Origin: Eledone cirrhosa
Taxonomy: Eukaryota
Assembly: GCA_964016885.1 (NCBI GenBank)
Contig: OZ024740.1
Coordinates: forward strand, 22,568,001 to 22,632,000
Direction of reading: 5' to 3'
DNA length: 64,000 bases
Position numbers and translations under genes: made by a program. Shown one piece after another: positions 1-64,000 of this stretch (positions are counted from its first letter, which is position 1; every line of letters starts with the position of its first letter). A model generated the notes under the pieces. The model had not been told where the DNA came from. It worked only from the letters and a program-made list of their open reading frames with translations, and made no database searches.

Positions 1-246
1 ATAGCAACACCAACAACAGCAGCAACAACAACAACAACAGCAACAACAACAACAACAACAACAGTAATAACAACAACAACATAAACAACAGCAACAACTA
101 CAACAGCAATAACAGCAACAACAGCAACAGCAACAACACCATAAACAACAGTAACAACACCAACAACAACAACAACAACATAAACAACAGCAACAACTAC
201 AACAACAACAACAACATCAACAACAACTGTAACAACAATGATAACG
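1..246. repeat. (CAA/CAG)n imperfect trinucleotide microsatellite
   Basis: Continuous caa/cag/caac repeats from the window start. Confidence 0.95.
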
Positions 247-620
247 ACATGAAAGTCGGACGCCATTTATTTAAGCTATTTCGTTGGAAGTTTAACTAAA
301 TAAACACTAATTAATAATCAAGTTATAAAGGAGCGCTGGTCGTATATTTACACAAAGGTGGCAGCGCTGATTCCAATTTTTTCAACATCAGAAATAAACA
401 CAGCAGAGAAAAATACAGTGATTATGAAGAATATTAGGAGTTAGGTAAAAATCATTGTTAGTAAGGGAAACAACTCCAAACGGTTTGAAGCCTTATATGA
501 CTTCATTTGTGGAAGTATAAATATCGATTTTATTTACTGGCGGGAATGAAGTAGTAATTATAGTGGAGGCGGTAGTGTTGGTAGTATAACGATGTTATTA
601 TGTAGGAACCAGGTATTTAA

Positions 621-840
621 CTCTTTAGCATTTACTTTACTATATATATACTATTGTATTTTTGTGGTAAAAGCTTCATCTTACATAATTATCTCACATA
701 AGATCAACTCTATGAGATATTAATATTATTTATTTTGAGAACAATACTTTATCGTCAGTATAGGCAGCCAGTTATGGCCGGTTTGAACAGAAGAGGCGAG
801 AGAATTCTGGTCGCATATGGTCGGTTTAAATGCTAAAGGG
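621..840. mobile_element. piggyBac-like MITE with TTAA target duplication
   Basis: TTAA|CTCTTTAGCATTTA ... TAAATGCTAAAGGG|TTAA; 14-bp imperfect TIRs, TTAA at 617-620 and 841-844. Confidence 0.75.
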
Positions 841-882
841 TTAAAGAAATCACTTAACCACTAACTCTACAAAATATTTCAG

Positions 883-1060
883 GTACAGTCACTCATGCCT
901 CTGTCTCTCGCTCTCCCCATCTCTCACTATTATAAGCAAATGGAGGATCACGCGGTGGCCGCTCCGTGGCCTCGGCGGATAGAACAAAGAAGGCGTTCCC
1001 TCGGGGAATAGTGAGGCTTTGGAAGAGACATTCCAGCTCACGAGTATCACACGTGCGGGT
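883..1060 (+). mobile_element. Old repeat relic, possibly the 3' end of a CR1/L2-group LINE ORF2
   Basis: Frame-shifted peptides PRRIEQRRRS / AFPRGIVRLWK resemble the SFFPRxxRLWN C-terminal motif; a homologous copy lies at ~24440-24525 (-). Confidence 0.35.
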
Positions 1061-1249
1061 AGCCAACTCTGTGCCTATGGCAGTGAGAGGGGGGTGGTCA
1101 TAATGCCAAGGACACCAGAAGTCTCCACTACTGACTCAACAACATATTGCTTTCAGTCTTTGTTTTTTAATCTCATTTCTCGCCTTTTCAAGGCTTTGAA
1201 AAATGGAAAAATATCGAGAGAAAATAATGTAGATTCGTAATTTTATTTT

Positions 1250-1560
1250 ATTTTATTCTATCGACCCCGTAAGGATGAAAGGCGAAGCTAACCCCCGCAG
1301 GGTTTGAACTCAGAATGTAAAGAGCCGTAACTCTATGCCACAAAGCATGTTGACCGACACCCTACCAATACCACCAATCCACCGCCCCTTGTAAATCTAT
1401 ACTAATTATTTCTACTTTTGGCACAGGACCAGCAATTATCCCAGTGTATTACTGGTACTTTATTGTATCGACCCTGTAAGGATGAAAGGCAAAGTTAACC
1501 TCGGCGGGATTTGAACTCAGACCATAAAGGGCCGTAACTCTTTGATACTGCCAATCCACC
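1250..1560 (-). mobile_element. Two adjacent tRNA-derived SINE copies (octopus-type)
   Basis: atcgaccccgtaaggatgaaaggc...tttgaactcag...ccaatccacc occurs twice; A box and GTTCAAA B box on the minus strand; repeated at 2030-2090, 2760-2890, 24838-25232 and 50170-50345. Confidence 0.85.
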
Positions 1561-1679
1561 AATGAATGATAATGGGTAGAGTGCCATATGAATAGGAAAA
1601 AGACGGAAGAAAATATTTACTCCTATATATTGACTTCCACTTTCGTTACAAAGCCAGCAATTTTTGGGGTTAGGGCAAA

Positions 1680-2030
1680 TTTAATTTAACCAACAACAAT
1701 ACATGACCGGTACTTTAATTTAACCAACAACAATACATGACTGGTACTTTAATTTAACCAACAACAATACATGACTGGTACTTTAATTTAACCAACAACA
1801 ATACATGACTGGTACTTTAATTTAACCAACAACAATACATGACCGGTACTTTAATTTAACCAACAACAATACATGACTGGTACTTTAATTTAACCAACAC
1901 CAATACATGACCGGTACTTTAATTTAACCAACAACAATACATGACCGGTACTTTAATTTAACCAACACCAATACATGACCGGTACTTTAATTTAACCAAC
2001 AACAATACATGACCGGTACTTTAATTTAAC
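1680..2030. repeat. 34-bp minisatellite, ~10 copies, inside a SINE copy
   Basis: Unit TTTAATTTAACCAACAACAATACATGACYGGTAC. Confidence 0.95.
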
Positions 2031-2099
2031 GATCCCAGAAAAAGGAAAGAGAAAGTTGACTTCGGCGGGATTTGAAGTTAGAATGTAACCAACAGAATC

Positions 2100-2755
2100 A
2101 ATCTACGGGCACCATACAGAAGATGGAGTTTTACCAGATGAGCAGCTAGGGTGCAAGGGTAAGTGCAGAGGTAGAAAGGAACAGCTTTTGAGAGATAAAA
2201 CTATACTTTTTTTTTTAATCGATCGATTTTTGTCAAATCGGACCGAGGAAACAATGTTTCCATCGGTCTTTCCAGTTGCTAGTACTATCTATCGGTCGCA
2301 ACTCCAGGTAGAAGGACCAACGTGAAATAAAGTATCTTGCTCAAGGACATAATGCATCGCCCAGTCCAGGAATCGAACTCACAACCTCAAGATTGTGAAT
2401 CCAATTCTCTAACCACTCACCCACATGCCTTCACAAAAAACTATACGTAAGGATAGTAAAAGGAGGAAGACCAACTTGACCATAGCGTGGATCGATTACC
2501 ACAAAGCTTGTGACATGATTCCACACTCTTGGATTATGGAATGTGTTAACTTATTTGGTATTGCATCAAATATTGAGCAATTCTTAAGAGAAAGTATGGA
2601 AGAGTGGAAGACTGAAATAACAGCATATGGAAGAAATGTAGGAACAATAGAAATCAAGAGATGTATATTCCAAGGAGACAACCTGTCACCACTGATGTTT
2701 GTATTGTGCATGGTACCACTCACAATGATCCTCAGAAAAGATAAAGTTGGGTATG
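2100..2755 (+). pseudogene. Non-LTR reverse transcriptase fragment, R4/Dong-like, interrupted by a SINE
   Basis: LPDEQLGCKGKCRGRKEQLLRDKTI | RKDSKRRKTNLTIAWIDYHKACDMIPHSWI ... CIFQGDNLSPLMF. Confidence 0.85.
2207..2436 (-). mobile_element. tRNA-derived SINE of a second family, with poly(A) tail and 10-bp TSD
   Basis: TSD AAAACTATAC at 2197-2206 and 2437-2446; poly-T at the left end; GTTCGATTCC B box on the minus strand. Confidence 0.88.
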
Positions 2756-2759
2756 AATC

Positions 2760-2890
2760 AAATCAACCAGAGTACTTCACTGCTACTTTAATCTAATGAT
2801 CCAAGAAAAACGAAAGCCAAAGTTGACTTCGGCGGGATTCAACCGAAATCGTGTTTTAGCTGGCGCTCTACCAATCCTGCCAATCCACCA
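2760..2890 (-). mobile_element. Degenerate SINE copy
   Basis: aaagttgacttcggcgggattc ... ctgccaatccacc. Confidence 0.65.
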
Positions 2891-2955
2891 TTCTTCTTGT
2901 AAAAAAATATTAAGTCCAGAGATATTTTTGTTTACAGCTGAGAAACATGGGTCAC

Positions 2956-3329
2956 TAGTAAATATAGAGTAATGTAAATGTTATGTTAGATATTATGTGA
3001 GGTAAAGTGTTTACTGTGAAAATACAATAGTATATATAGAGTAATGTAAATGTTATGTTAGATATTATGTGAGGTAAAGTGTTTACTGTGAAAAATACAA
3101 TAGTATATATAGAGTAATGTAAATGTTATGTGAGATATTATGTGAGGTAAAGTGTTTACTGTGAAAAATACAATAGTATATATAGAGTAATGTAAATGTT
3201 ATGTGAGATATTATGTGAGGTAAAGCCTTTACTGTGAAAATACAATAGTATATATAGAGTAATGTAAATGTTATGTGAGATATGTGAGGTAAAGTGTTTA
3301 CCATGAAAATACAATAGTATATATAGAGT
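2956..3329. repeat. 72-bp tandem array, left part
   Basis: Unit AAAATACAATAGTATATATAGAGTAATGTAAATGTTATGTGAGATATTATGTGAGGTAAAGTGTTTACCATG, ~5 copies. Confidence 0.95.
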
Positions 3330-3566
3330 GGTTTCTTTATTTGCCACTAGGGCACAAAAGGTAGGGACAGATACAAGGGGGGAAGTTTACATATAATTAA
3401 CGAGTACAAAAATATAACAATGAAATAACAACAACAAACGAAGTCCTCAATAGGGAGGGGGAATTAACATGGGTCGCACACACCCCGGAAAAAATGTGCA
3501 ACTCTTCTCCTCAGGAGCACAAAGTGTAGGTGCTTCCCTCGTCTCCTCTTTTTCCTCTTCTTTCAC

Positions 3567-6500
3567 CTACAGGCTGATATAGAGAGAAGACCCACTCACT
3601 CTGGCCATTCTCCCTACTTTCACCCACCTTTCATAAAACTTGCTGGGGTAGAGCACCTCTCTCTCCATTCTGATCCTTCTTTTAAAATGGTATTTGAAAA
3701 AGGGGACCAGTTGTTGGCCGGAGAGAAAGGTGTCTGACCGCAGCCCTTTCAGCCTCGTCCACCATACAACTTCTTTAGCCATGGCTATCACACAGAGAAA
3801 AACCGCCTCTCCTTCGTTTTTGAAAGGGGGAGGCGGTTTGATCGTGACAATGGACTCGGTGGTCAACCGGATTGGTCCCACCCTCGACAGTAGTCGTTCC
3901 ACATAGCCCCACAGGTCAGCAATGCCTGGGCAGTGTACGAATGCGTGCGCAACGGTTTCGTCATCATGCACGCATCTCGGACAGATCTTATTCAAAGGAT
4001 CTCTACCCAGGCTCCCATGCCTGTGGAGCTTGTCTCGAACGGGTAGAGCCCCTCGGTAGCACTGCCAAGCCAGGGACTTTTGGAAGTTGTCCATCGGTCC
4101 AGGGCCAAACGTCCTACCGAACAGACTGGCCAGTTCATCTTCCTCCATGCCTAGAGCTTCTCCGAGAGCATCGTCGCACCTGCTGCGTACCAACCCTCTA
4201 TAGAATATCGAGGTGGAGTCTCCACTGATTGCCGGGTCCGCTTTCCAGAGGGCCGTGAGCGCCTGGGCACATTCAATGTGCCAGTCGCCCAGTTTTCTCG
4301 GTCTTTGCTTGACCCAGGATTGCAGCTCGGTGAGCGAGACGAGTCTGGGAAAGGCTCGCCTCACAAACGGGGCCCACACCGGTTGACCGGTGAGGAATAC
4401 CGGGAGGAGCCGTAGCCTTAATGCGTGTTTACGCATCTGTAGCCACGGCATCCCCAGCCCTCCTTTCTAAGGGTGTTGACAGCAGATGGATCTCCTCACC
4501 AAAGGGGTCCACTTGTTCCAAAGAAATTGGAACAGCGCGCACTCCATTTTGGCGAGTCTTTTCACTGGGCAAGGCACGACGGTCAAGCGGTAGTAGATGA
4601 CGGATGCTATATAAGTATTCGCCACCTCCGCTCGACCTTTCAGGGATAGTTTGCACTGGGCCCACTTCTGGGTGAGTGCAAACACCCTGGCCGTTACCTC
4701 GTTCCAGCTTTTCTCCACCTGGAGGTCTGGTCCGAACCAGACCCCGAGCAGCTTCACCGGGCCCTCCGTCCAGCGTCCGACGACGTCGTTGGAGGGCATC
4801 GGTTTGCCTCTCCATGTTCCAAGTTGCAAACCGACGGACTTGTCCCGGTTCAGCTTGGCTCCTGTAAACCTTTCATATTCCTCCAGTAAGGTGCCGATCT
4901 CACCGATTTGCGAGGTTTTCGTCACCATTACTGTCACGTCATCGGCGTAGGCCGACGCCACTTTCTGCAATCCCGGTTCCAAAGGGATGCCCTGCAACCG
5001 CTCCAACTTCCGCAGTAGTCGCTCAAGAGCCAGCACATACAGTAGGGAGGAGAGAGGGCATCCCTGTCGGATGGATCGCATGATTTGGAACGGCTCCGAG
5101 AGGTGGCCGTTCACCTTGACCCTTGAGCAGACGTTGCTGCTGTGCATCGCAGCAATCCAACCCCTGAAAACGGGTCCGAAGCCTGCCGCCGCGAGCACCG
5201 CATCCAGGTAACGATGGTCAACCCTATCGAAAGCTTTAGATTGATCCAAGTTGATCAGGGCCCCACCAAAGCCGGGTTCATTCCCTACCCTCTCTATGAT
5301 GTATCGCATAAGGTGGAAATTGTCGTGAATGGACCTGGACGGGATTGCGCATGTCTGCGCTTCTCCCACCAGGTTTCCAACGACAAGCGCCAACCTCTTC
5401 GCTAACACCATGGCCAAAATCTTTAACTCTGTATTTAGCAGAGTTATGGGCCTGAAGTTACTTATGTCATCCCCCTTGTTCTCATCCTTCCTCACCAGCG
5501 TAACTACGCCCTTGGTCACAGAACTGGGAATTCTCCCGTTCTGCTGCCAGTTGCAGTAGACCGCTTCGAGGATATCGGAGAACAAGTCCGGCATCGCTAC
5601 ATATAGCTCGTATGGTAGACCATCGAGACCCGGGGATTTGCGTTTGCCGCATTGGCTCAGCGCCGCCCCTATCTCAGCAGCTGAAATCGTCCTTTCGCAG
5701 GACTTCGCCTCCGCGTCCGAGAGGCGCGGCAGACCGTCGAGGTATGGATTGAAATCCATAGTCTCACCCGGCGCGCCGCCCCTCTCGAACAGTCGTGCAA
5801 AGTGCCGCTGAAAGGCCGCACACATCTGCCCAGGTTCAAGGATCACACGCCCATCCTGGTCCTTCAAAGACCGAATCGTGGACTTGTTCCCACATTTTGC
5901 CTCTGTCACTCGGGCCCAGCTCACAGCTTTGGCTCCCTCATTACCCAGAGCACGTATTTTACTCCTGACAACGCAGCCTTCATGCTTCACCTCAAAGAAC
6001 TGGTCTAAGGCCATTCTTGATGCCAGCACGCCGGCTACATTGCCACTCCTAATCGCCTCTTCTACTCTATCTACTAATTCCCTTTCCGTCTTGTTCCTAT
6101 CCCTTGCTAATTCCTGACTAAAACCTATCGATTCTATTCTAATTGCTCTCTTAGGAGAGCTCCACCACCTGTTGTTGATAATTGCCCCTGTCAAACTCTG
6201 CTTAACTAACGTGCTAATCCGTTTACTGTAAGCTTTGCTTGTCGGTGAGGACAAGTTCAGCTTCCAGTAACCGGGTCCCTGTCTATGGGTTCTATCAAGG
6301 TTGGCTATGCAGGTCACTAACTTGTGATCCGAATAGTCAACCATGAACATTTTTGGACAGCTAAATGTGTCCCTATCCTTCTCTCTAACTAGGACCCTAT
6401 CTAGGTACGACCTAGATGTTCCGCTGAGATTGGTCCACGTCCATAGTGGTACAGTCGGAAAATCTAGTCGATATCTATCGGCCAGGTCAAATCGGCCGAT

Positions 6501-7004
6501 TAACCTTTTGAGGCTTTTACACCTCCCTCTATTGGCACATGCCCCTACATAGTCCCAACGTGCATCCAGGATACCATTCCAGTCCCCCACTAAAAGCAAG
6601 GAGCGGGACGTTCCCAGAAAAGTTCCCAGACGTTGGAAGTATTCCGGCCGTGCTGCCCAAAAAGGGGCGTACACAGCTATTAGTCTAAGGGCTCCACTTT
6701 CACTACTGCCGACGTCTAAAACCACCAGTCGACCCTCTGGGTCCACGTGCACCTTCTGTATGGCGAGGCCCAGGTGTTTTCGCAGCAGAACGACAACTCC
6801 ACCCCCACCCCCCGGTTGACAGAGAGATGCGAAGATCTCAAAGTCGTTGAAGAGGGGCGCCAGTTGGTGCTCGCTGCTGATCCTGGACTCGCAAATAGCC
6901 GTGACATCCATTCTATGCGACCTGAGATCATTTAAAAGTTTGCCTTGTTTCCAAGACAGTCCCAGGCCGCGTACATTCAGACACCCAACTCTTATATCAG
7001 CCAT
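3567..7004 (-). pseudogene. ORF2 (APE endonuclease, RT, zf-RVT), 1145 codons with one in-frame TAG at 4467-4469
   Basis: LNVRGL, GDWN, YLDR, YSDH (APE); KSPGLDG, FRPITLLN, LDQSKAFD, RQGCPLS, YADD (RT); CPRC..ETVAHAFVHC; the 845-aa and 294-aa ORFs are in frame through CQHP*KGGLGMP. Confidence 0.95.
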
Positions 7005-7009
7005 GTTGG

Positions 7010-8626
7010 TTAAAAGAGGAAGGACCTACCTGTTCGGCTCCTGAGGAGCAGGTTGCACAATATCCATGGGCGTATTGGAGGGGTTGTTTGGTGGGTGTTG
7101 TTCTGTGGCGGAGTGGGGGTATTTGGTGAAGTGTGGGTGGGGAAACGTTTCAAGAGGACGCGGTTATAGGGTCGAGTCCATGTTTTCCCCACGTCCTCAG
7201 GAAAGTTCTCTCTTAGTTTTGCATAGGTGTCCATTGGGAGTCTTATCATTTTTAAATGCGGTTTGTTGGCCGCGCTTGCAAAGAATTGCCCTTCAGTTTC
7301 CACCGAAGGGTCTTTGTGTATTGTTTTTACTAGTTCTTTGTTATTTGTGTTAATGTATGTATACTGTTTTATTTGTGTTGTGTTTGTTTGTTGTTCTTGT
7401 GTGTGCTTACGTTTTGTTGTATGTGTTATGTTTTGGGGTGGGGCGGATTTTGTTTGTTCTGTTTGTTTTGTTTTTGTTGGTGGTTGTGTGTTTGTTTCGT
7501 TTATGTTCGAGTGGTGCTTTCTTTTTTTCCTTTTTACAGGTTGGAAGGGTCCCCCCTCTTCGTAACTAGGTGCCGTTTCAGCTGGGTCCTCGTCCGTGCT
7601 GTCGGGTAGTGGTGTATTTTGGGGTTTTGTTGTGTTTGTGTGTGTTTTTGGAATTGTTTTGGGTGGGGCCGTGTCTTGTGTTATTTTTCCGTGTTGTTTT
7701 TGTTGTTGTTGTGTTGGTGGAGGTGGTGGCGGTGGTGGTGTGTGGGGTGTAGGCAAAAGAGCCTTTTTTTTTGTCAATTGAGGACAGGCAGCCCTTAGAT
7801 GACCCCTGCTTGAACAGTAGTAACATATGGGCCTCCTACCCTCGGCTGAAATGTACATAAATGTTTCTCCATCGAGGGACACCCTCTGTGGTATTCTAGC
7901 TATTCGTTCTGGTCTCATTTGGACCAGAACCTCCACGCTCAAACCGCCGAAAACGTCTGTTGTGACTTCTCCTACTGAGAGGATTCCGTCCTCGTCTTCT
8001 AAAAATCCTGTTAGTACCCAGGAAATGCATGCATTTGGCCGGATTCCGGAGACCCTTATTTTCTGCGTTCTTTTCCCTAAATATGTGGGGAAAAATGTGT
8101 GTAGCTTGGAAACAATTGGCGCCACAGAGTATTTCCTGGCCGTCAATTGATCCTTCATTAGCACCGTTATATTCCCATAGAGTGGCCCTTTTTGTATGAA
8201 CGATATATCACTCCACACATTTTTTAGGACCAGCTCAATTTCTTTTTGTGATAATTGAGCTGGTTTCCTTGTTATGTTGGAAATTGTTCTGAAAGATATC
8301 GTTCTTAGCATCGTGTCTCTTTTGATTTCTTGTGGGGAGGTGATTGTGAAGTCTCCTCCTTCTTTGAAAGTTACATACTGTTTTGCTTCCTTCATCTTTT
8401 CTCTCAGAGTTGTAATGTCCAGTTGCTTGCAGGTCTGTGTTTTCCGGACCGCCTGTGCAAAGGAGGCACCAGTAGTGGGTTCGCTTTGTTTGGTGTTATC
8501 GTTATTTTTTCCTTGGTTGGTGTTGTGACTATTGCTGTTATTGTCATTGTTGTTTTTGTCTGCGTTTATGTGACTTTCTGGGTTTTCACCCATTTTTACA
8601 AATTTTCTTTTAATTCCGTGTTCCAT
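7010..8626 (-). CDS. ORF1 gag-like nucleic-acid chaperone with one zinc knuckle (538 aa)
   Basis: CYYCSSRGHLRAAC (CX2CX4HX4C); SFAQAV motif; Pro/Thr-rich tail; stop 5 nt before the ORF2 ATG. Confidence 0.9.
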   Translation of the reverse strand: MEHGIKRKFVKMGENPESHINADKNNNDNNSNSHNTNQGKNNDNTKQSEPTTGASFAQAVRKTQTCKQLDITTLREKMKEAKQYVTFKEGGDFTITSPQEIKRDTMLRTISFRTISNITRKPAQLSQKEIELVLKNVWSDISFIQKGPLYGNITVLMKDQLTARKYSVAPIVSKLHTFFPTYLGKRTQKIRVSGIRPNACISWVLTGFLEDEDGILSVGEVTTDVFGGLSVEVLVQMRPERIARIPQRVSLDGETFMYISAEGRRPICYYCSSRGHLRAACPQLTKKKALLPTPHTPPPPPPPPTQQQQKQHGKITQDTAPPKTIPKTHTNTTKPQNTPLPDSTDEDPAETAPSYEEGGPFQPVKRKKRKHHSNINETNTQPPTKTKQTEQTKSAPPQNITHTTKRKHTQEQQTNTTQIKQYTYINTNNKELVKTIHKDPSVETEGQFFASAANKPHLKMIRLPMDTYAKLRENFPEDVGKTWTRPYNRVLLKRFPTHTSPNTPTPPQNNTHQTTPPIRPWILCNLLLRSRTGRSFLF

Positions 8627-8954
8627 GTTTCTTTTTCAGAAGTGAGGAGGGAAGACTTTGAGCCTTGTGCTTCTAGCTTCTCTGTATCACCTTTCTTAGG
8701 GGGCGTGGCTTTCTCGTTAGGATGAGATGTGAAAATTCCGTCCATTTCTATTAGTTTGCCGTAATAAATTTTTAACTGGAAAATTCGCCCCAAAAAGGGG
8801 CGAAAATAAATAAACTCAAAGTTTGACGACCAAGGCAAGGGGTTAACGTATATTACAGTATAACAAATTAATCAAAACTCACTTTTGAGTAAGTAAATCC
8901 AACTCGGTAGCCGAGCTTGTTCACACACGTCAACACACGTCTCTCGTATACGAG

Positions 8955-9257
8955 ATGTTATGTGAGATATTATGTGAGGTAAAGTCTTTACCATGAAAAT
9001 ACAATAGTATATATAGAGTAATGTAAATGTTATGTGAGATATTATGTGAGGTAAAGTGTTTACCATGAAAATACAATAGTATATATAGAGTAATGTAAAT
9101 GCTATGTGAGATATTATGTGAGGTAAAGTGTTTACCATGAAAATACAATAGTATATATAGAGTAATGTAAATGTTATGTGAGATATTATGTGAGGTAAAG
9201 TGTTTACCATGAAAATACAATAGTATATATAGAGTAATGTAAATGGTAAAGGGTTAA
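8955..9257. repeat. 72-bp tandem array, right part, ending in a MITE terminus
   Basis: ~4 units, then TAAATGGTAAAGGG|TTAA. Confidence 0.93.
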
Positions 9258-9404
9258 ATATTACTTATTTTGTCGGTTCTGGAAAGATGAAGTCAGAAAT
9301 AAACAGGTCGAGTAAACATGACAAAATATATTCACAGCTTTAGACATTTACCAATGAGACACCATCAAAACTATTAGGATTAACACAATTATTCTCCACA
9401 TCCT

Positions 9405-9662
9405 CTTCTTTCTTCTCTTCCTCTTCATAATCATCATCACCATCATCATAACCATCATCATCATCATATTAACAATCATCATAATAATCATCATCATCAT
9501 CATCATCATCATCGTCATCATCATAATCGTTTTCATTATAATCACCACCATCATCATAATTATCATCATCATCTCCATAACCATCATCATCATCACCTTC
9601 ATCATCACCATCATCACCATCATAATCACCACCATCATCACCATCATCATCATCATCCTCAT
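9405..9662. repeat. (CAT)n imperfect microsatellite
   Basis: catcatcac/cataat repeats. Confidence 0.95.
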
Positions 9663-10089
9663 ACTAAGGTAACTGCTGGTTCCGTTGCCAAAATATTTCC
9701 TAAGTTTGGTGTCAGAGATGTAAAAGTTTGCTATCCCATGGGATCTTTCACAGGAAGTAGACATGTCTTTTACATACACTAATACATATAGACACAGAAA
9801 TATATAGGCACATACATATATACATACATATATGTATTACACACACACAAACATATTTGTATAACATGTTTACATATATAGGGTTATACATATACATATA
9901 CCTATATGTATATATATATGTATACATATGAGTATATATATTATATATATATATATGTATATATATATATACTTATATGTATACATATATGTATACATAT
10001 AGGTATATATGTATAGCCCTATATATGTAAATATGTAGCACGAATATATGTATATACACACACACACACATACACATACACACACACAC

Positions 10090-10158
<69 letters not shown>

Positions 10159-10168
10159 AACCAGTAAG

Positions 10169-10262
10169 ACCCCGACAGCTGAGCTCAAGCCGTTTCGACG
10201 GCTAATTCTGGACTAAATGAAAATTTATCCTGGTATTTAAATAGCCGATCTTCTCAAGGGGT
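10169..10262 (-). ncRNA. Type-I hammerhead motif with U3:A8 core (UUGAGAA)
   Basis: ACCCC-UUGAGAA-GA(U)CGGCUAUUU...AAUUAGCCGUC-GAAACGGCUUGAGCUCAGCUGUC|GGGGU. Confidence 0.75.
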
Positions 10263-10719
10263 AGTTCCATATATGGTCAAAGTGATTGTCAAAAATCAGT
10301 AGTAATTCTGTGGTTGCAAATTAGTAGGGGAGATGGTGGCTAAACCTGCCAGTAGGAGAAAGAGGGGAGGGGTGGAGTAGACCCAATCAAGCGTTGGTAG
10401 TGCCAGCTACAGCTGGACATGAGGTCAAAGAAGATACAGGGGAGGGGGAGGAGGAGGAAGTCGGAACGGTAGGTAGAACAATGGGGGGTAGAAATAGGAA
10501 AGAAAAAATACTGAGAGTGAAGAAAAGAAAATAAGTGTAAAGAAAAAAGTAAAGTAAATTAAATTTTACGACCTAGGTGTCAGGCTATTGTTAGGCTAGA
10601 ATAAAATAAAGAAAGAAAGAAAGAAGTAAAGAAATAAATAAATAAATAAATAGCGAAATAAGTAAAAGAACTAGGTGGGACGGAATAGGCAAGGACCCTT
10701 TTAAGAGGTGTAAGTACAC

Positions 10720-10756
<37 letters not shown>

Positions 10757-10888
10757 CTCTCTGTTGGTTAGGGGTTAGTGTGGGGTTTCCATCCAGGTTC
10801 CGGTCATTTAACTGTGTCAAAATAAAGTGATGCAAAATGATATATTGAAAAAACATCGTCTCTTCGGTCTTTCGATTAACACCCTCCA

Positions 10889-10933
<45 letters not shown>

Positions 10934-10982
10934 CTGTCTATATGTATATATATACATATGTATATATATATATATATATATA

Positions 10983-11028
<46 letters not shown>

Positions 11029-11073
11029 TGCATGTATGTATATATGTATGGATATGTCTGTATGCCTATATGA

Positions 11074-11130
<57 letters not shown>

Positions 11131-11150
11131 AATACACACACACACACACG

Positions 11151-14404
<3,254 letters not shown>

Positions 14405-14551
14405 CGACAGTGGAAGTGAACTGGTGGCACCGGAGATGTTTATGAGATATTTCACAAGATGGAGGGAAAAAAAGAGGTTCATCTGTAACATGTATTGGTG
14501 TTATTGAGATATACACTTAATTCGCCTAAACAAATCTATCTGTGCATGTGG

Positions 14552-14598
<47 letters not shown>

Positions 14599-14619
14599 TA
14601 TATAAATATATATATATAA

Positions 14620-14805
<186 letters not shown>

Positions 14806-14997
14806 GAAAAAGTATGACCCCGACGGCAGAGCTCAAGCCGTTTCGACGGCTATTTCTGGACTCAGAAATAGCTGTCAAAACGGCTTGAGCTCTGCCGTCG
14901 GAGTCATACTTTTTCTTATTTCTCACTCTACTACCCTAAGTATTGAGTACTCTGGTGCGTTATGGTCCATCTGGTTCCTTTCCACAATTCCTTTGTT
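14806..14997. mobile_element. Fold-back fragment of the 10169 HHR family
   Basis: gaccccgacggcagagctcaagccgtttcgacggcta followed by its inverse; same family at 20696-20902, 25666-25737, 38921-39067 and 57455-57633. Confidence 0.85.
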
Positions 14998-15009
14998 ATA
15001 TATATATAA

Positions 15010-17330
15010 TGGAAACATTTGAACAGGAACAAAACAGAGAGGCAGTACAACGAATGTTTATTAATTTCACGCTCTGGAGAGTGGGGTGGTGGTGGGGAAC
15101 GACGTTTCGGGCATAAGCCCTTCCTCGGGTGAGAAGTGTGTGGGAACAGAGTTCAAAGGGTGTGTAGGGGAGTGGTGGAGAGACATATAGCGAAAGGAAA
15201 CGGTGCGAATGAAATTGAAAATAAAAGTAAAAATAAAGCATGATCAAAATAAAAGGAATGAAATAAAAGCATGATCAAAATAAACTGAAATTAAAAAGGG
15301 TTAAAACAAGTGGTTGAAGGGTGTAGGATGTGTAGGGGTGGTGGCGGGTGGAGTGGGGAGAGGGAGACGGGGTGTCCGAGTGGGGAGGGCTGAAGGTGGT
15401 GTGTGTGTGTGTGCAGGTGTACGTGTGTGTGTGTGTGTGTGTGTGTATGTGAAAGTAAGGGTTGGGGAAGAACGGGGTTGCATGTTCAGGAAGAGGTGTG
15501 TGTGTGTGTATGGGGGGGGGGTTGTAGGTCGGAGTGTCTGTGCGTGTGTGGATAGAGGGGTGGGGGGAGAGGAATCAGGAGGCTGAGGGTGTAAATATGT
15601 GGTGGAAAGCACGTGTGTGTGGGTGTAGGTGGCGTCTTGGAGAAAAAAAAATGTTTGGGGTGTGTGTGTGGCTGAGTTATATAGGTGATTCCGTAAGAGG
15701 ATGGTTGAAATGTCGGTAAATTCCTATGATGTTAGTAGATTCCGTGGTGGTCAAGTTCCACATACGAGTATTCCATGAAGAGATGGTCGGAAGAGGAGAG
15801 ATGTGGGGTGCGCGCGCAACAGGAAGTGGTCAAGCGGTGGGAGTACTGTGTGTGTGTTTGTGCTGGGAGGTGGTCAGAGGGCATAGCAGCAGTCGGGTGG
15901 AATGGTAAAGGGGCGAGGATGGGTAGGTGTGAAAGTTGGAGTGTGGAGGGTGTGTGTGTGTATTAGTAGAGGTGTTAGTGGGATGAGTGAGTGTGGAGCG
16001 AGGGTGTGGGTGACGCGGGGAGAGAAGGGTGTGTGTAGTTCTATGGAGGGAGTGTGGTGTACTGGTGTGTGTGTAGTTTGATGAAGGGGGTGTTAGTGGG
16101 TGTTAGTATACGGGAGGTGGGGAAAGGGTTGAATGCAGGTGTGAGTGGGGGTTAGTGTTGGTAGGGTGTGTAGAGTTGGTGGTGTACGAGAGTGTGTGGG
16201 TACGTGTGCGTGGGGTTGGGGGGCGTTAGTGATGTTAGTTGCGTGTGGGGTGGGTGGTGTAAGTGGGTGCGTGTGTTCGTGTGCTTGGGGTCAGGGGGTG
16301 TTAGTGAGGTTAGTTGCGGGGTGGTGGGATGGAGGTGTGGGGGTGAGGGTTAGTGGTGGTAGTAGGGTGTGTGTTTAGTGTGAGCGCGTGTATATATGTG
16401 CCGGTGGGTGTGTGCGTGTGATAAGGAGGGGGAGGAGAAGAAGGGAGGGATGTTAGTATGTTAGTTGGGGAAGGGTGGTCGGATGAGGGGTGGAGTGGAG
16501 GTGTTAATATTGTTAGTTGTGGGGTGGGCGGTGAAAAGGAGGGGTGTGTTAGTGGTGTTAGTGGGGGATATGTGTGGGGGGAGGGGGCGGTCGAAGGCTA
16601 AAGGAATAAGGGTGGGGAGTTCAGGCCGGGGGGAGTGTGGGTCTGTAAGATGAAGATAGTTCTTTGTTCGACTCTAAGGAGATTGGCGGGTGTTCCGTGG
16701 CATTGGAGTAGGCCACAGACTGTGAGATGGCGTGCGGAATGTCCAGGGGCACCAAAGTGGCGGACGATGGGGGAACTACCACCGAGACGAATATCCCGGA
16801 GGTGCTCAGTGAATCGGTCCGCCAGGCGACGTCCCGTCTGTCCGACATAAGTCTGTAGACTATGTTGGAGGAGGTGCAGCGGAAGGCATGCCGAACAGAG
16901 AGAGTGTGTGGCCGTTGGGACCCTGGAAGGTGGTGGTGTTGGTGATGTGGGGACAGGTGTTGCAGCGGGGCCTAGAACAGGGAAAGGAACCGGGGGAGGC
17001 GTGGATTGGGGGGTAGGGAGCAGTGGACGAGGAGGGTGCGGAGATTGCGTGCGCGTTTGAAGGAGGGGAGTGGTGGGGTTGGGAAGATGTGGGAGGTGGA
17101 GGGGTCGGACTGGAGGCGTCGGAAGAGGCGGCGGATGGTGCGGTGTAGGGGTAAGGTGGAGGGGTGGTAGGTGATGAAGAAGGGGAGACGGTGGATGGGT
17201 GTGCGGTGGCGTGGGGTGAGGGTGGTGGAGCGGTGGACAGCACGGGCGCGGGTGAGAGCGGTGAGGACGAGAGGGGGGGGGGGGGGGTAACCTCTGCGGA
17301 TGAAATGGCTGACTAGGGAAAGGGCCTGGG
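15010..17330 (-). mobile_element. 5'-truncated Penelope-like element, Neptune-like
   Basis: PCSRPRCNTCPHI linker; GIY-YIG remnant YVGQTGRRLADRFTEH...EQRTIFILQTHTPPGLN (16598-17000); minimal HHR-like motif CCGAGGA-AGGGC-UUAU-GCCC-GAAACGUC at 15101-15130. Confidence 0.85.
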
Positions 17331-17344
17331 ATATATATATAAAT

Positions 17345-18755
17345 ATATATAATATATAAGAACAAAAGATGGTTAAAAGAGTTCCATGTATTTTATTATG
17401 CGCATTTCAAAAACAAATATCATCATGCAATAATATTTGTGTTTTCATCAGATAAAATAGGAAGACATGATATGAAGGTTAAAAAACACTTGTGTCTAGT
17501 GCAGTTTTAAATCAACATATGAAAAGTAGTTTTAGATTGATGTGTGATATTCGGAAAAATATTTTTTTTTTGAGGGGTGGGGGTGGAAAGGATGAAAAAG
17601 AGGAGGAGATGAGAGTAAAAAGTGGAGAGGGAGGAGTATAATGAGGAAGGATGAGATAGGAGGAGAGATGGGTGATAGAGAGAGAGAGAGATAGCTTTTA
17701 TAACTGAGAAAAATATATTGTTTTACATAGAGAGGTTGAAAACCGTTGGAAGATAATGTATAAATTAAAAGAATTTGAAAATTAACGAAGAGAAAAATAA
17801 TGTAAAGTTAAGGTTTGTATATTGAAGGGTTTAATAATATGTGCGATGAAAAGAAAATGTTAATATGTATTAAGAATAATATTTAAGGGTTTAATAATAT
17901 GTGCGATGGAAAGAAAACGTTAATATGTATTAAGAATAATATTTAAGGGTTTAATAATATGTGCGATGGAAAGAAAATGTTGATATGTATTATTAAAAAG
18001 AACAACAAGTAATGTAAGTAAGGATATATTGTGAGATGAACATGAGTAAGTTAGATGAAAGGGAGAAAGAAATAATGAATTGAGGATGAATAATCTAACG
18101 TCAAAAAATTGTTTATGTTTACGAAGGATTTTTACAAGGTGATATAGAGTAAGAATGTATTGTATTGTGTAATAATTGTTTCTATGTTAGGCAACAGTGA
18201 GAAAAGGTACAGATTAGGGGTTAGACATTAAAAGAAAAAGAGAAGAAAGGGAAAATGAAGAAAGGGAAGTGATAAATAGGAGTGATATAGAATGAGTAAC
18301 AAGTATTATATAATGTATAATAAATAACTTTGAATAAAGGTAGAAAGATGGGTATATTTTTAAAGAAGTATATATATATGTGCCTTTGAGAAAAAGATTC
18401 TAAATTGATAAAGTTTTGGATATTAGCTGTATACTTTGTGGAATGTTTTGTGGAATTTATGCAAGCAGAGAGAAAACAAGTCAGTGCGTCTATTTATTAT
18501 AGAATCTAAATTAGATATAATGGTAAATTTTTCATTTAGACAGAGATTGCAAATCTTGGATAGAGAACTGTTCAAGTATAGAGACGCAGAAGAAACCTTT
18601 TTCCAAAATATGCTAAATACATGGAACTCTTTTAACCATCTTTTGTTCTTATATATTATGTATACTCCAGTCCTACAAACTGTAGAGTGCTTCTTATCCG
18701 ATATCTGCATTGCATTGCTTTATTGTACTACAATAAAACTCACCTCCAACATATA
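17345..18755 (-). mobile_element. Truncated PLE (Naiad-like endonuclease C-terminus) with inverted terminal segment
   Basis: CNLCLNEKFTII...INRRTDLFSLCLHK (18423-18620); 18618-18660 is the inverse of 17348-17390; (TA)n on both sides. Confidence 0.85.
17390..17458 (-). ncRNA. Type-I hammerhead
   Basis: AUUUUAU-CUGAUGA-long stem II-GAAAUGCGCAUA|AUAAAAU; copies at 40406-40470 (-) and 40532-40598 (+). Confidence 0.85.
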
Positions 18756-18772
18756 AATATATATATATATAT

Positions 18773-19882
18773 ATGTAAAATAAACTAAAATAAATAAATC
18801 AAATATTTAAAATTTGGCTTCGTTTATTACTGCTATATATATTTCTGTGACAGCCATCTTTGACTGTGACCTCTTCAGGCAGTAAGAATTAGTGTGGTAG
18901 AGACGAGTACACATGCTGTTGAGGTGTTAACTGTGTCAATACTCTGATATGCCCAGTTCCTGGTTGGGTTGTTGTTTCTATGAGGAACTGGAGTCATGTG
19001 AATTTAAACAAACGAATTTCAGCGTCAAAGGGCAACCTCTCCTCCCATTGGTCAGTTGTGAGAATATTCCTCAGTCAAAAGTCTATAGAAATTCTTTCTG
19101 AGGTGAGGCTTTCTGTAGTGGTTGTTTTTGTTATTGTTAAGTACATCTGACCTCTACCCTTATGTTGGTAGTGGTGTTGGTGCTGGGGTCAGACTTAATT
19201 CCTGCTGCTGTTGATTTTAGTCTTTTACCTTTTCATTTCATTCTATTGTTTTTTTATTATTTATTTTTTATTTTTTATTTTCTTCATCTTATTGCCTCTT
19301 ATTCCTTCATATGCTTCACCCCCCCCCCCCACGAGAATTGGTGACAGCATAGATGCCAATACACACACACTGATCCTCCTAAAATCAACAGCAGCAGGAA
19401 TTCTGACCCCAGTACAAACACCACTACCAACATAAAGGTAGAGGTCAGATGTACTTAACAATAACAAAAACAACCACTACAGAAAGAATTTCTATAGACT
19501 TTTGACTGAGGAATGTTCTCACAACTGACCAATGGGAGGAGAGTACGTCCTTTGACGCTGATATTCGTTTGTTTAAATTCATATGACTCCAGTTCCTCAT
19601 AGAAACAACAACCCACCCAGGAACTGGGCATATCAGAGTATTGACAACAAAGTTAACACCTCAACAGCATGTGTACTCGTCTCTACCACACTAATTCGGA
19701 CTGCCTGAAGAGGTTACAGCCAAAGCTGGCTGTCACCGAAATATATATAGCAGTAATAAACGAAGCCAAATTTTAAATATTTGACTTATTTATTTTAGTT
19801 TATTTTACATTACTCCGGGGTAACCAAACCAACCTGCGCACTTCTTCGAGTGCTCCAATCTGCATACTGAGGTGTCGGCTAA
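18773..19882. mobile_element. Palindromic non-coding PLE-tail element with ~440-bp inverted arms
   Basis: 18773-19220 is the inverse of 19379-19811, with scattered mismatches; same family at 54515-54720. Confidence 0.9.
19700..19754 (+). ncRNA. Type-I hammerhead (inverted copy at 18827-18885)
   Basis: ACUGC-CUGAAGA-GGUUACAGCC-AAAGCU-GGCUGUCACC-GAAAUAUAUAUA|GCAGU. Confidence 0.85.
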
Positions 19883-19897
19883 CAACCAGCATATAAT

Positions 19898-19990
<93 letters not shown>

Positions 19991-20054
19991 ATGGTATATA
20001 TATAAAATAATTAAGTCAAATATTTAAAATTTGGATTCGTTTGTTAAAGATACT

Positions 20055-20136
<82 letters not shown>

Positions 20137-20256
20137 GTATATATATGTGTGTGTATATTGTATATATATATATATATACATACATACACACACACACACA
20201 TATATATATATATTATATATAAATATATATATACATATATATATTAAAGAAATTTA

Positions 20257-20289
<33 letters not shown>

Positions 20290-20296
<7 letters not shown>

Positions 20297-20552
20297 ATAC
20301 TTTGGGAGGGTCATGTTGCCAATAAGAAACACACGCACCAGTTGCTTTCACTTCAATTTATTATAATAAATTTATAATAAATTTATAAATTTATAAATTT
20401 CTGGTTGGTTGGTTGGTTCCACAACCAGATAGTTGTTTATATATTATCATAGTTCTTTCGTCACACACTCTGTGACCTCTTCAGTGACTGGGGATTCGTT
20501 TCTTTGTTTTTGTGCCTCTCCTTTGTTCTGTCCTACGCCAAATTCAGAAACG

Positions 20553-20553
<1 letters not shown>
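20290..20553 (-). mobile_element. PLE tail fragment with HHR at 20446-20488
   Basis: Matches 41448-41690; GUCA-CUGAAGA-GGUCAC...GUGAC-GAAAGAACUA|UGAU. Confidence 0.8.
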
Positions 20554-20599
<46 letters not shown>

Positions 20600-20613
20600 T
20601 ACATATATATATA

Positions 20614-20698
<85 letters not shown>

Positions 20699-20899
20699 CA
20701 CGAAGGAAATGTGGTAAGGAACCAGGTGGACCATAACGTACCAAAGTACTCAATACTTAGGGTAGTAGAGTGGGTAATAGGAACGAGTAGGACCCCGACG
20801 GCTGAGCTCGAGCCGTTTCGACGGCTAATTCTGGATTAATTCTGGCTAATTCTGAGCCGTCGAAACGGCTCGAGCTCAGCCGTCGGGGTCCTACTCGTT

Positions 20900-20981
<82 letters not shown>

Positions 20982-21006
20982 TATACACATATATATATAT
21001 ATATAT

Positions 21007-22375
21007 ATAATATATTTAGAAACACACAGATACATGCGGACACACACATATACATGAATGCATCCGCACCCAACCGTGAGTTAAGGGTGCCAACTTCACC
21101 GATGTTGCTCAATGAATGACTGGGACAGACCAATCCGGTTGAACTAGACTGAACCAGTATCAGAGTTAAAAATACATTATGAAGAGAGAAGAAACATTTA
21201 GATATAATTAGTAATAAAATGTATCATACCTAAACTGCTCCTAGATTCATCGACTACGTAGTTTCGTGGCATAAACAAAAACAATACATCATAAAGATAT
21301 AGAGTCCTTGCGAGGTCTACCGACTTATCAAGAGGATACCTCATTTTACTAGTCTCAAGAACGCGTCTACACGACGTGAGAAAGAATCCCAAAAGGCGGA
21401 GGGGGAGATAGTCACGCGATATAACGGTCGAGAAACAGAGCTAAGCCTCCTATAACCCCGAAGAAAATACCACGGAGGCGGAGGGGGTATTTATATCGAA
21501 GCCGTAGAAGAGGTGGTGAAGGAGGCGAGAAGTATGAGTAATGGAAGCTTTCCAGCAGTCCCTACACTTCAAAGATTGCTCGACCAGAGGGAGTTATTAA
21601 CAATATATTTAGAAACACACAGATACATGCGGACACACACATATACATGAATGCATCCGCACCCAACCGTGAGTTTTTGTTTATGCCACGAAACTACGTA
21701 GTTGATGAATCTAGGAGCAGTTTAGGTATGATACATTTTATTACTAATTATATCTAAATGTTTCTTCTCTCTTCATAATGTATTTTTAAATCTGATACTG
21801 GTTCAGTCTAGTTCAACCGGATTGGTCTGTCCCAGTCATTCATTGAGCAACATCGGTGAAGTTGGCACCCTTAACTCACGGTTGGGTGCGGATGCATTCA
21901 TGTATATGTGTGTGTCCGCATGTATCTGTGTGTTTCTAAATATATTGTTAATAACTCCCTCTGGTCGAGCAATCTTTGAAGTGTAGGGACTGCTGGAAAG
22001 CTTCTATTACTCATACTTCTCTTCTCCTTCACCACCTCTTCTACGGCTTCGATATAAATACCCCCTCCGCTTCCGTGGTGTTTTCTTCGGGGTTATAGGA
22101 GGCTTAGCTCTGTTTCTCGACCGTTATATCGCGTGACTATCTCCCCCTCCGCCTTTTGGGATTCTTTCTCACGTCGTGTAGACGCGTTCTTGAGACTAGT
22201 AAAATGAGGTATCCTCTTGATAAGTCGGCAGACCTCGCAAGGACTCTATATCTTTATGATGTATTGTTTTTGTTTATGCCACGAAACTACGTAGTCGATG
22301 AATCTAGGAGCAGTTTAGGTATGATACATTTTATTACTAATTATATCTAAATGTTTCTTCTCTCTTCATAATGTA
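21007..22375. mobile_element. Palindromic partial-tandem element built from a ~593-bp non-coding unit
   Basis: Minus arm 21007-21673, plus arm 21674-22375; internal direct repeats at ~593-bp spacing; HHR-like motifs at 21247-21336 (-) and 22212-22301 (+). Confidence 0.9.
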
Positions 22376-22384
22376 TATATATAT

Positions 22385-23950
22385 ATATTGAGTTAAGAAC
22401 TCAGAGTAGTCTCTTACAATTAAATACCTCTAAGAAAAAAGCTTTTCCGAGCCGTACAATATAATTTAATAAACAAGAGAGATGAACACTAATATAAACA
22501 TACATGTGTTCGAATCGTAAGGTACAAATTTGCTAGGGTGAAAAAATACTAACTACAGCAATATGGTTTGTTATCCTCAACTTTAAATATTAAATTAAGA
22601 AAAATAACAGACTTATATTGGGCAATATATATACATATATATACAAATGAATATATGAGAGGGATGAACACTGATACAAGTATACACGTGTTCGAATTGC
22701 AAATGCCCAAGTTAGCTAGGTTGAAAATACTAATTTAAAATAATATGGTTTGCCTGTCTCGATTTAAAATAATAAATCAATAAAAATAACAAACCTATAT
22801 TGGCAATGACCGTGATACCCGGACAAATTCTAAATTTATTTCGCAACAATTAAGTGAAAGTCACTATTCCTGTCCTCTTCTGCGGGTATCCAGAAATTGG
22901 TACCTTTCACTTCAAAATACTTAAGAAGACTGAGAGAAATGTGTTGTTGAACGCATATGTGTCACAGCGCCTAACCCGTCCCATACTCGTGCCGCTAAAA
23001 ATAGCAGCCGGTTTTATGGGACTAAAATTAGCTCTACGTATGGAGCCGAGAATATTATATATTGAGTTATAAACTCTAAATAGTCTTTTACAATTAAATA
23101 GCTCAAAGAAAAGAATATTTCTGAGCCGTGTAATACAAATGAATATATGAGAGGGATGAACACTGATACAAGTATACATGTGTTCGTATTGCAAATCACC
23201 AAGTTAGCTAGGTTGAAAAATACTAATTTAAAATAATATGGTTTGCCTGTCTCGATTTAAAATAATAAATCAATAAAAATAATAAACCTATATTGTCAAT
23301 GGCCGTGATACCCGGAAACATTCTAAATTTGTTTCGCAACAATAGTTATATTGATTTTTTATTTTAAATCGAGACAGGCAAACCATATTATTTTAAATTA
23401 GTATTTTTCAACCTAGCTAACTTGGTCATTTGCAATACGAACACATGTATACTTGTATCAGTGTTCATCCCTCTCATATATTCATTTGTATTACACGGCT
23501 CGGAAATATTCCCTTCTTTGAGCTATTTAATTGTAAAAGACTGTAGCAAGAGTTGCCTCCCTTGTTATGACGGTCACATCACCGGTAGCGCTCTCTAGAC
23601 AGGAAGTAGCTGGAGTTACTTCCCGTTGAGGTGGCAGAACCTTCTTAGGAACTTCCGTCCAGGGAACTATAAAATGAGAGAGCTGAAAGCTATCTTCCTC
23701 TCTTTTAACTTGCCTGGCCCTTCGGCCAGGCGCGTTCCGCCGAGGGTATACTCTCTGGCAACCTGAACATGGTAATGTAAAGACCTCTTGGTCTAATACG
23801 CGCTGACTTCAAAACGGTAAACAACTAAGTTTAATTCATCCTTTCATCTCATGTCAACTATTCTGCTCTACATGGCTCAACCTTGTTAAATAAACTTTGT
23901 ACATACAACTCAGTGTCGCTGTTATAAGACTATTTCGAGTTTATAACTCA

Positions 23951-23957
<7 letters not shown>
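22385..23957. repeat. Partial-tandem plus inverted non-coding repeat between TA tracts
   Basis: 22385 and 23060 are direct copies; ~23055-23275 is the inverse of ~23350-23957 once the LTR is removed. Confidence 0.8.
23542..23926 (+). mobile_element. Solo LTR (385 bp) with 4-bp TSD
   Basis: TGTAG...GTTATA termini; TSD AGAC at 23538-41 and 23927-30; TATAAAA ~23668, AATAAA ~23889; absent from the mirror arm. Confidence 0.8.
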
Positions 23958-24007
<50 letters not shown>

Positions 24008-24113
24008 TCACAGAATACACTGACGGCCATTCTCACAGCTTTTCGTCATTTTCATCCGTTCGTCTACTTATCTGTATCTCTCTCTCTATATATATATTTA
24101 TCTATCTATGTAT

Positions 24114-24173
<60 letters not shown>

Positions 24174-24837
24174 GCGCACACACACACACACACATATATA
24201 TATGTATGCAAAATGATAGAACGAGATGTAAGAGTTGAAATAGAAAGATAGTGAGTGAGAAGAGGAAGGAAGGCGAAATATATCAGCCACCTATTGGGCT
24301 TCACAATATTGTTTCGGACCAAAGAGTTGACCTCCTAATCTGTCATTATTAGTAAATCAATAATCCTCAAATCTGGGGGCAATTATCGACCTTACTACTT
24401 AATTTTCTTGTTGATACTGGTGTACCAGCTTCTAATCTTCCAGCGCGTCTCCCTTGCCGTCCTCCGGGAAAACGCTTTCTCCATTTTGTCCGTCGGGGCT
24501 GTGGGGAGGCCATCAATATTATTGACTGACTTGACATTTTATCATGTACACCCGCGGTGATTATAAGGGTATTTAGGGTGAATGTCTGCCTTTCTATCAC
24601 TATTCTTCTCTAAATATAGTTTTTAGAGAATCCCTTTTCTTCAAATCCCTCAACCAATCATCTCCACCCATCCCATTACCACCCTCTCCTACCACAAGTA
24701 AATGTATAAATCGGTCAAGATATGACAGCAGCACTGACCGCCTAGCTGGGATTGGCGGTAGCGCTAAATATGGCAACATGACATCACCATGTGAGAACTC
24801 AACCATAATTAAAGAAAAGAATTTGGGAGTTAAATAT

Positions 24838-25232
24838 AATTGTTTCTACTTTTGGCACAAGGCCAACAATTACCCCAGTGTATTACTGGTACTTTATTTT
24901 ATCGACCCCGTAAGGATAAAAGGCAAAGTCAACCTCGGCGGGATTTGAACTCAGACCATAAAGGGACGTAACTCTTTGCTGCAAAGCATGGCGTCAGACC
25001 CTCTACGGATATTGCCAATCCACCACCCTTTGGGAGTTAAATATAATCGTTTTTACTTTTGGCACACAGCCAGCAATTATCCCAGTGTATTACTGGTACT
25101 TTATTTTATCGACCCCGTAAGGATGAAAGGCCAAGTTAACCACGACGGGATTTGAACTCAGACCGTAAAGGGACGTAACTATGCTACAAAGCATGGCGTC
25201 CAACCCTGTACCGACACTGCCGATTCACCGAC
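24838..25232 (-). mobile_element. Tandem pair of tRNA-derived SINEs
   Basis: Two copies separated and flanked by ttgggagttaaatataat. Confidence 0.88.
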
Positions 25233-25735
25233 CTTGGGAGTTAAATATAATAATAAGGGTTTAGACCTCGTACAAATGATTTCGATCTCGTGGCTTTCAA
25301 TTTGCTCAACAAATCCATAAATATACAATTTCAGTAGAAAATGGACACAGTTACATATCGAACAAACATTTGCACCTTTACCTCTTCAACTATCTATCTG
25401 ACACACAATGTCGCGCATTAAGGTGATGCTGCACTTGTGATGGTAGTTTGTGCAGCAGATTGGTCAATCTCTCTGTTTGGATTATGGATATAAGACGATA
25501 ACAAATAAAGTAATAGTTACGAAAGTTCACAGGTCTCTTTCAGCAAAAGACTGAGATAAATAAATAAATACATAGCAATATTATTATTATTCGAAAAACT
25601 CAGATTTACATTTCTTGTATTCAGCCATGTAGAGCGATAAACGTATATATATATATATATATATAGGAACAAGTATGACCCCGACGGCAGAGCTCCAGCC
25701 GTTTCGACGCTGGTTCCTTACCACAATTCCTTCGT

Positions 25736-25776
<41 letters not shown>

Positions 25777-25780
<4 letters not shown>

Positions 25781-27025
25781 ACAGGGAGAAAGAGACGATT
25801 ATTAGGAAGAACGTTATATTTTTTCCCCTTTTGTGGATATATATTTATTAAAATAACAGATTAAAGTTTAAGCAAAGAATCGCTACTTTCACCCTTAACG
25901 GGATCTTCTGAAACTAAAAAAAATCAATCTGTGAACACAGAAGTAAATATATCGAAAAACGTTGCAGCCGAAGGAAGACAGGAAGACGATACCTTGGTTC
26001 GTGGAGACGTTCCCTGGCAAGGAACGAAAAAAAAAACGAAGATAATACATCATTATTTGGAGCGGGGAGAATAATTACAAGCAAAGACTAAAATTCTATT
26101 TAGGAAATCGAATGATTCTCGGCTTCAGAGTTAAGAATAATGTAAATACATGACAGATACATGCACGCATCCATATACGTACATACATATGCATACGCGA
26201 AAACACCCGCCATGGATATGCAAATACAGGCACCTACACAAAAACACGCGCACACATACAAAAACCCACGCAACGCCTATACCCGCACACATACGAACGT
26301 ATACACCACATATACATAAAACATATATAAAAAAAATATATATATATACATGTGTGTATGTGTGCGCGTATACATAATTATATAAACGTATATAAATATA
26401 CACACATAAATACGCATATAACGCGCGCACTCACACACCTACATGTAAATACACATATGTTCGCTAAACGTACGTCAACCAAACACAAAGTACACATATA
26501 CACACATCCTACATACGTGCAAACCCGCATACACACACAAACGCAAAATTCACATATACACATAACCATATACACATGTACCAGTAAATATAATATAATA
26601 TATACGTCTATAACAAATACAAGCTAATATACGTACGAGAAAGTATACGTACCTACACAAAACATACAAGTAATATATACTTACCTATACCAATAAGTAA
26701 TGGTATAAACATAACATATACTTAGCTACCACATCAAGACGCAAATTATCCACGTATTGTTCGTACTATCCGTTAGGGTATAAAGTGGGGCTGTAATACA
26801 GGAAAGTGTTGTGCAATTTATGTTTACAAGCCGAAATTGCCTCAGATTTTTTGTTTAAGATGTGGTCATTGGCGTAGAGTATTTCCAGGGCTTCTGCGGC
26901 GCAGAGGTCATATGGTCTTTTATTTCCGTTATACGATCTAGCTTTAGCTAGGATCTCCCAGTGTAACTTATATTGTCTTTTAGACTCCAGATATAAGCTG
27001 AATAAATATTTGCTCTACGGTTCTT
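25777..27025 (-). mobile_element. Truncated PLE (Naiad-like endonuclease C-terminus plus tail)
   Basis: LHWEILAKARSYNGNKRPYDLCAAEALEILYANDHILNKKSEAISACKHK at ~26780-27010. Confidence 0.75.
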
Positions 27026-27327
27026 ATATATTTGATATATATTTATCATTATCGAGCCCTCTTTGGATTTTAGTCTTCAAATTTATTATTATTAATATAT
27101 ATATATAGGTATGAATGTATGTATACGTACATACATATATGTATACAGACGTACAGTAGTATGTATATATATACATACATGCACACATATATATAAGCAC
27201 GTATCGGTTTACCGAACATTTATTATAATGCTCGGTTTGTTTGTTTGTACACAAACAAACAGCCCGAATTACGCCGTACAGTGTTTAGGAAACCACGTCA
27301 CCTTTTTTGTTCAACACTGACACAGGA

Positions 27328-27370
27328 ACGATGTACTAGTTTCAAGCTTATTAGCTATCGTCAGCATCGT
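27328..27370 (-). ncRNA. Type-I hammerhead in a non-coding repeat (27100-27430)
   Basis: ACGAUG-CUGACGA-UAGCU-AAUA-AGCUU-GAAACUAGUA|CAUCGU; copies at 31962-32001 (-) and 37294-37336 (+). Confidence 0.8.
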
Positions 27371-27441
27371 ATACCTTCCTGCCAGATGGTTGAACGTCTG
27401 AAAGTATATACTTTCCTTATGCATATTAACGGCTGAGCAGC

Positions 27442-30010
27442 CTAATTTGCATATCGAGTGATTTCAACTGCTCGGATTTCGTCTATCGTCCAATTGAGTA
27501 TTCCAAACATTGGTGTTAGGACAGGCACAGCAAACACATTGTGAGCCACTGTTTTGTTTTGCGCAGAGAGTTCCGATGACCAAATTTTTCTTAATCGGGT
27601 GTATTCCCTGGTTACGCGTTCCTTATGACAGATACCTTTATACGATATGTTCTCATAAATCCCCAGGTATCTGTAGCAGTCCTCATCAGATATCGGTGAA
27701 ACAGTTAGGCCATTGATGACAATGTTGCTAGATTGGGTTGTTGTTTTTCCCCGCTTTACAGTCATGTATGAGCATTTATCTTGGCCATACTCCATTCCTA
27801 TATCCTTTGAGAACGTTGTAACCAGGTCAATATTTTTCTTCATCCCATCCGTGTTCTTCGCATAGAGTTTTAGATCATCCACAAAGGAATTATGGGTTAG
27901 GTTCGTATTTCTGTTCTCCTGTGAGCCAATGATGTATCCTTCACATTTCTTGAGCAGAAAGGACAAGGGGTTTAATCACAGGATGAATAATATCACAGAG
28001 AGACTGTCTATCTAAAATATACCCCTGCGATATTTTATTTTATCAGTGAAAATAGAGTCCTCCTTCTCTGTCTTTAACCTTAGGATAGTAGCCCAAGAAG
28101 AAGAAAGCTTCTCTATGGCTCTGATAATAATGTCTGGGACTTTAGCAAGTCGGAGGGCCTCTATCATCCAAGAGTGGGGAACAGAATCGAAAGCTTTCCT
28201 GTAGTCCAGCCAGACTGTAACCATATTCCTCCTAAGTTGTCGCACCTGCGGCATCGCAGTTTTGTTGATTAGGAGTTGTTCAGCACATCCCCAAACCCCT
28301 TTCTTTCCAGCTGCTTGTTAATCTGTGATGATGTTATTTTTTTTTCACAGTGATCTTGGAGGAATAGGTTCAGGCAGGCTGAATACATCTTATACCTCAG
28401 GTTCTGACATGCAATGGGTCGGTAGTTTTTTTTACCAGGTGGGTGTCTTTGTTCTTGGGGACCAGTAATGTTTGTGCTAATGTCAACCATTCTGGTATAA
28501 GTGTATCTCGTTTAAGAACTTGTTGGTAGAGGTCGGTAAGATACCTCCGATAGAATATCAGTTTTTTGTACCAGTAGCCGACAATCATGTCTCTTCCTGG
28601 TGTTTTCTTATCTTGGAGTTTTCCTATCACAGTCTCAAGGGTACGCTCACTTATTTCGTATGTTTTTGTTGTAGTGCAGGAGCAATAGTTCTTTTGCATT
28701 TATTTTAGCCACACTCCATCTTGGTTGACATTCTTCTTTTCACCCCATATATTTCTACAAAAGGAATCTATGTCTTTCTGGGATGGGGCCTCAGTGACAC
28801 TTATTATTTTGCCCTTCATATCTCTATAGACTGATGTTTGGTTTCGTCTGAATCTTTTATTAAGCACTTTTCTTTCATCTACCTTCTTCAGGCATCGGCG
28901 TTTTTCGCTAACAGCTCTCAATTCTTGACCAGCTTATATTGGAGAGTTCTGGTTCTACTGTTACCAAACATCGTCTCTATTTTATTTTTCACTCTTTGTT
29001 GGTGAGGAGTGAGTTTTTTGTGTGTTTGTTTGCATGTAAGGAGCATTGTCACATATCCTATGGTTTTTCGTAGGTCAGCAATCTTTTTTTCTATTTTAGT
29101 TATATATGATGGTATATTTGGTGGTGTTTTGTTCTTGTTAATATCTCTGCTATCACCAAGATAATGCTTCACTGTCGTTGCTAAGGCATTTAAAGAGGCG
29201 TTGATTTGCCAAAATGTTGGGGTTTTTATCCGTCGTAAATATTTATCGCCTATTTCGTCAATAACACGCAATATTTCATTATTTGTTTTTTTTTTAAAAT
29301 TAAATATTGTTGTTTTAAAACGTTCAAAAAGAGGGATATATATGCATGAATTAATTTCTCTCTGGAAGATTTCGTTGAGGGAAATTTTCAATTGTTTATA
29401 CTTTTGATTATTATCATTATAAATAGTATTTTCCACAACAGTCGAGGTAGACTCGGATGGTACACGTTGTGTCAAATTTTTTCGATTATTATTATTATCG
29501 ATAGTGTTTTCCCCAGCATTCGGGGTAGACTTAGATGGAACACGTGGTGTCAAATTTCATACAGGCATAGTTGTTTCAATGCACTGTTCGACCTGGCTGC
29601 TAGGAAGTCTAGTAGCATGGCGACCTGTAGCACGTGTTGTTGATTCCATGTTTGTTGTGGGGGGACTTACAATTAATAATATTTATCTTATTTTTTCGTT
29701 CAACAAACGTCGCTTGTTGGCGTAATTGTTTCGCTGTGAAATAATTTAGCTCTGGGTGCATTTCGTCCCAGTGTAGCTTCATTCTATTCATATAGCCCAT
29801 GAAGGGATTGTTTTTTGTCATTTTATAAGAATTAAATAAATTATTATTAAGTTCGCAACTCCAAGAGAAATGCGATTTATAATTTCGGTTTCTTCTGAAG
29901 CTACAACTTAAAAAAGTTTGTTTACCTTTCTTGTTGGTTGTCTTCGGTATTCCACTGATACTGTTGTTGTTGACGTTGTGTTCAGCAATGCTGTCTGTAG
30001 CAAATCCTTG
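27442..30010 (-). pseudogene. Decayed R4/Dong-like LINE ORF (N-terminus plus RT), frameshifted and 3'-truncated
   Basis: KTPGRDMI, NYRPIACQN, WLDYRKAFDSVPHSW, RRGIF, FVDDLKLY, YRYLGI. Confidence 0.88.
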
Positions 30011-30144
30011 TAAAATGAATTATGTATTTAGTCGGATATCTCTACGAATTCGAATAAAAGGTGTCTTCAGTAGATATAGTTAGAAGAATATCCAGTTATT
30101 CAAATTGTGGCATTACTGTCGGAGATAGTATTCATCTTAAATTT

Positions 30145-31045
30145 AATGTATGTATGTACGTATGTATCTATATATGTATGTGTGTATGCATGGATGCATA
30201 TACGTACGTAGTTATGTATGTATGTATGTACGTATGTGTGTATGTACGTATGTGTGTATGTACGTATGTGTGTGTATGTACGAATGTGTGTGTATGTACG
30301 AATGTGTTGGTACGAATGTATGTATGTACGTATGTATGTACGAATGTATATATGTATATATGAATGCATATATATATATATGTCTGAATGTATGTATGTA
30401 TATATGCATGTATATATGTATGAATGTATGTATGAATGTATGAATGTATATATGTATATATGTATGAATGTATGTATGAATGTATGAATGTCTATATGTA
30501 TATATGTATGTACATATGTATATATGTATGTATGAATGTATGAATGTATGCATGTATACATATATACATGTATACATATATATATACATGTATACATATA
30601 TATACATGTATACATATATATACTTGTATACATATATATACATGTATACATATATTTACATGTATACATATATATACATGTATACATATATATACATGTA
30701 TACATATATATACTTGTATACATATATATAAATGTATACATATATTTACATGTATACATATATATACATATATATACTTGTATACATATATATACATGTA
30801 TACATATATATAAATGTATACATATATTTACATGTATACATATATATACATGTATACATATATATACATGTATACATATATATACTTGTATACATATATA
30901 TAAATGTATACATATATTTACATGTATACATATATATACATGTATACATATATATACCTGTATACATATATATACATGTATACATATATATACATGTATA
31001 CATATATATACATGTATTCATATATATACATGTATACATATATGT
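30145..31045. repeat. (TATG)n grading into an 18-bp TATATATACATGTATACA minisatellite
   Basis: Direct inspection. Confidence 0.92.
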
Positions 31046-32064
31046 GCAGGCAAGATGTCGGCGAATTCATCAAAAATGAAATACTTCGTTTGGACAAGTC
31101 GACGAATAAACAAATGTATCACGGCGAGAAAAATGAATGTTTACAGAATAAAATATCGGATAAGAAAACTAGGTTTCACTTGTAAAATCTATAGAGAAGC
31201 ACGTATTTTATTAGTTTGAGAAATAAAAGATTGAGTTGTTTGCAAACGATCTTTTCAAGGTCGTCTGGTTCACGCATTAGCATGACGCCATGTATTTTTA
31301 AATATTTCTCACACTTCTATTCCTTTCTTTCTGTCTCTATCTGTTCATATATGTTGTAAACAAATATATTTCAACACACTGATGAATATATATATATATA
31401 TGTGTTTATATGTTAAGTTTGTTTATTTATGCATAAATGTTTGTTTGTTTCTATGTATGTATGTATGTATGTATGTATGTATGTATGTATGTATGTATGT
31501 ATGTATGTATGTATGTATGTATGTATGTGTGTATGTATGTGTGTATATATGTATGTATGTGTGTATGCATATATGTAACTATCTGTCAATATCTTGTATA
31601 ATTTGTATTCATCTTTATAAAATTTTTAACTCAATTATTTCTCTCTCTCTCCACAAACATACACACACATGTATGAATGTATATATATATATATATATAT
31701 TAATATATAAATATATATATATATGTATATATACATATATATATATGTAAGTATGTATGTATACGTACATACATATATGTATACAGACGTACAGTAGTAT
31801 GTATATATATACATACATGCACACATATATATATGTACGTATCGGTTTACCGAACATTTATTATAATGTTCGGTTTGTTTGTAAACAAACAAACAGCCCG
31901 AATTACGCCGTACAGTGTTTAGGCAACCACGTCACCTTTTTGTTCAACACTGACACAGGAACGATGTACTAGTTTCAAGCTTATTAGCTATCGTCAGCAT
32001 CTTATACCTTCCTTTAACTGCCGTACTAAGAGTGAGAAATGAAATTTCGTTTCATTCTTTTCCA

Positions 32065-32142
<78 letters not shown>

Positions 32143-32145
<3 letters not shown>

Positions 32146-34409
32146 GTTATATAGTAAGTGCATTATTGTTTGTGTAAAATGGTCCAATAACTTTATGTTA
32201 GCAATATTAAGTTCTCCGCGCTTTTGTATATCTCCAATTCAATTCGAGGCAACAGCTAGATGGTGTAAAACGGAGTATAAGTATCAAAATTAAAATCCGA
32301 AGGCAAGGTAAAATTCCAATCATTTAATCACGACACATGTTTCAATAAGAGATAAATCGATTGTGAAGCCATGATCGATTATCACTGATCTCATCAGGTG
32401 AAAATGAATTGTCTTCAAATTCCTGATATAAGGGAGAACAAATAACGATGTTCTCTCACAGAATTCATTCCCTCATATGCAGACACACCAGTCAGTCAGT
32501 CAGAGACATGGCGACTGCTATTAGCTTTAGTTGAGGTCATAAAAGTTTTCAGATTTCTATCACTGCAAAAGACGCTGGACATCAATAAAATCTGTAGGGA
32601 TACAGTCAGTCACAGTTAAAAGTGAGTGGGTACACACACACTCCACACCCACAAACATCGGCTCGAGGTCAAAGAAAAATATATACATATATATACACAC
32701 ATCAACACAGTATTAAACCTGTAGAATTAGCGTGGGTGGGTACACACACATTTTCACACACACCGAAGCGATGTCCGAGGAAAAAAAACAAATATAATAA
32801 AACAAATATAAGAATGTACCAACACAGCACTCACCGAAAGTTAGTTCACAAAGCAACAGAAGCTATGTCGGTCAAATCTCAATTTGACGATGTAAATTGG
32901 AAATATTGGGTTAACCAAGGCTACACACATACACACACACGCGCGCGCGCGCGCGCGCAGGTAAGTTCAGTTCAGTGTTCTGCTATACGTGTATAGATCG
33001 AATTGTAACATCCATATCTTCAAGTGTGTGTTATGGTATATACACATCCGAATCGTCAAAAAAGGGACGGGGTGGAGGGTTATGTCCGGGTATACACACA
33101 TCCATGTGAAGAGCAAGCAATCAGCTCATGTCGAACTCCTTGTGTACCGCTGTCCCGTTGAGAATCCGTGTCACCAAATCCGTGCGTGCAAGCAACTGCA
33201 ATGTGGGCCGGCAAAGGGCTCCGTATAGGGTTGGGCATTGGGTAAATGCGTCCGCAAGTGCGATTTCCCGTCACATGGGCCAATGAGCTTTTAAAATAGT
33301 TGTTTGAGTGGTGGAGGTGTGTTATCCAACACAGAAGGTGAAGTAAGAAAACACAGGACAGTAAAATCCAAAGGATGTGTGTAGGCCCATTAATGGTGTG
33401 TCGGTATTATTGTTCAATCCATAACAGTGAGTCCTCAATGGTTAGATGATCACGCATCAAAACCTGGTGTAGTATTCAGTCGGTAGGAACGTGACAGTCG
33501 TAATTGTGGGAGCTCAATGTCTAAAGGAAACGGATACTGTGTGTAGAGCTATGTATGGAGAGCGTAATCGGTCCTAACTAAGTGTGTAATCAATCTAACT
33601 ATTTACTAGCCAGGTATTCTAAAAGAGAGCACTCAGCTGTGAGAACTCCGTGGAAACAGGCCGAGTATCGTTTGCAAGTGCGCAAACAATCTTAGCCGTC
33701 TAACTACCTAAGTGTGTGACTGTCCGTTTATTGAGAGAACTCTATAGCTAAAGTAGAGAGGGAGGAGTTATTGGTAGGTTACCTTCCAAAAATCCTGCGG
33801 AAGGTTTTCGAGGTTCTATGTTGACAGTTGCTGAAAAAATCTGCTCTTCTATTAATTAATAGGGGGCCGCCTCTAATAATATTAAAAGTTTCAGCTATAC
33901 ATAAATTGCAGACGCCAGTGCTGCCGTTATAAGGTTGGGCTGAGCAAACTATGGACCAGGAAAAGGAGTGCTCTATATTTTGATGTTTAAGCTTCCAGAC
34001 TAATTCCGAAAGTGCCGTGCTATTTTTTTTATCTAATCTATTAAAGGTATGGCGGTGATTATACCATCTATCCTTAAATTCCGTGGCAGTTGCCCCAACA
34101 TACCCAAAGGTTCTATCAGGAGTGGAGACCTTACAGTCGTAGACTATGTTTTTGGTAAGGCATTTCCCAGTCATGGGGCAGGTGGCGGTGGTTCTGCAGT
34201 TACATTTTTTGCTATCGATCTGGGTAGTTCCGGATGGACCACGGTACCTTTGGGGTCGCGTCTCAGTTCCAGTCTGCTCTGTGGGTAAATTCCCTGGGGT
34301 TGGGGAGACCCGACTCGCCTCACGTGTATGAGTCAGTTCCTCAATAGAGCTGCCATTGTTCCTGCCATGCCTAATTCCCTCATTGGCTGTCCTAAGTCTA
34401 CTATAATTC

Positions 34410-34412
<3 letters not shown>
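32143..34412 (-). mobile_element. 5'-truncated Naiad-like PLE with HHR at 32328-32401
   Basis: UCAC-CUGAUGA-...-GAAACAUGUGUC|GUGA near the 3' end; (TA)n flanks. Confidence 0.88.
33779..34411 (-). CDS. PLE GIY-YIG endonuclease domain (partial ORF)
   Basis: CNCRTTATCPMTGKCLTKNIVY...YVGATATEFKDRWYNH...CNLCIAE...LINRRADFFSNCQH. Confidence 0.9.
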
Positions 34413-34463
<51 letters not shown>

Positions 34464-34529
34464 TGACTGCGTGGGTCTGTTTGAGGGCTTAAGGTTGTAG
34501 CTTCTTTTTGTCCCTATTCCCCTTCTGCT

Positions 34530-34790
34530 GTTAAAGCTTTCTTTTACAAAATCTATGAACCACTTCCGACGGCTTTCCTGAGAAGCCTTTCCAGAGAAGC
34601 TTTTCCTGAGAAGGCTTTCCTGAAAAGCCTTTCCAGAGAAGGCTTTTCTTTTAGGAGTTCCCAACAGAAAGCGGTTTTTGTTGATGCGGCACACATGACC
34701 TGCCCTTTGTAGTTGAGAACATTTAAGGATGGCGTGAATACTTCTTAACTCTTCCTTCTCCAACAGTTAAGAGTTTGGAATTATGTCTTT
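34530..34790 (-). pseudogene. RTE-like LINE C-terminal fragment
   Basis: SIHAILKCSQLQRAGHVCRI resembles QLRWAGHVxRM. Confidence 0.65.
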
Positions 34791-35220
34791 TTCATTGACT
34801 TTCATAATTTTATTCAAAGCCCCTGTCTATAGTATTCATATGGATCCAGATCCACGCAGCTTTGAAACGGTCGTAACTGTGTATAATCAATAAAGACCTT
34901 AATGTGAAACCTCATTTTGTTTTTAATATATAGACTCTTCCATAGCACAGTGTGGTGATTTTGGTACCTTCCTCAGTAAACCACGAATCTACTGAATCAT
35001 TTAATATAAATATATAAACATCAACAATAGGTGGAATAACAAACATTAGTATTGATTAGTCAACTGTAATAAACTATATACTACATGGAAGTATACCATA
35101 CAGAATAAGATCTTCCAAAATTAAATCACTTATTTGACGAACGACAAGAACAAAAGCGATGAACAAGAAGCTATTAAGCTAGTCATCGCCTCTGAGTTAA
35201 AAAAAATAAAACCTTCTTTT

Positions 35221-35221
35221 T

Positions 35222-35302
<81 letters not shown>

Positions 35303-35453
35303 TACTTTCAACTTCTTAATTTTCTCCGAAGTAAACAAGTTTCCTGTCGGTATATTTTCGTGAGTTTTTAACAGGCACTCACAAATAAACGTTTCTCATT
35401 GGAGGTGCTATTACCAATGTTCTTACCCGTGCAACGCTGGGATACACTGCTAG
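35221..35453 (+). mobile_element. Possible non-autonomous Helitron
   Basis: Subterminal hairpin CCCGTGCAACGCTGGG then CTAG|T, like the end at 38771. Confidence 0.45.
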
Positions 35454-35873
35454 TATATATATATATACAGGGAGTATAACGTAGAGTTACTTTAGATTAA
35501 CCCGGGTGAGCACTGGATGTTTAGGTTCACTTCTGTGTCGAGGTGTAGAGCTATTATAAAATAAAGTAAGGGCGAGTGGTTACACTTTCATTACGTTTAT
35601 TTATTTATTTATTTTTTTATTTTTTCATTACCATTATTAGGGGTCTGACGAGCCGTGGATTACAGAGTCGAGCTAGATCGATGCAGATCGAATCTTGAGC
35701 TGATCAGTGGCAAGGCGCGCTTCACCAACCAATAAACGTAATGAAAGTGTAACGATTCGTCCTTACTTTATTATATATATATATATATATTTAAAATTGG
35801 AGCAGTTATATACATGTATGATGATTATCTTTCTCAGTAGAAACATAATCTGCATACATATTATGTTATGATA

Positions 35874-35916
<43 letters not shown>

Positions 35917-36439
35917 ATATATATGTATATATATATAGGTATCATAACATAATATATATGCAGATTATGTTTCTACTGAGAAAGATAATCATCATACATG
36001 TATATAACTGCTCCAATTTTAAATTCATTGACCTGCTTATACTGTGACTAGTACATCGTACCTATTTCTAACGGATGCGATGTCCAGTTCTATTTATATC
36101 TGCCGCCACAGTTAAAACATTCTCACACCAGGCTGTCTACGATTTTGGTCTAATTCTCGGATCCCGACAGATATAAAAGTATTTTGTACTCTATACTCTA
36201 TTGGAACTTATCCAAAGACAATTTCTGTGATGATTAGTTTCGCGTCTCCCGTAGCTTTACCAAAATCGATAATTGCTAATCGATGATCGATTACTTAGAT
36301 CGATTTTTGTTATGGTATAAGAACTATGAAATGGTACAATAAGGAAAATAAGAATTTTTCCACCTTAAAGTTTGTACTTTTTCCAAAATATTATGTGCTT
36401 TATATATACTAGAAGAAAAATCACCCGTCGGGTGGTTTT

Positions 36440-36990
36440 CTGCTAGCATGTGTAGTGTGTATATTGATATTATACGCAAATATATATACATGTAAATATG
36501 ATACGTCAAATAAAATCGTATTGACAATATACACAGAAATTGACCGAAGTCTGTGTTACACTGTCTTCTGTAATCAGTAAAGTAATCCACGATACATTAA
36601 AAAAAGACGATATTATATATAAACTGCATATATGATAAATTAAAATGTTGTGAAAATGAAAAAGGAGAAAATTAGCGACGGAAATATAAACCTTATATAA
36701 CGATGCAAATATAAGAACGTTTATATAAGTGATGTGATGAGTGTTATATAATGGGCGCTAACCGGAGTGAATGTTAAAATAAGAAATACTTTATATATAA
36801 GAATATTTATGTTTAATCAACAGCTACGAAATTTAGTAGATAAATTACATAACATTCAGTCATTATTTATTCAAAATAATCCAATTTATTTTACTCACGG
36901 GATAGAAAAATATAAAATGGACGCTGTCCCGCACTCCTCCCTTTATTATATTATAGATGTATAACATCCTGTCTTTCTCAAACGACAATA
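36440..36990. repeat. Unclassified interspersed repeat; diverged inverted copy at ~37975-38805
   Basis: Shared blocks such as TTTTACTCACGGGATAGAAAA and CAGCTACGAAATTTAGTAGATAAATT. Confidence 0.75.
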
Positions 36991-37017
36991 TGGCTCTTTC
37001 TCTATCTACACACACAC

Positions 37018-37078
<61 letters not shown>

Positions 37079-37083
37079 AGAAT

Positions 37084-37556
37084 GAAACGAAATTTCATTT
37101 CTCACTCTTAGTACGGCACTTACTTAAATGTAAGTATGTATGTATACGTACATACATATATGTATACAGACGTACAGTAGCATGTATATATATACATAGA
37201 GGCACACATACATATATGCACGTATCAGTTTACCGAACATTTATTATAATGCTCGGTTTGTTCGTTTGTAAACAAACAAAGGCAGAAAGGTATACGGTGC
37301 TGACGATAGCTAATAAGCTTGAAACTAGTACATCGTTCCTGTGTCAGTGTTGAACAAAAAGGTGACGTGGTTGCCTAAACACTGTACGGCGTAATTCAGG
37401 CTGTTTGTTTGTTTACAAACGAACAAACCGAGCATTATAATAAATGTTCGGTAAACTGATACGTGCATATATGTATGTGTGCCTGTATGTATATATATAC
37501 ATGCTACTGTACGTCTGTATACATATATGTATGTACGTATACATACATACTTACAT
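37084..37556. mobile_element. Palindromic HHR-containing non-coding element
   Basis: 37128-37280 is the inverse of 37403-37556 around the HHR at 37294-37336. Confidence 0.85.
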
Positions 37557-37869
37557 ATATATATATATATATATATAAATTAATAAAAACAATGAATAAA
37601 AACAAAGAACAAGTTCCTTATATTAAACAATTTATCATTTTACGATCGTTTCTAGGATATATATGTGTTGGTATGTATATCATATAGATCTATGTAAAGA
37701 TATTACAAACAATCAGAGGAAATATACATACCTTCACATATATATGCTGTCTTCGGAAATGATATATATATATACACACACACATATATATATATATACA
37801 CATATATATATATAAAAGAAAATGAGGTTTTATTTAATAAAAAAACGAAATGTCCTACTCGAGTGAAAG

Positions 37870-37932
<63 letters not shown>

Positions 37933-38436
37933 GTATATATATATATATATATATATGTATCATATCATATAACTATAATAAAGGGAGGAGTGCGGGACTG
38001 CGTCCCGAATATATATTTTCTATCCCGTGAGTAAAATAAGTTGGATTACTTTCAATAAATAATGAATGAATATTACATAATTTATCTACTAAATTTCGTA
38101 GCTGTTGATTAAACATAAATATTCTTATATATAATGATTGCTGATTTTAAGATTCATTTCGTTTAAAATTTTCAAATGTCAATACTTCCGGTTAGCGTCC
38201 GTCATATAAACTCTTATTACATTGCTTATATAAGCATCCATATATTTGCTACGTTATATAAGGTTTAATAACAATTCACCATAATGCAGTTTATATATAA
38301 CATCGTCTTTTTTAAATGTATCATGGATTACTTTACTTACATAAGACAGTGTAACACAGACTCTCTTCAATTCCTGTGTATATTGTCAATTACGATGTTA
38401 TTAGACGTATCATATCTACATTCATGTATATTTCCA

Positions 38437-38771
38437 TCTATATATATAAAAGCAAGTCGGTCTGTGTGTCTATCTGTCTGTCTACAAATACTAGGCTCCT
38501 TTTAACTTTTGAAGTACTAGGCCGATTTCAACCAAATTTGGCACACATGTTGCTTATATGCCAGAGCCGGTTTCGGACATAAACAAATTTGAAAAAAAAA
38601 ATCGATATTGGGGCAAAAAAAAAAAATCGATTTTGTGTGTGTATCTGTCTGTGTACAAATACTAGGCTCCTTTTAACTTTTGAAGTACTAGGCCGATTTG
38701 GCACGTGCTATTGAGGTGACCTCTCATAGGCTGTCATTCATTTCCCGAGCAACGTGGGGTACATCTGCTAG
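38437..38771 (+). mobile_element. Non-autonomous Helitron-like element
   Basis: A|TCTATATATATAAAA start, (CTGT)n, 3' hairpin and CTAG|T; no TSD; absent from the 36440 copy of the host repeat. Confidence 0.75.
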
Positions 38772-38850
38772 TATAATATAAATATGTACACTACACATGC
38801 TAGCACTACACATGCCACCGAGGATAGTTTTTCTGCTAAGTATATATCAA

Positions 38851-38910
<60 letters not shown>

Positions 38911-39065
38911 ATTTATTTATCTGGACGTCCAGAAATAGCCGTCGAAACGGCTTGAGCTCTGCCGTCGGGGTCATACATTTTCCTATTACCCACTCTACTA
39001 CCCTAAGTATTGAGTACTCTGGCGCGTTATGTGGTCCATCTGGTTCCTTACCACAACTCTTTCGT

Positions 39066-39122
<57 letters not shown>

Positions 39123-39137
39123 ATTTATATATATATT

Positions 39138-39314
39138 AAGAGGTGCGCTAGCAGCCGAAGTGTATGATAAAGTCATATGTTTGTGACCGAGACTGCCCAA
39201 CGTGTATAAATATATACAAATCTCTAATCCGTAGGCAGTTGGCGCAGTCTCACTGACACACTATTTATGCAGATATAACTTTATCATACACTTCGGCTGC
39301 GAGCGCACCTCTTC
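39138..39314. repeat. Fold-back with ~44-bp inverted arms
   Basis: AAGAGGTGCGCTAGCAGCCGAAGTGTATGATAAAGT versus ACTTTATCATACACTTCGGCTGCGAGCGCACCTCTT. Confidence 0.85.
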
Positions 39315-39454
39315 CTATATATTTTAATTAATTACAACACGAGCACTAATTTTATGCAAATTAGTACATCCATTTCAGAATAATACTAATAGCGAATGGT
39401 TATATAAACCCATCAAATACACGTTTCCTTGTGGTCGATCGAATGATATACACA

Positions 39455-40064
39455 ACTTCTGATGAGGATCCAACAAAATCCGAAAATTCATCAAGAAGTT
39501 TATCATTATTCCAATTTACAAGGAATTCATATTTTTAGGTATCTTTACTTGACTACAAATTGGATATGTGGTGCATATATGTATACTCGCTGGTGTAGTC
39601 TCAGTACACACTCTATATATTTATACATATATAATTTTATCACACACACACACACACACACATATGACTAAATAAGCAAGTGGGCTATCCTCTCCTTTAT
39701 TTCTCATTTCCCCCCCGTTCCTTCCTTTCTCAATATTTATCTTTCCATTTTATCTTTTATTTCTAAATCTATCTTCTGATGAAGGACTACTGTCCGAAAC
39801 GTTCAGATATTTTTCGTACTATTTCAAGTGTTAAACTAATATATTTCTTCATTGTACTGTGTTATCTGCTTTGGTTATTTCTGTTTCCTTTTTACACACA
39901 CACACACACACAAACATATATAAATAAATATATATATATATGTTTATATAGATGTATATATGTGTGCATATATATATGTCACTATCTGTAAAACAAATTT
40001 TGTATTTTATCTGATGAGGACGTACCAAAAATGTTGGTCCCCTTGAAATATATATAAGAAAATA
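39455..40064 (+). ncRNA. Three unrelated minimal or degenerate HHR motifs (39455-39495, 39771-39808, 40003-40064)
   Basis: CUGAUGA-GGAU..AUCC-GAAA; CUGAUGA-AGGAC-UACU-GUCC-GAAACGU; CUGAUGA-GGAC..GUCC..GAAAUAUAUAUA. Confidence 0.6.
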
Positions 40065-40186
40065 AATATGGTTTTATAAAGATAGTTTCCATTTATTAAT
40101 ATTATTGATAAGAAGAATCTTGTAGAGTGCTTCTAATGTTATAAACTAAATTTGTTGAATAACCAACAAATTAAAAAAACTCATTG

Positions 40187-40271
<85 letters not shown>

Positions 40272-40297
40272 GCACAAATATATACATGTATATAAAC

Positions 40298-40362
<65 letters not shown>

Positions 40363-40373
<11 letters not shown>

Positions 40374-40721
40374 AGAACAAAAGATGGTTAAAAGAGTTCC
40401 ATGTATTTTATTATGCGCATTTCAAAAACATATATCATCATGCAATAATATTTGTGTTTTCATCAGATAATCATTGATTTAAAACTGAACTATCCACAAG
40501 TGTTTTTTAACCTTCATATCATGTCTTCCTGTTTTATCTGATGAAAACACAAATATTATTGCATGATGATATTTGTTTTTGAAATGCGCATAATAAAATA
40601 CATGGAACTCTTTTAACCATCTTTTGTTCTTATATATTATGTATACTCCAGTCCTACAAACTGTAGAGTGCTTCTTATCCGATATCTGCATTGCTTTATT
40701 GTACTACAATAAAACTCACCT

Positions 40722-40725
<4 letters not shown>
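40363..40725. mobile_element. Palindromic non-coding derivative of the 17345 PLE tail with two HHRs
   Basis: 40363-40470 is the inverse of 40534-40640. Confidence 0.88.
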
Positions 40726-40774
<49 letters not shown>

Positions 40775-41117
40775 GTGTGTGTGAGTGTGTGATGAAGTAA
40801 ACACAGACACGCTAAAAACTAAAAGACACTAAAATTCGTTTCAGTTGAGAGACATGAAAATTATGACAAACAATGACAGGAAAGAAGACAAAGAATAGTT
40901 TTGGACGTTTATCAAAAAAGTTAGCGGAAGTGAATAGGTATTTCAGGAAATTATAATATAATGACTAAGATGTGTTCATAACAAAACAAGTTAAGGCTAT
41001 AGTTGAAATTGGTCTCATCGACTGTAAAACGTGATACAACACTTTTCAATTAATATGATGCACACAAACATTTCATTGCAAAGATAGAACTATATATATA
41101 TACATATATGTACATAC

Positions 41118-41342
<225 letters not shown>

Positions 41343-41387
41343 TGTTACACCTCTATTCTTTTAAATATATATATATATATATATATA

Positions 41388-42275
41388 CATTTCGTTTCTG
41401 AATTTGTTTAGCAAAATTCTTTATCTGAAAACGTGTGTTGAAACCGATATTGTTATACTTTGGGAGGGTCATGTTGCCAATAAGGAACACACGCACCACA
41501 GCTTTCACTTCAATTTATTATAAATTAAATTTATAAATTTAGGAATTTATAAATTTCCGGTTGGTTGGTTCCACAACCAGATGATTGTTCATATATTGTC
41601 AAAGTTCTTTCGTCACACATTCTGTGACCTCTTCAGTGACTGGGGATTCTTTACTTTGTTTTTGTGCCTCTCCTTTGTTCTGTCCTACGCTATCTTGTTT
41701 TTGTGTGTGTTGTGTGCTTAGTTTGCGCATGTGTTACATCCGGGTGTCTGTGTGTGTTTATATTTGTTTATTTATATGTTACTGGCTGGTTGTTTGTTCT
41801 ATGTGTGTGTGTGTTTTCATTTTGTCCTTAACTGTAAGTTGTGATGTTGCTGTTCCATTCATGTTTTCTATTTAATTTTGGTTGGAATTCATTTATGTTT
41901 ATTGCCTCTGTGATTTGTCTACACATTGCGTCTTTTCTGTGTGTAGATTCTATTTTTATTTCTATGTTCTCTAATTTACCCTTATGTTCTATTTTAGTAT
42001 GTTGGTGGAGTACAGATGATTCTTTACTATCTTGAAGATCTCGCCAGTGTTCATTTATCCGTTCCCCTATACTACGAGCTGTCTCACCTATGTACACTAT
42101 ATTCTTATCTCTACATTGTCCTTCAGTACATCTCATGCTATATACTACATTTCTAGTTTTACAGTTAATAAGGGGGCTTAATTTACAGATTATACATTTC
42201 TTATCCATACAGAGATGTCTTTGAAAAGGGCATGTCTTGCTAATAAGTGTTTTTATGGAGGTACCAGGTACTTTT
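41388..42275 (-). mobile_element. Truncated PLE of a third endonuclease type (possibly Nematis-like) with HHR at 41598-41640
   Basis: CKTRNVVYSMRC...YIGETARSIGERINEH...RQITEAININ...LNRKHEWN (41828-42289). Confidence 0.88.
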
Positions 42276-42339
42276 TTGATGCTTATCAAAGCTAACTATT
42301 CCCAACTACTCCTCCTGTTTGCTTAATTAATTTAATATT

Positions 42340-42881
42340 CAGCAAACAGGGGACATAAGCATCATTTGATAAGCATAAAAAAATGCGAAACAGAGCTCTG
42401 TCAGCTTTATCTCCCCTGTTTGCTGAAAATTAAAGTAAGTGAGACTGTCACTACTCTAAAACAATAGCATAAGGTCTTCGAAATGCTTTTAATTAAGCAT
42501 ACAGTGCATTGCAAAATACACTATATATACATTCATATATATAGCGCTATTTCAGAGCACCAATTCTAATTTTCCATATCTGCTTGACCGGCAACCGCTC
42601 TGTATAATCAGTTCCTGATTATTACTAGAATTCTATAAGAATCAAACATTCATGATTTTCAGCAAACAGGTGGAGTACTTGGCTTTGATAAGCATAAAAA
42701 ATGCGAAACAGAGCTCTGTCAGCTTTATTTCCACAGTTTGCTGAAAATTAAAGTAAGTGAGACTGTCACTACTCTATAACAATAGCATAAGGTCTTCGAA
42801 ATGCTTTTAATTAAGCATACAGTGTATTGCAAAATACACTATATATACATTCATATATATATCGCTATTTCAGAGCACCAA

Positions 42882-42887
<6 letters not shown>
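42340..42887 (+). mobile_element. 318-bp tandem retrozyme-like unit (~1.7 copies) with U3:A8 HHRs at ~42362-42406 and 42681-42724
   Basis: GGCU-UUGAUAA-GCAU-A5-AUGC-GAAACAGAGCUCUGUC|AGCU; predicted cleavage sites 318 nt apart. Confidence 0.78.
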
Positions 42888-42940
<53 letters not shown>

Positions 42941-43037
42941 TGAGGTCGTCTTAGAGATGATTTTAATAAAATAAATAAAAGTGGAAATTTGTCTAGTCTT
43001 CAACGACACACACGTATTATATATACACCTCATACCC

Positions 43038-43113
<76 letters not shown>

Positions 43114-43479
43114 ATGTATATACAATTGTGCGTGGGTATATATATATATAATTGAAAATGACCGAAAAAACAAACACAGGAGGCAATTGTACACAGTTAT
43201 ATTAGGTTCACGCATGGTGGAAGTAAAAGTACGTGGTCGTAGCGTATGTGTGTTGACAGTGTATATAAGTGTTGTTTGTTCGTGTATGTGTACATGTGTA
43301 GTTACGTGTGTGGTTATATATATCACTAAAAATACTGCTATATATATATATATGTAATCTGAGCTTTTCGAATATTAATAATCATATTCGATTCGTTTGC
43401 AATTATGCAAACAGCCTCTTTTAAGCCATGTCAGTAGAATGAGCCCCTCATTCTTGCTCTTGTGTTGGCATGTAAACAG

Positions 43480-43528
43480 AACTGCAGACACTAATGTTTC
43501 TGGGTGATTCCATTTCATCAGTGCAGTT
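43480..43528 (-). ncRNA. Type-I hammerhead between diverged inverted arms (43353-43465 and 43568-43682)
   Basis: AACUGCA-CUGAUGA-AAUGG..CCA-GAAACA-UUAG-UGUC|UGCAGUU. Confidence 0.8.
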
Positions 43529-43743
43529 TACTGTTCACTTGCCAACTGTCAGACCTAGTGAAAATATATGACACAAGAGCAAGAACGAGGAGTTCATTCC
43601 AGTCATTTAAAATTGAGGCTTGTTTGCATAATTACAAACGAATCGAATATTAATAGTAATATTCGAAAAGCTCAGATTACATTTATTGTATTTACTCCAT
43701 GTAGAGTGATACATTTTTTTTTGATAAAATTAATTAATTTATT

Positions 43744-43782
<39 letters not shown>

Positions 43783-43785
43783 TTA

Positions 43786-44603
43786 AAGCCGGAAGATGGG
43801 TATATATTGCTGATGAGATGTAATAACATCGAAACTAGTCCAATATTCCTGTCTGGCTCTCTGGAGAATAGAGGAAATGTGTTTCCTTGAAAACCCGTAT
43901 GACTCTAAAACCCGGTTTGTCTGTTTGTTTACATACAGACTAGCTGGACACTCACAGTAAAGTGTCCAGTGAAACACTCAGTACATGTACATATGTATGC
44001 ATGTGTGTATTTATATGCATACTAATATTTCCGTATACATATGTAGATGTACACTTTTAACTTAATTGTTTAAGCGTCAGTCATACAAAAGTGAGTTAGA
44101 AGCGAAACGAAATTTAATTTCGTTTCGTTATTTGTTTTTATTGTTTCGCTGAACCGGTGCGTACAATGACTCACGTTCTATGCAAATTGGTCTGCCCACT
44201 ACTAATTTTCATAGAAAAAGCATATAACGATATGTGCTTTTACGATTCTCTAGAGAAGCCGGAAGATGGGTATATATTGCTGATGAGATGTAATAACATC
44301 GAAACTAGTCCAATATTCCTGTCTGGCTCTCTGGAGAATAGAGGAAATGTGTTTCCTTGAAAACCCGTATGACTCTAAAACCCGGTTTGTCTGTTTGTTT
44401 ACATACATACTAGCTGGACACTCACAGTAAAGTGTCCAGTGAAAAACTCAGTACATGTACATATGTATGCATGTGTGTATTTATATGCATACTAATATTT
44501 CCGTATACATATGTAGATGTACACTTTTAACTTAATTGTTTAAGCGTCAGTCATACAAAAGTGAGTTAGAAGCGAAACGAAATTTAATTTCGTTTCGTTA
44601 TTT

Positions 44604-44607
<4 letters not shown>
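43786..44607 (+). mobile_element. 470-bp partial tandem with canonical HHRs at 43804-43846 and 44274-44316
   Basis: AUAUUG-CUGAUGA-GAUG-UAAUAA-CAUC-GAAACUAGUC|CAAUAU twice; near-identical copies; TA flanks. Confidence 0.9.
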
Positions 44608-44678
<71 letters not shown>

Positions 44679-45173
44679 CGAGAATCGTATTTCGGCGGGT
44701 AGAAATAAGCGAAACGCAATTTCCGATTTGTGTTGGCAAGCGTTCCATGGACCAAAAGAGACCAGAGCAATAAACATAGGTTATAAAGGCCATACAAACT
44801 GGGACGACGGTTAAGAAGCTATCAACCACCTAAGCCAAAAAAAAAACGAAGCCTGCTACGCGGGTCAAACAAAATAAATGAATGAAATATTTACCCGGAC
44901 CCTTGGAAATGATGGTATAGTCCAGTACAGGGTTTCTGCGACACCTAAATCAATAATACCCTCTGCTTAAAAAAATAAGCTTTTGGTATAATGATCGAAC
45001 AAGGATATCACTTTCTCAACAGGCATTTTGTTCTGCGCCAGCGTTTTGAATCTCACAGTGTTTTGAAAGCACATGTGTAACTCTACAGGGGAGAAAACCC
45101 CAAATTTTGGGAAATGAATTCAGTATGTGTAAATCAATGCAAAAATTACAAAAACAGCACAAATCGAATTAAG

Positions 45174-45209
<36 letters not shown>

Positions 45210-45222
<13 letters not shown>

Positions 45223-48200
45223 GGATACAATTTATAGTTATGTATATTTTAAACTATAAACAGGGAAGGTCAGTAATTTATTACTACCTTATTACCAGTA
45301 AGATAAATAGCTCAATGTAAGAACATCAATTGTTCTACAGAGCAGTTATATAGGATTCACAAGGATCAAAGCTATGTTCAAAGCCTTTATTCACTTACAA
45401 TTGTTTCATCCAAACCTAGGCTTGGAGTCTTCGGAGGATTTTTCAATACTTGTACATATAATTGACCTCCTATCCAACGCAAGAGACATACAGATACATA
45501 TATATATATACTGATGTACAGTGGAGTGACATATATTATACTATACTATATTTGTACAGCAATTCAAATTTAAAATCAAAATTAAAATACATGCGGCAGA
45601 TAACACAGATAATGCAAGAGGATAGTTCGATAATCAGATCTAGTAGATAGTGTATGCGTTAGTCATACATGGTGCATGCAAGTGTGTCTCATTTATATAC
45701 GAGTATTGTGTGGCAAGGTGTTACATGTAATACAAGCACTTTAAGCGGGTAAGCAAGAGTATTATGGTGGTTGTAGTGGGAGGGTATTTTTTGTATAGAT
45801 AAAAAAAGTATGTGTGCAGAAAAAGAAAACGAAAAAGAAAAAGAAAAAGAAAAAGAAAAAGAAAAAGAAAAAGAAAAAGAAAAAGAAAAAGAAAAAGAAA
45901 GTTATAGTTTTCGCATCCACCACCATTTTCACATTCAGAAAAAGCAAGTTATAGTTTTCACATCCATCACATATGTTACAATAAGTTCGTATTGAATCTT
46001 TGATGTGGTAAATGATTGTAACGTATTGAGGCTCAGTGTTATTTAATCCATATTTATAGAATAGGTTTTTTCTGCTGCGAGAATTTACAGTGGTTTATTA
46101 TCCGGAAGTAGGTGTGTAATTAAGGGGAGTTAATGCGTAAGGGGAAGTAACTAGCTGATTCTCCTAACTAAATTCATTGTTCTAACATACATTATATGGT
46201 GCCTCAATTGAGTCCCTTATATAAAAGGTTATATATTTATATTTAATTTTAAATACAGTCTACTCTATCATAATGTATTAAAGGTATCTATAGGAAGTTG
46301 ATTACTCCTTATTATATATCGCTATAATTGAATTTCCCACACAAAGTGCTATATCTTTATATCAAAATTCACTGTAAATACAGTCTACTCTGAAAACATA
46401 TCAAAGCACCAATTAGAATGTTGTCAACATAGCCCCTGGTAAGCTATGGAGCAGCGTACGGCTGTTTGCATGATAAAATCAAATACATCTCTTCGGTAAA
46501 CAAATACATCCCTCATTTACAATGTCATTAATCTATCCATCAAGTTATACATGCATATATAATTCATATATAATTCATTGCACCACCCTACATATAAGTT
46601 AGACAGATTCCTTATGTTAATAAATTAATCCTATATATATCTGATGTTATTACTCCATACATTTAATTACAGATGCATATATAATTCACTGCCGTATCTA
46701 GTATTTAAAGTTTATAAAGACTGTATTATATTTCAATCCCTATATAATTATAAGTAATTAAAAGTAATTATATTAAAAGTTGGTGTTTATGAGGATATTT
46801 CTAGGGTATAAAGTTATAGATAGATAGAATGATTTGTGTCGAGGAAAGGGTGGATCAGAGAGTGTGGTGTAGTGGTGGAAGGCATTCCCTTGGGGTGTGG
46901 TGTTAGAAGCGGTGATGGGTTCAAGTCTGACATTGTTATATATTGGGTTTAAAGCTTTGGAAGGAGTGTCGGAAGCGGTGCTGGCACGACGCAAACACTT
47001 CCGATTTTTTTATTAAGGAGGTTAAGGTTTGAAAAGATTATAGTATGGGTCTCTAGTAGACAGAGGTTACAGAATTTATTAGGTGGTTTGTACGATGCCG
47101 CCTTACCTATCACTTCCCATTGAAGTGTATATGATCTGTTTCTAATTTTCAGATAGTGTATATAGCTTGATAGTGAAGTGGAGTTGGCTAGACTGTGTTT
47201 TTTGAAAGAATGGAGATGTGAGTTGTATCTCGTTTTGAAGCAGTTTGAAGTAGAGCCTATATAGGTTTCAGAAGAGTTGCTAGTTCTGACCGTGCATGAG
47301 TAGATGATGTCCTTGACTAAGCAGTTTTTACCTAGAGGGCAGGTTCTATTAGATCTATAGTTACATTTATTTTGCATGTTAACCTGTCGGTTATTATGTT
47401 GTGTAGAAGTCTGGTTGCTAGGTATTGCATTATGCTATGAAGGTTGTCGCTCCTAATGCTATTGATTTCATTATTGTTATTACTATTATTACTATTGATA
47501 TCAGGGTTTTCAGTTATTACGTTGTTTTGAAAGTTTACCCCCCGCTGTGTTTTATTTTGTTGAAAGTAAGTATTAATCTTTCTTTTATTGCTACTAGCTA
47601 TGTGGTATGCTATTTTAGGCGTGGTAGAGTAGGATATTTTAATGATGTTTTTATTTATAAGACTATGGTACTTGTGGCCAGATGGGAAGTCTTTATCCAG
47701 GAGTGAGAAGAAAGCCTTAGGTAGGTTGGTAGAGACGTTTAGATTGAAATGGGGGTTGAAAATGTATTAGTTCTTCTTCTATTTTTGTTTTTTATATCTG
47801 TTGAGTTGTTTCCGTTTATGGTATTTTGGTGTCTTCTCTGGTGTGAGTTACGTTTGTTGCTACCCTTCGTATTAGTGTGTGTCTGGTTATTACTCTTATT
47901 ACTATTTTTCCTCATGGACATATTGTGAAAAATAATGTTGTAGCTATGTGTTTTTATAGGTAGGAACTCAATCTCATTATTATGGCCTGATCTAGCTAAT
48001 GCCTGATTATAGTATTGTGAGTTTTTGCTAAATATGGTTTCGTTATAAGATAGATTAGCGATTCTATTGGATATTCCTTTAGAGATAGAGTTTAATAATG
48101 ATCTAGGGTGGTTAGACTTGGTATCTACGTAAATTAATTTTTCGTTAGGTTTATGGAATGGTGTATATATTTAAGAGTCTAGGTAAAGGGTAGCATCCAG

Positions 48201-49905
48201 GAAGTTAACGTTTTTTGTGTTTTTGTCTATGGTGATACTTAGGTTATAGTTTTTGAAAGTTTTATGCAATAGTTGCCTAGTTCTTTCTATATTAAATTTG
48301 TTATAGTCTATAAGGAGTAATGCATCGTCGCGGTACAAACCACCGTTGAGGTATGGTAGGTCCTTATGGATTTCGTTTAGTAGGTATAGGCCCACCAAAT
48401 CAGTGACCTGCGCCGAGTCACTAGATCCCATGGTTATGTCAAAGTTGTTATGAGTTTCCTTGCGGGTCCATAACTGATCTTCAAAAGTAATTACGGTTTT
48501 ACGGGCCGCAAGTATGACATCAATCTGGAGTCTAGTCAGGTCACTATTGTTCATGGCCATAATTAGTGCCTTATTTAATAGGATAGGGGAAATTGAGGTG
48601 TTGTATGAATTGATATCAAACTGAATAATTTTTTATTTTTGTTCTCTTTGATATCCTTAAACCATTCAATAACTTCCCCCGTATTTCTCCACTGTTTAAG
48701 GTGTATTTTGTGTTTAATCTGTGGGATGATTTTATCTAAAATTTTCTTACTGATAATGCCAATGTCAGACTTGGAAGGGCAGATTAGTCTAATAGAAGGG
48801 TTACTAATGAAATCCTCCTTATGGTCCTTCAGAGAGAATCTAGAGGGGGTTTGGATGTGTTTGCGTCGTGCCAGCACCGCTTCCGACACTCCTTCCAAAG
48901 CTTTAAACCCAATATATAACAATGTCAGACTTGAACCCATCACCGCTTCTAACACCACACCCCAAGGGCATGCCTTCCACCACTACACCACACTCTCTGA
49001 TCCACCCTTTCCTCGACACAAATCATTCTATCTATCTATAACTTTATACCCTAGAAATATCCTCATAAACACCAACTTTTAATATAATTACTTTTAATTA
49101 CTTATAATTATATAGGGATTGAAATATAATACAGTCTTTATAAACTTTAAATACTAGATACGGCAGTGAATTATATATGCATCTGTAATTAAATGTATGG
49201 AGTAATAACATCAGATATATATAGGATTAATTTATTAACATAAGGAATCTGTCTAACTTATATGTAGGGTGGTGCAATGAATTATATATGAATTATATAT
49301 GCATGTATAACTTGATGGATAGATTAATGACATTGTAAATGAGGGATGTATTTGTTTACCGAAGAGATGTATTTGATTTTATCATGCAAACAGCCGTACG
49401 CTGCTCCATAGCTTACCAGGGGCTATGTTGACAACATTCTAATTGGTGCTTTGATATGTTTTCAGAGTAGACTGTATTTACAGTGAATTTTGATATAAAG
49501 ATATAGCACTTTGTGTGGGAAATTCAATTATAGCGATATATAATAAGGAGTAATCAACTTCCTATAGATACCTTTAATACATTATGATAGAGTAGACTGT
49601 ATTTAAAATTAAATATAAATATATAACCTTTTATATAAGGGACTCAATTGAGGCACCATATAATGTATGTTAGAACAATGAATTTAGTTAGGAGAATCAG
49701 CTAGTTACCTCCCCTTACGCATTAACTCCCCTTAATTACACACCTACTTCCGGATAATAAACCACTGTAAATTCTCGCAGCAGAAAGAACCTATTCTATA
49801 AATATGGATTAAATAACACTGAGCCTCAATACGTTACAATCATTTACTACAAACGTTACAATCATTTACTACAAACATTCAATACGAACCCATCGTAACA
49901 TATTC
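45210..49905 (-). mobile_element. Naiad-like PLE (RT plus GIY-YIG, frameshifted) with ~1.03-kb inverted duplication of its 3' tail
   Basis: SLKDHKEDF, RLICPSKSDIG, ITMGSSDSAQVTDLVG, LYRDD, NFLD, IIY..YIGST, CNLCLLE; 45972-46998 is the inverse of 48857-49903; HHR-like motif at 45394-45436. Confidence 0.92.
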
Positions 49906-50169
49906 TATATATATATATATATTTTCTTCCCTTGTTCTCGAATAGGTGCTATTCACTGTATTAACACCAAATTTAGTGGGTTAAGAGTTCTTTCGTAACC
50001 CGATAAGAGGCCATCATTGGAACGGCTTCTCCTCAATACGTGTGGATGTTGCCCACGTGACTAGCACCATACAAGTTATCTTGCCGTGTGATATAAGTAT
50101 TGTTTCCATCATTAATCTCCTATTCTTGTTCAAAAACATGTATAAATAAATGGCTGCTCTACTGTTATA

Positions 50170-50345
50170 CGGTGGACTGGGTGATTCGGTAGATCGTTTG
50201 ACTCCATACCTTGCAGCATATAGTGATAGCCCTTTACATTCTAAGTTCAAATCCCGCCGAGGTTAACTTTGCCTTTCATCCTTACGGGGTCGATAAAATA
50301 AAGCATCAGGAATGCACAGGGGTAATTGCTGGCCTTGTGACAAAA
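50170..50345 (+). mobile_element. tRNA-derived SINE
   Basis: gttcaaatcccgccgaggttaactttgcctttcatccttacggggtcgat. Confidence 0.85.
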
Positions 50346-50430
<85 letters not shown>

Positions 50431-50464
50431 AAGTAATTAAGTCAAATATATATATATATATATA

Positions 50465-50511
<47 letters not shown>

Positions 50512-50834
50512 GGATAATGGCTGAGAGAGGGAGAGATAACGTGCGTATTCTCTATTTCCTCTTTTTCGTCTGAAGAAGGACTTGTGTCCAAAACGTTAAG
50601 ACTCTTCTCCTAATATTTCAAGAGTTAAACTAATATATCTCTTCATGAAACTGCCGTTTGCTTTGATATTTCTGTTTGTGTATATACATTAATCCATTTC
50701 TTTATATCGAACAGAAACCAAACACTATACACACACGCAAATGCATGCGCAGAGAAGACAAAAATAAATAAATAAATAAACAGATAAAATAAAAAGGGCG
50801 TAGACATACAATACAACAGGAGGAACATAATAGT

Positions 50835-50876
50835 ACCACTGATGATGTTGCAGATGTGCAACGAAAGAACTTTGTT
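50835..50876 (+). ncRNA. HHR motif in a PLE tail related to 41598
   Basis: CUGAUGA-U-GUUGC..GCAAC-GAAAGAACUU; stem II covaries with GUCAC/GUGAC. Confidence 0.65.
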
Positions 50877-51060
50877 AGACTATATATATGTATTTATATC
50901 TGCATTTTTGACCGTTGGTCAGTCAATGATAAACATTGAGGACCAAATGAATTAACTGTGGAGATATAAAAGATGCAGAAGCGAAAACCAACCAAACAGT
51001 GAGTGTGTTCTGTTATTATTTCTGGCAATGTCATTACAACAATATGACCCTCCCAAGCAT

Positions 51061-51096
<36 letters not shown>

Positions 51097-51099
<3 letters not shown>

Positions 51100-53455
51100 T
51101 ATAGACATAGAATATTCGAAAATATTCTGTATGTTTATAATAAACATTTTGAAGACCTAATCGCTATAGAATAGAATACGTCACGTATTACAATTAGATT
51201 CTCGATAAAAGCAAGGGAAGTAAGTCTACGCGTTTCATTCTTGTTAGAATTCATCAGGACTACATATCCAGTGCTTTCATCGAGAATGACACAGCTAGAG
51301 ACTTATAGAATACTTAGCTGTGTACAGGAACTGGTTTGAAAGAGCGGTTGCCGGTCCGGCAGAAATTAGAAATTGGAATAAATGCTCTGAAATAGCGATA
51401 TATATGTGAATATAGACATAGAATATTCGAAAATATTCTGTATGTTTATAATAAACATTTTGAAGACCTAATCGCTATAGAATAGAATACGTCACGTATT
51501 ACAATTAGATTCTCGATAAAAGCAAGGGAAGTAAGTCTACGCGTTTCATTCTTGTTAGAATTCATCAGGACTACATATCCAGTGCTTTCATCGAGAATGA
51601 CACAGCTAGAGACTTATAGAATACTTAGCTGTGTACAGGAACTGGTTTGAAAGAGCGGTTGCCGGTCCGGCAGAAATTAGAAATTGGAATAAATGCTCTG
51701 AAATAGCGATATATATGTGAATATAGACATAGAATATTCGAAAATATTCTGTATGTTTATAATAAACATTTTGAAGACCTAATCGCTATAGAATAGAATA
51801 CGTCACGTATTACAATTAGATTCTCGATAAAAGCAAGGGAAGTAAGTCTACGCGTTTCATTCTTGTTAGAATTCATCAGGACTACATATCCAGTGCTTTC
51901 ATCGAGAATGACACAGCTAGAGACTTATAGAATACTTAGCTGTGTACAGGAACTGGTTTGAAAGAGCGGTTGCCGGTCCGGCAGAAATTAGAAATTGGAA
52001 TAAATGCTCTGAAATAGCGATATATATGTGAATATAGACATAGAATATTCGAAAATATTCTGTATGTTTATAATAAACATTTTGAAGACCTAATCGCTAT
52101 AGAATAGAATACGTCACGTATTACAATTAGATTCTCGATAAAAGCAAGGGAAGTAAGTCTACGCGTTTCATTCTTGTTAGAATTCATCAGGACTACATAT
52201 CCAGTGCTTTCATCGAGAATGACACAGCTAGAGACTTATAGAATACTTAGCTGTGTACAGGAACTGGTTTGAAAGAGCGGTTGCCGGTCCGGCAGAAATT
52301 AGATGAAAGCACTGGATATGTAGTCCTGATGAATTCTAACAAGAATGAAACGCGTAGACTTACTTCCCTTGCTTTTATCGAGAATCTAATTGTAATACGT
52401 GACGTATTCTATTCTATAGCGATTAGGTCTTCAAAATGTTTATTATAAACATACAGAATATTTTCGAATATTCTATGTCTATATTCACATATATATCGCT
52501 ATTTCAGAGCATTTATTCCAATTTCTAATTTCTGCCGGACCGGCAACCGCTCTTTCAAACCAGTTCCTGTACACAGCTAAGTATTCTATAAGTCTCTAGC
52601 TGTGTCATTCTCGATGAAAGCACTGGATATGTAGTCCTGATGAATTCTAACAAGAATGAAACGCGTAGACTTACTTCCCTTGCTTTTATCGAGAATCTAA
52701 TTGTAATACGTGACGTATTCTATTCTATAGCGATTAGGTCTTCAAAATGTTTATTATAAACATACAGAATATTTTCGAATATTCTATGTCTATATTCACA
52801 TATATATCGCTATTTCAGAGCATTTATTCCAATTTCTAATTTCTGCCGGACCGGCAACCGCTCTTTCAAACCAGTTCCTGTACACAGCTAAGTATTCTAT
52901 AAGTCTCTAGCTGTGTCATTCTCGATGAAAGCACTGGATATGTAGTCCTGATGAATTCTAACAAGAATGAAACGCGTAGACTTACTTCCCTTGCTTTTAT
53001 CGAGAATCTAATTGTAATACGTGACGTATTCTATTCTATAGCGATTAGGTCTTCAAAATGTTTATTATAAACATACAGAATATTTTCGAATATTCTATGT
53101 CTATATTCACATATATATCGCTATTTCAGAGCATTTATTCCAATTTCTAATTTCTGCCGGACCGGCAACCGCTCTTTCAAACCAGTTCCTGTACACAGCT
53201 AAGTATTCTATAAGTCTCTAGCTGTGTCATTCTCGATGAAAGCACTGGATATGTAGTCCTGATGAATTCTAACAAGAATGAAACGCGTAGACTTACTTCC
53301 CTTGCTTTTATCGAGAATCTAATTGTAATACGTGACGTATTCTATTCTATAGCGATTAGGTCTTCAAAATGTTTATTATAAACATACAGAATATTTTCGA
53401 ATATTCTATGTCTATATTCACATATATATCGCTATTTCAGAGCATTTATTCCAAT
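51097..53455. mobile_element. 311-bp retrozyme-like tandem array forming a ~2.35-kb palindrome with 8 HHRs
   Basis: Period 311; inversion at 52302/52303; AGUC-CUGAUGA-AUUC-UAACAA-GAAU-GAAACGCGUA|GACU at 51223, 51534, 51845, 52156 (-) and 52322, 52633, 52944, 53255 (+). Confidence 0.92.
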
Positions 53456-53461
53456 ATATAT

Positions 53462-54457
53462 ATATATAAAGAATTAGTATATCTACCAACATATATATAC
53501 AGTTGCATACCTATGCTAGCAAATATATAGGTTTTTGTCTTAGTATCTTTATGGTTCAATGCAAGGGGATGCAGAACAATTATATGAAAGACGTAAAATA
53601 AGAAAATTATAAAAATTAACTTACTTACTAAGATTTCACTCCAACTAATTAGTTTCTGAAAGGGAATAAACATGGTTTCCGAATGGAACATGGAGAATAC
53701 CTTTTGTCACCAGGCAGTCAATTCTCAGCTAAGTTCCTAGGCGATGCGTGGACACAGGGAACTTATACAAAAACAATTCAGTGGATGGAAACAAGCGAGC
53801 GAGGACTAAATTCCAGGACTAAATTCCAGGACATTTCCATTCGGAAACCATGTTTATTCCCTTTCAGAAACTAATTAGTTGGAGTGAAATCTTAGTAAGT
53901 TAATTTTTATAATTTTCTTATTTTACGTCTTTCATATAATTGTTCTGCATCCCCTTGCATTGAACCACAAAGTTACTAAGACAAAACCTATATATTTGCT
54001 AGCATAGGTATGCATCTGTATATATATGTTGGTAGATATACTAATTCTTTATAATTATCTCCAAATTATTTTGTTGAGCAAAAATTTGCCAAAACTACTA
54101 CTATAGTTCATAGTAATAGTCCGGCTACTGTCTTATTAACACCCCACTCTTCACTGATTAACCTCGATGTCACGTGATTGATTCTTTTGAATTTGCCACC
54201 GACCAAGTAGGCAGTGATTTTTTCAATGTCCTGTAATTTAGTCCTCGCTTGCTTTTTTCCATCCACTGAACTATTTTTGTATAAGTTCCCTGTGTCCACA
54301 CATCGCCTAGGAACTTAGCTGAGAATTGACTTCCTGATGACGAAAGGTATTCTCCATGTTCCATTCGGAAACCATGTTTATTCCCTTTCAGAAACTAATT
54401 AGTTGGAGTGAAATCTTAGTAACTAAGTTAATTTTTATAATTTTCTTATTTTACGTC

Positions 54458-54465
<8 letters not shown>
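53462..54465. mobile_element. Palindromic partial-tandem ~525-bp unit with HHR at 54329-54409 (+) and a mutated copy at 53638-53718 (-)
   Basis: ACUUC-CUGAUGA-CGAAAGG...CCUUUCA-GAAACUAAUUAGUU|GGAGU. Confidence 0.82.
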
Positions 54466-54505
<40 letters not shown>

Positions 54506-54514
54506 TTTTTTTTC

Positions 54515-56750
54515 AGTATATGTTGGTTGTTTACCGACACCTCAGTATGCACATTGGAACACTCGACGAAGTACGCAGGTTGGTTTGTTTACTCCGGAGT
54601 AATGTAAAATAATTAAGTCAAATATGTAAAATTTGGCTTCGTTTATTATAAATTATAGATATACAGCCATATATATTTCGGTTGTGATCTCTTCAGGCAG
54701 TGACCTCTTCAGGCAGTTCGAATTGGTGTCAAAAGCTAGGGCTCGCCATCTTAAGCGTCTGACGACATCTTCCGCTTTTTGCAGGTGAAGCTTTTGGTAA
54801 ACATGGTTGGAGGGAGTGGGAATGTTCTTCAGGGAGTAATCCAGTTCGTATAAATCCATACTGACGTTGATGAGACGCAAAGTTGTGTAGGACACGAGGA
54901 TATAGAGAGCCCTCTCGGGGTAGGAAGCCAAACTCGCACGTGGTGAAGAATCTTCTAAAAGCCAAACTTCTACGTAGTGAAGAGAATCTGCTGACCGTTG
55001 CTGGAAACATAAAATTACAGCCACCAATAACAGGCAAAATTACAGGCACCAATAACACCTTCAACCTGAAATCGAGAGCCTACCCTCCTAAGGTAACTGA
55101 ACTTGCTCCTTTCGAGGCGGACCTTCTTGACTTAGTCACTAACATTTCCTTTCGCAAACACCCTAACACCTTTCAAACTAAACTTAGAAATGATATTAAG
55201 AAATTTAGGTCTTCTAATAACACATTCGTTCTTTCTGACAAAACTAATAATATTTACGAAGTCGACAACACCACTTTCCGCCACCTGGCCCATAACGCTA
55301 TTACTTCCAAATATATGAAAGCTAACCCTATGGCCTACCACGACATTAATACAGAAGCCAAAGAACTTGCCGCCGCTCTTAAGGTAGATAAGAAGCTACA
55401 ATCTCTAGCTAAGTGGGAGGCGTTCCTCACCCTGAAAGATCACAAGGTAGACTTTACTTCTAACCCCACATGTAGACTAATAAACCCGGCACGCACAGAT
55501 ATGGGACTAGTCAGTAAAGCCATACTTAGAAACATAGTTAAGACCATTAGGACCAAGTCCAACCTGTCCCAGTGGGAGAACAGCGACTCCGTAATTAAGT
55601 GGTTTAACTCCTTCAAATCCAAAAAAGCGAAGTTCACACTAATTGACATTGTTGATTTTTACCCGTCGATCTCACAGACCCTGTTAAACAAAGCGTTGGA
55701 CTTCGCTACCACTTACACTACCGTCGATGGTTTAGACAGGGAAATCATCGCTCACTGCCGGAAAACCCTCCTCTTCAACGACGGAGTAGCTAACAGCGGC
55801 TTCTCGCAACCTATCACTTACTCTCTCACTATCAACAACAGCAATAAGAAAAGAAAGCGTAACAATAGACAAACTATCTGGTTCTCTCCTCTCTTCTCAC
55901 TCAACGTTAAAACCAATGTAGGCAAACAATTTCTAGCCCTCTTAGATAGACACTTTCCCATAGGTCATAAATACGGCTCCATCTTTAACCGACACAAAGT
56001 AAAACTAGGATACTCCTGCGCTAAGAACATGAAAACCCACATCACCAACTGCCCTAAGAGCAACACCCCTCCAGGGTGCTCTTGCCGTAAGCCCGAAGCT
56101 TGTCCCCTTCAATAGCAATGCAACACACCCGCTGTAGTTTATGAAGCTGTGGTCACTTCCAACCGACCAAATCAACTACAGGAGGTGAAATCCTATGTGG
56201 GTATGGCGGAGGGCCGATTTAAGGAACGCTTCCTGAACCACCAGTCGACCTTTAGGTACCCGGACAGACGTTCATCCACGAAACTCGCGAGCCACGTATG
56301 GTCCCTCAAGGCCTCAAGTATAGACTTGGAAAGCCATCACTAAGTCCAAGCCATACGCAAGGGGAAATCCGTCGTGTGGACTATGTACTGATGAACGAAT
56401 AAATATTCTAAAGTGATTATGCAATAGCGATTGCCTAAACACGAGAAATGAATTCTTCACACGTTGTCCACACGTCTCGAAACACCTCTAATGTAACTAC
56501 AAAGCTCTGGATTGAATTACAACAACATCCTAATTTTCTTATCAACTATAAAACTTTTCGGACTTTCGCAGTTATCTCCCTTACACCTCTCGCACGCATT
56601 TTAGTATTGCCTGTGTCAAGTGATCGTTTCTGCGCATGCGCGTTCGTACGGTTGTCCTTCATGTTTCGTATAACCATGTCCATTACGAGCTGGGATCCGC
56701 TAAGGTGAAACAATTGTTCTCGGTATGGTGAACTAAATGTTGTGTAACCA
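54515..56750 (+). mobile_element. Rearranged Naiad-like PLE: inverted N-terminus, RT core deleted, GIY-YIG with stops
   Basis: Minus 54720-54860 YSLKNIP..RRLRWRA; plus SDKTNNIY, TLKDHK, CRLINPA, DIVDFYPSI, IWFSP, CSCRKPEACP, YVGMAEGRFKERFLNH; no YRDD. Confidence 0.9.
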
Positions 56751-56774
56751 CTTCTATATATATATATATATATA

Positions 56775-57430
56775 TCAAATAAGAATATTTTCGAAACAGC
56801 GAGTGGATTTGAAATTATTAGAAATGTTAGCTACGCCGTATTTTGACTAAAGAAATTAAAGAAATTATTTAGCCTGATAGTGGGGTTAAGAACCCTCGGA
56901 GAAATGGAAAAAGATGAGTATTGACGTACATGGGGGTCGAACCCACATCTTTGGTTATCCGGACCACTGTGCTACCATTTACACCAACACATCACCCGTC
57001 TTTTTCAATTCAAATTAGAAGCTATAAACTTAGCGACTCTAATGTCAAGTAAGAATATTTTCGAAACATTTTCGAACATTTCTCCGAGGGTTCTTAACCC
57101 CACTATCAGGCTAAATAATTTCTTTAATTCCTTTAGTCAAAATACGGCGTAGCTAACATTTCTAATAATTTAAAATCCACTCGCTGTTTCGAAAATATTC
57201 TTACTTGACATTAGAGTCGCTAAGTTTATAGCTTCTAATTTGAATGGAAAAAGACGGGTGATGTGTTGGTGTAAATGGTAGCACAGTGGTCCGGATAACC
57301 AAAGATGTGGGTTCGACTCCCATGTACGTCAATACTCATCTTTTTCCATTTCTCCGAGGGTTCTTAACCCCACTATCAGGCTAAATAATTTCTTTAATTT
57401 CTTTAGTCAAAATACGGCGTAGCTAACATT
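56775..57430. repeat. ~270-bp unit in inverted plus partial-tandem arrangement, containing a tRNA-like cloverleaf
   Basis: Minus arm 56775-57068, plus arm 57075-57430; period 270. Confidence 0.88.
57260..57331 (+). tRNA. tRNA-like sequence or pseudo-tRNA (inverse copy at 56922-56993)
   Basis: GATGTGT/GTACGTC acceptor with G-U pairs; TGGTGTAAATGG A box; GTGGG-TTCGACT-CCCAT T arm; atypical loop CCGGATA. Confidence 0.55.
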
Positions 57431-57630
57431 TATATATATATATATATATATATATAACGAAGGAAATGTGGTAAGGAACCATATTGACCATAACGCACCA
57501 AAGTACTCAATACTTAGGGTAGTAGAGTGGGTAATAGGCACGAGTAGGACCCGACGCTGAGCTCAAGCCGTTTCGACGGCTAATTAGCCGTCGAAACGGC
57601 TTCAGCTCAGCCGTCGGGGTCCTACTCGTT

Positions 57631-57681
<51 letters not shown>

Positions 57682-57964
57682 TAACTCATGTCTATAGAAT
57701 CAATCAGATATTAAAATATATACTATTTCTTCTTCTAATCAGCATAATTAACCATATACATAATCAAATCTAGCAAGCTTTAAGAATAAATTTTCTAACG
57801 GGGAAATCTCCGACAAATAACTGACCGCAGCTAGTTCGCGTTAACTCCGTTCACCATTTATCAAACACTTTGGCAGCATGCAGAATCCGATCAAATACAC
57901 CGTCAACCGCACGTAATTAGTAGTAAAATTAAACTTAGAAGAAATGCGTACATACCGTAATTAC

Positions 57965-58042
57965 ATCTCTACCATGGTTTCTTCCTAGTTTAGGACATCC
58001 AAATAATATGGATATGCTTTGAGTCAGGAATCATCAGGAGAC
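57965..58042 (-). ncRNA. Type-I hammerhead between ~120-bp inverted arms (57678-57800 and 58135-58258)
   Basis: GUCUC-CUGAUGA-UUCCU...AGGAA-GAAACCAUGGUA|GAGAU. Confidence 0.82.
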
Positions 58043-58373
58043 AAACTCAGAAATAGACATTTAATTTCTCAGACAGACCGCGCCAAATTTAGATTCAAAA
58101 ATGGCTAAGGTCGCTATGTAGCTGTGTACCAGCCGTTAGAAAATTTATTCTTAAAGCTTGCTGGATTTGATTATGTATATGGTTAATTATGCTGATTAGA
58201 AGAAGAAATAGTATATATTTTAATATCTGATTGATTCTATAGACATGAGTTATGATATAATGCTCTGATTTTTTGATTTTAATTTATTAATTCTTCATTG
58301 AGCTTAAAAGTGAACAGTTGCAACACATATATGTATCCTTGATTTAATTAAATTTAATTTTATGTATGTGATA

Positions 58374-58453
<80 letters not shown>

Positions 58454-58628
58454 ATACTATTTATAATTATATATATATACTATAAACAACTATAAACAGG
58501 AAAGGTCAGTAATTTTGTACTACCTTATTATCAGTAAGAGAAATAGCTCAATGTAAGAACATTAGGTGTTTTACAGAGCAGGAAAATAAATTAGACAGTT
58601 ATCAAAGTTGTGTTCAAATCATTTAATA

Positions 58629-58673
58629 GCTGACAATCGTTTCTTCCAAACATTCGTTTGGAATCATCGGAGC
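58629..58673 (-). ncRNA. HHR motif with U4C core (CCGAUGA), related to 45394
   Basis: GCU-CCGAUGA-UUCCAAAC-GAAU-GUUUGGAA-GAAACGAUUGUC|AGC. Confidence 0.7.
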
Positions 58674-59064
58674 ATTATCAATGTTTGTACATATAATAGG
58701 TTAATTATATGTACAAACATTGATAATTGTTTAATTTATTAATTTATATATATATATATATATATATATACGTATCTGTGTGTATGTGTGTGTACGCATG
58801 CTTATATATATATATATATATATGTGTGCGTGCGTGCGTTTGATGTAATGGATCGTGATTAAATTTTGGACTATCTCACCATGATTTACACGTATGTATA
58901 TGTATATGTGTGTGTGTGTGTATGCATGGCTGTGTGTGTCTTTGTGTGTGTGTGTATGTGTGTGATGTGTGTGTATGTGTCGTGTGTATGTGGTGTGTGT
59001 GTGTGTCTGTGTGTGTCTTTGTGTGTGTCTGTGTCGTGTGTCTGCGTGTGTGTGTGTCTGTGTA

Positions 59065-59102
<38 letters not shown>

Positions 59103-61064
59103 TGTGTCTCTATTTGAGATAGAAATATGTGCAACTGTTTATTCTATATCATATTATTTATTCTATATTCTATATCATATGACTGACGTCATATGATATA
59201 GAATATAGAAAAAAAAGACCATAACTCTGTCAGAGAAGATTATTATAAAATAATTATGTCTGAAAGAAAAAAATCCTATCATATAATAAATATATAATAT
59301 GATATCATGTCTGAGGCAGGGAAATAAAATATATGCAATAGCTATAAAGTAATATGTCTAGTTAAAATCTGGAAGTTTCACTTAGTACTACATATGTTTT
59401 CATACGTGAGTGAGATACTATTAGAAACATATGAGACTAGAGTAAAATCACAATGGAAATATAAGAGAGAAATCTTCAGCAGCCACCCATAAAAAAAACT
59501 GAATGAGAAAATATTTATTTATAAATTAAATCCGACGGGAAAATATATAAAATAACCTACTATAAAATTACTTTCTGTTATTAAAATATGAAAAAATGAA
59601 ATAAAAAAAAGCAAATAACAAAAACAGGTGTTGTTCGGAAGATGTGTATTTCACAAATACTAGTGTCTCCGGCTTTTTATGTTTTGTGTTCGAATACTAC
59701 GTTTTCTAATAAAATGTAGTTTGACTGAAGCATTGTATATAATATATAATGTGGAAACTGATATAAGTGATATATGTAAGACGGCTAAACAATGCAAATT
59801 GGACGGTAAGATGAAGGTACTGAGAAAGTTAGTTACTTGGTAATCTCTGTTATTGTTTTTTGTTATTGTTTCTTTCGTCCCAATATTTCGGGTCTTAAAA
59901 TTCCCTTCTTCGGAGTATAAGGATCTCCCAGAGAAAATGTTCCGGTCTCTGCTCTTTGAAATTAGATTTATGTTTTATATTTTGTGTTCGACAAATATTA
60001 TTGTCTCCGGCTTTTTATGTTGTTTGAATATGGTGAAGGTCAACTTTATCTTTCGTCTTTTCTGAATCAAGGACAGAGATCGATTTAATTGACCTTCCTA
60101 TTTACCCAACTTGCAAGCCTCCTGCCTAAATTAGAAATAGATTTCACAATGTACTGTCTCCGTCAGGTACAAATGCCTAATACACGTATATCCCGACAGT
60201 GTCTCTATGATGCTTCAAAAGTTTAGAATCCATGACAAATAAATGTCGCATTCAACCACACTTTCTAAATGGCTGACTTAATGGTATCGGTAGAGCGTCA
60301 CACAAAATGTCATATATTTTGACAGGCTCCTTTATGTGCTGGATGATGCTTTACCATCAATAACTTAAATCTCTCACCCGATGATATGACGGCAGCATGT
60401 GATGCACTGATTGCAGAATCGGTAGAGTGTCACACAAACTACCATTTGGAATTCTGGTTACACCTTTTGCGTTTTATGTTCAAATTCTTCCCAGTAAAAT
60501 ATTGCATTCAATCTTATTTAGTTCGATATTAAAAAAATAAGAGCCAAGCGATAAAAAAATAAATACTAGACTAGAGGTCATTGGCTCTGACATAGAAGGG
60601 GGTGCTCCTGTATGGCGCAAAAACTGAAATCAGTAAAAGAATAAAAGGATGGTTAAAGTTACACACACGTACACATTTACAAACTACCAAATCATAGACG
60701 TCACACCGCCCGGTCTCTTATTTCCTATTCTCTTTTCTTACCTTTTCTACGCCTCAGTGTCCTTCTTTGTCTAAAGTTGGACAATAGTCCTTATTCTCTT
60801 CTGTTTTACTAGTTCTCTCCTTACTATATTTTTCTTCTTTATCTAAACCCTTGTACAACCTATATTTGTGTAATTTGCCTAAAGGTATAACTTGATTTTT
60901 GTTATGTCCCAATGTGCACTGGAATGAATGGTATCAACCCGAATGAACCGAAACCGTAGTAATTTCCAGAGGTTGACTGAGTAACTAAGGAGATATTACT
61001 GTCCGTCTTTCGTTGTTTTTTTTCTCCATTGTCTATGTCCTGTGCATTCCCTATTTTGATTTGA

Positions 61065-61221
<157 letters not shown>

Positions 61222-61239
61222 CACATATATATATATATA

Positions 61240-62502
61240 GAGGGACTCAAATTTATCTTGGAGAACAATTACTTCGTTTTCAATAACAAACCCTACAAGC
61301 AGAAATCTGGGACCGCTATGGGAACGAAAACAGCCCCCACTTATGCCAACCTAGTCATGGGATACCTGGAAATCACCCTCTACACTAAAGTCCTAAACAA
61401 ATTGGAAACACTCTCCACTTACACATAGAAAGGAACTGGAAGCGATATCTAGATGACTGCTTCATCCTTTGGCACGAAAACATCGAGAAACTTAATGAAT
61501 TTCACACCCTTATAAATGGGCTCAACACGAATATTAACTTCACGATGGAATACAGCCATCAACAACTCCCCTTCCTCAACATCCTCATTAAGATCCATAA
61601 CAAAAAAATAGAAACAGACATATACTACAAGCCCACAGACTCCAAGCAAATCTTCCTTTCAACTCTTGCCACCCTAGACACGTTAAAATTAATATTCCCT
61701 ACAACTTAGCCAAGAGAATCTGTACTATAGTCTCCAATAAAAACACCTACTACTTACGGTTACAAGAACTAAAGGACACACTCATAGGCAGGGACTACCC
61801 TGCATCACTAATTGACAATGGAATCCAACGTGTCCCAAAACTCAGTACCCAGGACCTTAGACACCCTAAAGTAAATCAACCGAAACTAAAAGCTCTTCCA
61901 TACATCTCCACACACAACCCCCTCAACAATGAGGCCTTTGATACCATCCTCCAGAACATCCCTGTGTTGAAAAAGGACCATAGAATGAACCAAATCCTAC
62001 GAACACACGATATCATAAAGAGCAAAAGACAATCTAAGTCAATGAAAAACATCCTAACACATGCCAAAGTACTGCCAACCACAACAACGAAACCCACAGT
62101 AAAAAATGCGATAGACCCAACTGTGGCATTTGCATCAACCTAATAGAGGGTTCGGAATTCTATTTCAAAGAAGGACAACGTTTTATAGTAAAACAAAATT
62201 TCACATGCGCATCAGAAAATCTAATATATGTATTAACTTGCTCAGGTTGTCGAGAACAATACATAGGCCAGACCAAAAACAGCCCCGCCAACGCATGACT
62301 CCATAGATCCCAAATTAAAATACGGGAATACAGGAAAATACCACTGAGTGAACACATTGATACCTGTGCCGCCCCAAATCATCCCAACTTCAGAATCTTT
62401 CCCCTCTACAAATTTAAAGATAATACCACCCACACCCAGCGCATCAGCAAGGAATATTACTTTATTAACAAATACGGACCCCGTCTAAACACTTCTCCCT
62501 AA
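61240..62502 (+). pseudogene. Neptune-like PLE RT C-half plus GIY-YIG, 5'-truncated and frameshifted
   Basis: GTAMGTKTAPTYANLVMG, RYLDDCF, LPFLN, YYKPTD, SCHPRH, CDRPNCGIC, LIYVLTCSGCREQYIGQT, PRLN then stop at 62500-62502. Confidence 0.9.
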
Positions 62503-63061
62503 GACGAACCCACAACATACACACGTCAACATACATACCTATATCAGCATACATCTCTACCCACATATAAACACAATGACATACGTAAACACACATGTTC
62601 TATGGTGCAACACAAATATACACAAATTTGCATACCTTTTGATGTCTATAGATATAAACGTGCCGACACACACACATACATAAACGCACACATGCATTGC
62701 ACACTGATGGGCACATACATATTTGTGCACAGGTATTCCAATACGGCAAGGCCTAATGAATTCCCCTTGCAGTACGTACAATCTGGACACACTCCAGATA
62801 CATATTTGTGCACAGGTATACAATTTCTGGACACACTCCAGATACATATTTGTGCACAGGTATTCCAATACGGCAAGGCCTAATGGATCCCCTTTGCAGT
62901 ACGTAAAATCTGGACACACTCACACACACCTTGGTATTATGCCAATACTATATATCATTTCACACCTTTTATTATTAAGGTTTTTGATGTTCTATTGAGA
63001 GAATCGATTTTACTGAAAATATCGAATAATGTACACCATTTTACCAGAAATAAATACTGGT

Positions 63062-63092
<31 letters not shown>

Positions 63093-63289
63093 TATTCTCT
63101 CTCACACACACACATATATACACACACACATACACACGCGTACATTAACATACAAAGAGACACACACACACACACACACTTCTCCGTATAAGACAAGAGC
63201 TGAAAAAATATCTTTTAACATGTTAAAATATCCCCCACACACTTACAGACACATTCCTACTGACCATCCCTCTACCACGAATTACTCTG

Positions 63290-63417
<128 letters not shown>

Positions 63418-64000
63418 TTGTCTTAATAGGCATTTGAACTGTCAACAGGCTGCGGTTTGCACACACATCCCTGCTGACCATTATCACAACAACGAACCTC
63501 TTTACTACTACTACACACACACACACACCCACGTATTTGTTGTGAAAGACTTATTTCTCAGTCAGCCGACACAAACCTACATTTGGCGCAAAATCAATTT
63601 TTTACATTCACATGACCTCTACCGACCAATCAAAATATTTTTGACCACAAGAATCTTTGCAACACGAATTGGCGCAAAACTTATTTTAATACCGCTGGAG
63701 CCATTTTTTTAACATAAAAACAGGTAGAATTCCCAAAACTAATCAGATCAGAGTAAACATCACGGACGCTCTATCTCAAAATTATTTTTGAAAAGCATTA
63801 GAAATGCGCAACCGGTAAAACTTAAAACCAAAACTGAATACTAACCAATACTATTACTAATTCTCACTTATTCCTAATTAAACTATTTTTCACTGTGAAC
63901 TATTTGTCAGCATTTTCTATTCCGTTTACCAATATATATATATATATTATGGAATACTGTTGGCTTCTTGCTACAGTATTTTCTATACCTTTCATTTATA

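What the first reader, a model, noticed from the sequence alone, without database searches (positions are those of the whole stretch)
42340..42887. 318-nt and 311-nt units form one structured-RNA family with compensatory changes
Seen: collinear shared blocks (AGGTCTTC, CATACAG, TATATATCGCTATTTCAGAGCA, GACCGGCAACCGCTCT, CAGTTCCTG, ATTCTATAAG) while the stems differ but still pair. The HHR-enclosing stem is ATTCTCGATGAAAGCA/TGCTTTTATCGAGAAT in one and ATTTTCAGCAAAC/GTTTGCTGAAAAT in the other. One hairpin is AGAATATT-TTCG-AATATTCT (52766-85) versus AGTGTATT-GCAA-AATACACT (42821-40), a UUCG to GNRA tetraloop swap. HHR stems and core also differ. Inference: selection at the RNA level on an old family of small viroid-like RNA replicons; the invariant blocks may be promoter or RT-recognition signals.
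Basis: partly seen in the sequence, partly recalled or inferred. Interest (0 to 1): 0.85.

Follow-up and report, generated by a model that had tools for sequence, protein, structure and literature searches.

The report
Ribozyme repeats inserted as mirrored arrays
These two repeats belong to one old, abundant family of protein-free hammerhead-ribozyme repeats (a known kind, retrozymes) whose predicted RNA stems are kept by paired mutations, and their back-to-back insertions suggest that one likely circular RNA is copied round and round from both strands of the target DNA by a borrowed enzyme.

Summary
Confirmed. The 318-nt (A) and 311-nt (B) units are homologous (69% over 422 nt, E 4e-31). They belong to one family with at least 18,504 block matches genome-wide, in a graded set of subfamilies. 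On a tree of 109 units, 22 double compensatory changes fall on internal branches (null 1.4, max 5) and none on tips. One is the hammerhead core switch C3-G8 to U3-A8. The family is a non-LTR retrozyme, a known kind, with no sign of viroid-style replication: no antisense ribozyme, and copies carry Penelope-like (PLE) insertion marks. The UUCG/GNRA swap is not conserved.

The insertion anatomy is the added result. Copies sit in (TA)n as two back-to-back arms. In 75 of 78 assignable loci one arm ends at an internal TA stretch and the other about 24-33 nt later, matching the two internal start sites shown for a PLE enzyme in vitro. Arms reach 16 units. One rare variant has 20 of its 26 genome-wide matches in both arms of a single insertion, which points to repeated copying of one monomer, likely a circle. 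The invariant blocks surround the start sites and may form a pseudoknot. No RNA was observed and no autonomous partner was found.

The parts
42365..42887 (+). A-lineage sense arm, about 1.65 units of 318 nt, ending at the 'tail' end point
42273..42358 (-). two short inverted A pieces at the inner junction (42273-42326, 42327-42358)
42655..42748 (+). long stem enclosing a type I hammerhead (core UUGAUAA, U3-A8, at 42685; stem II GCAU/AUGC; palindromic stem III CAGAGCUCUG; predicted cut after GUC at 42720)
   Evidence: Rfam HH9 only 20.5 bits
42366..42402 (+). hammerhead core of the first, partial A copy; its 5' stem I strand is replaced by the junction
42553..42602 (+). invariant core: CAGAGC/GCUCUG helix enclosing a small hairpin whose loop GACC (42586-42589) can pair with GGUC (42791-42794); candidate pseudoknot
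   Evidence: the pairing is predicted
42790..42840 (+). AGGTCTTC block, then the AUGC/GCAU hairpin and the tetraloop hairpin (42821-42840)
42841..42887 (+). internal TA-rich stretch ending at 42862 (end point 1) and 25-nt tail to 42887 (end point 2); inferred RT start sites
42887..42920 (.). (TA)n target tract
41387..42270 (-). 3' end of an autonomous Neptune-like PLE (GIY-YIG ORF end, minimal hammerhead at 41600-41636, 58-nt tail) joined to the inverted A piece; not homologous to the unit
51087..52303 (-). B left arm, 3.9 units of 311 nt, ending at end point 1 in (TA)n
52302..53455 (+). B right arm, about 3.7 units, ending at the tail; hammerhead cores CUGAUGA at 52326, 52637, 52948, 53259, with stem III reduced to a CGCG palindrome (predicted to cut as a dimer)
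51065..51096 (.). (TA)n tract left of the B insertion

Best explanation
A and B are subfamilies of one protein-free retrozyme family whose tandem transcripts are predicted to be cut by their hammerheads into monomers that likely circularise and are likely copied repeatedly, from both cut strands of a (TA)n tract, by the reverse transcriptase of a Penelope-like element. Shown: homology; copy number; covarying stems; back-to-back arms in (TA)n; two fixed end points about 24-33 nt apart; one haplotype across all units of both arms. Inferred: cleavage (as a dimer for B), ligation to a circle, priming of one target strand by pairing with the internal AU stretch and of the other at the tail point, several rounds per arm, and joining of the two cDNAs at variable inner points. 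The invariant blocks would be the enzyme's docking site. The changing stems would be the scaffold that is free to drift as long as pairing is kept.
For: Family size: 18,504 matches of the 16-mer, control 0; 16,968 B-type hammerheads; 750 older CUGANGA-core copies, control 1; an older ~330-nt subfamily O0 whose stem I resembles B's. Covariation: on 38 pairs in 109 units, internal branches carry 22 double-keep, 22 single-keep and 12 breaking changes, tips 0/54/115; 300 re-pairing nulls give a mean of 1.4 and a maximum of 5. Cells changed on both sides: 224 against 70 shuffled, 0 of 500. The tertiary pair is U3-A8 in young A and O0 and C3-G8 in old A and B. PLE signature: of 92 complete two-arm loci, 75 have one TA end and one tail end, 3 have two alike, 14 have one unassignable end. 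The neighbouring autonomous PLE shows the same two end points with a 58-nt tail. A purified PLE protein extends both target strands from two internal RNA sites that bound the tail (PMC11167929). Monomer bottleneck: arms match in haplotype in 28 of 30 B loci among 17 haplotypes (chance about 0.10), with 42 non-fixed differences in 98,676 bases. Variant 41G>T: 20 of its 26 genome-wide matches lie in one insertion, 10 in each arm; the other 6 are scattered over 5 places. The terminal unit of the TA-end arm usually carries 303C>T, as expected if the target DNA supplied those bases. Inner junctions are not enriched at the cleavage site (7 of 170).
Against: No RNA, cleavage or circle was observed. 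No ORF-bearing partner sharing the core was found. Nine of the 22 double changes lie on the single long B branch, and two of these depend on how the short stem III is aligned. The GUGAC hairpin was left out of the score because B's equivalent is shifted (6 internal breaks). A tree-blind scan flags 686 column pairs, so such counts mean little without a tree. The B sample is biased: 12 of the 30 loci were picked for identity to the window unit and 6 for one variant. Assembly polishing could make units within an array look more alike than they are. Mixed-family junctions exist (B/470-nt family in L269, B/family D in L281), so the two arms need not always come from one molecule. Hammerhead cleavage was dispensable for insertion by the anole PLE in vitro (PMC11167929).
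Confidence: 0.72

Rival explanations
1. Same retrozyme family and PLE enzyme, but the template is a long uncleaved linear read-through transcript of an existing array, primed twice. No circle is needed.
For: The anole PLE uses unprocessed RNA in vitro (PMC11167929). B's stem III is weak. Some arms begin exactly at end point 1 (selected by the pattern, so not a rate).
Against: Both arms together reach about 25 units while the longest single arm seen is 16.5 (30 loci). The 41G>T insertion has no source array in this assembly. Arrays would shrink with each generation unless a monomer-to-multimer step exists somewhere.
Confidence: 0.13
2. The units are ordinary pseudo-LTRs or tails of an autonomous PLE not yet found, with no life of their own as RNA.
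For: Vertebrate retrozymes group with PLE pLTRs (bioRxiv 10.64898/2026.07.22.740005). In L018 a PLE ORF end lies about 180 nt upstream of an A unit on the same strand.
Against: Of 143 non-redundant loci, 12 had a PLE protein hit within 700 nt, and by coordinates none leads into a unit (7 query proteins only, and L018 was missed there). The one close relative of the L018 segment continues with other sequence. Units join unit to unit up to 16 times with no ORF (longest stop-free stretch 59 aa). A series of subfamilies evolved in that form.
Confidence: 0.07
3. The paired changes come from hairpin-templated (quasi-palindrome) correction during copying, not from selection on RNA.
For: Most double changes lie in long inverted repeats, where template switching can fix both arms (own knowledge).
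Against: C3-G8/U3-A8 is a lone tertiary pair and differs between subfamilies at least twice. The long-range A-U/G-C change spans about 200 nt in a 4-bp helix. G-U pairs are kept on internal branches (22 single-keep changes), as RNA pairing predicts.
Confidence: 0.05
4. A viroid-like RNA that replicates RNA to RNA and is only occasionally captured as DNA.
For: Size, hammerhead and stable fold. RNA-RNA replication has been raised as one possibility for mussel retrozymes (PMC7229834).
Against: No antisense hammerhead core. The predicted fold is branched, not a rod. Thousands of target-primed DNA copies exist in age-graded subfamilies.
Confidence: 0.03

Closest known systems
Metazoan non-LTR retrozymes (Cervera & de la Pena 2020, PMC7229834; coral, mussel, axolotl)
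   Same: About 300-nt, low-GC tandem units, each with a type I hammerhead and no ORF; short palindromic stem III as in the axolotl type; co-occurring PLEs; proposed circRNA-to-tandem-cDNA cycle.
   Different: The word 'inverted' does not occur in that paper's main text. Here the back-to-back arms, two fixed start points, (TA)n targeting and a monomer bottleneck are read from the insertions. Circles were shown there, not here. Its supplement could not be read and may show related anatomy.
Retrozymes as non-autonomous PLE derivatives (Li, Clavereau, Pollet 2026, bioRxiv 10.64898/2026.07.22.740005)
   Same: PLE link; monomers, dimers and multimers dispersed in the genome.
   Different: That study is mostly on vertebrates, based on co-occurrence and pLTR trees, and favours local amplification of arrays. 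Here the arrays look born as multimers, and no homologous pLTR was found.
Penelope-like elements: Poseidon PAc (PMC11167929), Neptune/Naiad (PMC8557442)
   Same: Inverted 5'-truncated arm, a tail at one end only, (TA)n or AT-rich targets, two internal RT starts. PAc needs RNA to about 55-60 nt past its start site, and the invariant block here ends 58 nt past end point 1.
   Different: No ORF. The tail is about 24-33 nt, against 30-40 in print and 58 in the local Neptune-like family. The hammerheads are canonical-type rather than minimal, and there are many perfect rounds per arm.
U3-A8 hammerhead variant of Schistosoma Cercyon PLEs (PMC4209133)
   Same: The same core covariation; that paper also proposes circles as templates for more-than-unit copying.
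   Different: Here both states alternate among subfamilies of one lineage.

Membership tests
non-LTR retrozyme | tandem 150-450 nt low-GC units | tested here: met
   310-330 nt units, arrays up to 16.5 per arm
non-LTR retrozyme | type I hammerhead in each unit | tested here: met
   core and stems I-III found by descriptor with covariation; below the Rfam gathering score
non-LTR retrozyme | no protein coding | tested here: met
   longest stop-free stretch 46 aa (A) and 59 aa (B)
non-LTR retrozyme | dispersed insertions, i.e. mobile | tested here: met
   copies on many contigs with distinct flanks
non-LTR retrozyme | self-cleavage in vitro | not testable with these tools
   needs a transcription assay
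non-LTR retrozyme | expressed as circular monomer RNA | tested here: inconclusive
   no run on record as RNA; contigs cannot tell a circle from a tandem
PLE-mobilised element | inverted 5' arm and tail at one end only | tested here: met
   75 of 78 assignable two-arm loci (92 examined)
PLE-mobilised element | microsatellite (TA)n target | tested here: met
   TA run directly after 84 of 89 tail ends and 67 of 81 TA ends
PLE-mobilised element | homology to the pLTR of an autonomous PLE | tested here: inconclusive
   none among the window's PLEs or the 143 loci; the genome was not scanned exhaustively
autonomous PLE | RT plus GIY-YIG ORF | tested here: not met
viroid / viroid-like replicon | ribozyme in both polarities, or RNA-to-RNA replication without a DNA stage | tested here: not met
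   no antisense core; thousands of DNA copies; RNA-level replication itself was not testable
SINE (Pol III) | internal A and B boxes | tested here: not met
   no exact consensus match on either strand (consensus patterns recalled)

The most novel reading that the evidence does not exclude
The invariant blocks fold into a pseudoknotted docking core beside an AU template stretch, like the template-pseudoknot core of telomerase RNA, on a 310-nt circle. A telomerase-related PLE reverse transcriptase dimer holds that one circle and rolls around it from both cut DNA strands. This would explain the tandem, inverted, one-tail structure of PLE insertions in general and give a minimal natural substrate for studying it. 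Support: a GACC/GGUC to GGCC/GGCC change in subfamily O0 (A-U in 20, G-C in 8, G-U in 2 of 32) and a private variant fixed in both arms. The pseudoknot rests on one event, and 2 of 15 helices showed a chance-like change in the same scan. The telomerase comparison is from own knowledge.
Probability: 0.3. Interest if true: 0.8.

Novelty: new member of a known kind. Interest (0 to 1): 0.58.

Why it matters
The kind of element is known, so the family alone is modest news. Its value is as a test case. Retrozyme circles were proposed as templates for tandem cDNA, and PLEs as the helper, but the papers read here support that by co-occurrence and trees. This family is young and abundant (about 17,000 B units), and its insertions record both start sites, both strands and a one-monomer bottleneck. 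It also gives an age-graded subfamily series that separates a fixed docking core from freely covarying stems. That makes the PLE insertion mechanism and the role of the ribozyme testable with a 310-nt RNA.

Tried and rejected
Rfam at gathering scores finds only two tRNA-like matches; at E up to 10 the hammerheads score weakly. RNA evidence: no RNA holder listed. Three of the four runs laid hold one 340-nt contig that closes on itself, but the run kind is unknown and a tandem repeat gives the same, so this is not used as evidence. A tree-blind covariation scan was uninformative (686 pairs). RNAalifold missed stem I and the outer part of the enclosing stem. In one search the pseudoknot helix was entered one column off; it was recounted on alignment A2. 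The end classification split off the tails and was redone. Partner search: variant patterns returned mostly point mutants or junctions of A and B (17 of 45 hits and 70 of 91 hits were read). The window's Neptune-like neighbour was considered as the helper, but its tail is 58 nt, it has no homology to the unit, and the A/Neptune junction has two tail ends, so it is not a clean twin event. L240's nearby PLE lies across an assembly gap. Pfam gave no hit for the full Neptune-like ORF at E 0.01, though its C-terminal piece hits GIY-YIG and the Atlas lists RT/HTH_animal/GIY-YIG look-alikes. The sequence-only model R1 was built and not used. The idea that A arrays are shorter because A's hammerhead cuts as a monomer was not resolved: older B copies with the weak stem III are also short (L225, L248), so age may explain it. 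Earlier scan notes: nothing found. Other cephalopods could not be searched: no related genomes are held.

Full report
Observation. The 318-nt unit (A, 42365-42887) and the 311-nt unit (B, arrays at 51087-52303 on the minus strand and 52302-53455 on the plus strand) align at 69% over 422 nt (E 3.7e-31). The global score is 275 against a maximum of 142 in 500 shuffles. Both fold better than 100 dinucleotide shuffles (z -5.4, -3.8). Each unit holds a type I hammerhead: B with CUGAUGA...GUA and a CGCG palindrome as stem III, A with UUGAUAA (U3-A8)...GUC and the palindrome CAGAGCUCUG. They score below Rfam's cut-off.

Family. The shared 16-mer has 18,504 matches in the 3.0-Gb assembly, control 0. 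B-type hammerheads number 16,968. A pattern for canonical cores upstream of AGGTCTTC finds 750 older copies, and a still older ~330-nt subfamily, O0, has a stem I like B's. B copies are nearly identical, the best-matching young A copies about 95%, old A about 85% and O0 about 75-80%. So this is a series of amplification waves. No ORF is present.

Covariation. From 990 full units (162 distinct, 109 after merging at 98.5%) I aligned 43 and added the rest. On tips, which reflect decay after insertion, the counts are 0, 54 and 115. Re-pairing the same columns 300 times gives 1.4 doubles on average, maximum 5. The tool count agrees (224 cells against 70; 0 of 500). Eight doubles are in the enclosing stem, three in the two hairpins outside the ribozyme arm and the rest in the hammerhead. 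Limits: nine lie on the long B branch and two of those depend on stem III alignment; the GUGAC hairpin was left out because B's is shifted; a tree-blind scan flags 686 pairs. The core pair is C3-G8 in B and old A and U3-A8 in young A and O0, a variant known from Schistosoma PLEs (PMC4209133, passages). The tetraloop is not conserved.

Invariant blocks. They change little on internal branches (0.14-0.29 per column in the tail and GACC blocks against about 1-2 in the ribozyme arm) and can pair with each other: CAGAGC with GCUCUG, a small hairpin inside it, and that hairpin's loop GACC with GGUC about 200 nt away. In O0 the last pair reads GGCC/GGCC (A-U in 20, G-C in 8, G-U in 2, unpaired in 2 of 32). 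The topology would be an H-type pseudoknot. It rests on one event; among 15 helices pairable in all six groups, 5 show a compensatory change and 2 of those look like chance. No exact Pol III box and no antisense hammerhead core were found.

Insertion anatomy. Of 144 loci, 92 are complete back-to-back two-arm insertions. In 75 one arm ends at the internal TA stretch and the other about 24-33 nt further on; 3 have two alike and 14 have one unassignable end. Most ends run directly into (TA)n. The terminal unit of the TA-end arm usually shows 303C>T, as if the target supplied those bases. An inverted arm, a tail at one end and a microsatellite bias are PLE hallmarks (PMC8557442, passages). A purified PLE protein extends both strands from two internal RNA sites that bound the tail (PMC11167929, parts 1-3 of 4). 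An abundant Neptune-like PLE in this genome, one fragment of which abuts A at 41387-42270, has the same anatomy with a 58-nt tail.

One monomer, many rounds. Young B arms reach 16.5 units, and one insertion totals about 25. Both arms carry the same haplotype in 28 of 30 loci among 17 haplotypes (chance about 0.10); the two exceptions differ by one or two changes in a partial arm (18 of the 30 loci were picked by haplotype). Minor unit haplotypes are singletons, not runs. The variant 41G>T has 26 matches in the genome: 20 in one insertion, 10 per arm, and 6 scattered. With no source array in the assembly, the simplest account is one monomer copied about ten times from each strand. Inner junctions are not enriched at the cleavage site (7 of 170), which fits a ligated circle but also uncut RNA. 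Against a strict single-molecule rule, mixed-family junctions exist (L269, L281).

Mechanism. Shown: homology, covariation, two fixed ends, mirrored arms, haplotype unity. Inferred: tandem transcript, hammerhead cleavage (dimeric for B), circularisation, binding by a PLE RT-endonuclease at the invariant core, nicking of (TA)n, two primings, rolling synthesis, and joining of the cDNAs. Confidence is 0.72 for the whole and higher for retrozyme status alone. No RNA data bear on it. The autonomous helper was not found: 12 of 143 loci had a PLE hit nearby and none leads into a unit. L018 has a PLE end 180 nt upstream of A, but its one close relative continues differently.

Known and new. This fits non-LTR retrozymes (PMC7229834: passages and parts 3-4 of 6; supplement unreadable; review PMC7761336, passages) and their proposed PLE origin (bioRxiv 10.64898/2026.07.22.740005, parts 1-3 of 5; supplements closed). 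Circles as templates for tandem copies were already proposed there and in PMC4209133. Seven literature searches showed no paper describing this family, or mirrored multi-unit retrozyme arrays with twin start sites. The library lacks most subscription papers and Repbase. The host species was not determined. Verdict: a new member of a known kind, with unusually direct genomic evidence on how the kind spreads. Interest 0.58.

Noticed in passing
window 43780-44607 (+): A separate ~470-nt tandem repeat with a type I hammerhead (cores at 43810 and 44280; Rfam HH9 32.9 bits) between TA tracts. It matches A/B only weakly (E 0.004), and a copy is joined to a B arm in L269.
   Followed up: partly
window 40370-40724; also near 17451 (-): Another hammerhead-bearing two-arm element (family D; cores at 40538 + and 40466 -) in TA tracts; a piece is joined to a B arm in L281.
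   Followed up: partly
window 53460-54460 and 43350-43720: Two more elements made of inverted arms next to TA tracts; the first has a CUGAUGA motif near 54335. Likely further PLE-mobilised repeats.
   Followed up: no
window 56800-57430: Inverted two-arm element ending in TA, with a tRNA-like sequence in each arm (Rfam tRNA 42.4 and 40.0 bits at 57260-57331 + and 56922-56993 -); possibly a tRNA-derived repeat moved by the same machinery.
   Followed up: no
window 45900-49900: PLE-like element on the minus strand (RT and endonuclease pieces at 46949-48982) between ~1-kb direct repeats; the repeats hold TATATATCGCTAT and AGCACCAATT on the plus strand, perhaps by chance.
   Followed up: partly
L141:2218-5991 (-), G000:C3:199.33 Mb: An open 1257-codon frame of the Neptune-like PLE family (35,077 first-look candidates for its C-terminus), with an inverted terminal repeat directly upstream.
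   Followed up: partly
window 10155-10300, 14800, 20780, 25660, 57500: Short TA-associated repeat (GACCCCGACGGCTGAGCTCAAGCCGTTTCGACG) that read antisense gives a hammerhead-like core (one search hit at 10257 -); often in inverted pairs.
   Followed up: no
window 3567-8635 (-): Near-complete LINE-like element with a 541-aa ORF1 and an 852-aa endonuclease-RT-like ORF2 (family judged by eye).
   Followed up: no
window 50520-51065: 3' end of a second Neptune-like family with a minimal hammerhead-like motif, inserted in the same TA tract as the B array.
   Followed up: no
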